Origin: Alphaproteobacteria bacterium
GTDB lineage: Bacteria > Pseudomonadota > Alphaproteobacteria > MPNO01
Assembly (NCBI GenBank): GCA_964291675.2
Contig: OZ219866.1
Span: 1,344,001-1,408,000, forward strand
Length of the DNA: 64,000 nt
Direction: 5' to 3'
The notes beneath the pieces are model-generated. The model made no database searches and was not told where the DNA came from. It saw only the letters and a program-made list of their open reading frames with translations. The position numbers were made by a program, and so were the translations under genes. This document shows, in pieces, positions 1 to 64,000 of the stretch; within the stretch, counting starts at the first letter, position 1, and each line of letters opens with the position of its first letter.

Positions 1-8
1 CCCGTGAG

Positions 9-98
9 TGGCGGAGGGAGTGGGATTCGAACCCACGATACCGTTTCCGGTATACACGCTTTCCAAGCGTGCGCCTTCAGCCGCTCGGCCACCCCTCC
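9..98 (-). tRNA. tRNA-Ser (anticodon GGA)
   Basis: Reverse complement reads GGAGGGGTGGCCGAGCGGCTGAAGGCG...CACGC-TT-GGA-AA-GCGTG, long variable arm, GGTTCGAATCC, encoded CCA end. Confidence 0.96.
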
Positions 99-228
99 GT
101 CGGTCGCAATTTAGCACCGGCCATGCCCGGTTCAAGGGCGGACGGTTGACTCGGGAATCGGCGGGCTCGATCATCCGCCGAACGCGTCTTGCGAATTCAC
201 CGCTCCGGATTCACGAAAGGGATTGTCC

Positions 229-1266
229 ATGCCAACGAGATTTTCCACCGCCCTCGGGGTCTTGCCGAGCCGGATGCCGCTCGGCGCCGCGGCGGCCGCC
301 ATGCTGCTCGGCCTCGGCGCGGCCGCCGGCGCGGCCGAGCTCAAGCTCGCGCACTTCATGTCTCCCAAGCATCCGATGGACCGCTTCATCATGCGGCCGT
401 GGTCCGAGGAGGTCGCGGCCAAGTCGGGCGGCAGCCTGAAAGTCCGCATCTTTCCCGGCGGCGCGCTCGGCAAGGGTCCCGTCGCGCAGTACAAGCGCGC
501 GGTCGACGGGGTGGCGGATGTCGCCTTCGGCCTGCCGGGCTTCACCTCGAAATTGTTCCCGCGGGTGGGCGTGGTCGAGCTGCCGGGGATGGCGCCAACG
601 TCGAGCGCTGCGACCAACGCGATGTGGAACGCCATGGGCGAGCTCGCGCCCGAGTTCCGCCGGGTCAAGCTGCTCGCGCTCTGGACCAACGAACGCCAGG
701 TGCTGATGACCCGCAAGCAGCCGATCCGCTCGGTCGCCGACATGAAGGACCTCAAGTTCCGGGTTCCTTCCAAGACCCAGGGCGAGGCGATCAAGGCGCT
801 CGGCGCGGTGCCCGTCTTCATGCCGATCAACCGGGTCTACAACGCGCTCAACACCGGCGTCATCGACGGCGTCTTGACCGGGCCCAGCACGATCAACAGC
901 TTCAAGTTCAACGAGGTCGCCAAGTACTACACCACCGGCTGGCCGCTCGGCCGCTCGCCGTTCTACCTGGTGATGAACAACGCCGCCTTCGACAAGCTGT
1001 CCGACGCCCACAAGGTGCTGGTCGAACGCACCACGGGTCGGGCGATGAGCCTGCGCGCGGCCCAGTTCTACATGCGCGCCGGCAATGCGGGGCTCGACCG
1101 GGTGCGGAAATCCGACAAGCACGAGGTGATCGCGCTCGAAGGCGCGGCGCTCCAGGAGGGCGTCAAGCGGCTGTTGGCGGCGCGCGCGGCGCAGGTCAAG
1201 GCGCTCGATTCGCGCGGCGTGCCGGCGAGCGCGATCCTTAAGGCGATGGGGGTCGCCGGAAGCTGA
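229..1266 (+). CDS. dctP: TRAP transporter substrate-binding protein (DctP family)
   Basis: Signal peptide, LKLAHF, DGVADVAFG, DMKDLKFRVP and YNALNTGVIDG motifs; followed by dctQ and dctM; start could also be TTG at 223. Confidence 0.9.
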   Translation: MPTRFSTALGVLPSRMPLGAAAAAMLLGLGAAAGAAELKLAHFMSPKHPMDRFIMRPWSEEVAAKSGGSLKVRIFPGGALGKGPVAQYKRAVDGVADVAFGLPGFTSKLFPRVGVVELPGMAPTSSAATNAMWNAMGELAPEFRRVKLLALWTNERQVLMTRKQPIRSVADMKDLKFRVPSKTQGEAIKALGAVPVFMPINRVYNALNTGVIDGVLTGPSTINSFKFNEVAKYYTTGWPLGRSPFYLVMNNAAFDKLSDAHKVLVERTTGRAMSLRAAQFYMRAGNAGLDRVRKSDKHEVIALEGAALQEGVKRLLAARAAQVKALDSRGVPASAILKAMGVAGS

Positions 1267-1290
1267 GCCCGGCGCCGGCTCTTGCGGGCG

Positions 1291-1558
1291 AGCCCGCATT
1301 TCTCGCCCCTGTCACGGCCTGCGTCGCGCCCGGGCGTTCGTCCCGCCAGGAGCGGGCCGAAAAGCGTAGCAGGGACTACGGTCGAGGCCCGCGACGAAGC
1401 GGGCGGGCGCCCGGGCGCGACCCTTCGGGCGGCGCTGTCCGGCCGACAGGGTGCGCAGACGCGCTTGTCCGATGTCCCCGCATCGCGCCGCGCGCCTCTC
1501 CTGCCCTGTCGGCCGGACAGCGCCGCGCAGGCCATGACAGGGGCGAGACATGCGGGCT
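1291..1558. repeat. Nested inverted-repeat (three-stem) element between dctP and dctQ
   Basis: Outer IR 1291-1323/1526-1558 (31/33), inner IRs 1323-1336/1408-1421 (14/14) and 1429-1451/1504-1526 (23/23). Confidence 0.85.
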
Positions 1559-2068
1559 AACCTGGAGCGGCTTTCGGGAACCGTCGGCGCCGGCGTTCGC
1601 CTGATGGCGGTCGTCGGCGGCGCGGTGCTGATGTGCCTGATGGCGCTCACCGTGGTCGCGGTGACGCTCAGGAAGTTCAACGATCCGATCCTCGGCACCC
1701 AGGACCTGTCGGAGGCCGGGCTCACCGTCGTCGTGTTCTTCGCCATGGCCTATTCCGGCTGGACCGGCGGGCATATCGCGGTCGACCTGATCGGCAACTT
1801 CGTTTCGGGGCGCAGGCTCGCCGCGCTGGATGCCTCGGTGCGCATCCTCTGCGGCCTGTTCTTCCTCGTCGTCGCCTGGCAGAGCCTCGCCCAGGGGCTC
1901 GACGCGCTGGAGTTCGGCGACGGGTTCAACCTGCTCGATATCCCGCATCACCCGTTCTACTTCGCGATCGCCTTCGGCTCGCTGGCGTTCGCCCTGGTCC
2001 TCGTCGTGCTCGGCCTGCGCGCGGCATTCGGCCTGCCCGAGATCGCAAGACGGAAGGCCGATGAGTAG
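1550..2068 (+). CDS. dctQ: TRAP transporter small permease (DctQ)
   Basis: About 4 TM helices, GGHIAVDL motif, lies between dctP and dctM. Confidence 0.9.
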   Translation: MRANLERLSGTVGAGVRLMAVVGGAVLMCLMALTVVAVTLRKFNDPILGTQDLSEAGLTVVVFFAMAYSGWTGGHIAVDLIGNFVSGRRLAALDASVRILCGLFFLVVAWQSLAQGLDALEFGDGFNLLDIPHHPFYFAIAFGSLAFALVLVVLGLRAAFGLPEIARRKADE

Positions 2069-3365
2069 CTCGCTGATCGGCGTGATCGGTATCCTCGCGC
2101 TGTTCGGCCTGCTCGCCATCCGTATGCCGGTCGGCATCGTCATGATGCTGGTCGGGTTCGTCGGCGTCGGGGTGATGAACGGCTGGCCGGCGGCGCTGGC
2201 GACGCTGGGCAGCGAGCCCTTCGTGATCGCGTCCAATTTCGAACTCATGATCATCCCGATGTTCGTGCTGATGGGGAACCTCGCCTCGATCTCGGGGATG
2301 AGCCGCGACCTTTACGGTGCCGCCTATGCCTGGTTCGGGCACTGGCGGGGCGGGCTCGCCTCGGCGACCATCGCCGCCTGCGCCGGGTTCGCGGCGCTGT
2401 CGGGCTCCTCGGTCGCCTCCGCGGTGACGATGGGCCGCGTCGCCCTGCCGGAGATGCGGCGCTACGACTACCACCCCCGCCTCGCCACCGGCGCGATTGC
2501 CGCCGGCGGCACGCTCGGCATCCTGATCCCGCCATCGACCGGGTTCGTGATCTACGCCATCCTGACCGAGGAATCGATCGGCCGGCTGTTTCTCGCGGGC
2601 GTCCTGCCGGGGCTGCTGCTGACCGCGCTGTTCATGGTGGCGATCGCGATCCAGACCCGCATCCGCCCGGTTCTCGGCCCGCCCGGCCCGGCGCTTCCGC
2701 TGGCCGGGCGGGTGCGGGCGACCGGGCGGGCGGGCGCGATGATCGGCATCGTCGCGGTCACCATCGGCGGCATCTATTCCGGCTTCTTCACCGCCGGCGA
2801 GGCCGCGGGCGTCGGCGCGTTTCTCGCCTTCCTGCTCGCGCTGGCGCGGCGCAGCGTCACGCCGGCCTCGCTCAACGTCACCCTGCTGGAGACCGTGCGC
2901 ACCAGCGCCTTCGCCTTCCTGATCCTGATCGGCGCGCATGTCTTCAACCCCTTCCTCGCGCTGACCCATATCCCGAGCGACCTCGCCGCACTCCTGATCG
3001 GCACCGAGCTTTCCCGGCTCGGCATCCTCGCCATCCTGCTGGCTGCGTTCATCGTGCTCGGCATGTTCCTCGAAGGCTTCGCGATCCTCGTCCTCACCCT
3101 GCCCATCGTGCATCCGCTGATCGTCGAGCTGGGCTACGACCCGATCTGGTTCGGCGTGCTGATGGTCATCGTGCTGGAGATGGGGCTGATCAGCCCGCCG
3201 GTCGGCGTCAACGTATTCGTCGTCAAAGGGATCGCCGAGGACGTGCCGATGCGCGACATCTTCATCGGCATCATGCCGTTCTGGGCGGCGATGCTGGCAT
3301 GTATGGTGCTGCTCGTCATGTTCCCCGAGATCGCGCTGTTCCTGCCCAACCGGATGATCCAGTAG
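2061..3365 (+). CDS. dctM: TRAP transporter large permease (DctM)
   Basis: IPMFVLMG, SGSSVA, GGTLGILIPPS and GLISPPVG motifs; ATG at 2061 overlaps the dctQ end. Confidence 0.93.
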   Translation: MSSSLIGVIGILALFGLLAIRMPVGIVMMLVGFVGVGVMNGWPAALATLGSEPFVIASNFELMIIPMFVLMGNLASISGMSRDLYGAAYAWFGHWRGGLASATIAACAGFAALSGSSVASAVTMGRVALPEMRRYDYHPRLATGAIAAGGTLGILIPPSTGFVIYAILTEESIGRLFLAGVLPGLLLTALFMVAIAIQTRIRPVLGPPGPALPLAGRVRATGRAGAMIGIVAVTIGGIYSGFFTAGEAAGVGAFLAFLLALARRSVTPASLNVTLLETVRTSAFAFLILIGAHVFNPFLALTHIPSDLAALLIGTELSRLGILAILLAAFIVLGMFLEGFAILVLTLPIVHPLIVELGYDPIWFGVLMVIVLEMGLISPPVGVNVFVVKGIAEDVPMRDIFIGIMPFWAAMLACMVLLVMFPEIALFLPNRMIQ

Positions 3366-3395
3366 CGCGGCGGACCCCGAGAGAGAGGCATCGCA

Positions 3396-4733
3396 ATGAC
3401 CCGTCCCGAACCCCGTTCCTATTTCGCCGCGACCGCCGGCTTCGCGACCGGCGAGGACAGCCCGCGCGACTTCCTCGAACGCTGCATCGCGCGGATCGAG
3501 GCGGATGACGGAGAGGTCGGCGCCTTCGTCGCCGTCAACGCCGATGCCGCGCGCGCGGCCGCCGACGCGGCATCGGCGCGGTGGAAGGACGGGCGGGCGC
3601 GCTCCGCCATCGACGGCATGCCGGTCGGCATCAAGGACATCATGGAGACCGCCGACATGGCGACCGAGCAGGGCTCGCCGCTGTTCGCCGGCTGGCAGGG
3701 CGGGCGCGACGCGGCGGCGGTCGCGGCGCTGCGCGAGGCCGGCGCGGCGATCATCGGCAAGACGGTGACCACCGAGTTCGCCGCCACCCACCCGCGCGGC
3801 ACCCGCAACCCCTGGGATCTCGCGCGCACGCCGGGCGGGTCGTCGAGCGGGTCGGCCGCGGCGGTCGCCTGCGGCATGGTGCCGGCGGCGCTCGGCACCC
3901 AAGTGATCGGCTCCATCCTGCGCCCGTCGAGCTTTTGCGGGGTCTACGGCTTCAAGCCGAGCGTCGGCGGCATCAACCGGGGCGGCAGCTTCGATGTGTT
4001 CAGCCAGAGCTGCACCGGGACCATCGCCGCCACGCTCGACGAGACCTGGGTGGTGGCGCGCGAAATGTCCGCCCGCTGCGGCGGCGATCCCGGCTATCCC
4101 GGCCTGTCGGGGCCGAGCGTCCGTCCGGCGGCGCGGCGCCCCGGCCGCGTCGCGGTGCTGGAGACGGCGGGCTGGGAGGTCGCGGGCGACGCCGCGAAGG
4201 CGGAGCTCGCCTCGGTGCGCGGCCGGCTGGAGGCGGCGGGCATCGATTGCCTCGACCGCCGGTCGAGCGATGCGGTGGCGGCGGCCGAGGCGGCGATCGC
4301 CGATGCCGTCCCGCTGGCGCGCAGCGTCAACGCCTGGGAGACCCGCTGGCCGCTCAACACATACGCGCGGGACATGGACGCGGCGGGGCTGAGCGAGGTC
4401 TCGACCGAGCGCCTGGGCGAGGCCGAGGCGATGACGCAGGAGCAGTACCAGGGCCTGCTCGGGGACCGCGACCGGGCGCGCGCCGCCTGGGCGGCGCTCG
4501 CCGAGGAGTGCGAGATCTGCATCACCCTCGCCGCCGCCGGGCCGGCACCGGTCGGGCTCGGCTCGACCGGCGATCCGGTGTTCAACGTTCCCGCCTCGCT
4601 GCTCGGCATTCCAGCGGTCACGATGCCGGTGCTGGAGACCGACGGATTGCCGCTCGGCCTCCAGGCGATGGGATTCGCGAACCGGGACGCGGCGCTGTTC
4701 GCCGCCGCGGCAGGGCTGCTGACGGTGCTGTAG
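3396..4733 (+). CDS. Amidase-signature family enzyme
   Basis: GIKD, GKTVTTEFA, TRNPW, TPGGSSSGSAAAVA, GTQVIGSILRP. Confidence 0.92.
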   Translation: MTRPEPRSYFAATAGFATGEDSPRDFLERCIARIEADDGEVGAFVAVNADAARAAADAASARWKDGRARSAIDGMPVGIKDIMETADMATEQGSPLFAGWQGGRDAAAVAALREAGAAIIGKTVTTEFAATHPRGTRNPWDLARTPGGSSSGSAAAVACGMVPAALGTQVIGSILRPSSFCGVYGFKPSVGGINRGGSFDVFSQSCTGTIAATLDETWVVAREMSARCGGDPGYPGLSGPSVRPAARRPGRVAVLETAGWEVAGDAAKAELASVRGRLEAAGIDCLDRRSSDAVAAAEAAIADAVPLARSVNAWETRWPLNTYARDMDAAGLSEVSTERLGEAEAMTQEQYQGLLGDRDRARAAWAALAEECEICITLAAAGPAPVGLGSTGDPVFNVPASLLGIPAVTMPVLETDGLPLGLQAMGFANRDAALFAAAAGLLTVL

Positions 4734-4736
4734 GGC

Positions 4737-4843
4737 GTCCCTCGATACGGTGCCGACGCGCCTGCTCGGGATGAGGGAGGTATCGGGCCACTCGGCACCC
4801 AACCTCATCCTGAGTAGCGCCCCAAGGGCGCGTATCGAAGGGC
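4737..4843. repeat. REP-like doublet, family A (CYTCGATACG...CTRCTCRGGATGAG / CTCATCCYGAGTAG...CGTATCGARG)
   Basis: Inverted pair of hairpin-containing arms between convergent amidase and lepA; recurs at least 5 more times in the window. Confidence 0.88.
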
Positions 4844-4846
4844 GGC

Positions 4847-6649
4847 CTACTCGTCGCCGATGCGCAGCGCGTCGATGAACGCCGATTGCGGGATCTCGAC
4901 CTGGCCGAACTGGCGCATGCGCTTCTTGCCCTCCTTCTGGCGTTCGAGGAGCTTGCGCTTGCGGGTCACGTCGCCGCCATAGCACTTGGCGGTCACGTCC
5001 TTCCTGAGCGCGCTGATGGTCTCGCGCGCGATCACCTTGCCGCCGATCGCGGCTTGCAGCGGAACCTTGAAGAGCTGGCGCGGGATCAGATCCTTGAGCC
5101 GGATGCAGATCGCCCTTCCGCGCTGCTCCGACCGGCTGCGGTGGACGATCATCGACAGCGCGTCGACCGGCTCGGCGTTGACCAGGATGGCGAGCTTGAC
5201 GAGATCCCCCTCCGCGTAGCCTTCGAGCTGGTAGTCGAAGCTCGCATAGCCGCGGCTCACCGACTTGAGCCGGTCGTAGAAGTCGAACACCACCTCGTTG
5301 AGCGGCAGCCGGTAGACCACCATCGCCCGCCCGCCGACATAGGTGAGCTCGATCTGCGTGCCGCGGCGGTCCTCGCAGAGCGCGAGCACCGCGCCGAGGT
5401 AGTCGTCGGGCACCATGACCGTCGCCTTGATCCACGGCTCCTCGACCCTCCGTATCTGCACCGGGTCGGGCATGTCGGCCGGGTTGTGGACCTCCTCGAC
5501 CGCCCCGTCGCCGGTATGGACGCGATAGACCACGGACGGCGCGGTGGTGATCAGCTCAAGATCGAATTCGCGGGCGAGCCGTTCCTGGACGATCTCCAGA
5601 TGGAGCAGGCCGAGGAAGCCGCAGCGGAACCCGAAGCCGAGCGCGGCGGAAGTCTCGGGCTCGTAGTGGAAGCTCGAATCGTTGAGCCGCAGCCGGGCCA
5701 GGCTCTCGCGCAGATCCTCGTAATCCGCCGCATCGACCGGGAACAGCCCGCAGAACACCACCGGCACGGTCGGCCGGAAGCCCGGCAGCGGCGCCTCGGC
5801 GGGCCGGCGGTCCTCGGTGATGGTGTCGCCGATCCGCGTCTCGGCGACATGCTTGATGCTGGCGGTGATGAAGCCGATCTCGCCCGGCCCGAGGACGCCC
5901 GTCTCGGCGCGCTTGGGCGTGAAGACCCCGACCCGGTCGATCTGGTGCACCGCGCCGGTCGCCATCATGCGGATCTTCATGCCGCGCCTGAGCTCGCCGT
6001 GGCGCACCCGGACCAGGATGATCACGCCGAGATAGGCGTCGTACCAGGAGTCGACCAGCAGCGCGCTGAGCGGCGCCTCGCACTCGCCCTCCGGTGGCGG
6101 AAGGCGTGCGATCAGCGCCTCCAGCACGGCGTCGATCCCCTCCCCGGTCTTCGCCGAGACGGCGATGCAGTCCGCCGCCGCGAGGCCGATCACGTCCTCC
6201 ACCTGCGAGCGGATGCGCCCGGGCTCGGCAGCGGGAAGGTCGATCTTGTTGAGCACGGGGACGATCTCATGGTCCGCGTCGATCGCGAGATAGGCGTTGG
6301 CGAGCGTCTGCGCCTCCACCCCCTGCGTCGAGTCGACCAGCAGGATCGAGCCCTCGCAGGCGGCGAGCGATCGCGAGACCTCGTAGGTGAAGTCGACATG
6401 GCCGGGCGTGTCCATCAGGTTGAGCTGATAGGTCCTTCCGTCGCGCGCCTTGTAGGGCAGGCGCACGGTCTGCGCCTTGATGGTGATGCCGCGCTCGCGC
6501 TCCAGCTCCATGGTGTCGAGCAGCTGGTCGCGGAATTCCCGCTCTTCCACCCCGCCGCAGGTCAGGATCAGCCGGTCGGCCAGCGTCGACTTGCCGTGGT
6601 CGATATGGGCGATGATGGCGAAGTTGCGGATATGCGAGAGATCGGTCAT
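4847..6649 (-). CDS. lepA: Elongation factor 4 (LepA)
   Basis: [53 protein letters not shown]. Confidence 0.98.
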
Positions 6650-6654
6650 CCCGG

Positions 6655-9054
6655 TCAGCCTCGCAGCACGGCCCCCGTCGCCTTGGCGACCGCGGCGACG
6701 ATGCGCTCGCCGACCGCCTCGATCTCGGCATCGGTGAGCGTCGCCTCGCGCGGTTGCAGGGTGACGCAGAGCGCGACCGATTTCCTGTCCGCGCCGAGCT
6801 CGGGTCCGCGATAGACGTCGAACAGCGCCACGTCCGCGATCAGCGCCTTGTCGGCGCCGCGCGCCGCAGCGGCGAGCGCCGCGCCCGGCGTGGCCTCGTC
6901 GACCGCGAAGGCGAAGTCGCGCTCCACCGGCTGGAGCGCGGCGAGATGGAGCATCGGGCGCGATGCCCCCTTCCCCGCCCTGCGCGCGGGAACCGCGTCG
7001 AGCAGCACCTCGAAGGCAGAGGCCGGCCCGCGCAGGTCGAAGCGGTCCAGCACCGCGGGATGCACCTCGCCGAACCGGGCGAGCGGCTTGGGGCCGAGGG
7101 TGAGCGCGGCCGCGCGGCCCGGATGGGACCAGAGGGGCGCGTCGTCGCCGAGGCGGAGATTGTGCGCCGGCACGCCCGCCGCTTCGAGCGCGGCCAGCGC
7201 GTCCGCCTTGGCGTGATAGGCATCCACCCCGGCGCGGGTGCCGGACCAGTGCCGGGGCGCGGTGCCGCCGACGCGGAGCCCGCACGCGGCCTGGGACTGC
7301 CCGTCCCGTCCGGCGGCGTATTGCGGGCCGATCTCGAACAGGGCGATGTCGGCGATGCCGCGGGCGGCGTTGCGCGAAGCCGCCTCCAGCAACTTGGGCA
7401 GGATCGAGGGGCGCATATGCGCGAGCTCGACGCTGATCGGGTTGGCGAGGCGGAGCGACGGCGCGGCGCCGAACGCCTCGGCCTCGTCGCCCGCCATGAA
7501 GGAGAAGGTCACCGCCTCGGTCAGCCCGCGCGCCGCCAGCGCGCGCCGCACCCGGCCGCGCCGGGACTGGGACGGCGACCAGGCGGCGCCCGGAACCGCG
7601 GTCGCCGCGCGCAGCGGGACCGCGGGGATCGCATCGAAGCCGTTGATCCTGAGCACCTCCTCGACGAGGTCGGCCTCGCCCTCGACGTCGGGGCGCCAGG
7701 GCGGCACCGAGGCGGTCAGGCTGTCGCCGGCGTCCTCGATTTCAAAACCGAGGTCGCCGAGGATCCGCTGTGCCGCCCCGTCGTCGACCGCGACCCCGCC
7801 GAGCGTGGCGATGCGCGACTTGCGGAGCGCAATGTTGCGCCGGTGGGCGGGCATCTCCCCGGCCATGGTGAGCGCGCTCGCCTCGCCGCCGCAGATGTCG
7901 AGGATCAGCCGCGCGGCGATCTCCGCCCCCCACAGCGCCGAGGTCGGATCGACGCCGCGCTCGAAGCGGTAGCGGGCGTCCGAGACGATGCCGAGCTTGC
8001 GCCCGGTGGCGGCGGTGCGTACCGGATCGAACAGCGCGACCTCGAGGAACACGCTCGTCGTGTCGTCGCCGCAGCCGGTCGCCTCGCCCCCCATCACCCC
8101 GCCGATCGCGAGCGCGCCGGTGTCGTCGGCGATCACCGTCATCGACTCATCCAGGTCGTAGGTCCGCCCGTCGAGCGCGGCGACGCTCTCGCCGGGCCGG
8201 GCGAAACGCATGGTCGGATCGCCGGAGATCTTCTCGGCGTCGAACACGTGGAGCGGGCGCGCCAGATCGAAGGTGACGTAGTTGGTGATGTCGACCAGCG
8301 CCGAGATCGGCCTGAGCCCGATCGCGATCAGCCGGTCCCGCAGCCATTTCGGGCTCGGCCCGTTGCGCAGATTGCGGAAGGTCCGCCCGACGACGAACGG
8401 GCAGGCATCGCCGTCGCCGTCCGGGAGGTCGCGCCGCCAGGAGAGCGGGCTCTCGAACCCGCCCTCGACCGGGGCGGCGTCCAGCGGCCTGAGCCGCCCC
8501 ATCCCGGCGGCGGCGAGGTCGCGGGCGATGCCGCGCACGCCGGCGCAGTCCGGACGGTTCGGGGTGAGCCCGATCTCGATGACCGGGTCGCCGATGCCGA
8601 GCGCCTCGGCCGCCGGCATCCCCGCGGCGAAGTCGCCGGCGAGGTCGATGATTCCCTCGTGCTCGTCGGACAGGCCGAGCTCGCGCTCGGAACACAGCAT
8701 GCCGCTCGACCCGACGCCGCGGATCTTCGACTTCTTCAGCTTCGTCCCGGTACCCGGGATCGTGCATCCGGCGCGCGCGAACACCCCCTTCATGCCGGTC
8801 CGCGCGTTGGGCGCGCCGCAGACGACGTCGAAGCGCTCGCCGCCGCCGATCTCGACGGTGCAGACGCTGAGCCGGTCGGCGTTGGGGTGCGGCCCGGCCT
8901 CGATCACGTCGCCGACCACGAAATCGGCGAGCGCGGCGGCCGGATCGTCGACCGCCTCGACCTCCAGCCCGATCATCGACAGCCGCTCGGCGATCGCCTG
9001 CAGCGGGGCGTCGCTCTCGAGATGGTCGCGGAGCCAGGAGAGGGTGAACTTCAC
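6655..9054 (-). CDS. pheT: Phenylalanyl-tRNA synthetase beta subunit
   Basis: [32 protein letters not shown]; follows pheS. Confidence 0.97.
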
Positions 9055-10124
9055 TGGGCGATCCCGGCGGCGACGTTCGGCATGTCGAGCGCCGAAAACC
9101 CGTAATGGCGGAGCCAGCGCAAATCGGAGTCGAAGAAGGTGCGGAGGTCGGGGATGCCGTATTTGAGCATCGCCACCCGCTCCACGCCCATCCCGAAGGC
9201 GAAGCCCTGGTAGCGCGCCGGATCGATGTCGCAGTTCTCCAGCACCTTCGGGTGGACCATGCCGGAGCCGAGGATTTCGAGCCAGTCGTCGCCGGCGCCG
9301 ATGGTGAGCCCGTCGGCCGACCGGCTGCAGCCGATATCGACCTCGGCCGACGGCTCGGTGAAGGGGAAGAAGCTCGGCCGGAAGCGCACCGGCAGGTCGT
9401 CGACGCCGAAGAACGCGCGGCAGAACTCGATCAGGCAGCCCTTGAGATGGCCCATATGGGTCTCTTCGTCGATCACCAGCCCCTCGACCTGGTGGAACAT
9501 CGGCGAGTGGGTGGCGTCGTGGTCGGCGCGGAAGGTGCGGCCCGGCACGACGATGCGGATCGGCGGCTTCTCGACCAGCATGGTGCGGATCTGCACCGGC
9601 GAGGTGTGGGTCCGCAGCAGCGCCCGCTCGCCGTCCTCGTCCGGCTCGAAATAGAACGTGTCGTGGTCCTGCCGGGCGGGGTGCTCGGGCGGGATGTTCA
9701 GCGCCGTGAAGTTGTGGAAGTCGTCCTCGATATCGGGGCCTTCGGCGACCGTGAAGCCCATCTGGCAGAAGATCGCCACGATCTCCTCGATCGCCTGGCT
9801 GATCGGGTGGATGCGCCCTTCCGGCTCCGGTCTCGGCGGCAGCGAGACGTCGATCCTCTCGCCGGCGAGCCGGGCGTCCAGCGCACCCTCCCGGAGCGCC
9901 TCGCGGCGCGCGTCGATCGCCTCGGCGACGGCGGATTTGAGCGCGTTCAGCGCCTGCCCGGCCGCCCTTCGGTCCTCGGGGGCGAGCGTGCCCAGCTGCT
10001 TCATCAGCGCGGTCACGCGTCCCCTGCGGCCGAGCGTCTCGACGCGCAGCGCTTCGAGGGAGTCGAGATCGGCCGCCGCGATCCGCGCGAGCAGGTCCGA
10101 CCGAAGCTGTTCGAGGTCGTCCAT
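9051..10124 (-). CDS. pheS: Phenylalanyl-tRNA synthetase alpha subunit
   Basis: [43 protein letters not shown]. Confidence 0.97.
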
Positions 10125-10158
10125 CCCTGGAGCCGCCGCCCGACGCGCCGCCGCCCGC

Positions 10159-10518
10159 CTAGTCCGCGAGCGCCGCCTGCGCCTGCTCGACGATCGCCCG
10201 GAACGCATCCGGTTCGTGCACCGCGAGATCGGCCAGCACCTTGCGGTCCACCTCGATCCCCGCCCGCTTCACGCCGTTCATGAACTGGGAATAGGTCAGG
10301 CCGTGCTGGCGGACGCCGGCGTTGATGCGCTGGATCCAGAGCGCGCGGAAGCTGCGCTTGCGGTTGCGGCGATCGCGATAGGCGTATTGCAGCCCCTTCT
10401 CGACGCGCTCGATGGCGACCCGGAAGCTGGTCCGGTTGCGCTCGCGGTAGCCGGCGGCCCGGCCGAGGACCTTCTTGTGCCGCGCATGGGCGGTGACGCC
10501 GCGCTTGACCCTGGACAT
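10159..10518 (-). CDS. rplT: 50S ribosomal protein L20
   Basis: [39 protein letters not shown]. Confidence 0.98.
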
Positions 10519-10528
10519 GGCGCGCTCC

Positions 10529-10726
10529 TCAGGCGTAGGGCAGGTAGGACTTCACCATCCTGGCGTCTTCCGGCGCCATGATTCGGGTCCCGCGCGCCTT
10601 GCGCTTCATCTTCTGCGTGCGCTTGCGCAGATTGTGCCGTTTGAAGGCGAAGTTCGACCGCATCTTGCCGGTCGCGGTGGTGCGAAACCGCTTCTTCGCC
10701 CCGCTCTTGGACTTGAGCTTGGGCAT
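10529..10726 (-). CDS. rpmI: 50S ribosomal protein L35
   Basis: [14 protein letters not shown]...LPYA, 65 aa, upstream of rplT. Confidence 0.96.
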
Positions 10727-10877
10727 TTCATCCTCCGTCTCGGGACGTGCAACGCGGACCGCCTCGGCATGCCCCGCGGTTCCGGATCCTCTCGGACCCG
10801 GCCGCTTCGCCGGACGATCCCAAACAGACGGCGGGTTATAGCGGCGCGCGGCGCGGCGCGCAAGCAAGCTGCGGGCG

Positions 10878-11414
10878 CTATTTGGGCGCCATCACCATGA
10901 CCATTTGCCGGCCTTCCATCTTCGGAAGCTGCTCGACCTTGGCGAGCTCCCCGAGCTCGTCGCGCACCCGGAACAGCACCTTCAGCCCGAGATCCTGATG
11001 CGCCATCTCGCGGCCGCGGAAGCGCATGGTCACCTTGACCTTGTCGCCCTCGTCGAGGAAGCGCCGGATGAAGCGCATCTTGACGTCGTAGTCGTGCCGG
11101 TCGATCGCCGGGCGGAGCTTGATCTCCTTGACCTCGATCGTCTTCTGCTTCTTGCGGGCCTCGGTCCGCTTCTTCTGGTTCTCGTATTTGAGCTTGCCGT
11201 AATCGAGGATCTTGCAGACCGGCGGGTCGCTGTTGGGCGATACCTCGACGAGGTCGAGGCCGCGCTCTGCGGCAAGCTCGATCGCATCTGCGGTGGGAAA
11301 GACACCCAGCACGGTGCCGTTGCTGTCGACGACCCTGACGGCCTGAGCCCGGATCGCCTCGTTGACGCCGCGTTCTTCGCGAACCGGCGGCTCCATAATC
11401 GGGGGTCTTGCTAT
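10878..11414 (-). CDS. infC: Translation initiation factor IF-3, probable non-canonical ATA start
   Basis: LDLVEVSPNSDPPVCKILDYGK, GDKVKVTMRFRGRE; in-frame ATA at 11414-11412 with AAGGAG 8 nt upstream (alternative ATG at 11396). Confidence 0.95.
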   Translation of the reverse strand: MARPPIMEPPVREERGVNEAIRAQAVRVVDSNGTVLGVFPTADAIELAAERGLDLVEVSPNSDPPVCKILDYGKLKYENQKKRTEARKKQKTIEVKEIKLRPAIDRHDYDVKMRFIRRFLDEGDKVKVTMRFRGREMAHQDLGLKVLFRVRDELGELAKVEQLPKMEGRQMVMVMAPK

Positions 11415-11516
11415 GGATGCATCTCCTTGGCTGTCGCGCGGGCCGGCACAGATGCGGCCCGCGCCACCCGGCGCGGGCCGTGCAATCGCTTCAACAGGTT
11501 TCGCTTACCGGTACAG

Positions 11517-13475
11517 TCACGCGTCGGTGTCTTGGTCCGGGCCAGCCGCTTCCGACTTCAGTCTATCGATCGCAGTATCGAGCGCAAGGACTTCTTGTTG
11601 CCGGCCGCCGAGGCGCCGGACCGCCACCGTGCGGGCTTCGACCTCGTTGCGCCCGACCACCAGCAGGACGGGCACCTTGCGGACGCTGTGTTCGCGCACC
11701 TTGTAGCCGATCTTCTCGTTGCGCCGGTCGAGCTCGACCTGCAGCCCGGCCGCCCGAGCCGCCGCCGCGACCTCGGCGGCGTAATCGTCGGCATCGCCGG
11801 TAATGGTCGCCACCACGACTTGCAGCGGGGCCAGCCAGAACGGCAGGTGTCCGGCATAGTGTTCGAGCAGGATGCCGAGGAAGCGCTCGATCGAGCCGAA
11901 CAGCGCCCGGTGCAGCATCACCGGCCGGTGGCGCTCGCCGTCCTCGCCGACATAGGCGGCATCCAGCCGTTCGGGCAGGTTCAAATCCACCTGAAGCGTG
12001 CCGCACTGCCAGTCGCGGCCGATCGCATCGCGCAGGACGAACTCGATCTTTGGCCCGTAGAACGCGCCCTCGCCCGGGTTGACGCCGTATTCCAGCCCCA
12101 TGCCGTCGAGCGCGCCGCGGAGCGCGCCTTCGAGCCGGTCCCAGACCGCGTCGGAGCCGATCCGCCGCTCCGGCCGGTCGGAGAACAGGATGCGCACGTC
12201 CTCGAAGCCGAAATCGCGATAGATGTCGAGGATCAGGGCGACCACAATGCGGCACTCGGATTCGGTCTGGTCGGGGGTGCAGAAGATATGCGCGTCGTCC
12301 TGCATGAAGGCGCGCACCCGCATCAGCCCGTGCAGGGCGCCCGAGGGCTCGTAGCGATGCACCCGCCCGAACTCGGCCACGCGCAGCGGCAGCTCGCGGT
12401 AGCTCCGCGTGCCCTGGCGGAACACCTGCACCCCGCCCGGGCAGTTCATCGGCTTGACCGCGAACACCCGCCCGTCCTCGGTCTCGGAGGTGAACATGTG
12501 CTCGCGGAAGGTGTCCCAATGGCCCGACAGCTCCCATAGCGAGCGGTCCATCAGCTCGGGCGTGGAGATCTCGACATAGCCGGCTTCGTCCTGGCGCCGG
12601 CGCATGTAGTCGATCAGCCGCAGATAGAGGCGCCAGCCGCGCGGGTGCCAGAACGCCGCGCCCGGCGCCTCCTCCTGGAAGTGGAACAGATCCATCTCGC
12701 GGCCGAGCCGGCGATGGTCGCGCCGCTCCGCCTCCTCGAGCCGGTGCAGATAGGCCTTGAGCTCCTTCTCGTCGCGCCAGGCGGTGCCGTAGATGCGTTG
12801 CAGCATCTCGTTGTTCGAATCGCCGCGCCAATAGGCGCCCGCCACCTTCAGGAGCTTGAAGCCCTTGCCGACATGCCCGGTGGACGGCAGATGCGGGCCG
12901 CGGCAGAGGTCGAGCCACGCGCCCTGGCGGTAGACGGTCACCGCCTCGCCGTCGGGCAGGCCGGCGACGATTTCCGCCTTGTAGGCCTCGCCCCGGTCGG
13001 CGAAGCGGCGAACCGCGTCCTCGCGGTCCCACACCTCGCGGACGATCTTCTCGTCGCGGGCGACGATCTCGTGCATCCGGCGCTCGATGCCGTCGAGATC
13101 CTCGGTCGAGAACGGCGTCGGCCGCGCGAAGTCGTAATAGAAGCCGTCTTCGATCGCCGGGCCGATGGTCACCTGGGTTCCCGGGAACAGGTCCTGCACC
13201 GCCTCGGCCATGACATGGGCGGCATCGTGGCGGATCAGCTCCAGCGCCTCTTCCGACCGGCGGGTGACGATCTCGACCGCCGCGTCGCTCTCGATCGGAC
13301 GGACCAGGTCGCGGATTTCGCCGTCGACCTTGACCGCGATCGCCGCCTTGGCGAGACCGGGGCCGATCGACGCGGCAACCTCGCCGCCGGAGGGCGGCCC
13401 GTCGAACGGCCGCCGGCTCCCGTCGGGGAGGGTGACGACCACGGACGAAGATGCGGGCTGCGTTGCGGTTGCCAT
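11517..13475 (-). CDS. thrS: Threonyl-tRNA synthetase
   Basis: TGS domain, [38 protein letters not shown]. Confidence 0.98.
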
Positions 13476-13550
13476 GATTCCCTTCGCGATCGCTCCGCCG
13501 GGCGAGACGCGCGCATTTAGCGCAAACCCGGTCCGGCCACAAGCCGGGGC

Positions 13551-14300
13551 TCAGCCGTCCAGCGCGGCGGCGGCAAAGATATAGGCGCCGAGCCCGAGGA
13601 TGCCCACGAAAAAAATTCGGCGGAAGCGCTCCTCCGACAGGCGGCGGCGCAGAACCTGGCCGATCGCCATGCCGGCGAGCGCGGGGAGCAGCGCCGCCGC
13701 CGACACCATGCCGGTCTCGCGCGCGAACAGCCCCGACCCGCCAAGCGCCAGGGCGAGGGCGAGCGCGGACACGCCGAACAGGAACCCCATCGCCTGGACC
13801 AGCGCGTCGCGGCCGAGCCCGATCGCCTGCAAGTACATGACTCCGGGGACCACGAAGGAGCCGGTCATCCCGGTCAGCACCCCGTTGACCGCGCCGAACA
13901 GCGGCCCCGCCCAGCCCTCCGCCCGCGCCGGAATGGAGAGCCGCCAGCCGCCGAGGCCGAGCCCGGCATAGGCGACGAGGATCAGGCCGAGCAGCGCCGA
14001 CAGCAGCGCGAGGTCGACCCGGGCGAGCGCCAGCGCGCCGAGCCAGACGGTGATCGTCGCCGCCAGCATGAAGGGCCACAGCCGGCGGACGATCATCCGC
14101 GCATGGCCGCCCACCGCGGCCTGCCACAGATTGGTCGCCGCCGCCGGCAGGGTGAGCAGCGCCATCGCCGTGGTCAGGTCGAGCAGGATCGTGAGCAGCC
14201 CGAGGCTCACCGTCGGCAGGCCGAGCCCGATCAGCCCCTTGACCCCGCCGGCGAGGAGGAAGACGGCGGCAATCGTTGCGACGATGAAGGGATCGGTCAT
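13551..14300 (-). CDS. TauE/SafE (sulfite exporter family) membrane protein
   Basis: AGGVKGLIGLGLP N-terminal motif, internal repeat, about 8 TM. Confidence 0.8.
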   Translation of the reverse strand: MTDPFIVATIAAVFLLAGGVKGLIGLGLPTVSLGLLTILLDLTTAMALLTLPAAATNLWQAAVGGHARMIVRRLWPFMLAATITVWLGALALARVDLALLSALLGLILVAYAGLGLGGWRLSIPARAEGWAGPLFGAVNGVLTGMTGSFVVPGVMYLQAIGLGRDALVQAMGFLFGVSALALALALGGSGLFARETGMVSAAALLPALAGMAIGQVLRRRLSEERFRRIFFVGILGLGAYIFAAAALDG

Positions 14301-14416
14301 GGCTGCGCGCCCCGGCCCGCGGGCGGCCGGGTTTCGTGGCTTTGGCTGCGGTGATAGGGTCGGGAAACGACGGCGCCGATGATCCTCACGGGCAAACGAG
14401 ACTGGAAGTACCGCCG

Positions 14417-15190
14417 GTGAACGCGGACGGTTGCGAGGCGGCGGCGATCCTAGCACGCCCCGGCGGCGCGACAATCGCCTACCGCCGCCTGGCCGGGCGC
14501 GAGCCCGGGGTGATGTTCCTCGGCGGCTTCCGCTCGGACATGACCGGCACCAAGGCGACCATGCTGGAAGCGGCGTGCCGCGAGGCCGGGCGCGGCTTCG
14601 TCCGCTTCGACTATTCCGGGCACGGGGAGTCGTCGGGCGACTTCCTGGACGGGACCATCGGGAGCTGGCGCGACGACGCGCTGGCGGTGCTCGACGAGGC
14701 GGCGCAGGGACCCCAGGTGCTGGTCGGCTCTTCGATGGGCGGATGGATCATGCTGCTGGCGGCGCTCGCCCGGCCGCAGCGCGTGGCCGGGCTGGTCGGC
14801 ATCGCCGCGGCGCCCGATTTCACCGAGGACCTGATGTGGAACCGCTACGGCGCCGACATGCGCGCCGCGTTGCGGGATCGGGGCGTCATCCATGTCCCGT
14901 CCGACTACGACGACCGGGACTACCCGATCGCCTACAAGCTGATCGAGGAGGGCCGGCGGCACCTCCTGCTGCACCGGCCGATCGCGATCCACTGCCCGGT
15001 CCGGCTGCTGCACGGCAAGCGCGACGCGGACGTGCCGTGGACCACCGCGCCGCGCATCGCGGAAAAGCTGCTGAGCCGCGACGTCCGCGTCCTCCTGGTG
15101 CCCGACGGCGACCACAGGCTGTCGCGCGACGCGGATCTCGCCCGGCTCCGGGCGCTGGTCGACGAGCTCTGCGGCGCGGCAGAGAGCTGA
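14417..15190 (+). CDS. Alpha/beta hydrolase (ABHD10-like)
   Basis: GGFRSDMTGTKA, RFDYSGHGES, GSSMGG nucleophile elbow, GDHRLS; start approximate. Confidence 0.88.
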   Translation: MNADGCEAAAILARPGGATIAYRRLAGREPGVMFLGGFRSDMTGTKATMLEAACREAGRGFVRFDYSGHGESSGDFLDGTIGSWRDDALAVLDEAAQGPQVLVGSSMGGWIMLLAALARPQRVAGLVGIAAAPDFTEDLMWNRYGADMRAALRDRGVIHVPSDYDDRDYPIAYKLIEEGRRHLLLHRPIAIHCPVRLLHGKRDADVPWTTAPRIAEKLLSRDVRVLLVPDGDHRLSRDADLARLRALVDELCGAAES

Positions 15191-15197
15191 CACGGGA

Positions 15198-16628
15198 ATG
15201 GCGTCACCGGACAGGGGCGCGGCCGGGCCCTGGCGCGACCTGATCCGCAGGGACTACGCGACCTATTCGGCGATCGTGCTGCTCGGCACGCTGCTGCACG
15301 CGCTCCAGATCCTGGTGATCTCGGTGGTGATGCCGACCATCGTCGCCGACCTCGGCGGCGCGGTCTATTACGCCTGGACGGCGATCGTCTACACCGTGGG
15401 CTCGATCGTCGGCGCGGCGACGGTCGAGCCGATCACCCGCGCGATGGGGCGCCGCGTCGGCTATGTCGCGGTGGCGGCGGTGTTCATGCTGTCGACCGCG
15501 GGCTGCGCGCTGGCGCCCGACATCTTCACCCTGATCGCCGCGCGCGGCATCCAGGGCTTTGCCGGCGGACTGGTCATCGGCGCCTCGATGGCGCTGATCG
15601 GGGTGCTGTTCCCCGCCCATCTGCGCGCCCGCATCCTCGCCGCCTATCAGGGCGTCTGGATGTTCGCGCAGCTCCTCGGCCCGGTGTTCGGCGGCGTCTT
15701 CGCCGAGATCGGCTGGTGGCGCGGCTCGTTCTGGTCGTTGATCCCGTTCATCGCCTGCTACGCGGCGCTGATCTGGTGGAAGGTGCCCGACACCGCGCCG
15801 CAGCGGGGCGAGCACGCCGGCGGCTTCCCGTTCTTCCGGCTGACGGTGCTGACCGCGGGCGTGGTCGCCGTCGCGGCGGCCGGGCCGATCGACGATACCG
15901 TGCTGCGGTCGGTCCTGATCGCCGCCTCGATCGCGCTCGTCTGGCTCACCTTCCGCCTCGACAGGACCGCCCGGACGCCGCTCTTCCCGGCCCGGGCGCT
16001 GTCTCTCTCGGCGGTGGTCGGGCTTGGGCTGCTGATCCACTTCCTGGTGGGCAGCGTGCAGACCTCGATCACGCTGTTCGTGCCGCTGCTGCTCCAGGTG
16101 TTCCACGAGATGCCGCCGATCTACATCAGCTTCATCGGCATCGTCCTTTCGCTCGGCTGGACGGTGGGCACCTTCATGGTCAATGGCTGGAGCGGCGGGC
16201 GCGAGCGCCTCGCCCTCTGGTCGGGGCCGGTGATCGTGGTTCTCGGGCTCGCGCTGATGACGGCGACCACCACGGCGCCCGGGCTGGTGCTGCTGACCGT
16301 CTCCGCCTTCCTCATCGGCTTCGGGGTGGGAATCCACAACGTCCACCTGATCACCCGGACCATCGCCCGGGCGGACCCGGGCGAGGAGGGGCTGACCGCG
16401 GCATCGCTGCCCTCGGTGCGCTCGCTGGGCACCGCCTTCGGGGCGGCGCTCGCCGGCATGCTGACGACGATCGCCGGCTTCGACGACTCGATGAGCCGGG
16501 AGGCGGTGGGCGACGCGGTGACCTTCGTGTTCGGCTTCAACCTGGCGCCGGCGGTGCTGATGGCGGTGCTGATGTTCCGCCTGCTCGCGGTCGATACGGG
16601 CGGCTCAAGGCGCGGCGAGGTCGCGTAG
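15198..16628 (+). CDS. MFS transporter (14-TM drug/H+ antiporter-like)
   Basis: MPTIVADLGG, ARGIQG, GPVFGG; hydrophobic profile. Confidence 0.85.
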   Translation: MASPDRGAAGPWRDLIRRDYATYSAIVLLGTLLHALQILVISVVMPTIVADLGGAVYYAWTAIVYTVGSIVGAATVEPITRAMGRRVGYVAVAAVFMLSTAGCALAPDIFTLIAARGIQGFAGGLVIGASMALIGVLFPAHLRARILAAYQGVWMFAQLLGPVFGGVFAEIGWWRGSFWSLIPFIACYAALIWWKVPDTAPQRGEHAGGFPFFRLTVLTAGVVAVAAAGPIDDTVLRSVLIAASIALVWLTFRLDRTARTPLFPARALSLSAVVGLGLLIHFLVGSVQTSITLFVPLLLQVFHEMPPIYISFIGIVLSLGWTVGTFMVNGWSGGRERLALWSGPVIVVLGLALMTATTTAPGLVLLTVSAFLIGFGVGIHNVHLITRTIARADPGEEGLTAASLPSVRSLGTAFGAALAGMLTTIAGFDDSMSREAVGDAVTFVFGFNLAPAVLMAVLMFRLLAVDTGGSRRGEVA

Positions 16629-17455
16629 CCCCTCGCGGTAGCTCGGAAAGCGCAGCTTTACGCCGAGCTCGCGCTTGATGCGGTCGTTGCGCACCCGCCG
16701 GCACCCGGCATAGAAGCCGCGCGCGGGAGGCGAGAGATTCGCGGCCTCGAACCTCTCCTCGGGCGGCGGCGCGATGCCGAGCAGGTGTGCGGCGAAGGCG
16801 ACCACGTCGGCCTGCGACGCCGGCTCGTCGTCGGCGAGATTGTAGATCCGGCCCGCCGCCGGGCGCGCGATCGAGGCCCTGAGCGCCTGCGCGATGTCGG
16901 CGACGTGGATGCGGCAGAACACGTGGCCGGGCTTGACGATGCGCCGCGCGGTGCCGGCGCGCAGCCTGTCCAGCGCGCTTCGCCCGGGCCCGTAGATGCC
17001 GGCGAGCCGAAAGACCTGGACCGGCACGCCCTGCGCCTCGCCGAAGGCGAGCCAGGCGCGCTCGGCGGCGAGGCGGCGCTGCGCGCGCGGCGAGTCCGGG
17101 CGCGGCGCATCCTCCTCGCCGACCCAGCCGCCGTTCCGGTCGCCGTAGACGCCGGTGGTCGAGAGATAGCCGATCCATTCGAGACCGCGCTGGGCGGCGA
17201 TCCTGCCGCCGAGCGCGGCGAGCACCGGATCGCCGTCCGCTCCGGGCGGCGCCGAGATCGCCAGATGGGTGGCGCCGTCGACGCAGTCCGGCCGGTCGAA
17301 GGGAAATGCGGAGAAACCCGCGGCGGCGAGCGCGCGGGTCCTCCCCGGCCGCCGCGTGGTGCCGGCGATGTCGGCGAAATCGTCCGCCGCCGCGCGCGCC
17401 AGCGCCTCCGCGCAATAGCCGAAACCGAGGCACACCAGCTTTCGCGGCGGGCGGC

Positions 17456-17459
<4 letters not shown>
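16605..17459 (-). CDS. NAD-dependent epimerase/SDR (YeeZ-like)
   Basis: LGFGYC, YLSTTGVYGD, FRLAGIYGPGR, RIHVADI. Confidence 0.88.
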
Positions 17460-22003
<4,544 letters not shown>

Positions 22004-22022
22004 CGCAACCTCCCCGCCGGTC

Positions 22023-23462
22023 TCAGGCGGCCCGGTCCGCCGTGGCGTCGCGGCGCTCGACCCAGGCATGGATCGCCTCGGCCGCATCCCGCCCGTCGCG
22101 GATGCCCCAGACCACCAGCGACGCGCCGCGCACGATGTCGCCCGCCGCGAACACGCCGTCGATCGCCGTCATCATCGTCCGGTAGTCGATCCGCACGGTG
22201 CCCCAGCGGGTCACCTCCAGCCCGGGCGCGCCGAACAGCGCCGGCAGGTCCTCGGGATCGAAGCCGAGCGCCTTGATCACCAAATCGGCGCCGGTCACGA
22301 AGCTCGACCCCTCGATCGGCTCGGGCGTCTGGCGCCCGGCGGCATCGGGGACGCCGAGATGGATCCTGAGCGCCCGCACCCCGGCCACCGCTCCGTCGCC
22401 GACGAACGCCTCGGGCGTCGCCAGCCAGGAGAATTTTACGCCCTCCTCCTCGGCATACTGCACCTCGCGCCTGGACCCCGGCATGTTCTCGCGGTCGCGG
22501 CGATAGAGGCAGGTGACCGATCCGGCGCCCTGGCGGACGGCGGTGCGCACGCAGTCCATTGCCGTGTCCCCGCCGCCGATCACGACCACGTCCCTGCCGG
22601 CGGCGTCGAGCCGGCCGTCGTCGAAAGCGGGCACCGCGTCGCCGAAGCCCTTGCGGTTGGAGGCGATCAGGTAATCGAGGGCGGGCACGATATTGCCGAG
22701 CCCGCCGCCCGGCACCTGGATGTCGCGCGCGCGGTAGACGCCGGTCGCGATCAGCACCGCGTCGTGGCGCCCGCGGATCTCGTCGAGGCTCGCATCGCGC
22801 CCGACCTCGAAGCCGCGGTGGAATTGGATGCCGCCCGCCTCGAGCAGGGCGACGCGGCGCGCGACGACGGTCTTCTCCAGCTTGAAATTGGGAATGCCGT
22901 AGACCAGCAGCCCGCCCGTACGGTCGTGCCGGTCGTAGACATGAACCGCGTATCCGCGCCGGCGTAGCTGTTCCGCGGCGGCGAGCCCGGCCGGCCCGGC
23001 GCCGACGATGCCGACGGAACGGCCGAGCTCGCGCGCCGGCGTCGGCGGCCTGACCCAGCCGCGTTCGAACGCGGTATCGGTGATGTAGCGCTCGACCGAG
23101 CCGATGGTGACCGTGCCGTGGCCGGACTGCTCGATCACGCAATTGCCCTCGCACAGCCGGTCCTGGGGGCAGATCCGGCCGCAGATCTCGGGCATGTTGT
23201 TGGTCGCCGCGGACACCTCGTAGGCCTCGGCCAGGCGCCCCTCGGCGGTCAGCATCAGCCAGTCGGGGATGTTGTTGTGGACCGGGCAGTGGATCTGGCA
23301 ATAGGGCACGCCGCATTGCGAGCAGCGGCTCGCCTGGGTCGCCGCGCCGGCGGCGGTATAGAGCGCATAGATCTCGTCGAAGTCGGCGCGCCGGGTCTCG
23401 GCGCCGCGCTTCTCCGGCGTCGCCTGGGGCAGATCGACGAATTTCAGCATCTGGCGGGACAT
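22023..23462 (-). CDS. gltD: Glutamate synthase small subunit
   Basis: RCSQCGVPYCQIHCP, ICGRICPQDRLCEGNC, GAGPAG, GGGDTAMDC. Confidence 0.97.
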   Translation of the reverse strand: MSRQMLKFVDLPQATPEKRGAETRRADFDEIYALYTAAGAATQASRCSQCGVPYCQIHCPVHNNIPDWLMLTAEGRLAEAYEVSAATNNMPEICGRICPQDRLCEGNCVIEQSGHGTVTIGSVERYITDTAFERGWVRPPTPARELGRSVGIVGAGPAGLAAAEQLRRRGYAVHVYDRHDRTGGLLVYGIPNFKLEKTVVARRVALLEAGGIQFHRGFEVGRDASLDEIRGRHDAVLIATGVYRARDIQVPGGGLGNIVPALDYLIASNRKGFGDAVPAFDDGRLDAAGRDVVVIGGGDTAMDCVRTAVRQGAGSVTCLYRRDRENMPGSRREVQYAEEEGVKFSWLATPEAFVGDGAVAGVRALRIHLGVPDAAGRQTPEPIEGSSFVTGADLVIKALGFDPEDLPALFGAPGLEVTRWGTVRIDYRTMMTAIDGVFAAGDIVRGASLVVWGIRDGRDAAEAIHAWVERRDATADRAA

Positions 23463-23579
23463 GCCTGCCCGGTCCCCCTTCTGGCGGCGGTATTCTCTGT
23501 CTTGTCCGCCGTCGCGGCGGCTCGCCGACAAGTGCCGAACGCACCGCGTCTTGGGGTAAACTACCACGAGACTCGAAAA

Positions 23580-23705
23580 AATCAAGGTAGATAGGTCATC
23601 ATTACTGCCATAAATATCTGTGGATCATTTATCCCCTGCGCGGCCGGAGAGGGAATCCTGTCGGTTGAGGCAAAATTTAGTTCCATTTTGAGACTAAATT
23701 GTTTG
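23580..23705. promoter_or_regulatory. AT-rich divergent promoter region gltD/uppP with an inverted repeat AATTTAGT-N11-ACTAAATT (23674-23700)
   Basis: Local AT enrichment and a perfect 8-bp inverted repeat with LysR-like T-N11-A geometry. Confidence 0.5.
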
Positions 23706-23769
23706 CGTTCCGGCTCTTGACCGGCCTGGCGCCCGATATCCGGCGGCCCGCGACGGCAAGGAGGGCGCC

Positions 23770-24570
23770 TTGACGCTGCTTCAGCTTGCCGTGATCGCGG
23801 CGGTGCAGGGCATCACCGAGTTTCTGCCGATCAGCTCGTCGGGGCATCTGCGGATGATCCCGCTGCTGACCGGTTGGCCCGACCAGGGGCTGACGATCGA
23901 CATCGCGGTGCATGCCGGGACCCTGCTCGCCGTGCTGGCCTATCTGTGGCGGGACGTGTGGAGCATGCTGACCGGCTTGGTCCGGATCCGCTCGGGCATG
24001 GCGGATCCCGGGCTGCGCCTGATGGTCCATCTCGCGGCCGCCACGATCCCGCTGGCCGCGGCCGGCTACGCGCTCACCGAGTATTTCGGCACGGCATGGC
24101 GCAACAGCCTCGCGGTGATCGCCTGGGCGACGTTCGGCTTCGGCCTGCTGCTCTATTCCGCCGACCGCATCGGGCTTACGGTGCGCCGGATCGAGCATAT
24201 GCGCCTGTCCGGCGCGTTGGCGATCGGCCTGGCGCAGATCCTCGCCCTGATCCCCGGGGCGAGCCGGGCCGGCGTCACCGTCACCGCGGCCCGGCTGCTC
24301 GGCTTCGAGCGGCGCGACGCGGCCCGGTTCTCGATGTTGCTGTCGATCCCCGCCATCGCCGCGGCGGGCGGGTTCGCGTACCGGGAGCTGGCCGAGTCCG
24401 GCGACGTGGCGCTGCGGATGGACGCCGCGCTGGCCGCCGGCCTCGCCTTCGTCGCGGCGCTGATCGCGATGGCGGCGATGATGCGCTGGCTCAGGCGGGC
24501 GAGCTTTGCCCCGTTCGTGATCTACCGCCTGGTCCTCGGCGGGGGGCTGCTCGCCCTCGTCTATCTCTAA
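23770..24570 (+). CDS. uppP: Undecaprenyl-diphosphate phosphatase (UppP/BacA)
   Basis: VQGITEFLPISSSGHL, ALIPGASRAG, AARFSMLLSIP. Confidence 0.95.
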   Translation: MTLLQLAVIAAVQGITEFLPISSSGHLRMIPLLTGWPDQGLTIDIAVHAGTLLAVLAYLWRDVWSMLTGLVRIRSGMADPGLRLMVHLAAATIPLAAAGYALTEYFGTAWRNSLAVIAWATFGFGLLLYSADRIGLTVRRIEHMRLSGALAIGLAQILALIPGASRAGVTVTAARLLGFERRDAARFSMLLSIPAIAAAGGFAYRELAESGDVALRMDAALAAGLAFVAALIAMAAMMRWLRRASFAPFVIYRLVLGGGLLALVYL

Positions 24571-25543
24571 CCCTGGCCCGGCGGCCGGCCGCCGCGGCGA
24601 TAGCGCGCGAGATAGCCGGGCGCGACCGCCTGGAGCGGGGTGGGGTCGATGCCGAGATCCGCGAGCCCCGGCGCATCGTCCGCGGCGACGTTGTCCGAGC
24701 CCAGCATCCTGATCTGGTCGCGCGTGAGCAGCGGCGGCAGGGGCGAGAGCTCCATGATCCGCGCCGGCAGCATGGCCAGCGCGCCGGGAACCGGCAGCAA
24801 CAGCCGGCGGCGCCCGATCTGCGCCAGCAGCATTTCCATGAGCTGCCTGAAGCTCAGCACCTCCGGGCCGCCGAACTCGTAGGTCCGTCCGGCGGTGCCT
24901 CCATCCTCGACGATGCGCGCGATGCCGTCGGCCACGTCGCCGACATAGACCGGCTGGAATTTCGTCGCCCCGCCGTCGATCAGCGGCAGGGCGGGGGCGA
25001 GGCGGGCGATCCAGGCGAAGCGGTTGAGAAAATCGTCCTCGACGCCGAACACGATGCTGGGCCGGACGACGGTGGAATCGGGGAATTCGCGCCGCATCGC
25101 CGCCTCGCCGGCCGCCTTGCTCCGCGCATACGCCGCCGCGGCGTCGGGCGCGGCCCCGATGGCGGAGACATGGACCACGCGCCCGATGCCGGCAGCGGCG
25201 GCGGCGCGCGCGATCCGCTCGGCACCCTCTTCATGCACCGCCCGGAAACCCTGCGGGCCCGCCTCGTAGAGCACGCCGACCAGGTTGATCGCCGCTTCCG
25301 CGCCCGCCACCGCCTCGGCGACCGACGCGTCGTCGCGGATATTGGCGGTCACGACGCGTCGTCGCGGATATTGGCGGTCACCGGCACGATCTGGCCGACA
25401 TCGCCGAGCGGCTTGAGGAACAGCGCGCGGTCGGGCCGCCTGACCGCGACGCGGACGCGCCAGCCGCGGCGGGCGAGCTCGCCCACGGTATAGCGTCCGA
25501 CGAAGCCTGAACCGCCGAAGACGGTTGCGGTGGGCGTAGCCAT
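24567..25543 (-). pseudogene. Complex I NDUFA9-like NAD-dependent epimerase, frameshifted by a 29-bp tandem duplication
   Basis: N-terminus ATVFGGSGFVGR (25349-25543) and C-terminus (INLVG, YARSKAAGE, RPSIVFG, QPVYVGDVA) are in different frames; duplicated unit at 25323-25351 and 25352-25380. Confidence 0.85.
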
Positions 25544-25692
25544 GGCGCGACCCCCTCGATCGGCGGCTAATATCGGCTGGAGCGAGGACCGTCAACCGGG
25601 CCGCGCCCCGTCGCGGCGGACCGCGAAAGCGGTTGACAAGCCGACGGCCACTGGCGTACGGAGCCGCGAAGCGGGGATCCGGTCGCCGTTTT

Positions 25693-25779
25693 GCCCAGGT
25701 GGCGGAATTGGTAGACGCGCAGGTTTCAGGTACCTGTGACCGCAAGGTCGTGGAAGTTCGAGTCTTCTCCTGGGCACCA
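25693..25779 (+). tRNA. tRNA-Leu (anticodon CAG)
   Basis: GCCCAGGTGGCGGAATTGGTAGACGC, CAGGT-TT-CAG-GT-ACCTG, variable arm, GTTCGAGTC, CCA end; TTGACA upstream at 25633. Confidence 0.96.
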
Positions 25780-25834
25780 CCGGATCGTGCGCTTCCGGTT
25801 CTCCGGGGCCCGGACGGGCGGCGGGGCTGCGCGC

Positions 25835-26446
25835 ATGGCGATAGAGATTCACGAAGGCGACCTGCCGGCGGGCATCGATTTCGGCGGCGCGGCGGCGGTC
25901 GACACCGAGACCATGGGGCTCGACCCGGCGCGCGACCGGCTGTGCCTGGTGCAGCTGAGCGCGGGCGACGGCAACGCCCATCTGGTGCGGTTCCGCAAGC
26001 CGACCTGCGACGCCCCCAACCTGGCGCGGCTGCTGCGGGACCCGGGGGTGACCAAGATCTTTCACTTCGCCCGCTTCGACATCGCCGTGCTGGAACGCCA
26101 TCTCGGGGCCCGCGCGGCGCCGGTCTATTGCACCAAGATCGCCTCCCGGATCGCGCGCACCTATACCGACCGGCATTCGCTGAAGGACCTGGCGGGCGAG
26201 CTGCTCGGCGTCGAGATCTCCAAGGCGCAGCAATCCTCGGACTGGGGGGCCGAGACCCTGACCGCGGCGCAGCAGGGCTATGCGGCGTCGGACGTCCTCC
26301 ATCTGCACGCGATCAGGGAAGCGCTCGATCTGATGCTGGAGCGCGAGGGCCGGTCCGAGCTCGCCCGGCGCTGCTTCGATTTCGTCGGCCACCGGGCGGC
26401 GCTCGACCTCGCGGGCTGGCGCGACATCGATATTTTCGCCCATTGA
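25835..26446 (+). CDS. rnd: Ribonuclease D-like 3'-5' exonuclease
   Basis: AVDTETMGL, RDRLCLVQL, HFARFD, QQSSDWG, YAASDV. Confidence 0.9.
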   Translation: MAIEIHEGDLPAGIDFGGAAAVDTETMGLDPARDRLCLVQLSAGDGNAHLVRFRKPTCDAPNLARLLRDPGVTKIFHFARFDIAVLERHLGARAAPVYCTKIASRIARTYTDRHSLKDLAGELLGVEISKAQQSSDWGAETLTAAQQGYAASDVLHLHAIREALDLMLEREGRSELARRCFDFVGHRAALDLAGWRDIDIFAH

Positions 26447-26534
26447 CGGGAGCGCGGCGGCGCCCGAAATCGGCTACCATGCCGCATCGGAGACGGCCGC
26501 GCGCGGCCGCGGCCGGGAGAGTGCCGGGAGTGCC

Positions 26535-27533
26535 ATGGCCAAGGTGAACGAGCTCCGATCCCGGCCCGCGCGGGAAGCCGGCGATATCGCCGCCGCCCGG
26601 CGGGTGCTGGAGACCGAATGCGCGGGTCTCGCCGCCCTGGCGCGTTCGATCGATTTCAGCTTCGCCGACGCGGTGGACGCCATGGCGCGCGCGCACGACC
26701 GCGGCCGGGTGATCGTCACCGGCATGGGCAAGAGCGGCCATGTCGGACGCAAGATCGCCGCCACGCTCGCATCGACGGGAACGCCCGCGCAGTTCGTCCA
26801 TCCGGGCGAGGCGAGCCATGGCGACCTCGGAATGATCACCGCGCGCGATACCGTGCTCGCGCTGTCCAACTCGGGCGAGACGCCGGAGCTCTCCGACATC
26901 ATCGCCTATACCAGGCGGCACGCCATCCCGCTGGTGGCGGTGTGCGCGCGCGCGGACAGCGCGCTCGCCGGCGCCGCGGACGTGCTGATCCGGCTGCCCG
27001 AGGCCGACGAGGCCTGCCCGCTCAGCCTCGCGCCGACCACCTCGACGACAATGATGATGGCGCTGGGCGATGCGCTGGCGGTGGCCCTGCTCGACCGGGT
27101 CGGGTTCTCGCGCGAGGATTTCAAGCTGCGCCATCCGGGCGGCCAGCTCGGCAAGCGTCTGGTCAAGGTCGCGCGGCTGATGCACGAAGGCGACAGGATC
27201 CCGCTCGCCCGGCCGGACATCCGCATGGCCGACGCGCTGCTGATCATGACCTCGCACAGCTTCGGCTGCATCGGGCTGATCGACGCCGGGCGCCGGCTGG
27301 TCGGGGTGATCACCGACGGCGACCTCAGGCGCAATATGGGCGAGCGCCTGCTGGACAGGCCGGCGGGGGAGGTGATGACCGCGGCGCCGCGCACCGTCCC
27401 GCCCGACGCGCTCGCCGACCAGGCGCTCAGGGTGATGAACGAGAACGGCATCACCAGCCTGTTCGTGGTCGAGGACGGCCGCCCGGTCGGCATCCTCCAC
27501 ATCCACGACTGCCTGCGCGCGGGCGTCGACTGA
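26535..27533 (+). CDS. kdsD: Arabinose-5-phosphate isomerase (KpsF/GutQ family)
   Basis: GMGKSGH, HPGEASHGDLG, APTTST, HPGGQLG, CBS pair. Confidence 0.95.
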   Translation: MAKVNELRSRPAREAGDIAAARRVLETECAGLAALARSIDFSFADAVDAMARAHDRGRVIVTGMGKSGHVGRKIAATLASTGTPAQFVHPGEASHGDLGMITARDTVLALSNSGETPELSDIIAYTRRHAIPLVAVCARADSALAGAADVLIRLPEADEACPLSLAPTTSTTMMMALGDALAVALLDRVGFSREDFKLRHPGGQLGKRLVKVARLMHEGDRIPLARPDIRMADALLIMTSHSFGCIGLIDAGRRLVGVITDGDLRRNMGERLLDRPAGEVMTAAPRTVPPDALADQALRVMNENGITSLFVVEDGRPVGILHIHDCLRAGVD

Positions 27534-27539
27534 GCGGCC

Positions 27540-28169
27540 ATGGCGGCGATCGCCCCGACCCGGATCGAGCGCGGCTACTCCCGGTTCGTCGCGGTGATGA
27601 AGGTGGCGCTGCCGCTCGGCGCGGCGGCGGTGGTCATCCTCCTGTTCTCGTGGTCCAGGCTGTATGACATGCCCAAGCGGCTGCAGATCGGCGCGACCAG
27701 CTTCAGCGTCTCGGAGTCGACCAGCGGGCACCGGATGATCAATGCGCGCTATACCGGCACGGATCGCAACGACAACCCCTATACCCTGGCCGCGGAGTCG
27801 ATCGTCCAGCAGAAGCCCGAGCTCGACCGGGTCACCCTCAACCGGCCCGAGGCCGACTTCACCACGGCGGACGGCACCTGGGTCGCGGTCGCGGCCGCAA
27901 GGGGCGCGTTCGTCCGCGAGGCCCAGCGCGTCGAGCTGCGGGGGAATGTCAGCCTGTATCACGACTGGGGCTACCAGTTCCTCACCGACGAGGCGACGAT
28001 CGATTTCGCCCAGGCGACCGCCTGGGGCGACGCGCCGGTAAACGGCACCGGGACGTGGGCCGACATGGAGGCGGCCGGGTTCCGCATCACCCGCCAGGAC
28101 AGCCGGCTGAAATTTTCCGGCCCGGCCCGCCTGGTGCTCTACTCCAACCCGAAGGAACAGCGGCCATGA
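27540..28169 (+). CDS. lptC: LPS export protein LptC
   Basis: YSRFV..MK.ALP N-terminal TM, beta-jellyroll-like sequence, synteny. Confidence 0.85.
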   Translation: MAAIAPTRIERGYSRFVAVMKVALPLGAAAVVILLFSWSRLYDMPKRLQIGATSFSVSESTSGHRMINARYTGTDRNDNPYTLAAESIVQQKPELDRVTLNRPEADFTTADGTWVAVAAARGAFVREAQRVELRGNVSLYHDWGYQFLTDEATIDFAQATAWGDAPVNGTGTWADMEAAGFRITRQDSRLKFSGPARLVLYSNPKEQRP

Positions 28170-28981
28170 CCGGTCGGCTGGCGCCGGCGGTGCTGGCGGG
28201 GGTCGCGCTGGCCGCCCTCCCGGCGCTCGCGCAGACCGGCGGATTGCCGTTCCGCGACGGCTCCGGGCCGATCGAGATCGTCGTCGACGGCGGTGTCGAG
28301 TGGCAGCAGAAGGCGAAGACCTTCGTCGCGCGCGGCAACGCCCGCGCCCGGCAGGACGATGTGACGGTGCGCGCCGACGTGCTCACCGCGCATTACCGCG
28401 ACAGCGAGGACGGCGGCACGGAGATCTGGCGCATCGTGGCGGAGGGCGATGTCCGCATCGCCGCGCCGGATCGCACCGCCACCGGTGCGAAGGGGGAGTA
28501 CGACGTCGACAAGCAAGTGCTGGTCCTGACCGGGAAGCCGGAATTCGAACGCGGGGCCGACCGGATCACCGCCGACGACCGGCTGGAGTACTGGCAGGGC
28601 GCGCGGCGCGCGGTGGCGGTGGGCAACGCGACCGCGAAACGCGACGACCGGACCCTGAAGGCGGGAAGGCTGACCGCGACCTTCGCGGCGGACGGCGAGG
28701 ATGGCGAGCGCATCGAGCGCATCGAGGCTGTCGGAAATGTGATCTTCCGGTCGCCGAGCGAGGTATTGCGCGCCGACCGCGCGACCTATGATGTGGCGGC
28801 GGAGCGGATCGAGCTCGAGGGCTCGGTGTTCATCACCCAGGGACGCAACCAGTTGAAGGGTCAGGCGGCGGAGCTCGACCTGAAGACCGGGGTCAGCCGG
28901 ATGCATGGGGGAGCGGGCGGGGTGACGGGCGTGCTGGTGCCGGGGACGGTGGCCCGTCCCGACGGCGAGAACGGGCGATGA
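28166..28981 (+). CDS. lptA: LPS transport periplasmic protein LptA/OstA
   Basis: Signal peptide, GPIEI, duplicated OstA-like repeats, synteny. Confidence 0.85.
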
Positions 28982-29760
28982 CGGGACGCGGACAGCCGGC
29001 CGGGGATGCCGGTCCCGCCCCGCGGCTGATCGCGCAATCGACCGGGCTGGAGGCCTTCTCGCTCGGCAAGCGCTTCCGGAAGCGTCCGGTGCTGCGCGAT
29101 GTCAATCTCAGGCTGGAACGGGGCGAGGCGGTCGGTCTGCTGGGTCCGAACGGCGCCGGCAAGACGACGTCGTTCTACATCCTGACCGGTCTGATCCAGC
29201 CCGACTCGGGGGTCGTCGCGCTGGACGGCAACGACATCACCCGGCTGCCGATGTACCGCCGCGCCCGGATCGGCATCGGATACTTGCCGCAGGAAGCCTC
29301 GATCTTTCGCGGGATGACGGTGGAGAACAATATCCGCGCGGTGCTGGAGGTCACCGAGCCCGCGCCCGACCTCCGCGAGGGCCGCCTAGAGGCGCTGCTC
29401 GGCGAGTTCTCGATCACCCATCTCAGGCGCACCCCGGCGCTGGCGCTGTCCGGCGGCGAACGGCGCCGGGTGGAGATCGCGCGGGCGCTGGCGAGCTCGC
29501 CGAGCTACGTCCTGCTCGACGAGCCCTTCGTCGGCATCGATCCCATCGCCGTGAGCGACGTCCGCGAGCTGGTCAGCCATCTCAAGGACCGCGGCATCGG
29601 CGTGCTGATCACCGACCACAACGTGCGCGAGACGCTCGACATCGTCGACCGAGCCTACATCCTGCATGACGGCCGCGTGCTGATGGAGGGCGCGCCTTCG
29701 CAGATCGTGGACGACGACGAAGTGCGGCGCGTCTATCTCGGCGAACGGTTCAGCCTGTAG
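28978..29760 (+). CDS. lptB: LPS export ABC ATPase LptB
   Basis: [42 protein letters not shown]. Confidence 0.97.
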
Positions 29761-29965
29761 CGTCCCGGTTATCCCGGACTTATCCCCAGCGGGGGCGCGC
29801 GATATTGCGGATCCCCTGCAAAGGATGCAGACTCGCGCGCTGGTTTTCCGCTGTTGACTCGCGGGCGCGTCAACCATAAGTTCCGCGCCCTCCGCAGCGG
29901 GGCGGGGCGCGGGGCGCGGCCGGAAGAGCCAAAGGGAGTGCGCCGGGGCTAGGGCGCGGAAGCGT

Positions 29966-30574
29966 TTGAAAATCGGACTCACCGGGCGTCGCATGGATGT
30001 GGGCGAGCGTCTTCGACGGCATGTCGAGACCCGTCTCAACGACGGCGTAGCAAAGTATTTCGACCAGGCGATGGAATCGCACGTGGTCTTCGAGCCGGAC
30101 GGGCCTCTGGTGCGGGCCGACATCTCGGTCCATGTCGGGCGCGGCATCCAGGTTCAGGGGCACGGCTCGGCCGGCGATGCGCAGAACGCGTTCGATCTGG
30201 CGATGGAACGGATCGCCAAGCGGCTCAGGCGCAACAAGCGCCGCCTGCGCGACCATCACCGCAAATCGGGCTCGGCGCGCCGCGACGATGCGCTGACCGC
30301 CCAGCATGTCATCCTGGCGGACCCCGCCGACCGGCCGGACGACGAGGCCGAGGGCGAGAACCCGGTGGTCGTCGCGGAGACCATAGCGGAAATCGATTCG
30401 ATGACGGTGAGCGAGGCGGTCATGCGCCTCGACCTCGCGGAACAGCCGGTGGTGGTGTTCCGCAACGCCGCCAATGGCGGGCTCAACGTCCTCTACCGCC
30501 GCGGCGACGGCAATCTCGGCTGGCTCGACCCGGCCGGCGCCGACGGGGCGGGGGCGACCCCGCGGAAGGGCTAG
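29966..30574 (+). CDS. hpf: Ribosome hibernation factor (long HPF/RaiA)
   Basis: KRLRRNKRRLRDH, MTVSEAVMRLDL, YRRGDGNLGW. Confidence 0.92.
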   Translation: MKIGLTGRRMDVGERLRRHVETRLNDGVAKYFDQAMESHVVFEPDGPLVRADISVHVGRGIQVQGHGSAGDAQNAFDLAMERIAKRLRRNKRRLRDHHRKSGSARRDDALTAQHVILADPADRPDDEAEGENPVVVAETIAEIDSMTVSEAVMRLDLAEQPVVVFRNAANGGLNVLYRRGDGNLGWLDPAGADGAGATPRKG

Positions 30575-30575
30575 C

Positions 30576-31040
30576 ATGGAAATCGGCGATCTGCTGACCA
30601 GCGACCGCGTGGTGGACCGCCTGCCCGCGGCGAGCAAGAAACAGGTGATCCGGGAGATTTCCAGGCGCGCGGCGGCGGTCACCGGGCTCGACGAGCGCTC
30701 GGTGTTCAGCGTCCTCCTGGAACGCGAACGGCTCGGAACCACGGGCGTCGGCGAGGGCGTCGCGATACCGCATGGCAAGCTCCCCGACCTCGACGGTCTG
30801 TACGGTTTCTTCGCCAGGCTCGACCAGGCGATCGATTTCGAGTCCATCGACGAGCGGCCGGTCGACCTCGTCTTCCTGCTGCTGGCCCAGGAGGGGGCGA
30901 GCGCCGATCACCTCAAGGCGCTCGCCCGGGTCTCGCGGCTGATGCGCGATCCCGCCGTCCGCGACGGGCTGCGCCATGCCGCGGATGCCGGCGCGCTCTA
31001 CTCCATCCTCACCGCGAACGGCCGCGTCCGCGCCGCCTGA
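30576..31040 (+). CDS. ptsN: PTS IIA nitrogen-regulatory protein
   Basis: RERLGTTGVGEGVAIPHG, PVDLVFLLLA, ADHLKALARVSR. Confidence 0.95.
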   Translation: MEIGDLLTSDRVVDRLPAASKKQVIREISRRAAAVTGLDERSVFSVLLERERLGTTGVGEGVAIPHGKLPDLDGLYGFFARLDQAIDFESIDERPVDLVFLLLAQEGASADHLKALARVSRLMRDPAVRDGLRHAADAGALYSILTANGRVRAA

Positions 31041-31166
31041 GACGGTCCGACGCGCGCGCCGGGCGAGGGCCGTCCTTCGATACGCCCCGGATCGGGTCCG
31101 GGGGCGATCCGGCCATCCACGCCGCTCGCCGCCAGCCCTGAAAATTGCCGAACAAGAAAAAACCGC

Positions 31167-31195
31167 TTGACATGGGACGTGTTTTGTGGTAGGTT
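31167..31195 (+). promoter_or_regulatory. Sigma70-like promoter (TTGACA-N17-TAGGTT with upstream A-tract)
   Basis: Perfect -35 hexamer, 17-nt spacer and A-rich UP element in the convergent ptsN/hsp20 gap. Confidence 0.55.
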
Positions 31196-31212
31196 TGCCA
31201 TGCTCGCGAAAT

Positions 31213-31241
31213 GGGGCGCCGGAGATGCCGGCGCCTCTTTT
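31213..31241 (+). terminator. Intrinsic terminator hairpin
   Basis: GGGGCGCCGG-AGATG-CCGGCGCCTC followed by TTTT. Confidence 0.65.
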
Positions 31242-31262
31242 GCTTGCCCCGCCGGATACGCC

Positions 31263-31688
31263 CTAGGCGTCCGCGGCCTCGGCGCTGCGGATCTCGATCA
31301 CCGTCTCGCGGCGCGACGGAGGCGGCCGCGCGAGGTCGATATGGAGCAGGCCGTCGGTCAGCTCCGCGCCGGCGACCTCGATGCCTTCGGCGAGCACGAA
31401 GGAGCGCTGGAACTGGCGCGTGGCGATGCCGCGGTGGAGATAAACCCGGCCGTCGGAATCGGACTGCTTGCCCCTGATGGTGAGCTGCGAGGCCGCCACC
31501 GTGACCGCGAGTTCGTCGCGCCGGAAGCCGGCGACGGCGAGCGTGATGCGCAGCGCGTCGTCGCCCACATGCTCGACATTGTAGGGAGGATAGCCGTCGG
31601 CCGCGCTCTTCGAGACCCGGTCGAGCACCCGTTCGAGCTGGTCGAAGCCGAGCAGGAACGGGCTGTTGAAGACCGACATGCGCGTCAT
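31263..31688 (-). CDS. Small heat-shock protein (Hsp20/IbpA family)
   Basis: SPFLLGFD, YPPYN, ITLAVAGF, YLHRGIA.RQF.RSF, GLLHIDL. Confidence 0.93.
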   Translation of the reverse strand: MTRMSVFNSPFLLGFDQLERVLDRVSKSAADGYPPYNVEHVGDDALRITLAVAGFRRDELAVTVAASQLTIRGKQSDSDGRVYLHRGIATRQFQRSFVLAEGIEVAGAELTDGLLHIDLARPPPSRRETVIEIRSAEAADA

Positions 31689-31762
31689 TGCGGACCTCCT
31701 CCTGGCGAGCGGGGCGCAGTCTCTTCCCGCCGGGTCCCGGAGGCCCCCGGCGGACCGGCCTG

Positions 31763-33196
31763 TCAGGCGCCGTGACCACGGATATGGGCCGCCCGGGCGG
31801 AGACGGCAAGGCCGGCGGCGCCCAGGGCGGGCTCGCGCGGCAGGGTGAGCGCGACGCGAAGACCGGGTCGGTTGTCGCCGAGTTCGAGGCTGCCGCCGTG
31901 GCGTTCGACCACCGCCGCGACCAGGCTGAGGCCGAGCCCGGCGCCGGGGGCGTTGCGCGACGCCTCGATGCGGAAGAAGCGCTCGGTCACGCGCCCCTTC
32001 AGGGCGTCGGGAATGCCCGGCCCGCCATCGGCGACGGCGATCTCGACCCGCTCGTCCAGCCCGCGCGCGGCGATCGCGACGGTGCCGCCGCCCGGCGAGA
32101 ACTTGATCGCGTTGTCGAGCAGATTGGCCAGCGCCTGGAACAACAGGTCGCGGTCTCCCCCGATCCGCCCGGCGCCGCCGGGCTCGGCGTCGAGCGCGAC
32201 CCCGCGCTCCTCGGCGAGCGGCGCGTAGAGCTCGGCGACGTCGCTCACCAGCAGGTCGAGGTCGAAGGACTCGACCTGCCCGGTCTCGACCCCGGCCTCC
32301 AGCCGGGCGATGCGCAGCAGCGAGTTGAACGTCTTGAGCAGCGCGTCGGCCTCCTCGATGGTGCGGCCGATGGCGCGGCGATAGGCGTCCTCGTCGGCGG
32401 GCTCGGCGAGCGCCAGCTCGAGCCGGCTGCGCAGCCGCGCGAGCGGGCTTCTCAAATCGTGCGCGATGTTGTCGCTCACCTCGCGGACGCTGGCGACGAG
32501 CTGCGCGATGCGGTCGAGCATGTCGTTGAGATTGGCCGCCAGCCGGTCGAACTCGTCGTCGGTGCCGCGCGCCGGGATGCGCCGGTCGAGCGCGCCGGCC
32601 ATGATCTCCCGGCTGGCCTGGTTGATCGCGTCGATGCGGCGCAGCATGGGCCGGCTGACCAGCACGCCGCCGGCGATGCTGAGCACCAGCGCCAGCGCGA
32701 TCCCCCAGCCGATGGATTCGCGGAACCGGGCGTCGATCTCCAGCCTCTCGCGGATATCGCGCCCGACCAGGAGGCGGAGCCCGCCGGTGAGCTCGAAGAT
32801 GCGGGCGCGGCCGAGGTCCACCGCGCCGCGCCGGTCGGCGTATTCGAGCTCGAAGGTGATCCAGCCATCGGGGCCGGGTGCCTCGCGGGGCCAGGCGCTG
32901 AGATTGCCGGCGAGCGGGCGCAGGCTCGAATCGGTCAGCAGATAGAGCCCGCGGCTCGCCCGCGCCCGCGCGGTGCGGCGGTTGAGCGCGCGCACCAGGC
33001 CGATCGTGCCGAACTGCGAATACTGCTCGCCGAGCCCGCGGATCTCGGCCTCGATCGCCGCGTCGGTCTGGCGCGCCATGAAGCCGGCGGTGGACCAGTA
33101 GAGAAACCCGACCAGGACGACCGCCGAGACGCCGAACAGCCCGAAATAGATCAGGGTGAGGCGGAACGTCGTGCTGCGCAGGAGCCTAGCGCGCAT
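31763..33196 (-). CDS. HAMP-domain sensor histidine kinase
   Basis: 2 TM, HAMP, IAHDLRSPL H-box, NLLDNAIKF, DGGPGI, GAGLGL. Confidence 0.93.
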   Translation of the reverse strand: MRARLLRSTTFRLTLIYFGLFGVSAVVLVGFLYWSTAGFMARQTDAAIEAEIRGLGEQYSQFGTIGLVRALNRRTARARASRGLYLLTDSSLRPLAGNLSAWPREAPGPDGWITFELEYADRRGAVDLGRARIFELTGGLRLLVGRDIRERLEIDARFRESIGWGIALALVLSIAGGVLVSRPMLRRIDAINQASREIMAGALDRRIPARGTDDEFDRLAANLNDMLDRIAQLVASVREVSDNIAHDLRSPLARLRSRLELALAEPADEDAYRRAIGRTIEEADALLKTFNSLLRIARLEAGVETGQVESFDLDLLVSDVAELYAPLAEERGVALDAEPGGAGRIGGDRDLLFQALANLLDNAIKFSPGGGTVAIAARGLDERVEIAVADGGPGIPDALKGRVTERFFRIEASRNAPGAGLGLSLVAAVVERHGGSLELGDNRPGLRVALTLPREPALGAAGLAVSARAAHIRGHGA

Positions 33197-33243
33197 GTCT
33201 TACCAACGACTCGCGAAGAGCCCGCGCCTCTGCGGCCGAGGCC

Positions 33244-33349
33244 GTCCTTCGATACGCCCCCTTCGGGGGCTACTCAGGATGAGGAGAGCTTGGAATGCCT
33301 TTAGAGACCCCCTCATCCCGAGTAGGCGCGAAGCGCCGTATCGAGGGAC
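33244..33349. repeat. REP-like doublet, family A
   Basis: GTCCTTCGATACG...CTACTCAGGATGAGG...CCTCATCCCGAGTAG...CGTATCGAGGGAC. Confidence 0.9.
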
Positions 33350-33386
33350 GCCATGCCGCATCGGTTCCATCCAGGACGGCCAGGCT

Positions 33387-34067
33387 CTATCCCGGCTCCG
33401 CGCGGAGCCGGTATCCCGCGCCGCGCACGGTCTCGATGAGCGGGCTCGCGGCGCCGGCATCGACCTTGCGCCGCAGCCTGGAGATATGGACGTCGATGAC
33501 ATTGGTCTGCGGATCGAAGCGGTACTCCCATACGTTCTCCAGCAGCATGGTCCTTGTCACCACCCGACCGGCATTCCGCATCAGGCATTCGAGGAGCTGG
33601 AACTCGCGGCGCTGCAGCTCGATGCGCCGCCCGCCGCGGGCGACGCGGCGGGCGAGCAGGTCCATCTCCAGATCGCCCACCCGGAGCACCGTGTCCCGCA
33701 GCGGCGCCGCACCGCGCCGGAGCAGCGCATCGACCCGGGCGCGCAGCTCGGAGAAGGCGAAGGGCTTGACCAGGTAGTCGTCGGCGCCGGCCCTGAGCCC
33801 GGCCACCCGGTCCCCGACCTCGCCCTTGGCGCTGAGGAACAGCACCGGGGTCTTGCGCCCGGCGCTCCGCATCGCCTCGACGATGGCGATCCCGTCGAGC
33901 TCGGGCAGCATGCGGTCGACCACCGCCACGTCGTAGTCGGTGCCGAGCGCCAGCACCAGCCCGTCGCGCCCGTCATGCGCCACGTCCACCGCGAAGCCGC
34001 CCTCGGAGAGCCCCTTGGCGATGAAGCCCGCGGTCTCGGCGTCGTCTTCGATGATCAATGCGCGCAT
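33387..34067 (-). CDS. OmpR-family response regulator
   Basis: LIIEDD, VVDRMLP, GADDYLVKPF, DVHISRLRRK, TVRGAGY. Confidence 0.95.
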   Translation of the reverse strand: MRALIIEDDAETAGFIAKGLSEGGFAVDVAHDGRDGLVLALGTDYDVAVVDRMLPELDGIAIVEAMRSAGRKTPVLFLSAKGEVGDRVAGLRAGADDYLVKPFAFSELRARVDALLRRGAAPLRDTVLRVGDLEMDLLARRVARGGRRIELQRREFQLLECLMRNAGRVVTRTMLLENVWEYRFDPQTNVIDVHISRLRRKVDAGAASPLIETVRGAGYRLRAEPG

Positions 34068-34145
34068 GGCGGGACCGGCACGGCCGAAAGGCAGGAGCCG
34101 GGACCGCCCGCGCGGCCCCGGCCCCGACCGTCAGACCCTGCTACT

Positions 34146-35651
34146 CTACGCGTCGGCGAAGCGGACCGCCACGATGCGATCCTCGCCCTTGCGGTCGATG
34201 GTCAGCAGCACCGCCTTGCGGCCGTCCTTGCGGACCTGCTCGACCGCCTTGGCCGCCTCGGCGGCGGAGCCGACCGGGGTGTAGGTGACGCGCTCGATCA
34301 CGTCGCCCGCCCGGATGCCGCGCGCCCAGGCCGGGCTGTCGCTCTCGACATGGCGGATCAGGGCGCCCTTGGCCGCCTCGTCGAGCCCGAAGCGGGACCG
34401 CGCGGCGGGGTCGATATCGGCCACCGTGATGCCGGTGCCGGCGAGCCCCTCCCTGGCGGGCTTGGCGGGCGCGCTCGCCATCTTCTGCGCGGTCGGCATC
34501 AGCCCGGTGGTGACCTTGAGCGTCATCGGCTTGCCCTCGCGAAGGATCGCGAGCTCGACGACCTTGCCCGCCTCGGTGCCGGCGACGAGGCGCGGCAGGT
34601 CGCGGAACTTCTCGACCGCGGCGCCGTCCCACTTGGCGATGATGTCGCCCTGCTTGAGGCCGGCGTCGCGCGCCGGGCCGGTCTCGACCACCGAGGCGAC
34701 CAGCGCGCCGGTCGCGTCCTTCATGCCGAGGCTCTCGGCGATGTCCGGCGTGACCGGCTGGATCTGCACGCCGAGCCAGCCGCGCTCGATCTTGCCGTCG
34801 GCCTTGAGCGCGGCGATCACCCGCCTGGCGTCGTTCGACGGGATGGCGAAGCCGATGCCGACATTGCCGCCGGTGGGCGAGTAGATCGAGGCGTTGACGC
34901 CGATCACCTTGCCGGTCGCGTCGAAGGCGGGTCCGCCGGAATTGCCCTGGTTGATCGGCGCGTCGATCTGCAGGAAGTCGACCAGCGAGCCGCCCCTGAG
35001 ATCGCGTCCCCGCGCCGACACGATGCCGGCGGTCACCGAGCCGCCGAGGCCGAACGGGTTGCCGATGGTCATCACCCAGTCGCCGGCGCGGATGCGGTCG
35101 GAGTCGCCGAACTCGACGAAGGGAAGCGGCCGGCCGGCGTCGATCTTGAGCAGCGCGAGGTCGGTCTTGGCGTCGCCGCCGACCAGCTTGGCGTCGAAGG
35201 TGTCGCCGTCATGCAGGCGGACGCGGATCGAGCGCGCGCCGGCGACCACGTGGTTGTTGGTCACCACATGGCCGTCCTTATCCACGATGAAGCCGGAGCC
35301 CACGGCCGACATGCGGTGGTCGGGGCGCATCGGCCCGCCGAAGCGGAAGTCCGGCATGGACCGACCGAAGAAGCGCTCCATGAACTCGCGGAACTGCCCC
35401 TCGGGCCGGTTGGAGAAGGGGCTGAACTCGGGCATCTGCCCGGGCTTTTCGAGCATCGCCGGGGCGGTGCCGCGGTCGGTCGCGATATTGACCACGGCGG
35501 GTCCGACGCGGGCGGCGATGTCGGCGAAGCTCTCCGGCGCCGGGCGCGCATGCGCGATGCCGGACGCCGCGGTCGCCATCGCCGCGGCCAGCGCGCCGGG
35601 CAGGATCACCCGGTGCAGGACACGCTTGTCGAGCGTCAATGAGGCAGTCAT
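34146..35651 (-). CDS. degP: Do/DegP/DegQ serine endoprotease with two PDZ domains
   Basis: GSGFI, VTNNHV, TDLALL, DAPINQGNSGG, GWLGVQIQ. Confidence 0.92.
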   Translation of the reverse strand: MTASLTLDKRVLHRVILPGALAAAMATAASGIAHARPAPESFADIAARVGPAVVNIATDRGTAPAMLEKPGQMPEFSPFSNRPEGQFREFMERFFGRSMPDFRFGGPMRPDHRMSAVGSGFIVDKDGHVVTNNHVVAGARSIRVRLHDGDTFDAKLVGGDAKTDLALLKIDAGRPLPFVEFGDSDRIRAGDWVMTIGNPFGLGGSVTAGIVSARGRDLRGGSLVDFLQIDAPINQGNSGGPAFDATGKVIGVNASIYSPTGGNVGIGFAIPSNDARRVIAALKADGKIERGWLGVQIQPVTPDIAESLGMKDATGALVASVVETGPARDAGLKQGDIIAKWDGAAVEKFRDLPRLVAGTEAGKVVELAILREGKPMTLKVTTGLMPTAQKMASAPAKPAREGLAGTGITVADIDPAARSRFGLDEAAKGALIRHVESDSPAWARGIRAGDVIERVTYTPVGSAAEAAKAVEQVRKDGRKAVLLTIDRKGEDRIVAVRFADA

Positions 35652-35740
35652 GGCTTACTCTCCCGAATTTGTCGTCGCCCGAGAGATAGCGCAGCCGCCT
35701 GAAGCGGGTCTTACCGGAACATGAAACTTGCGTAAGGTGG

Positions 35741-35836
35741 GCCCTTCGATACGCCCCCTTCGGGGGCTACTCAGGATGAGGGCGCAATGAAAGATCCTCA
35801 TCCCGAGTAGGCGCGCCAGCGCCGTATCGAGGGACG
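35741..35836. repeat. REP-like doublet, family A, overlapping the amidohydrolase 3' end
   Basis: Same arms as 33244-33349. Confidence 0.9.
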
Positions 35837-37347
35837 CCGACATAGCGCTCCATGCCGATATCGGTCTCCCAGCTCTTGCGCCAGGCCTCGGCGAGCCAGG
35901 GGCGGAGGGTCTCGAACCGGGCGGCGACCTCGCGCTGGTCGGCGCGCAGGCCGCCGATGACCGCCTCGACGGAGCGGGCCAGCGCATCGGCGTCGATGGT
36001 CGCGAGCCTGCCGCCCTCGACCACCACCCGGCCCTCGACGATCGCGGTGTCCAGCGCCGAGCCGGTCTCGGTATAGACCATCTGGCGGGCGGCGCTGTTG
36101 AGCGGCAAGAGCGTCGGCCGGTCGAGGTCGTAGAGGCAGAGATCGGCCCGCATGCCGGGGGCGATGGCGCCGATCTCGCCGGCAAGCCCGACCGCCGCCG
36201 CCCCGCCGAGCGTGGCCGCGCGCAGCGCCTCGGCCGCGTCCGGCGTCTCCAGCGCGATGTCGCTGATCGCCGCCAGCCCGCAGAACAGCTTCATCGCCTG
36301 GAACATGTTCTGCACGTCGGAGCAGGCGCAGTTGTCGCAGCCGAGCGCGATCCCGACCCCGGCCTCGCGGTAGTGCCGGATCGGGGCGACGCCCGACTTG
36401 GACTTCATGTTGCTCGCCGGGTTGAGCACCACCCGCCCGCCGGCCTCGGCGAGCGCATCGATCTCGCCGCGGGTGAACCAGATCGAGTGGGCCAGCGCGA
36501 GCCTCGGGCCGAGCAGCCCGCAGGCGCGCATGTACTCGATCTGCGAGCCGCCATGCGCGCCGAGATGGGTGCGCGAGGCGATCACCTCGGGGCGCGATTC
36601 GTACATGTGGCTCAGCACCGGGAGCTCGTGCCGGTCGGACAGCTCGGCGATGCCGGTCAGCAGCTCGGGCGAGGACATGATCGCGCTGGTCGGGCCGAGC
36701 GCCCAGGAGAAACGCTCGCGGACCAGCCCGACCCGCTCGATCTGCCGGCGCACCGTCTCCAGCGGGGGCTCGCCGCCGACGCCGATCGGCGAGCCGAGCC
36801 AGGCGTGGTACGTCTCGGGCACCAGCTCGCGCCAATGCGGGATGCGGTCGACCGCGCGCCGGTCGCCGATCTGGAGCGAGAGCACGGTGCGGATGCCGGC
36901 CTCGTCATAGGCGTCGAGCACGGCATCGAGCAGCGAGTCGTCGAACGGGTAGAGCGTCGCCATGTCCTGCACGGTGGTGATGCCGGCGAGCAGGCATTCG
37001 GCGGCGCCCAGCAGGGTGCGGGCGCGCACCTCTTCGGCGCTCCGCATCGGGTATTGCGGCGGCAGCGCGTTGACGAACCACATTTGCAGCGGCATCGGCT
37101 CGAAGATGCCCTTGAGCAGCACGTCGTGCGAGTGGTAGTGGGCGTTGACGAAGCCGGGGACGACGAGCCGGCGGCTGGCGTCGATCGTCCTGTCGGGTAC
37201 GGCGTCGCCGAGCGCGGCGCGCAGATCCGGCTCGACGCGGGCGATCCGCGCCCCCTCGATCAGGATGTCGCGCGCCGCCGGGCGGTCGGTATCGCCGTCG
37301 TGGTCGTAGACCAGCCCGCCCTCGACGAGAATCCGGGTCTCCGCCAT
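35767..37347 (-). CDS. Amidohydrolase/deaminase (AtzA/TrzA/MtaD-like)
   Basis: PGFVNAHYH metal motif, LAHSIW, NPASNMK, ALGCD, G.RADL. Confidence 0.88.
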   Translation of the reverse strand: MAETRILVEGGLVYDHDGDTDRPAARDILIEGARIARVEPDLRAALGDAVPDRTIDASRRLVVPGFVNAHYHSHDVLLKGIFEPMPLQMWFVNALPPQYPMRSAEEVRARTLLGAAECLLAGITTVQDMATLYPFDDSLLDAVLDAYDEAGIRTVLSLQIGDRRAVDRIPHWRELVPETYHAWLGSPIGVGGEPPLETVRRQIERVGLVRERFSWALGPTSAIMSSPELLTGIAELSDRHELPVLSHMYESRPEVIASRTHLGAHGGSQIEYMRACGLLGPRLALAHSIWFTRGEIDALAEAGGRVVLNPASNMKSKSGVAPIRHYREAGVGIALGCDNCACSDVQNMFQAMKLFCGLAAISDIALETPDAAEALRAATLGGAAAVGLAGEIGAIAPGMRADLCLYDLDRPTLLPLNSAARQMVYTETGSALDTAIVEGRVVVEGGRLATIDADALARSVEAVIGGLRADQREVAARFETLRPWLAEAWRKSWETDIGMERYVGVPRYGAGAPTRDEDLSLRPHPE

Positions 37348-37351
37348 GCCC

Positions 37352-37783
37352 TCAGCCGCGCACGATGTAGTCGCGCAGCGCGTCCGCCTCGGCCATCACC
37401 CCGTCGATGCGGCTCTTGACCACGTCGCCGATGCTGACGATGCCGATCAGCCTGCCGTCCTCGACCACCGGCAGATGGCGGAATCTGCGGTCTGTCATCA
37501 GCGCCAGGATCTCGCGGTCGCCGTCGCCGGGCGCGCAGGTCTCGACCGGGCTCGCCATGCAGTCCTCGACGAGGCAGTCGAGGAAGGCCGCGCCCCGCTC
37601 GGCGAGGCCGCGCACGATGTCGCGCTCGGAGACGATGCCGACCAGAGCGCCCTCCTCGTCGGTCACCACCAGCGCGCCGATCATGCGCTCGGCGAGCTCG
37701 GCCACCGCGGCGGCGATGGTGGTGCGGGGCGGCACGGTCGCGACCTCGCTGCCCTTGGCCCGGAGAATCCCGCGCACATCCAT
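37352..37783 (-). CDS. CBS-domain protein
   Basis: ILRAKG, IGALVV, GIVSERD, RFRHLPV, GIVSIGDVVK. Confidence 0.9.
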   Translation of the reverse strand: MDVRGILRAKGSEVATVPPRTTIAAAVAELAERMIGALVVTDEEGALVGIVSERDIVRGLAERGAAFLDCLVEDCMASPVETCAPGDGDREILALMTDRRFRHLPVVEDGRLIGIVSIGDVVKSRIDGVMAEADALRDYIVRG

Positions 37784-37915
37784 GATCGCCTCCCTGCAAA
37801 TCCGACACGCCGATGGTGGAAATATCGGGCCGCCGGCGCCCCGAGTCCAGACGCGGCAGGTCCAGACGCCGCGGCGGGTGACACGGCGCCCGCATTGGCG
37901 TTGAATGGGGACGCC

Positions 37916-38593
37916 TTGGCCCAGAGCATCACATTGACCGCCACGGACGGGCACGCGCTCGATGCCTGGCACGCCGCGCCCGCGCGGCCTGCGGGCGGCA
38001 TCGTCGTGCTGCACGCGATCTACGGCCTGACCCCGCACATGGCGGATGTCTGCGACCTCTACGCGGAGGCCGGGATCGCGGCCATCGCGCCCGCCCTCTA
38101 CGACCGCTCGGGCCGCAACATCGTGTTCGGCTACGGCGCGGACGGGCGCGAAGCCGGCATGGCGCAGCGCGAGACCCTCGCCGAGGCGATGGTGCTGATG
38201 GATGTCGAGGCCGCGCTCGCGGCGCTGCGCGCGGCCGGGAAGGTGGCGGTGCAGGGGTTCTGCACCGGCGGCACCTGGGCGTGGATCGCCGCCGCCCGCC
38301 TCGCCGTCGACGCGGCGGTGATCTATTACGGCAGCGACGTCGATGCCCATCTCGGCCTCGCCCCGTCCTGCCCGGCGATCCTGCATTACGGCGACCGCGA
38401 CGCGGTGGTCCCGTTCGACCGGGTCGAGGCGATCCGCGCCGCCCATCCGGGGCTCGACTTCCACGTCTATCCCGGCGCCGACCACGCCTTCTTCAACCCC
38501 GAGCAGCCGAGCCACGACGAAGCGGCGGCGACCGCCGCGCACCGGCGCACGCTCGCCTTCCTGCGGGCCCGGTTCGGCGAGGCCGGGGGATGA
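37916..38593 (+). CDS. Dienelactone hydrolase family protein
   Basis: ITLTATDGH, GIVVLHAIYG, GFCTGG, YPGADHAF; TTG start inferred. Confidence 0.87.
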   Translation: MAQSITLTATDGHALDAWHAAPARPAGGIVVLHAIYGLTPHMADVCDLYAEAGIAAIAPALYDRSGRNIVFGYGADGREAGMAQRETLAEAMVLMDVEAALAALRAAGKVAVQGFCTGGTWAWIAAARLAVDAAVIYYGSDVDAHLGLAPSCPAILHYGDRDAVVPFDRVEAIRAAHPGLDFHVYPGADHAFFNPEQPSHDEAAATAAHRRTLAFLRARFGEAGG

Positions 38594-38610
38594 GCGGGGC
38601 GGCGAAGCGA

Positions 38611-39162
38611 TCAGGCGGATAGCGGCCGGTGGCGCCCGACCGACTGGGCGTACGCCGCCTGGCTGATCCAGTTGGCCAGCCTGAGGCGGAGCCAGGGGAT
38701 CGCGGGGCGGGGCCGGTCGTCTCCGAGAGAGCGCAGCAGCTCGTAGTGGCACAGCACGTTCAGAAGGTGGAGCACGGGAGGCTCGCTCGCCTCGATGCGC
38801 AGACGCTCGCGGGTCAGCTCCTCACGCTCCGCATCTTCGAGGTCGCGGCCATGCGCGAACTTCTGCTCCAGGGCGATGAACTGTCGCGCCAGGTCGCCGT
38901 GCTGGTCGGCGCGCTTCCCGGTGCCGACCGACAGGTCGATGGCGCCCAGCACCGCGACCGCGCCGGAAAACGCCACGGGCAGCCATTCCCAGGCCGGCTG
39001 CGAGAGGAACGCGGCCACCGCCGAGGAGCCTCCGACCGTCGCCGCTGCGACGGTCATGCAGTTCCAGATCTCGTAGAACCGGCGCCGCCGGTCGTGATAG
39101 CGGACCGAGCGCCGGACGCCGAAGAGGAGATCGTAGGTCCTGTCGTCAAGACTTTCGGTCAT
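38611..39162 (-). CDS. Two-TM SLATT-like hypothetical protein
   Basis: RSVRYH.RRRRF, then two hydrophobic helices, then A.QH..LA.QF..LE helical tail. Confidence 0.6.
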   Translation of the reverse strand: MTESLDDRTYDLLFGVRRSVRYHDRRRRFYEIWNCMTVAAATVGGSSAVAAFLSQPAWEWLPVAFSGAVAVLGAIDLSVGTGKRADQHGDLARQFIALEQKFAHGRDLEDAEREELTRERLRIEASEPPVLHLLNVLCHYELLRSLGDDRPRPAIPWLRLRLANWISQAAYAQSVGRHRPLSA

Positions 39163-39367
39163 CGGGCTTCCCGGGGGTCTCCCTGGGCTTCGGTGGGCGC
39201 ACGGAGCGCTCGGGTGCGAGACTGTCCCTGACCTCGGCGGATCTCGCCGAACCGTGTTCTGTTGCCCGGTCGGGACACCCATCCTGCCATTTCTCCGGGA
39301 CCGCCTTTCCGTCCTTGTCCGCCTTGCTGGTCTTCCGATTCCGATCTTCCGGACCTTCGTTTCCCAT
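39146..39367 (-). CDS. Possible small charged, disordered ORF upstream of the SLATT-like gene
   Basis: MGNEGPEDRNRK...PPKPRETPGKPDDRKS; stop overlaps the downstream start. Confidence 0.35.
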   Translation of the reverse strand: MGNEGPEDRNRKTSKADKDGKAVPEKWQDGCPDRATEHGSARSAEVRDSLAPERSVRPPKPRETPGKPDDRKS

Positions 39368-39481
39368 ACAAGACGATCCGTACGCTTCCTGTCGCGGACT
39401 GGACACAACCGATCCCAAGCGCGTCACTATGGCAAAATGTAGCACACCGGCTGCCCGCCGCACGCCTTCTGGTTGATAAAC

Positions 39482-40915
39482 ATGAACGCCGATCCCGCAA
39501 CCAGAGATTCGGAGCGAAGCGAGCGCACCGGCTGGCTCGAGCTGGTGCGCGGCGGGCGGGGGGTGTTCACGGTGCTGCTCAACCTCGCGGTGATCGTGCA
39601 CGGGGTGAACACCTTCGTGCTGTCGACCGTGATGCCCTCGGTGATCGCCGATATCGGCGGCGCGGCGTATTACGCCTGGCCGGCGATGGTCTATCTGATC
39701 GGCACCATCGTCGGCGCCTCGGGCGGCGCGCCGGTCCGCGCGGCGCTCGGCAGGCGCCGCGGCTATGTGGCGTCGGGGCTGGTGTTCGTCGCCGGCAGCG
39801 CGGTCGCGGCGCTGGCGCCGTCGATGGCGATCCTCCTCGCGGGCCAGCTCCTGCAGGGGTTCGGCGGCGGGCTGCTGCTATCGCAGTCGATGGCCCTGGT
39901 GCGCGAGATCTATCACGGCGCGCTGCGCGGCCGGGCGCTCGCGGTGATCAACGCGGCCTGGGTCGCGGCGGCGATGATCGGCCCGGCCGAGGCCGGGTTC
40001 TTCGCCGCGATCGACTGGTGGCGGGGCGCGTTCTGGGCGGCGATCCCGGTCGCCGCCCTGGTCTGCGCCCTCGCCTGGCGCTATGTCGGGGCGTCCGGCG
40101 ATCCCGGCAGGCGCTCGGGCTTCCCGCTGCGCAGGCTGGCGCTGATCGCCGCGGCGGTGATGTGCGTCGCCGCGGCGGGGCAGATCGACTCGGTGCCGGC
40201 GGGGATCGCGCTGGTCATCGCCGCCTGCCTGCTGGTGCGGTTCACGCTCGGGCTCGACGCGCGATCCGACAACCCGATCTACCCGAGGCGCGCGCTGTCG
40301 CCGTTCGCCGATATCGGCGCCGCCTACTGGATGTTCATGATGCTCGCTTTCACCCAGGTGGCGCCGGCGATCTTCCTGCCGCTGCTGCTGGGCGTGCTGC
40401 ACGACGTGCCGGCGCTGTGGCTCGGCTACTACAACATGCTGATGTCGATCGCCTGGTCGGCGGGCTCGCTCGCGGTCGCCCATGTGACCCATCGCGGCAC
40501 GACGCGGTGGGCGATCCTCGCGGGCTTCGCGATCTCGACAATCGGGCTCGCCGGCATGGCGGCGGGCGTGGCCGCGCATCCGCTGTGGCTGCTGGCAATC
40601 TGGTCGATCGTCATCGGGTTCGGGATCGGGGTCTCCAACGTGCTCGCGATCACCTGGACGATGTCGATCGCGGCCAGGGGCGAGGAGAGCCTCGCCGCCT
40701 CGGCGATCCCGGCGCTGCGCTCGCTCGGGCTCGCCTTCGGCGCGGCGGCGACCGGGCTGGTCGCCAACGCCGCCGGGCTCGGCGACGCCACCGATCCCGG
40801 CAACGTCACCCGCGCGCTCACCGCCGTGTTCGCGTTCTGCGCGCTGGCGCCCGCGGTGGGGCTCGTGATGACCGTGCTCTCCTTCGCGGCGAATGCCAGG
40901 CGCGTCAGCGGATGA
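39482..40915 (+). CDS. MFS transporter (paralogue of 15198-16628)
   Basis: MPSVIADIGGAAYYAW, LQGFGGG, WWRGAFW. Confidence 0.87.
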   Translation: MNADPATRDSERSERTGWLELVRGGRGVFTVLLNLAVIVHGVNTFVLSTVMPSVIADIGGAAYYAWPAMVYLIGTIVGASGGAPVRAALGRRRGYVASGLVFVAGSAVAALAPSMAILLAGQLLQGFGGGLLLSQSMALVREIYHGALRGRALAVINAAWVAAAMIGPAEAGFFAAIDWWRGAFWAAIPVAALVCALAWRYVGASGDPGRRSGFPLRRLALIAAAVMCVAAAGQIDSVPAGIALVIAACLLVRFTLGLDARSDNPIYPRRALSPFADIGAAYWMFMMLAFTQVAPAIFLPLLLGVLHDVPALWLGYYNMLMSIAWSAGSLAVAHVTHRGTTRWAILAGFAISTIGLAGMAAGVAAHPLWLLAIWSIVIGFGIGVSNVLAITWTMSIAARGEESLAASAIPALRSLGLAFGAAATGLVANAAGLGDATDPGNVTRALTAVFAFCALAPAVGLVMTVLSFAANARRVSG

Positions 40916-40932
40916 GCGTCCCGCCGCGGCGC
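40826..40932 (+). repeat. Left copy of 107-bp direct repeat flanking the islet
   Basis: 104/107 identical to 42404-42510. Confidence 0.92.
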
Positions 40933-41150
40933 AACGCTCCCACGCCGTTTCGGCCGGAGCCGTGCCCAGCGCGGCGGAGCGGAGACTCTAACGGACTTAA
41001 GTAGAGATCCCGCGGGCGAACCCGGCTGACGAGGAGTCCGGCGCTTCACGGAGGCGCGACGGCCTCTGTTGCCGGGGTAGCGTCATGCCTATATCGTGCG
41101 ATGGAATGCGATGAGTGTCCATGGGATTCGCTGAGCTAGGGAGGCGAGCT

Positions 41151-41330
41151 ATGGGAAAGCCTACCGGCGGAACGCCGTCGGCCACGCACCTGCCGACCCA
41201 GGCCGAGATGGAGCGAATGATCGTCTTCGACGGCACGCCTCACGAGATCTCAACTGCTGTGCTGCGCGGTGGTGCAGTGGGCGGAGAACCTGCGATCTTC
41301 CGAAACGCGGATCCAAAAAAAGTCGGCTGA
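41151..41330 (+). CDS. Small hypothetical protein (59 aa)
   Basis: GGAGG 6 nt upstream of ATG; PTQAEME...TPHEI..AVLRGG. Confidence 0.5.
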   Translation: MGKPTGGTPSATHLPTQAEMERMIVFDGTPHEISTAVLRGGAVGGEPAIFRNADPKKVG

Positions 41331-41340
41331 GGGCGTTCAG

Positions 41341-41592
41341 ATGGCATATCGCAAGAGTAGGCCCCACCCTCAGACTGGGGAGCTACAAAATGGCACCGTA
41401 CTGGAAGTCGTCGATTCTAGCGAGCCGATGATTCGTCTCAAGCTGGAGGACGGAACGCTCGTCCGAATGAAGATATCGATCATCGAGATCATGCGAATGG
41501 ATGAACCGGGTACGGACGGAAAGACCGCCTACGACATCAACGCGAGTTTGGCAGCGACCTTCGTTTCACCGGAGGAGCTGCTGGATGATTGA
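41341..41592 (+). CDS. Hypothetical beta-rich protein (83 aa)
   Basis: EVVDSSEP..LKLEDGT.VRMK; stop overlaps the next start (ATGATTGA). Confidence 0.7.
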   Translation: MAYRKSRPHPQTGELQNGTVLEVVDSSEPMIRLKLEDGTLVRMKISIIEIMRMDEPGTDGKTAYDINASLAATFVSPEELLDD

Positions 41593-42280
41593 TATGTTGG
41601 CTGCTTCCGCTCAAAGCACCCTGGAAAGGGGGGTCGCGGAGACAATCCGGTCGTTCGCGAAGCTGCCGGACGGATGGCATTATGGCACCGGCACGGGCGC
41701 CGTCGATGCTGCGGTGGACACTGCGCTCTATGTCAATTCGCTGCTGATCGACTACGGCGCTCGGAACATCGAAGCTTTCCCCGCTGTCGATGGCGGGATA
41801 TTGGTCTCCGGTTATCACGACCGCGACACTCTGGAAGTTCTCTGTCGCCCGGACGGTGGGATGGATTTTATCCATGAGGTCGACGACGATCTCGTGAACG
41901 AGCAGGACAGCGTTTCGACTAACGAGATCGAGGAGTTTCTGGGAGGCTTGGAGTGGTTGCCACAGAACTTATTCGCCCACTGCACCCAATCTATTTCAGT
42001 AAAGAAAGGGGACGCTTCACTAGTATGGCCTTCCAGCCCTCATCCACAGACGGGGGGATATCAGTATTCGAGACAGAATGCGCCGTTGGCCTTAGTGGAT
42101 GCGAATGTCGCCATATTCATCGCTTCTACCGAAGCGTCGTTGGATTTCCTTATGTCTTCTGGCGGATCGATCCTGATGTTCTCTCAGGGGATTGCCGGCT
42201 CACCTGTGAGCCATCAACGACAGGCGACCCCTGCCACCGGAATATCCATGGATTGGGAAATAATCGACGCAGGAACATGA
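41585..42280 (+). CDS. Hypothetical protein with an LPDGW...FP..DGGI domain and long C-terminal tail
   Basis: Coupled start; acidic N-terminal domain; last about 109 codons overlap the next ORF. Confidence 0.65.
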   Translation: MIDMLAASAQSTLERGVAETIRSFAKLPDGWHYGTGTGAVDAAVDTALYVNSLLIDYGARNIEAFPAVDGGILVSGYHDRDTLEVLCRPDGGMDFIHEVDDDLVNEQDSVSTNEIEEFLGGLEWLPQNLFAHCTQSISVKKGDASLVWPSSPHPQTGGYQYSRQNAPLALVDANVAIFIASTEASLDFLMSSGGSILMFSQGIAGSPVSHQRQATPATGISMDWEIIDAGT

Positions 42281-42393
42281 TGAGGAATCTGAAAGTCGAA
42301 GAGCTGGAGATTTGCGACGGCGAATCCCACAGGCCCTTGACGATTGCGGATATAGAGCTGTTCGGCGCCAAACCGTCAGCGCTGCCGCTCTAG
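41953..42393 (+). CDS. Hypothetical protein, possible ART/RES-like toxin fold
   Basis: GTG start with GGAGG at 41942-41946; LIR...SMAF...GISV...H.NI.G pattern. Confidence 0.6.
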   Translation: MVATELIRPLHPIYFSKERGRFTSMAFQPSSTDGGISVFETECAVGLSGCECRHIHRFYRSVVGFPYVFWRIDPDVLSGDCRLTCEPSTTGDPCHRNIHGLGNNRRRNMMRNLKVEELEICDGESHRPLTIADIELFGAKPSALPL

Positions 42394-42403
42394 TTTCCCA
42401 CCG

Positions 42404-42510
42404 GTGTTCGCGTTCTGCGCGCTGGCGCCCGCGGTGGGGCTGGCGATGACTGTGCTCTCCTTCGCGGCGAATGCCAGGCGCGTCAGCGGATGAGCGTCCC
42501 GCCGCGGCGC
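42404..42510 (+). repeat. Right copy of 107-bp direct repeat flanking the islet
   Basis: 104/107 identical to 40826-40932. Confidence 0.92.
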
Positions 42511-43358
42511 TCCTCGCGCCAGGTGTTGTACCAGGCGGCGGCGAAGATGATCGCAGCCCCGATCAGGATCGGCAGGTCGAAGGCCTCGCCGAACAGCACG
42601 ATTCCGAGCCCGACCGAGAGCGGCAGGCGCAGGAAGTCGAACGGCACCACGAAGCTCGCATCCGCCGCCGCCATCGCCCTCGTCACGCAGTAATGCACGG
42701 CGTAGCCGGCGACGCCGAGCCCGGCGATCGCCGGCAGGTCGGCGAGCTCCGGCGTGCGCCAGACGAACGCGGCCGGGATCGCCGAGAAGACCAGCACGAA
42801 GACGCTCATGTAGAACACGACGACATTGCCGGATTCGCTCGCCGCCAGCCGCTTTGTGGCGATGAAGGCGGAGGCGTAGAAGAACGCCGCGGCGAGCACC
42901 ACAAGCGGGCCGATGCCGAAGCCGAGCCCGGAAGGGCGGACGATGATCAGCGTGCCGGCGAACCCCGCCGCGACCACGGCGATGCGGGCGAGGTCCACGC
43001 GCTCGCCGAGCACCAGGACCGCCATGACGACGACGAAGATCGGCATGGTGAACTGGAGCGCCGACAGCTCGGCCAGCGTCACCATGGTGACGCCGAAGAA
43101 CCACGCCACGTTGCCGGTATAGAGCAGCCCGTTCCTGAGCCCGTGCAAAGCGAGGCGCTCGGTGCGGATCTCCGCGGCGCCCTGGCGCAAGATCCATGGC
43201 GCCATCAGGCAGAGATTGACCACGCTCCTGAGGAAGATCAGCTCGAGCACGTGGTAGTCGGGGGCGAGCAGGCGGACCAGCAGCGCCATCGCGACCAGCG
43301 ACGACGCCGCGCCGATCATGAACAGCGCGCCTTCGATGCGCTTGGAGACGATGGCCAA
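42483..43358 (-). CDS. DMT/EamA family transporter
   Basis: 10 TM, FTMPIF..LGERV, GTLIIVRP, VVPFDFLRLP. Confidence 0.88.
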   Translation of the reverse strand: MAIVSKRIEGALFMIGAASSLVAMALLVRLLAPDYHVLELIFLRSVVNLCLMAPWILRQGAAEIRTERLALHGLRNGLLYTGNVAWFFGVTMVTLAELSALQFTMPIFVVVMAVLVLGERVDLARIAVVAAGFAGTLIIVRPSGLGFGIGPLVVLAAAFFYASAFIATKRLAASESGNVVVFYMSVFVLVFSAIPAAFVWRTPELADLPAIAGLGVAGYAVHYCVTRAMAAADASFVVPFDFLRLPLSVGLGIVLFGEAFDLPILIGAAIIFAAAWYNTWREERRGGTLIR

Positions 43359-43377
43359 GGCCGGAAGGCGCGCGGGG

Positions 43378-43917
43378 CTACGCGGTCTGCGGTTCGAGCA
43401 CCCTGACCGCGCTGTTGGCCGGGTCGTAGCGGTAGCGCCGCGTGCGGTCGAGGTCGCAGCCGGTCACCCGCACCAGCCGGGTCTCCAGCGGCCGGTCGAG
43501 CGAGTGGATCACGCCCTCGTTGTAGACATGCGCCTCGCCCTCGCCGAGCACGTATCGGCGCTCGACCTCGAGCTCGGCATGGCCCGGCCGCGTGCCGTCG
43601 TCGAGCCGGCGCCACTCGGTCATCGCGACGTGGTTCATGGCCATGCCGTAGACCACCCAGGACGGGCCGTGGCAGTGCGGCGTGTTGTTCGACGGGCCGC
43701 GGTTGGTATGCGCCATCACGCGGAAGCCGTGCTTCCCGTCGACATGGATGGTCTCCGCCCCGGACGGCTTGTCGGGGCCGAGATGGGCGGCGACGAAATC
43801 GGCATCGACCAGCAGCTTTTCCAGATGGCGCGCGACGGCCTCGCGGCCCGCCGGGCCGGGATCGGCGTCGAGCGCGGCGCTGGCATCGGCGCAGAAGTCT
43901 TCCAGCGTGTAAGCCAT
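43378..43917 (-). CDS. Cupin / cysteine-dioxygenase-like protein
   Basis: PHCHGPSWVVYG and G.IHS motifs. Confidence 0.7.
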   Translation of the reverse strand: MAYTLEDFCADASAALDADPGPAGREAVARHLEKLLVDADFVAAHLGPDKPSGAETIHVDGKHGFRVMAHTNRGPSNNTPHCHGPSWVVYGMAMNHVAMTEWRRLDDGTRPGHAELEVERRYVLGEGEAHVYNEGVIHSLDRPLETRLVRVTGCDLDRTRRYRYDPANSAVRVLEPQTA

Positions 43918-43943
43918 CGGCATCCCTCCGCGAAGCCGCGCGG

Positions 43944-44936
43944 TCAGCCCGCCCGGGCGCTCTCCGCGACGCCCCATCTGAGCCCCATCCCCTTGAGCCA
44001 GCGGCGATAGGCGACGGAGAACTTGTCGGCGCGGATGTGCAGCTCGTCCTTCAGGTCGAGCGGAATCTCGGCCGGGCGCTGGCTCTCGACGATCCACTTG
44101 TCCTGGCTGAACACCTTGTCCTGGCGCTCGACGATCTGCTGCTCGGTGACCTGGTCGCCGAAATTGATCGCCACCAGCAGCCACACCAGGCAGTCGTCGG
44201 GGGCCAGCGGGGTGACCGTCAGCATCATGCAGAACATGTTGTCGTCGCCGGTCTCCTTGGCGAAATAGGCCGTGGTCGGGCGGAAGCAGCGATAGGTGTA
44301 ATGCGTCATCGCCGGCACCCCGCGGTGGTCGGCGAAGGGCTGCCAGATCGGCACCCGCCCGGTGCCGATCCCGTCCTCGTCCTCGAACACGTCGTAGTCC
44401 TCGACGATGTCGGGTTTCGACGGATCGCCGTTGATCATCGGGTGGACGAAGGGGAAGTGCGGGATGTCGATGAAGTTCTCGACGGTGCGGAACGGGTTGG
44501 CGCGGAAATTGTAGGGGCCGACGATCTGCTTGCGGTAGGACTCGTCGGTCCATTCCGGGAAGGGCGGCACGTCGCGCTCGGGCTCGCCCATCGACACCCA
44601 GAGGAAGCCATAGGCCTCGCGCGCGCGGTAGGTCTCGGCGCGGGCGCCCGCCGGCGGGGTGAGGTCGGGCATCGCCGGGATGAAGGTGCAGCGGCCCTTC
44701 TTGTTGTAGTGCCAGGCGTGGTAGGGGCAGGTGAGCTGGCCGTCCTTGACCGCGCCCAGCGACAGCCGGGTGCCGCGATGGGCGCAGTAGTCCTTCCAGG
44801 CCATCACCTCGCCGCCCGACCGCCACAGCACCAGATCGGTGCCGAACAGCCGCGCCGCCATCACCCCGCCCTCGTCGAGGTCGGCCGACCGCCCGACCGC
44901 CTGCCAGTCGTGCTTCAACACCGGATCGTCGATCAT
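43944..44936 (-). CDS. Rieske non-heme iron oxygenase (VanA/NdmA-like demethylase family)
   Basis: CAHRG...CPYHAW Rieske ligands; ENFIDIPHFPFVH mononuclear iron motif. Confidence 0.92.
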   Translation of the reverse strand: MIDDPVLKHDWQAVGRSADLDEGGVMAARLFGTDLVLWRSGGEVMAWKDYCAHRGTRLSLGAVKDGQLTCPYHAWHYNKKGRCTFIPAMPDLTPPAGARAETYRAREAYGFLWVSMGEPERDVPPFPEWTDESYRKQIVGPYNFRANPFRTVENFIDIPHFPFVHPMINGDPSKPDIVEDYDVFEDEDGIGTGRVPIWQPFADHRGVPAMTHYTYRCFRPTTAYFAKETGDDNMFCMMLTVTPLAPDDCLVWLLVAINFGDQVTEQQIVERQDKVFSQDKWIVESQRPAEIPLDLKDELHIRADKFSVAYRRWLKGMGLRWGVAESARAG

Positions 44937-44987
44937 CGCGCCATTCTGCCGCCGGGCGCCCGGCGCGTCCACGGGCGTTTGGCGGGC

Positions 44988-45097
44988 GTCCCTCGATACG
45001 GCGCTGGCGCGCCTACTCGGGATGAGGATTAAGTTTGCGGGAAGCCGCAAGCCAATCCCTCATCCTGAGTAGCTCGCCGCAGGCGGGCGTATCGAAG
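44988..45097. repeat. REP-like doublet, family A
   Basis: GTCCCTCGATACG...CTACTCGGGATGAGG...CCTCATCCTGAGTAG...CGTATCGAAG. Confidence 0.9.
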
Positions 45098-45132
45098 CAG
45101 ACGCCGCCGCCCGGCTACGGCATCATTGGGGC

Positions 45133-45900
45133 ATGGAGCCGTCCTTTCTCGGCGTGCCGGGCGTCGATGGCTGGGTGTTCGGCGGGCTTGCCGCGTTCTC
45201 CTTCGTCAGCGCCTTCGTCGCCGCCACCATCGGCACCGCGGGCGGGCTGATCCTGCTCGCGGTGATGGCGATCTTCTTTCCCCCCTCGGTGCTGATCCCG
45301 GTGCACACGGTGGTGATGCTGGGCTCGGCGTCGAGCCTGGCCGTCATGCGCTGGCGCTACGTGCTGCGCGGCACGCTGCTTCCCTTCGCGCTCGGCGCGG
45401 CGCTCGGCGCGCTGGCCGGGGCGCAGATCTTCGTGACGCTTTCGAGCGTCGTCCTGCAGGGCATTCTCGGCGTCTCGATCCTGGCGCTCGCCTGGCTTCC
45501 CAAGTTCACCCGGTTCGGGCCCGAGCGGGGGCGCTTCGCGGTGCTCGGCGTCGTCATGACCTTTCTCGGCATCTTCGTCAGCGCGACGGGCAGCCTGCTC
45601 GCCCCGTTCGTCGCCGGCGCCACCGAGGACCGGCGCTACATGCCGCCGACGCTCTCCATGCTGATGACCGTCGTCCACATCGCCAAGCTCGCCGCCTTCG
45701 GCGCGGTCGGGCTCGGCGTCGGCGCCTATCTGCCGCTGATCGGGGCGATGATTGCGGTCTCGATTCTGGGCAATCTCGTCGGCAGCCGCACCCTCGACCT
45801 GGTGCCGGAGCGCGCCTTCCGCATCGCCCTCCAGGTCGTGCTCACCGGGCTCGGCCTCCGCCTGCTCTGGGTCACGGCGATGGAGGCGGGGCTGGCCTGA
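45133..45900 (+). CDS. TauE/SafE family membrane protein
   Basis: GTAGGLIL, LIPVH, FVSATG; about 8 TM. Confidence 0.78.
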   Translation: MEPSFLGVPGVDGWVFGGLAAFSFVSAFVAATIGTAGGLILLAVMAIFFPPSVLIPVHTVVMLGSASSLAVMRWRYVLRGTLLPFALGAALGALAGAQIFVTLSSVVLQGILGVSILALAWLPKFTRFGPERGRFAVLGVVMTFLGIFVSATGSLLAPFVAGATEDRRYMPPTLSMLMTVVHIAKLAAFGAVGLGVGAYLPLIGAMIAVSILGNLVGSRTLDLVPERAFRIALQVVLTGLGLRLLWVTAMEAGLA

Positions 45901-45933
45901 GCGCCCGATTTCCAGCAGGGACATTCGACGACC

Positions 45934-47496
45934 ATGACTTCGACGATTTCCAAACGCGAATTTCTCCAGGCCCTCGGCGCCGCCGCCGGGGTGGGCGCGG
46001 TGTGGCGCGGCATGGAGGCGCTCGGCCTCGCCCGGTCAGGGGTCGCAAGCGCGGCGCCGCCCGAGCTGGCGCCGGGCTCGGGCGCGGGAAGGAGCGTCGC
46101 GATCCTCGGCGCCGGCATCGCCGGCATGGCGGCGGCCTACGAGCTCGCCCGGGCGGGCTGGCGCTGCACCATCCTCGAAGCCACCGGGCGCGCCGGCGGG
46201 CGCAACCTCACGGCGCGGGCGGGCGACACGCTGGAGGAGATCGACAGCCGCCAGCGCGTGCGCTTCTCGCAGGGGTCGCATCTCTACGCCAATCTCGGCG
46301 CGGCGCGCATCCCGCACCACCACCGGACCGTGCTCTCCTACTGCAAGGCGTTCGGCGTCGAGCTCGAGGTCTTCACCAACGACAACCGGGCCGCGCTCTA
46401 CCACGACCCCGAGCGCTTCGGCGGGCGGCCGGTGACGGCGCGCCGGACGGTCAGCGACATCCGCGGCTATATCGCCGAGATGCTCGCCAAGGCGGTCGAC
46501 GCGGCCTCGCTCGACTCGGGCCTGACCGCGAGCGAGAAGAAGCTTTTGGGCGAGATGCTGGCCGATTACGGCGATCTCGACGACGACGGCCGCTACCGGG
46601 GCAGCGCGCGCGGCGGCTATCGCGGCCGGGTGAATGCGGGGCTCCGGCGGGGCGTACCGGAGGACAGGCTGGATTTCGCCGAGCTGCTGCAAAGCCGCTT
46701 CTGGCGCCACGGGCTGCGCACCGCGGAATCGCTCAACCAGAACCCGACCCTCCTGCAGCCCGTCGGCGGCATGGATGCGATCGCGCGCGCGTTCGAGGCG
46801 CGCGTGGGCGGGCTCATCCGCTTCGGCCGGGTGGTCGAGCGGATCCAGAGGACCGGGCGGGGGGTGCGCATCGTCCACCGCGCCGCCGGCTCGGGCGCCA
46901 GGGCGGCGCTGGAGGCCGATTTCGCGATCTGCACCCTCCCGGCGCCGGTGCTCAAGGACATCGCCAGCGACTTCGCGCCGGAGACGCGCGCGGCGATCGC
47001 CTCGGCCGCCTTCGGCGGCGCGGTGAAGATCGCCTTCCAGACGCGGCGGCGGTTCTGGGAGGACGATCTCGCGATCTATGGCGGCATCTCCTGGACCGAC
47101 CAGGACATCGCCCAGATCTGGTACCCGCCCTACGGCTACCACCGCGACCGGGGGGTGATCCTGGGCGCCTATATCTGGGGCGGGAAGCCCGGCCTGCGCT
47201 ACCAGGCGATGCGCCCGGAGGCGCGGCTCGCGGCGGCGATCGCCGAGGGCGGGCGGATCCACCCGGGCTATGCCGGCGAGATCGAGGCGGGCGCGAGCCG
47301 GGCCTGGGGCAAGGTGCCGTTCCAGAAGGGGGCGTGGCCCGAGGCGGGCGAGGCGCCGGACGCGCTGCAACGCCCGGACGGCGCGGTCCATTTCGCCGGC
47401 GACCAGGCGAGCGCGCTGCCCGGCTGGCAGGAGGGCGCCGTGCTGTCCGCCCATGCGGCGGTGGCCGCGATCGCCCGGCGCGCCGCGGAACGGTAG
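45934..47496 (+). CDS. Flavin monoamine oxidase / L-amino-acid oxidase, Tat-like signal
   Basis: SKREFL signal, GAGIAG, LEA..RAGGR, N.GAARIP, GWQEGA. Confidence 0.9.
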   Translation: MTSTISKREFLQALGAAAGVGAVWRGMEALGLARSGVASAAPPELAPGSGAGRSVAILGAGIAGMAAAYELARAGWRCTILEATGRAGGRNLTARAGDTLEEIDSRQRVRFSQGSHLYANLGAARIPHHHRTVLSYCKAFGVELEVFTNDNRAALYHDPERFGGRPVTARRTVSDIRGYIAEMLAKAVDAASLDSGLTASEKKLLGEMLADYGDLDDDGRYRGSARGGYRGRVNAGLRRGVPEDRLDFAELLQSRFWRHGLRTAESLNQNPTLLQPVGGMDAIARAFEARVGGLIRFGRVVERIQRTGRGVRIVHRAAGSGARAALEADFAICTLPAPVLKDIASDFAPETRAAIASAAFGGAVKIAFQTRRRFWEDDLAIYGGISWTDQDIAQIWYPPYGYHRDRGVILGAYIWGGKPGLRYQAMRPEARLAAAIAEGGRIHPGYAGEIEAGASRAWGKVPFQKGAWPEAGEAPDALQRPDGAVHFAGDQASALPGWQEGAVLSAHAAVAAIARRAAER

Positions 47497-47498
47497 GC

Positions 47499-47603
47499 GT
47501 CCTTCGATACGCGGCTTCGCCGCTACTCAGGATGAGGGAATTTGTTGGAGCCACGCCAACCCCCTCATCCTGAGTAGCCCCCCGGAGGAGGCGTATCGAA
47601 GGG
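47499..47603. repeat. REP-like doublet, family A
   Basis: Same arms as the other copies. Confidence 0.9.
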
Positions 47604-47703
47604 GGCTTACAAAGATAAGTTGACGAACGGGAGGCCAACGACACCTCTTCCGTCATGCCCGGTCGCCGGAACGAGCCGGGGGGTGTCGGCGCTTCCCCAA
47701 CCA

Positions 47704-47792
47704 CGTCATGGCCGGACTTGATCCGGCCATCCACGCGGCCTCTCCACCCGCACGACGGTCCGGCGGGACGGGTGGCGGCGCCCATGGATGCC
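47704..47792. repeat. CGTC-tagged REP, family B (left arm plus start of the interrupted right arm)
   Basis: CGTCATGGCCGGACTTGATCCGGCCATCCA...ATGGATGCC, then the IS. Confidence 0.85.
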
Positions 47793-47873
47793 CGATGGAG
47801 TGGACGCCCCCTCCGACGGCATCTGTGTGCCAAAGTGGCGGTGTCATCAACCCACTTGGAGGAGGGAGCATCC

Positions 47874-48905
47874 ATGGCCGAGGTTAGCATGATCGGGATC
47901 GATCTTTCGAAGCGGAGTTTTCAGCTGCACGGGATGTGCGCGGACGGCTCGGTGGGTTTCCGCCGGACGCTGAGCCGCGGCAGGCTGCTCGCCTTTGTGG
48001 CGCGTCAGCCGCGCTGCGTGGTGGCGATGGAGGCGTGCGGGGGTGCGCATCACTGGGGTCGCGAGATCCTCGATCTGGGCCATGAGGTGCGGCTGGTGCC
48101 GCCGGTCTATGTGAAGCCCTTCGTGAAGCGCCAGAAGAACGATGCGGCGGATGCGGCGGCGATCTGCGAGGCGGCGTCGCGGCCGACCATGAGCCTGGTT
48201 GCGGTGAAGACGGCCGAGCAGCAGAGCCGCGGCATGCTGTTCCGGGTGCGCGATCTCCTGGTGCGCCAGCGCACCCAGGCGCTCGACGCGCTGCGCGGCC
48301 ATCTGGCGGAGTTCGGGCTGGTGGCGCCGAAGGGTCCGGCGAGTGTCGGCAAGCTCGCGGTGGCGCTGGAGGCTGCGCGGGCCGGTCTGCCGGACCGGGT
48401 GGGCGAGCTCGCCGGGGTGCTGCTGGAGCAGATCGCCGGGCTGGACGAACAGGTCGCCGAGCTCGACAAGGAGCTGCGCGCCGAGGCGCGGCGGGATGCG
48501 GATGCGCGCCGGCTGATGACCATACCGGGGGTCGGGCCGGTCACCGCGATGGCGATCCAGGCCTTCGCGCCGCCGCTCGACGGGTTCCGCCGCGGGCGCG
48601 ACTTCTCGGCCTGGCTCGGGCTGGTGCCGCGCCAGCACACGACGGCCGGCAAGCCGCGGCTGGGCAGGATATCGAAGATGGGCCAGCGCGATCTCAGGCG
48701 GCTCTTGGTGCTCGGCGCCATGTCGGTGGTCCGCAGCGCCGGGCGCCACGACACGGTGCGCGACCCGTGGCTGGCCGGGATGCTGGCCACCAGGAAGCCG
48801 AAGAAGCTGATCGCCGTGGCGCTGGCCAACCGCACCGCGCGCATCGCCTGGGCGATGACCACGAGACAGCAGAGCTACCGGGCGCCCGCGCCGAACACCG
48901 CCTGA
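47874..48905 (+). CDS. IS110 DEDD transposase/recombinase
   Basis: IGIDLSK, VAMEACGGAHHW, QKNDAADA, TIPGVGP, AWLGLVP, ISKMG; the PRQHTTAG segment has Thr where SSGG is typical. Confidence 0.96.
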   Translation: MAEVSMIGIDLSKRSFQLHGMCADGSVGFRRTLSRGRLLAFVARQPRCVVAMEACGGAHHWGREILDLGHEVRLVPPVYVKPFVKRQKNDAADAAAICEAASRPTMSLVAVKTAEQQSRGMLFRVRDLLVRQRTQALDALRGHLAEFGLVAPKGPASVGKLAVALEAARAGLPDRVGELAGVLLEQIAGLDEQVAELDKELRAEARRDADARRLMTIPGVGPVTAMAIQAFAPPLDGFRRGRDFSAWLGLVPRQHTTAGKPRLGRISKMGQRDLRRLLVLGAMSVVRSAGRHDTVRDPWLAGMLATRKPKKLIAVALANRTARIAWAMTTRQQSYRAPAPNTA

Positions 48906-48959
48906 GCGCGGCGGATGCGGGCCGCCGTCGGCAGTGCGGGCGAGGTCTGAGGACGGGTA

Positions 48960-49100
48960 AGGACAAACGGTCGATGAGACGGGATCGGGAAAACCAGTTT
49001 GATCCGGCGCGCCGAAGAGCACGCGTGCCCGTATGCCATACAGGCCCGCGGCGCCGCATAGGCCGCAAGCAGAGGCCGCATAGACGACAGCACCTGACCG
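48960..49100 (+). ncRNA. Putative bridge/seekRNA in the IS 3' non-coding region
   Basis: TTGATCCGG (48999-49007) is complementary to the target flank; CATAGACGA (49079-49087) equals the circle junction; boundaries approximate. Confidence 0.65.
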
Positions 49101-49153
49101 CACTGTCCGAACCGTTCGAAAAAAAACCTTGCACCGCCGGGGGCGTCCATAGA

Positions 49154-49389
49154 CGGATCAAGTCCGGGCATGACGAGGGAGGGCCGGGGGCGACGGCGGC
49201 ATGCGACGACGCGTTGCGCGTGTCGCGATCCGTGTCCCGATCCGGCGGATGGGCCGGAAATCCGCGCGTACCGAGGCTTTGCGCCCGGTCCAGCTCATCC
49301 AAACCGGACAGCAGTGGCCTCGATCCGGGCATCTCCCTCCGCCGACTCTCTTGCGGGCCGCATGGATGGCCGGATCAAGTCCGGCCATG
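49154..49389. repeat. Family B REP arms (rest of the interrupted arm at 49154-49175; further arm at about 49362-49389)
   Basis: CGGATCAAGTCCGGGCATGACG and ATGGATGGCCGGATCAAGTCCGGCCATG. Confidence 0.8.
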
Positions 49390-49421
49390 GCGGGTGGAGG
49401 AACACGGCGCCGACGGGCGCC

Positions 49422-50258
49422 TCACCGGGGGCGGCGGTTGATCGCGTACTCGCCTTCGCCGCGCCGGAAGGGCTGGATCAGCATGTTGTGCAGATGCAGC
49501 TCGGCGCCGTCGCGGAAGGCGTCGAGGCCGATGGTCATGTTCTCGTGCCCGAGCCCGGGCTGCGCCCGGTAGGTGCCGAACAGGCGGTCCCACCAGGGCA
49601 GGTTGAAGCCGAAATTGCTGTTGGTCTCGGCCGGGATGTCGGAGTGGTGCACGCGGTGCATGTCGGGCGTGACGATCGCCCAGCGCAGCACCCGGTCGAG
49701 CGCCGGCGGCAGGCGCAGATTGCCGTGGTTGAACATCGAGGTGCCGTTCAGCAGCACCTCGAAGACCAGGACCGCCACGGCCGGCGGGCCGAGCAGCGCG
49801 ACGGCGGCGAGCTTCAACAGGACCGACAGGAAGATCTCGATGGGGTGGAAGCGCGACCCCGTCGTCACGTCGAAGTCGAGGTCGGAGTGGTGCATGCGGT
49901 GCAGCCGCCAGAGCGCCGGCACGGCGTGGAACATGACGTGCTGCAAATAGATGACCAGATCGAGGACGAGAACCGCGATCACGATGTCGAGCCAGAGCGG
50001 CAGCGCGACCAGGTTGAGGACGCCCCAGCCGCGCTCCGCGGCGATCGCGGCCAGCGCGACCGGAAACAGGGGAAAGATCAGCCGCACCGCCACGGTGTTG
50101 AAGACGACGATCCCGATATTGGCGTACCAGCGCAGCCAGCGCGGCCGGGAGAGCGCCCGGCGCGGCGCCGCCAGCTCCCACAGCGCGACCGCGGCGAAGA
50201 TGCCGAGGAAGCAGCCGACCCTGATCGCCGGTTCGTTTGCGCTGATGAACTCCGGCAT
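49422..50258 (-). CDS. Sterol desaturase / fatty acid hydroxylase family
   Basis: His boxes YLQH..FH, HRMHHSD, RFHP, FNH, HRVHHS. Confidence 0.92.
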   Translation of the reverse strand: MPEFISANEPAIRVGCFLGIFAAVALWELAAPRRALSRPRWLRWYANIGIVVFNTVAVRLIFPLFPVALAAIAAERGWGVLNLVALPLWLDIVIAVLVLDLVIYLQHVMFHAVPALWRLHRMHHSDLDFDVTTGSRFHPIEIFLSVLLKLAAVALLGPPAVAVLVFEVLLNGTSMFNHGNLRLPPALDRVLRWAIVTPDMHRVHHSDIPAETNSNFGFNLPWWDRLFGTYRAQPGLGHENMTIGLDAFRDGAELHLHNMLIQPFRRGEGEYAINRRPR

Positions 50259-50398
50259 GTCTCGATCCCGGGGAGCGGGTTCCGCGCCGCGGCGATGCTA
50301 GCACGGGAGCCCTCCGGCCGTCGCGCCGCTTGCCCGCGGAACCGACGGCTGGCACGCTGGACGGGCGAGGGAAGCCGGAATTGGGGAGAGACGCCGCC

Positions 50399-51520
50399 AT
50401 GCGACCGGGAAAGCCGCCGTTTCGCGCCGACCACATCGGCAGCCTGCTGCGCCCGCCGGAGCTGCAGCGCGCGCTGGAGGCCCACGAGCGCGGCGAGATT
50501 AGCGGCGAGGCGCGGCGCGAGATCGAGGACCGCTGCATCCGCGAGGTGGTGGCGCTGCAGGAGGAGACCGGCATCCCCACCGTGACCGACGGCGAGTTCC
50601 GCCGCTACGAGTTCCACACCCCGATCCTGACCCGCATCCAGGGCGTCGAGCTGACCGGAAGGGTCGAGTTCCACTTCCACTACGAGGACGAGGACATCGA
50701 ATACGCCCCGCCGGTGCTGGAGGTGACCGGCCGTCTGGGACATCCGCCGGGCGGGCTCGTGGTGGAGGATTACAGGTTCACCAGCGCGCTCACCGACCGC
50801 ACGGTCAAGATGTGCATCCCCTCGCCCACCTACATGTATGCCCGCGGCGGCTGGGCCGGGATCGACAGGGCGCTGTATCCCGACAAGGACGCGCTGATCG
50901 CCGGCCTCGCCGAGGTCTACGACGCCGAGCTGCATGCGCTGTGGCAAGCGGGCTGCGACTTCGTGCAGATCGACGACACCAACTTCGCGCATATGTGCGA
51001 CCCCAAGTTCCACGACCGCTACCGGCGCATCGGCGAGGACCCGGACGCGCTGCCTAGCTTCTATGCGAAGATCATCAACGCCTGCATCCGCAACCGGCCC
51101 GCCGGCCAGCGCGTCGGGCTGCATATGTGCCGCGGCAACGTGCGCGGCGCCTGGGTGGCGGAGGGCGGCTACGAGCCGGTCGCCGAGGCCTTGCTGAACG
51201 AGCTCGAAGTCGACGCCCTGTTCATGGAGTACGACGAGCCGAGGGCCGGCGACTTCACGCCGCTGCGCCATCTCGAACGCGACGACAAGCTGGTCGTGCT
51301 CGGGCTGATCACCACCAAGAAGGCGGCGCTCGAGCCCAGGGACGCGCTGAAGCGCCGCATCGACGAGGCCGCCCGCTACGTGCCCATGGAGCAGCTCGCG
51401 CTCAGCCCGCAATGCGGCTTCGCCAGCATCTACCAGGGCAACCCGATCGCCGAGGCCGACGAGATGGCGAAGCTCCGCCTCGTCGTCGACGTGGCCGGCG
51501 AGGTGTGGGGCGACGATTAG
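50399..51520 (+). CDS. Cobalamin-independent methionine synthase-like protein (MetE C-terminal only)
   Basis: RADHIGSLLRP, TDGEFRR, HMCRGN, LSPQCGFAS. Confidence 0.9.
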   Translation: MRPGKPPFRADHIGSLLRPPELQRALEAHERGEISGEARREIEDRCIREVVALQEETGIPTVTDGEFRRYEFHTPILTRIQGVELTGRVEFHFHYEDEDIEYAPPVLEVTGRLGHPPGGLVVEDYRFTSALTDRTVKMCIPSPTYMYARGGWAGIDRALYPDKDALIAGLAEVYDAELHALWQAGCDFVQIDDTNFAHMCDPKFHDRYRRIGEDPDALPSFYAKIINACIRNRPAGQRVGLHMCRGNVRGAWVAEGGYEPVAEALLNELEVDALFMEYDEPRAGDFTPLRHLERDDKLVVLGLITTKKAALEPRDALKRRIDEAARYVPMEQLALSPQCGFASIYQGNPIAEADEMAKLRLVVDVAGEVWGDD

Positions 51521-51522
51521 CC

Positions 51523-51628
51523 GTCCTTCGATACGCGGCTTCGCCGCTACTCAGGATGAGGGAAAGGTCTTGGGCCGCCCGCCCCACCCTCATCCTGAGT
51601 AGCCCCCGAGGGGGGCGTATCGAAGGAC
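51523..51628. repeat. REP-like doublet, family A
   Basis: Left arm matches the 47499 copy; lies between convergent genes. Confidence 0.9.
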
Positions 51629-51637
51629 GGGCCGGGC

Positions 51638-52453
51638 TCAGGCGATCCTGGCGTAGCCCGCGTCCTCGGCGGCGCGCTCGCGCTCGATCAGCGTGTCGAA
51701 CACCTCGCCCGACACCGGCTCGAAGCGGCTGAGCAGCAGCGCGTCGCGCGTCGCCGCCATCTCGGGCGCCGCGCCGAAGGCGAGCAGCGCATCGACCAGC
51801 CGCTGCCGGTCGGCGTCGCCCGCGGCGAGCGAGGTCACCATGGGCGGGATCGGCGCCGCCTCGGTGGTGGCGACCACGCGCACGCGGCCCGCCGAGTCCG
51901 GCTCGTGGTGGCGCAGGAGATCGAGCGCGAAGCCGTCCACCGCGGCGATTTCCGCCTCGCCCGCAGCGAGCGCGTCGAGCACCGCGCCCTGGCGCATATA
52001 GGGCCCGAGGACCGCGCCGAACAGCGCCGGCCGGTCGGCCGTCCGCCAGCCCAGCAGATGGTAGCGCGCCGCGTTGTAGCCCGATTGCGAGTGCTCGGTG
52101 GAGTAGGCGAAGCGGTGGCCGAACGTGTCTTCCAGGGTCTCGAACGGGCTGTCGGCGGGCACCACGAAGTCGCTGACATAGACCGCCCGGTCGCCGTAGC
52201 GCGGCGGCGCCGGCACCGGGGCGGCGAGCAGGCGCGGCGGCTCCGCGGCCAGCGCCCACGGGTAGCCGCACATCGCGACGCAGCCCATGTCGCCGCGCGC
52301 CCACAGCTCGTCGAGCCCCATCGGCACGTCGCGCGGGATGATCTCGTAGGCGACGCCGGCGGTCTCGCTCACCCAGCGCAGCAGCTCGCCCCAGGCGGTT
52401 CCGAGGCCGGGCGACCATTCGTAGAGCCGGGCCGAGCCGATCAACCCATCCAT
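51638..52453 (-). CDS. PhnD/SsuA-like substrate-binding-fold protein
   Basis: MCGYP, YVSDFVV..DS, HSQSGYNA, G.AE.AAVD. Confidence 0.78.
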   Translation of the reverse strand: MDGLIGSARLYEWSPGLGTAWGELLRWVSETAGVAYEIIPRDVPMGLDELWARGDMGCVAMCGYPWALAAEPPRLLAAPVPAPPRYGDRAVYVSDFVVPADSPFETLEDTFGHRFAYSTEHSQSGYNAARYHLLGWRTADRPALFGAVLGPYMRQGAVLDALAAGEAEIAAVDGFALDLLRHHEPDSAGRVRVVATTEAAPIPPMVTSLAAGDADRQRLVDALLAFGAAPEMAATRDALLLSRFEPVSGEVFDTLIERERAAEDAGYARIA

Positions 52454-52567
52454 CGCGACACCTCCCCGCGGCCGGACGGCGGCGCGCGACCGGCCACCGT
52501 CTTGCATGCGTTTTTCGGGCGCCGCTAAACTGAATCAGGTTACCGCAAATCGGCGGGGAGGACATCC

Positions 52568-53851
52568 ATGCAGCCTGACGCCTACGGGCTTTCGCTCGCG
52601 ACCGACTCGCGGGACGCCGCGCAGGCCTTCGACCGGGGGGTGAAGGGGCTGTTGTCCTGGGACGCCCGGTCCGTGGGCTTCTTCCGCGACTCGGCCGCCG
52701 GGGATGCCGGTCTCGCCGCCGCCCATGCCGGTCTCGCCGTGGCCCATTTCGTCGAGGAGGAGTTCGCCGAGGCGCGGGACGCGATGGCGGCGGCCCGGCA
52801 AGCGGCCGCACGGGGTTCGGAGCGCGAGCAGAGCCTGGTGGCCGCGCTCGACCGCTATGTGAACCTGCGCGCGCGCGATGCCGAGGCGGCGATGCGCGCC
52901 CATCTCGGCGCCTGGCCGACCGACCTGATGATCGCCCAGCGGCTCTATCTGATGTGGTTCTTCCAGGGTCGCTTCGCCGACATGCGGGAGCTGTCGGAGA
53001 CATTGCTCGTCGCGCTGCCCGACGACGCCTTCGTGCACGGCTTCCTCGCCTTCGTCCTGGAGGAGCAGGGCGAGGGCGAGGAAGCCGTGCGCTGGGCCGA
53101 GCGCTGCATCGCGCGGAACCCGGAGGACACCTGGGGCGTGCACGCGCTGACCCATGCGCTCTACGACCTGGAGGCCTATGACGAGGCGCTGGAGCGGGTG
53201 CCGCCGGCGCTCGATGCCTGCGTCCACATGAACTACTACCGCAACCACATGCTGTGGCACCTGGTGCTGTTCCGCATCGCGGTCGGCGGCTACGAGCAGG
53301 CCTCCGATATGTGCCGCGACTGGTTCGAGGCCGAGCCGTCGGCGCGCGGGCTCGACCTGCGCAACACGGTCTCCACGCTGTGGCGGTTCGAGCTGTTCGG
53401 CATGGAGCCCGGCGAGCGCTGGCAGCCCTTCGTCGATATCCTCAAGCGCCAGCTCGACCGGCCCGAGGACTCGCCCTTCCACCACGCCCATGTCGGCATG
53501 GCGCTCGCCGGCGGGCGCGACTGGGACGCGGCGGAGGCGCATCTCGACATATTGCGCGCGCGCGGCCGGGCATCGGGCAACGACATCTGGGAGCGGGTGG
53601 TGATCCCCCTCAACGAGGCGCAGCACGCCTTCGTCCGCGGCGAGTGGGATCGGGCGGTCGCGAAGACCGAGCCGATCTGGGACGAGATCGTCCGGCTCGG
53701 TGGCAGCAAGACCCAGCGCGACGCGTTCCACGACACCCTGCTGGAGGCGGCGCTCAGGGCGGGCGATGCCGGCCGCGCCAGGCGCTGGCTCGACGAGCGC
53801 CTGACCCGCCGCGCCGAGCATTTCTGGAGCAACCGCCGGCAGCACGCGTAG
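52568..53851 (+). CDS. TPR protein (TTC38-like)
   Basis: DAYGL.L.T, AFVLEE.G, W.VHA..H, H..WH, GGS.TQRD. Confidence 0.8.
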   Translation: MQPDAYGLSLATDSRDAAQAFDRGVKGLLSWDARSVGFFRDSAAGDAGLAAAHAGLAVAHFVEEEFAEARDAMAAARQAAARGSEREQSLVAALDRYVNLRARDAEAAMRAHLGAWPTDLMIAQRLYLMWFFQGRFADMRELSETLLVALPDDAFVHGFLAFVLEEQGEGEEAVRWAERCIARNPEDTWGVHALTHALYDLEAYDEALERVPPALDACVHMNYYRNHMLWHLVLFRIAVGGYEQASDMCRDWFEAEPSARGLDLRNTVSTLWRFELFGMEPGERWQPFVDILKRQLDRPEDSPFHHAHVGMALAGGRDWDAAEAHLDILRARGRASGNDIWERVVIPLNEAQHAFVRGEWDRAVAKTEPIWDEIVRLGGSKTQRDAFHDTLLEAALRAGDAGRARRWLDERLTRRAEHFWSNRRQHA

Positions 53852-53886
53852 GCGTCTGGCGTATCCGGGCCGGCGTCCCCTTGGCG

Positions 53887-54624
53887 ATGACCCAGACCAA
53901 CGATCCCTGGTGGAGCCCCTGGCGCGAGGTCGAGGGCGCGACCGTCCTTCGCGTGGACCTCGCCCCGGACGCCGGCCGGGAGGCGGAGGCCGCCTCCCTG
54001 CTCGACGACGCCGAGAGGGAGCGCCGGCGCCGCTTCCTGTCGCAGCGCGCGCGGCGCGAATTCGCGCTCTGCCGGGCGGCGCTCCGCGTCAGCCTGGCCG
54101 AGCGTCTGGGCTGCGCCGTCCGACAGCTTTCCTTCGACCGGCTGGAGCACGGCAAGCCCCTCGCCAGGGTGGCCGGCCGGCCCGTCGACGCGGCGTTCAA
54201 TGTCAGCCACAGCGGCCGCCACGGGCTGATCGCGATCGCCGGGCGCGGCTGTCTCGGCGTCGACGTGGAGGAGCGCATCGCGCAGCGCGATTTCCTTGGC
54301 ATCGGCGGCCTGGTCTACGGCGCGGCGGAGCGGCGGTTGCTGCGGGATGCCGCGGGGCGGGAGAGGGTGCATCTGTTCTATCGGCTGTGGAGCATGAAGG
54401 AGGCGCTGATCAAGGCCCTCGGCACCGGGTTTTCGCTGAGCCCGGCCGGTTTCCAGCTTCCCGCGCCGATGCTGCGCGGCGCCCGGTCGGGCGTGTTTCG
54501 CTTCCCGCATCTGCCGTCGGAGAGCTGGCGCCTGCTGGATCTGGGCGAGCCGCGCTTCGCCGCCGCGCTCGCCTACAGGCTGCCGCCTCCGTCCGGCGCG
54601 GACCCGGCGCCGCCCGGCGCGTGA
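53887..54624 (+). CDS. Sfp-type 4'-phosphopantetheinyl transferase
   Basis: HGKP, FNVSHSG, LGVDVE, WSMKEALIKALG.G. Confidence 0.92.
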   Translation: MTQTNDPWWSPWREVEGATVLRVDLAPDAGREAEAASLLDDAERERRRRFLSQRARREFALCRAALRVSLAERLGCAVRQLSFDRLEHGKPLARVAGRPVDAAFNVSHSGRHGLIAIAGRGCLGVDVEERIAQRDFLGIGGLVYGAAERRLLRDAAGRERVHLFYRLWSMKEALIKALGTGFSLSPAGFQLPAPMLRGARSGVFRFPHLPSESWRLLDLGEPRFAAALAYRLPPPSGADPAPPGA

Positions 54625-54978
54625 GCGCGGCGGCGCCAAACGCCCCTCCCCTGATCCCGGCTACGCCGCGCAGGGGCCGTATCGAGGAACGGGCCGGGCC
54701 GCCCGGCCATCGCCGCGTGCCGCCCGTTGCGGGAAACGACGCCGGCAAGGAAACCCCCGAACGTCGGCAGCATCGAGAGATCGAAGGCCGCTTCGATGCG
54801 GCTCGGGCGCGGCCGGGAAGCGGCGCATCGCGAGCCTGCCCTGAGCTTGTCGACGGCGACGCCTCCGCCGCATCGGTTCCATCCGAAACGGGTACGCCCC
54901 GTCCCCGGGGGACGCGGGAACCGGCAGTTCCCGCGACCGGACGGCGCGGGACTCACCGGTCAGGGACTTGGCGCGCGG

Positions 54979-55034
54979 TCTTCGCGCGATGGATAGGTCA
55001 ACAATGTTGACCGATGTTTCACATGAAACATTAG
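54979..55034. promoter_or_regulatory. parS: 56-bp module: GGTCAAC-N3-GTTGACC palindrome (54996-55012) plus parS TGTTTCACATGAAACA (55015-55030)
   Basis: 15/16 match to the parS consensus; inverted copy at 61355-61410. Confidence 0.85.
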
Positions 55035-55041
55035 GCCCGCG

Positions 55042-55998
55042 TCACTCGGCGGCGGCGGGCTCGTGGAGGTCGTCCTCGACCAGATGCGGCTTGTGGGCGC
55101 CGTGCGAGACGGCGCCGGCGATCAGCTTCTTCGGTTTCTGCACCGTCGCCGGGTCGGCCGCCGCGACGCCGGCCGGGCGCGTGCCCTTGATCGTCACCCG
55201 GTCCATGATCCGCGTCGCCGGCCAGTAGTCGTGCACCGCGTAGTGCTGCACCGAGCGGTTGTCCCACAGCGCCAGCGTGTGCGGGCGCCAGTGCAGCCGG
55301 TACTGGAGCTCCGGGATCAGCGCCTGGTGGAACAGCGTGTCCAGCAGCGAGGCGCTCTCGCGCTCGTCCATGTCCTTGATGCGGATGGTGAATTGCGGGT
55401 TGACGAACAGCACCCGCCGGCCGGTCACCGGGTGGATGCGGACCACCGGGTGGGTTATCGGCGGGTAGATCGCCTCGAAGCGCCGCAGCTGCTCGCGGTC
55501 CTCCGGCGTGTCCTCGAAGATCTGCTTGAACGGCTTCATGTCGTGGATTGCCTGGAGCCCGTCGATCAGCCCGCGCAGGCGCGCGCTGAGACCCTCATAG
55601 GCGGCCGACATCGAGGCGAACACGGTGTCGCCGCCGATTTCCGGCACCACCTTGGCCGAGAGCGCGGTCGCCATCGGCGGGGCGGCGCGGAAGGTCTCGT
55701 CGGAATGCCACACATCGGTGCCGAAGGGCGGCGTGTCGGCGTCGTTCTCGAAGCGGATCAGCGCCGGCGTGTCCTCGACATGCGGCGCGAAGGGGTGGAC
55801 CGAGAGCTCGCCGAAGCGCTCGCCGAAGGCCATCAGCTGGTCCGAGTCGATCTCCTGGCCGCGGAAGATCAGCAGCTGGTGCTCGGCGAGCCCGTCATGG
55901 ATCGCATCGCGCGCCGCGTCGTCGAGGGGCCGGGCGAGGTCGACGCCCTCGACCTCGGCGGCCAGGCTGGCGCCCACCCGGCGGAAGGAAATGCCCAT
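55042..55998 (-). CDS. TauD/TfdA family Fe(II)/2-oxoglutarate dioxygenase
   Basis: WHSD, GGDT.F, HPVVRIHPVTGR, WDNRSVQHYA. Confidence 0.93.
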   Translation of the reverse strand: MGISFRRVGASLAAEVEGVDLARPLDDAARDAIHDGLAEHQLLIFRGQEIDSDQLMAFGERFGELSVHPFAPHVEDTPALIRFENDADTPPFGTDVWHSDETFRAAPPMATALSAKVVPEIGGDTVFASMSAAYEGLSARLRGLIDGLQAIHDMKPFKQIFEDTPEDREQLRRFEAIYPPITHPVVRIHPVTGRRVLFVNPQFTIRIKDMDERESASLLDTLFHQALIPELQYRLHWRPHTLALWDNRSVQHYAVHDYWPATRIMDRVTIKGTRPAGVAAADPATVQKPKKLIAGAVSHGAHKPHLVEDDLHEPAAAE

Positions 55999-56041
55999 CG
56001 CGGCCTCCCCGGTTTCCCGTCCCAGACTAGCGGAGATCGCC

Positions 56042-57364
56042 TCAGTCGGCCAACAGCGCCGGCATCACCAGGGTGAGCGCCGGGAAGACCACGATCAGCA
56101 CCACCCTCAGCGCATCCGAGGCGAGGAACGGGACCACCCCCTTGAAAGTCTCGATCATCGGCACGTCGCGCGCCATCGAGTTGATGACGAACACGTTGAG
56201 CCCGACCGGCGGGGTGATCAGCCCGACCTCGACGACGATCAGGGTGATGATCCCAAACCACAGCTTGGTCTCCTCCGGGCCGAGGCCGTAATCGAGCCCG
56301 GCGATGATCGGCCAGAAGATCGGCACCGTGAGGAGGATCATCGAGAGCGAGTCCATCACGAAGCCGAGCACGATGTAGAGCACCACCATGCCGGCGAGCA
56401 CGACCAGCGGCGCCAGCCCCGAGTGCTGGAAGTAGTCGGCGGCGAAGATCGGCAGCTGGGAGAAGCCGAGAAAGGCGTTGAACACCGCGGCTCCCAGCAG
56501 GATCAGGAAGATCATCGCCGTCGTCGTCGCGGTGCCGAGCAGCGCCTCGACGGTCCCTTCGACGCGCATCCGCCCCTTGGTGACGGCGATCAGGAAGGTG
56601 CCGACCGCGCCCACCGCCGCCGCCTCGGTGGGGGTGAAGATGCCGGCATAGATGCCGCCCATCACCAGCAGGAAGATCACCAGCACCGGCCAGATGTCGA
56701 CCAGCGCCGCCCATTGCTCGGACGCCGCCGCCCTGATGCCGGCGGGGCCGGCCTCCGGGTTGACCCGCACCACGATGGCGATCGCCAGGATGTAGCCGAT
56801 GGCGGCCAGCACGCCCGGGATGAAGGCCGCCTGGAACAGCGTCGCCACGTTGGCCTCGACCATCACGGCGTAGATGATCAGCACGATCGAGGGCGGGATC
56901 AGGATGCCCAGCGTGCCGCCGGCGGCGAGCGCCCCGGTGGCGAGCGAGCCGGCGTAGTTGTAGCGCCTGAGCTCGGGCAGCGCGACCTGGCCCATGATCG
57001 CCGCGGTGGCGAGCGAGGAGCCCGAGATCGAGGCGAAGCCGGCGCAGCCGCCCACGGCGGCCATGGCGATGCCGCCGCGCCGGTGGCCGAGCCACGCATT
57101 GGCGGCGCGGAACAGCGACTGGCTGATCCCCGCCTTGGCGGCGAACTGCCCCATCAGCAGGAACAGCGGCACCACCGAGAGGTCGTCGTTGGTGAAGCGC
57201 CAGTAGGTCTCGGTCTTGAGGTAGGAGAGCAGCGCCGAGGAGCCGGCGATCGACACGTAGCCGACGACGCCCACGCTCAGCATGGCGACGCCGATCGGGA
57301 TGCGGAAGGCGAGCAGCAGCAGGAGCGCCGCGAAGCCGATCCCGCCGATCGCCAGCCCGCTCAT
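56042..57364 (-). CDS. dctM: TRAP transporter large permease (DctM)
   Basis: VVPLFLLMG, SGSSLAT, GGTLGILIPPS, GLITPPVG. Confidence 0.93.
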   Translation of the reverse strand: MSGLAIGGIGFAALLLLLAFRIPIGVAMLSVGVVGYVSIAGSSALLSYLKTETYWRFTNDDLSVVPLFLLMGQFAAKAGISQSLFRAANAWLGHRRGGIAMAAVGGCAGFASISGSSLATAAIMGQVALPELRRYNYAGSLATGALAAGGTLGILIPPSIVLIIYAVMVEANVATLFQAAFIPGVLAAIGYILAIAIVVRVNPEAGPAGIRAAASEQWAALVDIWPVLVIFLLVMGGIYAGIFTPTEAAAVGAVGTFLIAVTKGRMRVEGTVEALLGTATTTAMIFLILLGAAVFNAFLGFSQLPIFAADYFQHSGLAPLVVLAGMVVLYIVLGFVMDSLSMILLTVPIFWPIIAGLDYGLGPEETKLWFGIITLIVVEVGLITPPVGLNVFVINSMARDVPMIETFKGVVPFLASDALRVVLIVVFPALTLVMPALLAD

Positions 57365-57368
57365 CGCC

Positions 57369-57914
57369 TCAGCCGTCCTCGCCGTCGAGGAAGCGGCCCG
57401 CGCGCATCTCGCGGACGCTGCGCCAGACGGTGTAGGCGGTGACCGCGATCAGGAACCCCATCAGAGCCACCGAGACCGGGAAGGTGGTCCAGCGCGGGAA
57501 GTTGAGCGTGATCGAGAGCTCGTTGTACTGGCGCATGTCGATCCCGCCATAGACCATGCGCCAGGTGAGCAGCGCGCCGAGAGCGACATAGAGCATGCCG
57601 CCCACGGCGTCGCACAGCGCCTTGGCGCGCACCGGCGCCCGGTCCATGAAGAAGTCGACGATGACGTTGCCGCGGGTGAGCTGGCACCACGGCAGGAAGG
57701 CGAAGACGGCGATCCCGGTGCCGATGGCGACGATCTCGAAATCGCCGCGGATCGGCGCCGAGAACGCGGCCCGGCCGGCGATGCTGACCGCCGTCAGCAG
57801 GGCCATCGCCGACAGGATCGCCCCGCCCAGGATCGCCAGCCAGCGGGCGGCCGCGTAGAGCAGCCGGCCCACCGCGTCGGTGGGCCGGCCGGCGCCTTCA
57901 ACCGGCTCCGCCAT
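57369..57914 (-). CDS. dctQ: TRAP transporter small permease (DctQ)
   Basis: 4 TM, PIRGDFE, GNVIVDFF. Confidence 0.88.
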   Translation of the reverse strand: MAEPVEGAGRPTDAVGRLLYAAARWLAILGGAILSAMALLTAVSIAGRAAFSAPIRGDFEIVAIGTGIAVFAFLPWCQLTRGNVIVDFFMDRAPVRAKALCDAVGGMLYVALGALLTWRMVYGGIDMRQYNELSITLNFPRWTTFPVSVALMGFLIAVTAYTVWRSVREMRAGRFLDGEDG

Positions 57915-57932
57915 CGTCGGCGGCGGCGGGTG

Positions 57933-58979
57933 CTACTTCGCGTACTTGTCGATCAGCGCGCGCGCATCGGCCAGCAGCGCCGGGCCGTCGACGCCGATCT
58001 TCTTCATCGAGGCGAACCACTGGTCGAACACCGGCTTGGCGGCGGCCTTCATCTTGGCCACCTCGTCGGCCGGGATGGTGTAGAACTTGTTCTTCTTGCG
58101 CGCCTGGATGACCTTGAGCCCGGGCTCCTCGATATCGACCCAGTTCTGCCCGGCCCATTGCGCGATGTTGCGCCCCGCATTGTCGTCGATCGCCTTCTTC
58201 ATCTCCTTGGACAGCTTGTCGTAGCTCTTCTTGTTCATCAGGAAGGTGAAGATGCTGGTGCTGAGCCTGGGCCGGTCGCCGGCGAGCACCGAGAAATGGC
58301 TTACCAGGTCCTGGGTCTTGACCGCCGGCGCGATCTCGTAGGGCAGCGTCACCCCGTCGATCACCCCCTTGGACAAAGCGGGCGGGATGCGCGGCAGCGG
58401 CATCCCGAGACCGGCCGCGCCGAACGCCTCGAGAAGCTGGACCGTGCTGCGCGTGGCGGCGCGGATCTTGAGCCCCTTGAGGTCGGCCATCGAGCGGATC
58501 GGCTTCTTGGTCTGGAACATGAAGCCCTGGTGCACGTGCACCAGCAGCGGGTGGTAGTCCTTGAGGTCGGTGTCGACGAGGTGCTTGTCCCCGTAATCCT
58601 GCAACGCCAGCGTGGTCGACAGCGCGTCCTTGTGGACGAAGGGCAGCTCGAACGGCTCGACCCTCGGCATCCGCCCGGGCGTGTAGCCCGGCAGCGTCCA
58701 GCCGATGTCGACCACCCCGTCGCGCACCTGGTCGAGAAGCTGGGTCGGCTTGCCGCCGAGCTGCATCGACCAGAAGATCTGCACCTTGAGCTTGCCGCCC
58801 GAGGACTCGCTCACCTTCTCGGCCCAGGGCTTCATGAAGGTCTTGGACGGGTTGGCGACGGGCGGGATGAAGGTGTGCATGCGGAGCGTCACCTCGGCCG
58901 CCCCGGCCTGGCCGCCGAGGCCGAGCAGCGGCAGCACGATTGCCGCGGCGACGGCCGCGGCGAGTCCTGATCTGTTCAT
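57933..58979 (-). CDS. dctP: TRAP transporter substrate-binding protein (DctP)
   Basis: Signal peptide, DQVRDGVVDI, YTPGR, DLKGLKIR, ALSKGVIDG. Confidence 0.92.
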   Translation of the reverse strand: MNRSGLAAAVAAAIVLPLLGLGGQAGAAEVTLRMHTFIPPVANPSKTFMKPWAEKVSESSGGKLKVQIFWSMQLGGKPTQLLDQVRDGVVDIGWTLPGYTPGRMPRVEPFELPFVHKDALSTTLALQDYGDKHLVDTDLKDYHPLLVHVHQGFMFQTKKPIRSMADLKGLKIRAATRSTVQLLEAFGAAGLGMPLPRIPPALSKGVIDGVTLPYEIAPAVKTQDLVSHFSVLAGDRPRLSTSIFTFLMNKKSYDKLSKEMKKAIDDNAGRNIAQWAGQNWVDIEEPGLKVIQARKKNKFYTIPADEVAKMKAAAKPVFDQWFASMKKIGVDGPALLADARALIDKYAK

Positions 58980-59013
58980 TGTTCGCTCTCCCGTGGTTTC
59001 TTGCGTGAAGCCG

Positions 59014-59439
59014 TCAGTCGGCGCGACCGGCCAGCGCCAGCAGCGCGTCCTCCCAGTCGCCCCGGCTGAAGGTCATGATGCGCAGCGGCTCGCCCGGCGT
59101 CCAGCAGATGTCGAAGGCGACCAGCGGCGGCGCCACCGTCAGCCGGTAGGCGCCGCGCCAGCCGGGGTCCTTCGGGATCTCGGTCGGCAGCACGGTCTCG
59201 GCCGGGATCGCGGCCGGCAGGTCGGGACCGGCGCAGCTTATCTCGAAGTCCTGGCCGTCGGAGGTTGCGGTCTGGAAGCGCCAGCCCGCCGCCGCCCGCT
59301 CGCCGTCGCGCGCCAGCGCCGCGAGCGCCGCCTCGGCGAGCCGGGTCAGCGCCGGGGCGGTCGGGGTCGCCGTCCCCTCGGCGTCGATATGGCGGTAGGA
59401 GCGGGCGCTGGAGCTACCGCTCGCCCTTGGGGGTCTTAT
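59014..59439 (-). CDS. Hypothetical protein missing from the ORF track (no canonical start; candidate ATA)
   Basis: Open frame with host-like codon usage ending W.G.YRL.V...FDI.W...EPLRIMTFSRGDWED. Confidence 0.6.
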   Translation of the reverse strand: MRPPRASGSSSARSYRHIDAEGTATPTAPALTRLAEAALAALARDGERAAAGWRFQTATSDGQDFEISCAGPDLPAAIPAETVLPTEIPKDPGWRGAYRLTVAPPLVAFDICWTPGEPLRIMTFSRGDWEDALLALAGRAD

Positions 59440-60340
59440 AGCCCTCCTCCTTGCGGATCTTCATGTATTGGCGGAACACGTCGCGCTTCTCCGCGTCGCC
59501 GTTCTCCTTGTAGATGTAGGGGCAGACATCGACGCAGATATGGCAGTAGGACTCGCGGAAGCGCGAGATCGGGTAGCACTTGTCGATGTCGGTCAGCCAG
59601 CGCTTGATGCCGTCGGTGGTGATATAGCCGTCCGGGATCGCATCGCCCGGGCAGTTGTTGCGGCAGAGATTGCACGACATGCAGTAGTCCTGCACGCCGA
59701 ACTCGTAGGGCTCGTCATAGGCGACCGGCAGGTCGGTGGTGACGAAGCCCGGGCGGAAATTGGCGCCGAGCTCGGGGTGGATCAGGCTGCCGTGCCGGCC
59801 GAGCTCGCCGAAGCCGACCGCGTAGAACACCGGGATCGCCTGGATCTGGAACGACCCGTTGTGGTGCGCGACGGCGGGGTAGCCGAGCTCCTCGCGGATC
59901 TGGCGGGCGAGCTCGGTGGCGATGTCGGCGCATTTGGCATAGGTCGACATCGCCTCGAGGTCGACCGCGTCGGGGCTCTCGATCGACTTGCGGTAGTCCT
60001 CGTAGCAGATCGTCGCGATGACGTTCCTGTGCTCGATCTCGGCGCCGAGCTCGACGAACTCGGGGCGGAGCGCGCACATCCCGACATCCGCCGCGCCGAG
60101 CGCCCGGGCGCGCCGCTTGATGTCGGCGGCCATCGCCGCCTCGTCGGCGACTTCGACCCGCTCCGGGTTGACCGGCCCGTCGCGCAGCGGCACCAGGTCG
60201 TTCCAGTGCTTCATCGCCGCGTCGCGCTCGGGGAAGGAGCGCTGCCAGAGCGGCACGTCCTCCATGTCGCGGTCGCGAAGCGCGGCGCAGAGCAGCGCGT
60301 CCTGCATGCCCTGCTCGCGTATCCAGCTCGTGCCCTTCAC
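59414..60340 (-). CDS. Reductive dehalogenase / epoxyqueuosine reductase-like 2x[4Fe-4S] protein
   Basis: ARALGAADVG, GFGELGRHGSLI.PELG.NFR...VTTDLP, CMSCNLCRNNCP, C...CHICVDVCP. Confidence 0.82.
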   Translation of the reverse strand: MKGTSWIREQGMQDALLCAALRDRDMEDVPLWQRSFPERDAAMKHWNDLVPLRDGPVNPERVEVADEAAMAADIKRRARALGAADVGMCALRPEFVELGAEIEHRNVIATICYEDYRKSIESPDAVDLEAMSTYAKCADIATELARQIREELGYPAVAHHNGSFQIQAIPVFYAVGFGELGRHGSLIHPELGANFRPGFVTTDLPVAYDEPYEFGVQDYCMSCNLCRNNCPGDAIPDGYITTDGIKRWLTDIDKCYPISRFRESYCHICVDVCPYIYKENGDAEKRDVFRQYMKIRKEEGYKTPKGER

Positions 60341-60462
60341 CGCGCCCCCCCGTGGTTCCAGGCCGAAGTCTGGCGCAGATGGCGGGGCGCGACAAGCGGA
60401 GCCTGAGCTTGTCTCGCCGCCGCCGGCCCCACAGAATGCCCGCCGAGAGGGAGGGCAGGGAA

Positions 60463-61341
60463 ATGGCCGAGGCGATCTACCGCGACTTCCGCGACAGGGA
60501 CTCGCTCTACGCGCAGTACGACAACCGGAGCATGATCGCGGCCGAGGCGCTGGAGGCGATCAAGGCGCGCCAGGCCGAGCGGTCGGATGCCTGCCGCGCC
60601 GGCGCGGGACGCTCGGCGCTCGACCTCGCCTATGGCGCGCACCGGCGCGAGCGGCTCGACCTGTTCCTGCCCGCGGCCGACGGCGCGCCGCTGTTCGCCT
60701 TCATCCACGGCGGCTACTGGCAGTGGAACGACAAGGAGCCCTTCGCCTTCCTCGGCGAGCGCCTGGTGCCGGCGGGGGCGGCCTTCGCCAACATCGAATA
60801 CGCGCTCTGCCCGGCGGTGACGCTGACCGAGCTGACCGCGCAGATCCGCCGCGCCGTGGCCTATCTGTGGCGCGAGGCCCCGCGCTTCGGCTACGACCGC
60901 GAGCGCATCGTGGTCTCCGGCCATTCGGCGGGCGGGCATCTGACGGCGATGGCGATGGCGACCGACTGGCCCGCCTTCGCCGACGACCTGCCCGCCGGGG
61001 TGGTGGCGGCGGGCCTGCCGATCAGCGGCGTCTACGACATCGAGCCGCTGCGCCACACCCCGCTCAACGACGCCGTGCGCATGGACGCGGCGGAGGCGCG
61101 CGCGTTGAGCCCGATCTTCCTCGATCCCGCGACGACGGCGCCGATGGCGGTGGTGGCGGGCGGCGAGGAGTCCGACGAGTTCCGCCGCCAGGCGCGCGAC
61201 TTCGCCGCGGAATGGGCGGGGCACGGGGTCGAGGCGGAGGTGCTGATCGTCCCCGGCACCGACCATTTCACCGTGCTCGACACCCTCGCCGAGCCCGGCC
61301 ATCCGACCCTTGCCGCCGCGCTGAGGCTGCTCGGGATCTGA
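60463..61341 (+). CDS. Alpha/beta hydrolase, arylformamidase (kynurenine formamidase)-like
   Basis: FIHGGYW, Y.LCP, GHSAGGHL, ISGVYD, ES.EF.RQ, DHF. Confidence 0.88.
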   Translation: MAEAIYRDFRDRDSLYAQYDNRSMIAAEALEAIKARQAERSDACRAGAGRSALDLAYGAHRRERLDLFLPAADGAPLFAFIHGGYWQWNDKEPFAFLGERLVPAGAAFANIEYALCPAVTLTELTAQIRRAVAYLWREAPRFGYDRERIVVSGHSAGGHLTAMAMATDWPAFADDLPAGVVAAGLPISGVYDIEPLRHTPLNDAVRMDAAEARALSPIFLDPATTAPMAVVAGGEESDEFRRQARDFAAEWAGHGVEAEVLIVPGTDHFTVLDTLAEPGHPTLAAALRLLGI

Positions 61342-61354
61342 CGCGGCGGCGCGG

Positions 61355-61410
61355 CTAATGTTTCACGTGAAACAATGGTCAACCTTGTTGACCTATCCAT
61401 CGCGTGAAGA
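61355..61410. promoter_or_regulatory. parS: 56-bp module: parS TGTTTCACGTGAAACA (61359-61374) plus GGTCAAC-N3-GTTGACC (61377-61393)
   Basis: Perfect parS consensus; 51/56 identical to the reverse complement of 54979-55034. Confidence 0.9.
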
Positions 61411-61485
61411 GCTTGCCGCAAACCGTAAGGAGTGCGGGAGAAACCGCGGCTCGGCCCGGATCCGGCGCCGCGTCCCCCGGGGTCG

Positions 61486-62226
61486 CTACCCGCCCGGCAG
61501 CAGCGCCCGTTCCACGGCGCGCCGCAAGCGCCGCGTCCACGGCGCCTCGCCCGCGCCCATGCGCCCGAGCGCGTGCCGGGCGTATCGGTTGCCCTGCCGG
61601 GCGGCGCGGCGGAACCAGCCGATCGCCGCTTCCCGGTCGGGCGGCACGCCGCGGCCGCGGGCGTAGCAGTATCCGAGCCCGGCCTGGGCGTCGGCGTCGC
61701 CCTGCTCGGCGGCGCGGCGGAACCATCCGACGGCCGCTTCGTCGTCGCGCGCCAGCCCCATGCCGTGCAGGTACATGCCGCCGAGCTGGAACTGCGCCCT
61801 GGCGAAGCCCTGCTCGGCGGCGCGCCGGAACCACCTTGCGGCCTCGGCCGCGTCGCGCCGCACCCCGGCGCCCCGTCCGTATAGCCGCGCCAGGTTGTAC
61901 TGCGCCTTGTACAGCCCGCGATCCGCGGCCCGGCGGTACCACGCCGCGGCCCGGCGCGGATCCGCGGCGACGCCCCGGCCGAGCTCGTACATGATTCCGA
62001 GCCGGTTCTGGGCGTCGGGCTCGCCCGCCTCGGCGTGCGGAGCGAGCAGGTCGAGCGCCGCGGCGTAGTCGCCGCGCTGCAACGCGGCGCGGCCCTTTTC
62101 CAGCGTCCCCGCCGGGCCCTCCGACGCCGCCGGCAGGCGCACCGCCGCGAGCAGCAGCAGCGCCGCCGCCGCCACATACGGCCAGGCGGCCGGCCGCCTC
62201 GACCCTCCGTGCCGCTCGTCTTCCAA
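61486..62226 (-). CDS. Sel1-like repeat protein, exported
   Basis: Hydrophobic N-terminal segment; about 4 repeats AQ..LG.MY..G.GV..D...A..W.RRAA..G. Confidence 0.88.
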   Translation of the reverse strand: MEDERHGGSRRPAAWPYVAAAALLLLAAVRLPAASEGPAGTLEKGRAALQRGDYAAALDLLAPHAEAGEPDAQNRLGIMYELGRGVAADPRRAAAWYRRAADRGLYKAQYNLARLYGRGAGVRRDAAEAARWFRRAAEQGFARAQFQLGGMYLHGMGLARDDEAAVGWFRRAAEQGDADAQAGLGYCYARGRGVPPDREAAIGWFRRAARQGNRYARHALGRMGAGEAPWTRRLRRAVERALLPGG

Positions 62227-62471
62227 CCGCGCCTCCCGGGCTGCCGAACCGCGTGCGCCGCCGGTGCGCCACGGGCGGCGGCAGTCCTACCGCGTTTCGC
62301 GAATCCGCGCCCGCCTTCCGCCGCCCCGGGGCGATATGCCGCAGCGCCCGCCCGGCGGCGACCGGTCATGCTCGAAGCGCGCGGGGCGGGACTCCCCGGC
62401 GTGCCGGGTCGATGGACAGCGGGAGAGGACGAGCGATGGAACGGAGGCCGCCAGGGAACCCGGCGGGCGGG

Positions 62472-64000
62472 ATGAACGGCGGGCGCCGCCTTCCCGCGGC
62501 CCGGCTCGCGGCGCTGCTCGCGCTGGCCCTCTGGGCGGGGGACGCGAGGGCGCAGTCGACCGCCCAGGTCGGCAATGTGGGGCAGACCGAAAGCGCCGCC
62601 AGCGGTCTCGATTCGCTGGACGTCGCCCAGAAGTTCACCACCGGGCCGAACGTCGGGGGCTACACCCTGACCGGCGTCGATCTGCGGCTTGCCGCGCTTA
62701 CCGGCCAGGCCACCGACTCCGCCGCCCCCCGGGTGACGGTGGTCCGGGGGGCGCCCGCGGGGGCCGGCTCGGTCGTCGTCGCCACGCTCGCCGCCCGGAC
62801 GCCGGCGGTATCCGACGGCACGAGCGCCACCTACAGCTTCGCGGCGCCGGCGAACACCCCGCTGCGTCCGTCGACGGACCACTGGGTGGTGGTCGAAGCG
62901 GCGACCCGCGGAGGCGGCGATGTACAGGTCTCCGCCACCGCCTCGGATGCGGAGGACGGCACCCCCGCGGCGGGCTGGAGCGTGGGCGACGGCGCGTTGA
63001 CCCGAAGCCGCCTCTCGACCGGGGCCTTCGACGCGCAAACCCATTCCTTCATGATCCGCGTCAACGGCAGCACCAGGACCAACACGCCCGCCACCGGCAA
63101 GCCGGCTGTCTCGGGCCCCGCGGCCCTGGGCCGCCGCCTGGAGGCGGACCGGGGCAGCGTCGCGGACCGCGACGGGGTGCCGGCCGCGTTCGCCTACCAG
63201 TGGGTCCGGGTCGACGGAACGGTCGAGTCCGATATCCCGGATGCGACCTCGCGCGCCTACCGGCTGGAGGAAGCCGATGTGGGCAAGACGGTCAAGGCGA
63301 GGCTGTCCTTCACCGACGATGCGGGAAACATGGAGTCGCGCACCAGCGACGCGTTCCCGGCGGCCGGGACCGTCCGGCCACCGCCGCCGCACGGCCTCGC
63401 GGGCCGGGCGCTGGTCGGCAATCTGGGACAGGCCGGGGCCGGCTCCGACGTCTTCGCCGCTTACGACATGGCCCAGAAGTTCACCACCGGCGCGAACGGC
63501 GCGGGCTACGCCCTGACCGGCGTCCTGCTGCGGCTGACCGCCGCCGGGTTCGACCGCGCGCCGCCCGCGGCGCGCGTGGTCGCCGGGGCGCCGGCGGGCA
63601 GCGACTCGGTGGCGGTCGCCACGCTCGCCGCCCGGACGTCGCCGGTGCCCGGCAGCGCGACATCCAACATCGCCTACGCCGCGCCGCCGGACACCGTGCT
63701 GGACCCGTCGACCGACTACTGGGTGGTGGTCGAAGGGGGCGGCGCCGGCGCGGACTACCTGTCGTTCCAGCTCACCCTCTCGGACTCGGAGGACTCCGGC
63801 TCCGCGGCCGGCTGGAGCGTCGACGACGCGGGGTCGAGACGAGCCGCCGGCTCCGCCGGCGGCTTCGCCCGGAGATCGCACGGCGCCTCCTACATGATCG
63901 GCATCTTCGGCACCGCCCGGACCGCGCGCACCCGCCCCGCCCCGCCCCGCGTCGCCGGGCCGCCCACCGCGGCGGACGCATCGGTGCGCATCCGCGCGGG
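62472..64000 (+). CDS. Large repetitive secreted/surface protein (partial, runs off the window end)
   Basis: Signal peptide (ARA/Q); two copies of VGN.GQ...AQKFTTG.N..GY.LTGV...YWVVVE separated by an NTPATGKP...YQW.RVDG...FTDDAGN Ig-like module; no in-frame stop seen. Confidence 0.8.
   Translation, partial: MNGGRRLPAARLAALLALALWAGDARAQSTAQVGNVGQTESAASGLDSLDVAQKFTTGPNVGGYTLTGVDLRLAALTGQATDSAAPRVTVVRGAPAGAGSVVVATLAARTPAVSDGTSATYSFAAPANTPLRPSTDHWVVVEAATRGGGDVQVSATASDAEDGTPAAGWSVGDGALTRSRLSTGAFDAQTHSFMIRVNGSTRTNTPATGKPAVSGPAALGRRLEADRGSVADRDGVPAAFAYQWVRVDGTVESDIPDATSRAYRLEEADVGKTVKARLSFTDDAGNMESRTSDAFPAAGTVRPPPPHGLAGRALVGNLGQAGAGSDVFAAYDMAQKFTTGANGAGYALTGVLLRLTAAGFDRAPPAARVVAGAPAGSDSVAVATLAARTSPVPGSATSNIAYAAPPDTVLDPSTDYWVVVEGGGAGADYLSFQLTLSDSEDSGSAAGWSVDDAGSRRAAGSAGGFARRSHGASYMIGIFGTARTARTRPAPPRVAGPPTAADASVRIRA

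Follow-up and report, generated by a model that had tools for sequence, protein, structure and literature searches.

How two genes come to be read in different frames from the same stretch of one DNA strand, and what the two proteins might do together, is the question raised by a small operon in the window (the whole 64,000-nt stretch of DNA analyzed here). As the initial annotation had it, the operon consists of four co-oriented ORFs of 59, 83, 231 and 146 aa, with correct coordinates (Table 1). The overlap that it described between the last two is real: ORF4 begins inside ORF3 with a Shine-Dalgarno site and a GTG codon (41953) of its own, and both frames stay open from 41953 to 42280, i.e., for 328 nt, in DNA with a GC content of 0.521. 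The end of ORF2 and the ATG of ORF3 also overlap, by 8 nt.

Table 1. Positions of the operon, its genes and the surrounding repeat in the window.
Feature	Position	Strand	Description
Left copy of 107-nt direct repeat	40826..40932	.	contains the 3' end of an MFS transporter gene, stop 40913-40915
Insert with four-gene operon	40933..42403	+	1,471 bp, low GC (0.579 vs 0.708 and 0.692 in the flanks)
ORF1	41151..41330	+	59 aa; GGAGG 41140-41144, 6 nt before ATG
ORF2	41341..41592	+	83 aa; weak GAGGG overlapping the ORF1 stop
ORF3	41585..42280	+	231 aa; GGAGG 41571-41575
ORF3 N-terminal domain	41585..41953	+	residues 1-123; motifs LPDGWHYGxG and FPxVDGG conserved
ORF4 Shine-Dalgarno site	41941..41946	+	GGGAGG, 6 nt upstream of GTG, within ORF3 codons 119-121
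ORF4	41953..42393	+	146 aa, GTG start; predicted ADP-ribosyltransferase-like fold, proposed effector/toxin
ORF3 tail	41954..42280	+	residues 124-231 plus stop codon (TGA), in the +1 frame relative to ORF4
Right copy of 107-nt direct repeat	42404..42510	.	contains the 3' end of a convergent EamA transporter gene, stop 42483-42485, minus strand

The operon is carried by an insert whose GC content of 58% compares with 70% for the genome. It is bounded by a direct repeat (family D1), the two copies of which, 97% identical and 1,578 nt apart, were revealed by a repeat search and pairwise alignment. At the same site the insert is absent in 11 of 11 congeners (genomes of the same genus), where the two flanks directly adjoin; the closest congener has a single repeat copy, to which both window copies are 94-95% identical. 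Its own genome contains no second copy of the insert, and neither an integrase or transposase gene nor a tRNA gene was found within or adjoining it (the nearest tRNA genes in the window are located at 9-98 and 25693-25779). The locus lies between two transporter genes, with no obvious defence island or known defence genes in its neighbourhood.

At other loci (designated by L numbers below), the surroundings differ. An IS1595 transposase gene adjoins the module at L017, and genes for PIN and DUF433 proteins and a DDE transposase fragment are found near it at L011; no direct repeats of at least 25 nt surround the module at L011, L017 or L019. Of 400 other genomes of the phylum that were sampled, one contains the ORF4 family. 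When plasmid and phage collections were searched by tblastn, ORF4 had no match in either and ORF3 had none in plasmids. As can be seen, the distribution of the cassette is sporadic and mobile. ORF3 and ORF4 resemble type II toxin-antitoxin systems in this respect, being two small co-transcribed genes with a mobile and patchy distribution. A consensus scan identified no plus-strand promoter and no convincing terminator, and an Rfam search at E ≤ 1 returned only two chance-level matches, both outside the operon.

Homologues of ORF1 are located upstream of the module at L016 and L017 (42% identity) and L011 (36%), as determined by tblastn, and a 57-aa paralogue is encoded elsewhere in the same genome. 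ORF2 is 70-83% identical to its counterparts at L016, L017, L011 and L018 (tblastn) and shows a coding pattern of substitutions, with differences of 0.20/0.09/0.46 at codon positions 1/2/3 (here and below, over six pairs formed by four loci). At L019, L020, L022 and L030, the small ORFs upstream of ORF3 are alike among themselves and weakly similar to the C-terminal half of ORF2. ORF1 has no match below E 0.3 in Pfam, PHROG, PADLOC or NCBIfam, the sole one being phrog_10753 at E 0.3, and apart from it Pfam, PHROGs and NCBIfam contained nothing for any of the four ORFs.

The initial annotation proposed to check whether homologous loci keep the overlap. They do: in 8 of 8 distinct loci carrying both genes, both frames are open with an identical frame offset. 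Nor do ORF3 homologues end near codon 125, which was part of the outcome named as a refutation; among 54 ORF3-like proteins in which the end of the domain could be located, 46 have tails of at least 40 residues (median 104). That ORF4 is a real gene is evident from its own Shine-Dalgarno site and from a normal pattern of codon-position substitutions (0.18/0.18/0.43 in the overlap). In all eight loci, ORF4 has a Shine-Dalgarno-like motif ahead of its start, and the gene was found by tblastn in every locus, with identities of 78, 69, 70.5, 39.5, 39 and 31% in six other loci, which exceed those of ORF3 in five out of six. A shorter, 38-aa version of ORF4 starting at ATG 42277, which forms an ATGA with the ORF3 stop, was ruled out since the full 146-aa frame is conserved, folds and matches the family from position 1.

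In the overlap, the frame under selection is that of ORF4. When the same nucleotides are read in the frame of the ORF3 tail, the differences are 0.18/0.43/0.20, i.e., the second codon position varies most, and the amino acid sequence of the tail is therefore not under purifying selection. The initial annotation saw the tail of the partner as overprinted on the toxin gene, and a conserved overprinted domain is not supported: the tail evolves as fast as the ORF4 wobble positions allow. Structure prediction agrees with this. AlphaFold2 folds ORF3 residues 7-125 (pLDDT 76-95) and leaves the 108-residue tail unstructured (pLDDT ~27) even with 16 sequences in the alignment; 53% of the tail residues are A, G, P, S, T or Q.

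These data bear on whether the locus is dual-coding in the strict sense, with the tail being a functional, sequence-specific peptide (for example, an inhibitory or chaperone-binding arm). Both frames are indeed open across diverged homologues, in all eight loci, and in the closest pair, the window and L016, wobble differences are 0.22 for ORF4 within the overlap, lower than the 0.48 of ORF2, the 0.375 of the ORF3 N-terminal domain and the 0.51 of the rest of ORF4. However, divergence in this pair is reduced at the first and second positions too, and the low value could equally well reflect a segment that is younger. Over all six pairs, the wobble positions of ORF4 diverge by 0.43 in the overlap, as much as those of non-overlapping genes do (0.44-0.51). 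Purifying selection is seen on one of the two amino acid sequences rather than on both, the tail is predicted to be unstructured, and the tails of distant loci have in common only what the constraint on ORF4 imposes. We therefore give little credence to a tail with a sequence-specific function.

One can also suppose that the ORF3 N-terminal domain and ORF4 are two parts of a single protein of ~270 aa, which is either broken by a frameshift (a pseudogene or a sequencing error) or produced by programmed -1 frameshifting. Fusions of this kind are present in the database (P0017, 272 aa, and P0041, P0068 and P0072, of 279, 271 and 259 aa), the frame of ORF4 continues without a stop for 10 codons ahead of its start codon, and there is a formal slippery heptamer, G GGG GGA, at 42052-42058. 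The four fusions, however, join at four different places, as independent indels would, and P0001 and P0019 come from one contig with visibly scrambled frames. The G-run encodes a conserved Gly-Gly of ORF4, and its reading in the ORF3 frame is not conserved. Among the 150 family members listed, most are 130-150 aa long and start at profile position 1-3, and the two-frame layout with a separate Shine-Dalgarno site and start recurs in all eight loci, from unrelated assemblies. A single protein is the least probable of the readings considered here.

Where two overlapping genes of this type might come from is suggested by PDC-M32, which likewise consists of two adjacent genes on the same strand, A upstream of B, and is, as the window pair, rare and mobile. 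In PDC-M32A, it is the C-terminal domain (profile positions ~257-365) that can be aligned with the N-terminal domain of ORF3, the two having motifs DGW..GEG and P..DG.I in common, and the N-terminal motif of PDC-M32B, R..h.P....R..S.AF.P....LSV, aligns with ORF4 residues 4-46. The matches stay below family level: the window ORF3 matches PDC-M32A at E 0.0057 (13.8 bits, C-terminal domain only) and the window ORF4 matches PDC-M32B at E 0.0059 (15.2 bits, residues 4-35 only), compared to E 1e-32 to 1e-145 and 1e-37 to 1e-51 obtained by true members with the A and B models, respectively. Six of eight ORF3 relatives weakly match the C-terminal domain of PDC-M32A (best E 7e-6), and four of seven ORF4 proteins match PDC-M32B. 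Comparison of family profiles by hhalign gave a probability of 22% (E 1e-3) for ORF3 and PDC-M32A and of 54% (E 1.2e-4, 39 columns) for ORF4 and PDC-M32B. In a whole-genome search with PDLC04579, G000 was not found at E ≤ 1e-5. Beyond residue ~46, ORF4, unlike PDC-M32B, has a core of its own with invariant residues C52, H54, D92 and H95.

Judged by these alignments, ORF3 and ORF4 are remote relatives of PDC-M32 A and B, in the same gene order, and the module, which the initial annotation took to be undescribed, is not wholly so. According to passages of a preprint (bioRxiv 10.1101/2024.01.29.577857), PDC-M32 is one of 145 PADLOC phage defence candidates and has candidate status only, and so it offers no known mechanism to inherit.

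The two pairs differ at the junction. In canonical PDC-M32 loci, A and B overlap by the 4 nt of an ATGA (three loci out of three), whereas the ORF3/ORF4 overlap is 127-388 nt long. The +1 frame of B closes after 19, 6 and 6 codons in the canonical loci, and canonical PDC-M32B genes contain three to four stops in the frame that matches that of the ORF3 tail. In the window, the tail of ORF3 begins with TGG, at the place of the TGA in the PDC-M32 junction. Over the ORF4 start, seven loci have the codon TGG, one has TGC and one has TGT (the nine loci counted include L021, which has only an ORF4 remnant). A position that reads TGG, TGC or TGT instead of TGA indicates that a stop was lost. Loss of the stop that separates two contiguous genes in different frames is listed, as one of three origins of overlaps, in the abstract of PMC2268670. 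In overlaps that arise by stop loss or overprinting, the younger frame is unstructured and compositionally odd, as is the case for the ORF3 tail.

We compared the lengths of the open runs with null models. The overlaps in the eight loci are 328, 331, 328, 388, 241, 274, 127 and 292 nt long, corresponding to open runs of 108, 109, 108, 128, 79, 90, 41 and 96 codons; the null medians, in the same order, are 15, 11, 13, 10, 11, 31, 17 and 41 codons, and the permutation P values are 0.018, 0.009, 0.017, 0.0004, 0.043, 0.175, 0.255 and 0.264. The combined P is 0.01 for five lineages and 1e-4 for six. Every one of the eight observed runs is longer than its null median (by sign test, P is 0.008 for the eight loci and 0.06 for five independent lineages). 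For the window, the ORF3 frame stays open in 3% of 20,000 synonymous-codon shuffles of ORF4 and in 1.8% of codon-order permutations; this frame contains no stops over the first 108 codons of ORF4 and five over the last 38 (Fisher P 0.001). The length of the overlap exceeds what is expected by chance, with support coming from the close clade, where P is 0.0004-0.05 under both null models. The four distant loci are singly not significant (permutation 0.043-0.26; synonymous shuffle 0.38-0.67, the latter without L030). At L019, L020 and L022, the frame is still open in 38, 67 and 44% of synonymous shuffles, respectively, so the evidence for selection for openness is confined to the close clade.

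The same figures can be read differently: the stop was lost at the ATGA, the tail is a useless and harmless by-product, and the sequence and codon usage of ORF4 happen to give few stops in the +1 frame. The lack of structure in the tail and of purifying selection on its sequence would be expected in this case, as would tail ends that vary by lineage, from 41 to 128 codons, the high open fractions in shuffles of L019, L020 and L022, and the permutation P values of 0.18-0.26 for L020, L022 and L030. Against it stand the P values of the close clade, the excess over the null median in every locus, the accumulation of stops in the window only past codon 108 of ORF4, the long tails of 46 out of 54 family members and the stops in the corresponding frame of canonical PDC-M32B. 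On balance, we consider a purely neutral tail unlikely.

The model of ORF4 (pLDDT 85.7, pTM 0.81) was compared with 48,161 chains using VIA-align, and 47 of them gave Z ≥ 2; by their titles, almost all are ADP-ribosyltransferases, NAD+ glycohydrolases or Tpt1/KptA. The best match is Tpt1 (rmsd 3.8 Å, 102 residues aligned) with a Z of 5.1, the maximum for ORF4, where by the tool's own note a value below 8 may mean a common arrangement only. Other neighbours include Tne2 (Z 4.7), KptA (4.6), CC0527 and DarT (3.0-3.4). A second fold comparison yielded Tpt1 with Z 5.0 and CC0527 (DUF952) with Z 4.5 and 101 of 114 residues aligned. The ORF4-Tpt1 alignment (rmsd 3.1-3.8 Å over 88-102 residues) falls on the NAD+-binding lobe. 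The best Foldseek match, CC0527, is weak (E 0.079). Since every weak neighbour is of the same type, the model weakly suggests an ADP-ribosyltransferase-like fold for ORF4, on the Tpt1/KptA, DUF952 (CC0527) and DarT side of the superfamily. The resemblance to ADP-ribosyltransferase/RES-like folds noted initially is thus weakly supported in its first half, with the model matching only folds of the ADP-ribosyltransferase type (Z ≤ 5.1). It has failed in the second: ORF4 has no RES domain by Pfam, and Xre-RES and MbcT appear in the fold list with Z 2.3-2.4 only.

At the level of sequence, ORF4 shows no detectable similarity to solved members of the superfamily or to its Pfam families. It matches no Pfam family at E ≤ 1, with no consistent family across 62 relatives, its profile has no matches among PDB sequences at E ≤ 10, and a viral fold library contained nothing at E ≤ 1e-3. 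The ORF4 family itself comprises 581 cluster representatives at E ≤ 1e-3 and is unnamed, with no Pfam model; the clusters nearest to ORF4 in the protein atlas are unnamed hypotheticals. Catalytic signatures of ADP-ribosyltransferases, R-S-E, H-Y-E or H-H-h, are located on strands 1, 2 and 5. In ORF4, R8 and S37 lie on predicted strands 1 and 2, and neither a classical catalytic triad nor an R-S-E, H-Y-E or Tpt1-type R-H-R-R signature could be assigned. What is invariant in 62 family members is instead a Cys/His/Asp cluster, C52, H54, D92 and H95, and not R8 or R21. This pattern could equally be compatible with a metal site or with different chemistry.

Many members of the ADP-ribosyltransferase superfamily are toxins of toxin-antitoxin, Rhs or secretion systems and have a small immunity partner. 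ORF4 may, nevertheless, be a benign enzyme that handles NAD+ or phosphate, such as a Tpt1/KptA-like RNA 2'-phosphotransferase or a DUF952-like protein, with ORF3 as an accessory subunit on a mobile cassette. Its best structural neighbours, Tpt1/KptA and the uncharacterised CC0527, are not classical toxins, no PADLOC model was convincingly matched, and no known defence genes adjoin the operon in the window. Yet both the N-terminal RNA-binding lobe of Tpt1 and its sequence signature are absent from ORF4, and, as stated above, PDB sequences yielded nothing to its profile. The family is also rare and patchy, is inserted at different places beside IS and toxin-antitoxin genes and is always accompanied by a small partner gene, and one pair of its PDC-M32 kin was found embedded beside a Type I restriction specificity gene. 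We regard a benign role as rather improbable.

The partner of ORF4 is less easily placed. A fold search with the ORF3 N-terminal domain produced no clear match, the best being Med17C with Z 6.6. TriTu, the immunity protein of an ADP-ribosyltransferase toxin, matched with Z 5.8 (rmsd 2.9 Å, 75 of 87 residues aligned), among unrelated alpha/beta sandwiches, and is a lead only. Four hits of the genome scan, L012-L015, were dropped as unrelated proteins that contain 'LPDGWHYG' by chance.

Taken together, the data are best explained, with about an even chance of being right, by a cassette of 1.47 kb, acquired horizontally, with a module that is similar to toxin-antitoxin systems, possibly directed against phages, and distantly related to PDC-M32, in which a frame has been kept open after stop loss. 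ORF4 would be the effector, a small ADP-ribosyltransferase-type enzyme with an invariant Cys/His/Asp cluster; we infer that growth is arrested by its NAD+-dependent modification of a nucleic acid or protein. The folded N-terminal domain of ORF3 would be its cognate partner, an antitoxin that neutralises it or a sensor. In the presumed ancestral state, which PDC-M32 still displays, the partner gene ended and the effector gene started at an ATGA junction. A change of the fourth base of this ATGA in the window family turned TGA into TGG, TGC or TGT, and, with the ORF3 stop gone, ribosomes would read through the ORF4 ribosome-binding site and the first ~100 codons in the +1 frame. The tail would thus be translated and unstructured, with its sequence not selected and the open frame itself apparently selected.

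How an open frame could be of use is a matter of speculation. We favour a scheme in which ribosomes translating ORF3 cross the ORF4 start and abolish termination-reinitiation coupling, which would keep synthesis of the effector below that of the partner; the floppy tail may also shorten the lifetime of the partner. Read-through would then be an adaptive translational governor, with effector synthesis inverse to partner synthesis and a disposable tail setting the partner half-life, a proposal that we consider doubtful in this full form. A hairpin that sequesters the ORF4 Shine-Dalgarno site was rejected: RNA structure around the ORF4 start is not significant in a single-sequence fold (z 0.32), and in a four-sequence consensus (-14 kcal/mol) 2 of 33 pairs covary.

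A partly similar arrangement is known from hok/mok/sok, where an upstream frame overlaps a large part of the toxin gene, out of frame with it, and is believed to control toxin synthesis through its own translation. The upstream frame of hok/mok/sok, a type I system with an RNA antitoxin, is a short leader without protein function that promotes toxin translation, whereas its counterpart in the window forms the tail of ORF3, the folded putative partner. No antisense RNA or RNA structure was found at the window operon.

There are few documented cases of long overlaps on the same strand that are maintained throughout a diverged family of bacterial genes. Judging by their abstracts, published bacterial overlaps are mostly from single species, are often antisense and are candidates; the one described here, compared with those abstracts, is on the same strand and is kept across a family in which ORF4 has diverged to 31-39% identity. 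Its origin, a one-base stop loss at an ATGA junction, is clear, and so is its polarity: the frame under selection is the old one, and the young one is only kept open. If read-through does act as proposed, it would be a previously undescribed way of setting a toxin-to-antitoxin ratio, and the ORF3/ORF4 pair offers a simple test case for whether translation through a downstream start regulates toxin dosage. The ORF4 family, with at least 581 representatives, an ADP-ribosyltransferase-like predicted fold and no Pfam model, is a candidate for a new class of effectors in the biology of toxin-antitoxin systems and defence.

Annotation is affected as well. Within this clade, gene callers apparently miss ORF4, which the longer ORF3 conceals from them, and, if the governor proposal is true, automatic annotation would systematically miss a family of ADP-ribosyltransferase-like effectors there. 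A word-index search of 5.8 billion protein clusters retrieved 17 relatives of ORF3, with 47-78% identity, and one of ORF4, the latter from a contig with scrambled frames.

The four co-oriented ORFs of the low-GC insert were found exactly where the initial annotation had placed them, and the 328-nt overlap between ORF3 (the proposed partner) and ORF4 (the proposed effector) was confirmed. The GC content is 57.9% in the 1,471-bp stretch 40933-42403 and ca. 70% in the window as a whole. Two copies of a 107-nt direct repeat (97% identical, three mismatches) flank this stretch, and since the repeat includes the 3′ ends of both neighbouring transporter genes, both are intact beside the insert. A search of 11 genomes of the genus found the flanks together and no insert in any of them; nine show flank alignments with an overlap of 84-114 nt, and in the other two the alignments leave gaps of 129 nt (G002) and 76 nt (G011). 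The insert is present once in its own genome, and no integrase, transposase or tRNA gene was found within it.

Features of the insert and its flanks (window coordinates)
Feature	Position	Strand	Remarks
MFS transporter gene	39473..40915	plus	
Direct repeat, left copy	40826-40932		107 nt
ORF1	41151..41330	plus	59 aa; clear Shine-Dalgarno site
ORF2	41341..41592	plus	83 aa; weak Shine-Dalgarno site; 8-nt overlap with ORF3
ORF3	41585..42280	plus	231 aa; clear Shine-Dalgarno site
ORF4	41953..42393	plus	146 aa; GTG start; clear Shine-Dalgarno site
Direct repeat, right copy	42404-42510		107 nt
EamA transporter gene	42483..43358	minus	convergent with MFS gene

The single repeat copy of the nearest congener is 94-95% identical to each of the two window copies; the duplicated sequence is the host's own, and there is no recombinase inside or beside the cassette. 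At an empty site, the MFS and EamA genes would share 11 nt tail-to-tail; owing to the duplication, neither is cut short. The cassette may have come in by single-crossover integration of a small circle or through a trans-acting integrase, among other possible routes. The left margin of the insert holds a GC-rich stretch of ~50 nt (40937-40985) that has another occurrence in this genome (G000:C1:930183-930233, 82%) and further ones in congeners G001, G002 and G010 (88-94% over 36-48 nt). The stretch resembles a short repeat present throughout the genus, and this margin may therefore be local in origin.

A protein search with ORF3 matched 17 other proteins, 15 of which are 217-246 aa long (query coverage 87-100%, identity 47-78%); an end near codon 125, which the initial annotation had named as part of the evidence against its reading, is thus not what these homologues show. 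The ORF4 search returned one protein, P0001, which passes from the ORF4 frame to the ORF3 frame and back, while P0019, from the same 4,877-bp contig, runs ORF1, ORF2 and the ORF3 N-domain (folded residues 7-125) together. The contig is indel-ridden and unfit as evidence on gene structure. In four database proteins the ORF3 N-domain and ORF4 are fused into a single frame, with junctions at four differing places, as would be expected from independent indels. At the DNA level (tblastn), ORF4 was detected in every related locus, which suggests that gene callers retain the longer ORF3 and discard ORF4 in this clade.

The initial annotation had left it to be checked whether homologous loci keep the overlap. 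As can be seen from the second table, the eight distinct loci with both genes all have the ORF3 frame open across the ORF4 start, with an identical frame offset (L030, the eighth, was met in one genome out of a phylum-wide sample of 400 others); the overlaps measure 328, 331, 328, 388, 241, 274, 127 and 292 nt. Open runs were compared with two null models, a synonymous shuffle (all loci except L030) and a permutation of codon order, and exceeded the null median in every locus. With one value per lineage the combined P is 0.01 over five lineages and, with L011 included as well, 1e-4. Of the window's ORF4 codons, the first 108 hold no stop in the ORF3 frame and the last 38 hold five (P 0.001). 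A family profile retrieved 60 ORF3-like proteins, and in the 54 where the domain end could be placed the tail has a median of 104 residues (at least 40 in 46 proteins, at most 20 in five), in a sample biased towards tailed forms by the tail columns of the profile. Openness of the ORF3 frame is thus the rule across the whole family; selection probably maintains it in the close clade, and may do so in the family at large.

Identity to the window proteins and openness of the ORF3 frame at related loci
Locus	ORF3 identity (tblastn)	ORF4 identity (tblastn)	Open run (codons)	Null median	Synonymous P	Permutation P
Window			108	15	0.03	0.018
L016	71%	78%	109	11	0.035	0.009
L017	71%	78%				
L018	60%	69%	108	13	0.05	0.017
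L011	49.5%	70.5%	128	10	0.0004	0.0004
L019	28%	39.5%	79	11	0.38	0.043
L020	33.5%	39%	90	31	0.67	0.175
L022	32%	31%	41	17	0.44	0.255
L030			96	41		0.264

Differences at each codon position were counted in the six pairs formed by four close loci (the window, L016, L018 and L011). Read in the ORF4 frame, the overlap shows a normal coding signature (0.18, 0.18 and 0.43 at positions 1, 2 and 3), the third position being as free as in non-overlapping genes (0.46 in ORF2, 0.44 in the ORF3 N-domain and 0.51 in ORF4 downstream of the overlap). The ORF3 frame, by contrast, is most variable at its second position (0.18, 0.43 and 0.20). This pattern indicates purifying selection on ORF4 and none on the protein sequence of the ORF3 tail, and the proposal that the overprinted tail is under sequence constraint is not borne out. 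Between the window and L016, the closest pair, the wobble positions of the overlap differ less (0.22); since positions 1 and 2 also differ less, a younger segment fits as well as dual constraint. Both frames are real, in differing senses.

Remote kinship was found with PDC-M32, a PADLOC phage defence candidate pair (A and B). In PADLOC, the ORF3 N-domain matched the C-terminal domain of PDC-M32A weakly (the window protein and six of eight relatives, best E 7e-6) and ORF4 matched the N-terminus of PDC-M32B, also weakly (four of seven proteins), the two sides being mutually consistent. Profile-profile comparison gave E 1e-3 for the A side and 1.2e-4 for the B side. PDC-M32 belongs to a set of 145 untested candidates whose prediction started from genes lying within restriction and BREX loci (bioRxiv 10.1101/2024.01.29.577857), and in a second paper it is just listed, in prophages (PMC12429752). 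Three true PDC-M32 pairs were found among 400 other genomes of the class; one (L031 35..2987) directly adjoins a Type I restriction specificity gene, in agreement with the guilt-by-embedding origin of the candidate. In all three, the end of A and the start of B form an ATGA junction, and the +1 frame of B closes after 19, 6 and 6 codons, with 3-4 stops in all. In the ORF3/ORF4 family, seven loci have TGG as the upstream-frame codon that lies across the start of ORF4, one has TGC and one has TGT. Most simply, an ancestral ATGA junction would have lost its stop by a change of the last base, extending the partner gene into the effector gene; stop loss between contiguous genes is described as one route to overlapping genes (PMC2268670).

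The ORF4 model is confident (pLDDT 85.7, pTM 0.81), although it was built from only seven sequences. Foldseek gave a best E of 0.079, with CC0527 (DUF952), DarT1 and KptA in the top rows. Exhaustive structural alignment against 48,161 chains gave 47 rows at Z>=2, almost all titled ADP-ribosyltransferases (ARTs), NAD+ glycohydrolases or Tpt1/KptA: mouse Tpt1 (Z 5.1, rmsd 3.8 Å, 102 aligned), Tne2 (4.7), KptA (4.6), CC0527 (3.6) and DarT (2.9-3.0). A second structural comparison placed Tpt1 at Z 5.0 (rmsd 3.1 Å, 88 aligned) and CC0527 at 4.5 (101/114 aligned). For this predicted model, the weight of the match lies in the uniformity of the list, the absolute Z values being low. Of the ART/RES-like folds suggested initially, the model resembles the ART type, weakly (Z<=5.1), and RES and MbcT toxins appear at Z 2.3-2.4.

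A profile of seven ORF4 proteins retrieved 581 cluster representatives at E<=1e-3 (408 at E<=1e-10), mostly of 130-150 aa and beginning at profile position 1-3. Pfam gave no consistent match among 62 family members, and no solved structure is similar to ORF4 in sequence. C52, H54, D92 and H95 are invariant; conservation is 90% or more at F22, A26, F27, S37, C43, Y59, P66, W70, C94 and C121. The resulting invariant or near-invariant Cys/His/Asp cluster (C43, C52-x-H54, D92-x-C94-H95 and C121; window 42079-42315) differs from the classical ART signature, and ART-type folds do not usually have one; it could form a metal site or a Cys/His catalytic centre, or serve other chemistry.

ORF3 residues 7-125 are modelled as a helix/five-strand sheet/helix sandwich (pLDDT 76-95), and residues 127-231 have a pLDDT of about 27. 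Structural search with the N-domain revealed no clear relative; TriTu, the immunity protein of an ART toxin, scored Z 5.8 amid unrelated sandwiches.

The fold class, small size, obligatory small partner, patchy mobile distribution and restriction-embedded kin together suggest a toxin-antitoxin-like or abortive-infection module, in which ORF4 would be a candidate NAD+-using effector and the ORF3 N-domain its putative neutralising or sensing partner. Since there is no stop at the junction, it follows that the ORF3 tail is translated, and because its sequence is free yet its openness is kept, the favoured role lies in translation itself or in the bulk properties of the tail. Ribosomes on ORF3 would cross the ORF4 ribosome-binding site and terminate ~100 codons downstream of the ORF4 start, which would make termination-reinitiation coupling impossible; no RNA structure supporting another coupling mechanism was found around that start. 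ORF3-translating ribosomes may hinder ORF4 initiation, and the unstructured tail could shorten the partner's life. The observation of the initial annotation was correct, and its interpretation was borne out in part: the module appears to be of a known kind, a toxin-antitoxin-like pair or defence candidate whose effector is ART-like, distinguished by a family-wide long same-strand stop-loss overlap, unequal selection on the two frames and an effector gene hidden from automatic annotation in this clade.

Close relatives keep ORF1 and ORF2 upstream, and distant loci carry another small upstream ORF, alike among themselves. Neighbourhoods are unrelated between loci: the module adjoins an IS1595 transposase in L017, lies near PIN, DUF433 and DDE-transposase fragments in L011 and is flanked by CpeT- and GlgB-type genes in L019. 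Searches by tblastn gave no match to ORF4 in the phage and plasmid collections and none to ORF3 in plasmids.

A 57-aa paralogue of ORF1 (L028 1477..1650, on G000:C2) lies ~200 kb from the window's locus in another context and shares the motif ..PTKAEMEE.I.ID....L..AVL..G; such small genes may form a separate widespread family. ORF4 is decayed in two metagenomic relatives: in L021 (1073..1255) likeness to it is limited to the first ~15 residues, followed by an unrelated 252-aa ORF, and in L023 (1503..1718), whose ORF3 is identical to that of L022, ORF4 ends after 71 residues; both may be effector-loss variants. A single short, low-depth contig of 151 nt from sequencing run X3, labelled as a different organism, has one difference from window 42102-42252 in the overlap region and may reflect a near-identical copy of the module in another organism.

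Follow-up and report, generated by a model that had tools for sequence, protein, structure and literature searches.

In the stretch analyzed here (the window; 64,000 nucleotides of contig OZ219866.1 from an Alphaproteobacteria bacterium), positions 47795 through 49153 hold one of four copies of an insertion sequence (IS) of the IS1111 group. Judged from sequence, its DEDD recombinase is very probably guided by an RNA encoded downstream of the recombinase gene (RNA core, 48968 through 49100) to the target GTGCC-CG-GATCAA, in which hyphens set off the core dinucleotide. The ends of the element, its core, the multiplicity of its target, an RNA scaffold conserved with compensatory changes, and the co-variation of three of its four guides were all observed in this genome or among relatives.

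The ends were fixed by alignment of the four genomic copies and their flanks with empty sites. A genome search using 47600 through 49200 as the query returned four full copies (the window copy, L002, L003, and L004) and more than 100 matches to the flanks only. Query positions 104 through 195, which belong to the repeat flank, recur IS-free at dozens of places and are joined there to 49154 onward; at the empty sites the two halves of the repeat are directly joined with a 2-nt overlap, which places the core CG. Excluding this core, the IS measures 1359 bp. All four copies are inserted at the same CG of the same repeat, in one orientation, and there is no longer target duplication. L003 and L004, whose RNA gene is intact, are 17 bp longer than the window IS, having an additional segment of 18 nt and one A fewer in a homopolymer. 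The parts of the element and its surroundings are the following.

47703 to 47794, forward strand: left part of the host repeat unit (REP-like), known from the empty sites and the flanks of the four copies; it ends in ...GGATGCC (left half of the targeted hairpin) and the core CG (47793 to 47794).
47795 to 49153, forward strand: the IS1111-group insertion sequence; its ends are identical in the four genomic copies.
47795 to 47811, forward strand: IS left end, a 7-nt extension (ATGGAGT) and the left subterminal inverted repeat GGACGCCCCC (47802 to 47811).
47874 to 48905, forward strand: transposase/recombinase gene, 343 aa, matching PF01548 (2.3e-12) and PF02371 (4.5e-22) and aligned to the IS621 and ISCro4 transposase chains.
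49139 to 49155, forward strand: IS right end, the right subterminal inverted repeat GGGGGCGTCC (49139 to 49148), a 5-nt extension (ATAGA, 49149 to 49153), and the core CG (49154 to 49155).
49156 to 49332, forward strand: GATCAAGTCCGGGC, which is the right half of the targeted hairpin, with the remainder of a 177-bp repeat unit; the 177 bp are found at five other places with 96.6 to 98.9% identity.

The subterminal inverted repeats are 10 bp long (11 to 14 bp in relatives), within the range of about 7 to 17 bp that characterizes the IS1111 group, and are set in from the left and right ends by 7 nt and 5 nt, respectively; directly to the right of the core CG at 49154 and 49155 lies GATCAAGTCC. 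Noncoding DNA amounts to 79 nt upstream of the transposase gene (47795 through 47873) versus 248 nt downstream (48906 through 49153). A longer noncoding region downstream of the transposase gene is the IS1111 criterion given in PMC11187229, and subterminal repeats with a downstream noncoding region form the IS1111 layout as described in the corresponding parts of PMC11187229 and PMC11208160. Based on its ends, its layout, and its DEDD domains, we place the element in the IS1111 group of the IS110 family. The ends predict a circle junction of CATAGA-CG-ATGG; a preliminary description of this DNA had assumed this junction and this target, and both agree with the ends obtained from the four copies and the empty sites.

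The DEDD residues of the recombinase (D10, E53, D90, and D93) are matched by acidic residues in the IS621 chain, and the solved IS621 and ISCro4 transposase chains align to the window protein at E 2e-10. The nucleophile motif reads GLVPRQHT-TA-G, with T257-A258 (48642 through 48647) instead of the usual S/T-G; T257 is aligned with the Ser of the IS621 ESG motif. Ala258 is present in all four genomic copies, each with an intact open reading frame (ORF); in a scan of 80 loci, S/T-G is found in all 79 homologue genes whose motif could be read. According to the text of PMC11187229 on this motif, TA at GL-P----S/T-G is an occasional variant in IS1111 transposases (about 330 to 350 aa). From the sequence, the activity of a T257-A258 recombinase would not be assured. 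At 48646, contigs of relatives from sequencing runs have G for C, which changes Ala to Gly.

The target of the IS, (G)TGCC-CG-GATCAA, lies in the loop region of a REP-like hairpin that is part of a larger repeat unit and, uninterrupted, reads GCCCGGA-TCAAG-TCCGGGC. Counting both strands, the genome contains 103 exact copies of the hairpin 19-mer and 123 exact uninterrupted TGCCCGGATCAA sites. The earlier claim of a multicopy repeat with a CG core as the target is borne out by these 123 sites and by the position of four of four copies at the same CG. The same repeat family includes a second hairpin type, GGCCGGA-(CTTGA or TCAAG)-TCCGGCC (window 47711 through 47729 and 49362 through 49380), which differs from the targeted hairpin at the core-adjacent base; GGCCGGATCAAGTCCGGCC of this type has 99 exact copies in the genome; the hairpins of this type contain none of the four IS copies. 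Outside the window, the genome also holds eight near-identical copies of another IS110-family element (e.g., G000:C2:2999695-2999949), with conserved left flanks that contain the REP-like GTGGGTGCCCGGAACGAGGCCGGGG; one of them lies ∼1.5 kb from L002.

Four words in the downstream noncoding DNA had been read as guides in the preliminary description, and direct reading places each where it was claimed: TTGATCCGG at 48999 through 49007, TGCCCG at 49026 through 49031, CCAT at 49036 through 49039, and CATAGACGA at 49079 through 49087. In 20,000 dinucleotide-preserving shuffles of 48906 through 49138, with a word counted anywhere, the shuffle frequency was 0.00075 for TTGATCCGG, 0.00065 for CATAGACGA, 0.127 for TGCCCG, and 0.46 for CCAT; the two 9-mers occurred jointly in 0 of 20,000. 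The caution that came with the words, that the short matches are individually weak, holds for TGCCCG, which is marginal, and for CCAT, which is at chance level, but not for the two 9-mers, each of which is significant alone. All four words sit at homologous positions in the family alignment, and it is only from this position that TGCCCG and CCAT gain meaning.

The features of the RNA gene are given below; its helices are called P1 through P5, names that we take to follow, by analogy, those of published bridge RNAs.

48968 to 49100, forward strand: core of the putative bridge/seekRNA gene, from the P1 5′ strand CGGTCG (48968 to 48973) to the P1 3′ strand TGACCG (49095 to 49100); 133 nt here and 151 nt in intact copies.
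48980 to 48989, forward strand: P2 5′ strand CGGGATCGGG, of the stem at the base of the target-binding arm; the window copy has lost the partner strand CCCGATCCG.
48998 to 49007, forward strand: right target guide UUUGAUCCGG, complementary to top-strand CCGGATCAA(g) across the core.
49009 to 49022, forward strand: P3, apical hairpin of the target arm, with 4 bp and a 6-nt loop in the family and a C.A mismatch in this element.
49024 to 49031, forward strand: left target guide CGUGCC plus core CG, of the same sequence as top-strand (G)GTGCC-CG, so that it would pair with the bottom strand.
49032 to 49041, forward strand: right donor guide region UAUGCCAUAC, in which only CCAU (49036 to 49039) is complementary to left-end ATGG.
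49043 to 49077, forward strand: P4 (GGCC at 49043 to 49046 with GGCC at 49074 to 49077) around hairpin P5 (GCGGC at 49048 to 49052 with GCCGC at 49062 to 49066).
49078 to 49087, forward strand: left donor guide GCAUAGACGA, of the same sequence as right end CATAGA plus core CG and the first base of the left end.

The C.A mismatch in P3 is common to all four genomic copies. In this element the right donor guide makes four Watson-Crick pairs, all four copies having GCCAU versus the CUCCAU of the family (against ATGGAG); by comparison of these sequences, the family CTCCAT survives in the CCAT donor match only in degenerate form.

Relatives were collected by scanning one genome per species. The best 80 of 544 stretches were kept (transposase identity, 59 to 73%); they come from MAGs labeled Alphaproteobacteria, Vicinamibacterales, Longimicrobiales, Binatia, and others. 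When the two sides of each gene were searched for inverted repeats, the family GTGGACGCCCCC-type repeat turned up, spaced as expected, at 55 loci, and 42 distinct noncoding regions (39 non-own regions and three own copies) align over their whole length. The common scaffold begins with GGUAAGGGCAAA, the P1 5′ strand (CGGUCA), GAGAC, the P2 5′ strand (GGGAUCGGG), AAAA, and P2b (CCA); continues through a variable segment, the P3 hairpin, a second variable segment ending in the core and A, UUUGGA, and the P2 3′ strand (CCCGAUCCG); and closes with CGUAUCUCCAUAC, P4/P5, G(ACACA-core-A), and the P1 3′ strand. Across the 39-sequence alignment, the proposed structure has 94.6% of its cells paired versus at most 44.8% when the partners are slid, and compensatory changes on both sides are present in 14 of 31 pairs (five of the eight pairs of P2); 0 of 500 shuffles reach the observed values. 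Pair 62-77 of the first structure, unpaired in 28 of 38 sequences, was dropped, leaving P3 with 4 bp; pair 19-182 is weak, with 15 sequences unpaired. A covariance model built from the same alignment matches downstream of the gene in 77 of the 80 loci (E ≤ 0.001), with 37 of the 80 in the training alignment and therefore matching by construction; the three misses (L054, L063, and L105) are truncated or broken loci. Searched with this model, the own genome yielded no orphan or divergent RNA genes besides the four IS-borne copies. An Rfam scan of 47400 through 49500 matched no bridge-RNA family, and a hit to ASdes (minus strand, inside the transposase gene; 21.2 bits versus a cutoff of 40, E 0.096) was taken as chance.

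Small shares of window words occur in two sponge metatranscriptome runs; these data consist of contigs only, include relatives, and may derive from DNA in the libraries, and they were therefore not counted as expression. In X22, five of the seven listed pieces fall on 48910 through 49031, and the deepest bin is 48938 through 48993. One X22 contig follows the conserved scaffold to 48996 and continues with a different right-guide segment and P3; read from its sequence, it is a relative with another target, in an RNA library. None of the joints listed for the sequencing runs is a circle junction (right end-CG-left end); joints of 47729 through 47768 to 49154 are other, empty repeat copies.

The variable segments of the scaffold change with the DNA that surrounds each element. 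We compared every variable segment with the element's own flanks in 54 elements with both ends defined, leaving out L066, where the contig stops, and L045, L100, and L110, for which no ends were found; the permutation set, which excluded the window copy, consisted of 33 distinct guide pairs, and flanks were permuted among elements 10,000 times. The left target guide (six non-core bases of the 3′ segment) is identical to the own left flank at 169 of 198 positions, where permutation gave a mean of 63.0 and a maximum of 95. The right target guide was scored as the reverse complement of the 5′ segment. Confined to a single register, it agrees with the right flank at 128 of 231 positions (permutation mean 63.8, maximum 92), a score that understates the match because the register is shifted by one in 9 of the 33 elements; with three registers allowed for true and permuted pairs alike, the count is 210 of 297 (mean 123.8, maximum 154). 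Six of the 33 right target guides are poor, matching the flank at 2 to 4 of 9 positions even with three registers. Individual targets include AAGTC-CG-GGCATGA in L034 (guides GAAGUC-CG and UCAUGUG-CG), AAGTG-CG-GCCATGA in L059, and AAAAT-TG-ACCCCC in L032; L058, in another genome, has GGGCCC-CG-GATCAAG, the site equivalent to that of the window element.

The left donor guide, the segment that follows P4, likewise reproduces the right-end extension and core, at seven of seven positions in 21 of 26 distinct end types and at six of seven in the other five, over a set with eight right-end types and both CG and TG cores. The right donor guide CUCCAU is complementary to left-end ATGGAG and nearly invariant across the family: one compensatory change is seen (L103, ATGGCG with CGCCAU), and the guide is unchanged despite an altered left end in L056/L058, L071, and the L042 group. 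Handshake guides like those of IS621 were considered and set aside; the base after the core of the left target guide (A, then U) matches the left end AT, but that A is invariant in the family, and in the part of PMC11208158 that describes them the IS621 handshake bases sit in the other guide.

Identical segments in the face of different targets, the outcome named beforehand as contrary to a guide function, did not occur for three of the four segments; the CCAT segment is the nearly invariant one. The proposal of a bridge/seekRNA of an IS1111-type recombinase is thereby upheld by the layout, by segments that vary with flanks and ends in homologues, and by the order of the guides, which is the one reported for IS1111 seekRNAs in the relevant passages of PMC11187229 (top-strand-complementary guide 5′ of the bottom-strand guide).

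Some relatives have unusual insertion sites or junctions. L031 (1440 through 1500 and 2790 through 2960) is inserted in the bridge-RNA gene of another IS of the same family, with flanks GGGCAAA-CG-GTCAATCGAGACGGGATCGGG and a second covariance-model match at 2781 through 2953; its guides match that conserved scaffold site, and its own copy of the site is without the C of the core. L052 (1206 through 1374, plus IS flanks) sits in the right subterminal repeat of another family member at the target CGGGGG-CG-TCCATAGACG; the RNA gene of the host element is directly upstream, and the right target guide matches the end of the host, not that of L052 itself. In L064, the IS is followed to the end of the locus by a perfect tandem array (L064:2663-3996; period 131 nt, 10.2 copies, 100% matches), the unit of which extends from the right donor guide region to the right end; repeated recombination at an internal CG may have produced it, or it may be an assembly artifact. 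The right junction is CA in L092 through L094, L096, and L106, versus CG at the left junction and in the left guides, and their right target guide has UG at that place, which could pair with either. L064 also has CA at its right junction; its right target guide has CG there, and its right flank is unmatched (2 of 7 positions). In such CA-junction insertions, target cores may differ from donor cores.

The RNA gene of the window copy carries a deletion of the kind suspected in the preliminary description: 18 nt after 49029 are absent from the window copy and L002 and present in L003 and L004.

49029 to 49030, forward strand: deletion site; intact copies have CGATTTGGACCCGATCCG, with CG microhomology; UUUGGA and the entire P2 3′ strand fall within the lost segment.

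These 18 nt are present in every one of the 39 distinct non-own homologues. Between short and long copies, the deletion is linked to three substitutions (one of them V42 versus L42) and an A8/A7 homopolymer difference, and the two short copies lie at different loci with different upstream flanks. By sequence comparison, the deletion is derived, in a lineage that was copied after it arose. The covariance-model score is 103.4 bits for the window copy versus 162 to 163 bits for intact copies. In the predicted fold of the intact copies P2 closes the target loop; in the predicted minimum-free-energy fold of the window copy, GGGAUCGG, left without its partner, is paired to the right target guide, so that an alternative pairing raised earlier as a caveat is recovered (GGGATCGG with the TTTGATCC guide).

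Going by these models, the RNA of the window copy itself is probably defective, and the copy would depend on the intact ones. The short lineage may have spread by means of RNA from the two intact copies, by recombination or conversion between copies, or with a short RNA that still works. It is conceivable, if on balance doubtful, that a lineage with a defective bridge RNA and an intact recombinase gene reached its second locus using the guide RNA of intact sisters; if so, a bridge RNA would naturally be working in trans inside one genome, with one IS lineage as a parasite on the RNA of its siblings.

The best surviving alternative, which we nonetheless consider rather unlikely, accepts the same system and takes the 18-nt loss as not disabling, for example with the guides and P3 intact and the protein holding the loop open, which would make the window copy autonomous. 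The window copy still has both target guides and the core, its transposase ORF is intact, and the occurrence of the deleted lineage at two loci with different upstream flanks means that it was copied after the deletion and could still move by itself. Trans copying or conversion between copies, however, explains the two loci equally well; P2 is present in all 39 non-own homologues, with its compensatory changes; the model score is ∼60 bits lower; and the right target guide is sequestered in the predicted fold.

Less probable again, and in our view improbable, is an artifact of assembly or polishing, with all four copies long in reality. In run X1, the best holder of this DNA, the sole contig listed across 49029 has the 18 letters inserted behind 49029, and no short-form contig is among the matches listed; given this long-form contig, it is from the assembly that the short form is known. 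Yet two separately assembled copies have the gap, and in both it comes with the same three substitutions and A8/A7 difference. The X1 contigs, moreover, break at 48044/48045, the site of a linked difference at which both letters are listed, and contigs drop variants, with 586 further pieces beyond the matches listed. The reading that we prefer thus remains a true deletion with a probably defective RNA in the window copy.

For the element in its intact form, we propose a mechanism in which the action of a recombinase-bound RNA, and the chemistry, are taken by analogy from published IS1111/IS110 systems. The recombinase would bind an RNA whose outer stem, P1, encloses a target-binding arm and a second hairpin arm (P4/P5). 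The target arm would be made up of stem P2/P2b, an internal loop, and hairpin P3. On the 5′ side of this loop, UUGAUC-CG-G (48998 through 49007) would pair with the top strand, C-CG-GATCAA, to the right of the insertion point; on its 3′ side, GUGCC-CG (49025 through 49031) would pair with the bottom strand of GTGCC-CG to the left. Two single-stranded donor guides in a multiloop would flank the P4/P5 arm, CAUAGA-CG-A (49079 through 49087; right end plus core) and CCAU (49036 through 49039; left end) together holding the junction of the circularized element. Strand exchange at the CG core common to the circularized IS and the target would then give insertion in one orientation.

It is highly improbable that no guide RNA exists and that the matches act at the level of DNA, as captured fragments of the target or as subterminal sites bound by protein. 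Internal repeats of terminal sequence are frequent in IS ends, and the guide RNA of this element is itself predicted from sequence; but five helices around the segments are kept by compensatory changes, which fits a folded single strand rather than sites in duplex DNA. Of the two target guides, moreover, one has the reverse complement of the target and the other its sense, with an overlap at the core, as in experimentally shown seekRNAs and bridge RNAs, and the guides follow 33 different targets.

Taken as an RNA-guided recombinase, the element is one whose guides are readable from sequence, and its relatives amount to 33 natural reprogrammings on one scaffold, among them insertions of relatives into the opposite arm of a similar REP-type hairpin and core changes between CG and TG. 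For the IS1111 branch, on which less work has been done than on IS621, this set could inform rules for how long guides are, which register they use, and which mismatches they tolerate. IS1111 elements that target REP sequences have already been published together with their seekRNAs/bridge RNAs, and the window element does not change what is known; close relatives may be among the ISfinder-wide predictions of Supplementary Table 5 of PMC11208160. What is added here is the family-wide covariation set and the deleted lineage.

Among known systems, ISPa11, an IS1111-family element with a REP target in Pseudomonas aeruginosa, has had its seekRNA purified and mapped (Siddiquee et al. 2024, PMC11187229). 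As that paper describes it in the sections on this element, ISPa11 shares with the window element a noncoding region downstream of the transposase gene, subterminal inverted repeats, a REP hairpin as the target, and an RNA in which a top-strand-complementary segment lies 5′ to a bottom-strand segment and overlaps with it at the insertion point. The likeness is one of description: host and target sequence differ, the RNA is predicted here and was purified for ISPa11, and the window copy differs further in its 18-nt RNA-gene deletion and in the T-A at the S/T-G motif of its recombinase. ISPpu9/Ssr9 of Pseudomonas putida (PMC12288879) is similarly an IS110-family element sited in REP sequences, and its transposase gene is followed by a small-RNA gene; the P. 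putida genome has extra orphan copies of the RNA gene, whereas the covariance-model search finds only four copies in the genome of the window, all IS-borne.

The bridge RNA of IS621, of the IS110 group (Durrant et al. 2024, PMC11208160; Hiraizumi et al. 2024, PMC11208158), is, in the accounts of its architecture given there, likewise a two-part RNA with target and donor guides, each of which reads the two DNA strands around the shared core dinucleotide, used by a recombinase with DEDD and Tnp domains. Unlike that of IS621, which is encoded in the left end, the window RNA is encoded in the right end, and the order of its guides is reversed. Its donor guides would lie in a multiloop, not in an internal loop, an arrangement attributed to many IS1111 orthologues in the text of PMC11208160 on them; the subterminal inverted repeats are long, the core is CG (CT in IS621), and a Thr is aligned with the nucleophile Ser of IS621. 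A close precedent for the natural redirection is the pair ISEc11/ISXne4, relatives ∼72% identical in their transposases in which, as set out in the comparison given in PMC11187229, the RNA stems are kept and the target-matching loop segments differ with the flanks. The same pattern holds between the window element and L034, L059, L042, and others, extended here, by sequence comparison, to 33 distinct guide pairs, CG-to-TG core switches, and a right-end donor guide that covaries.
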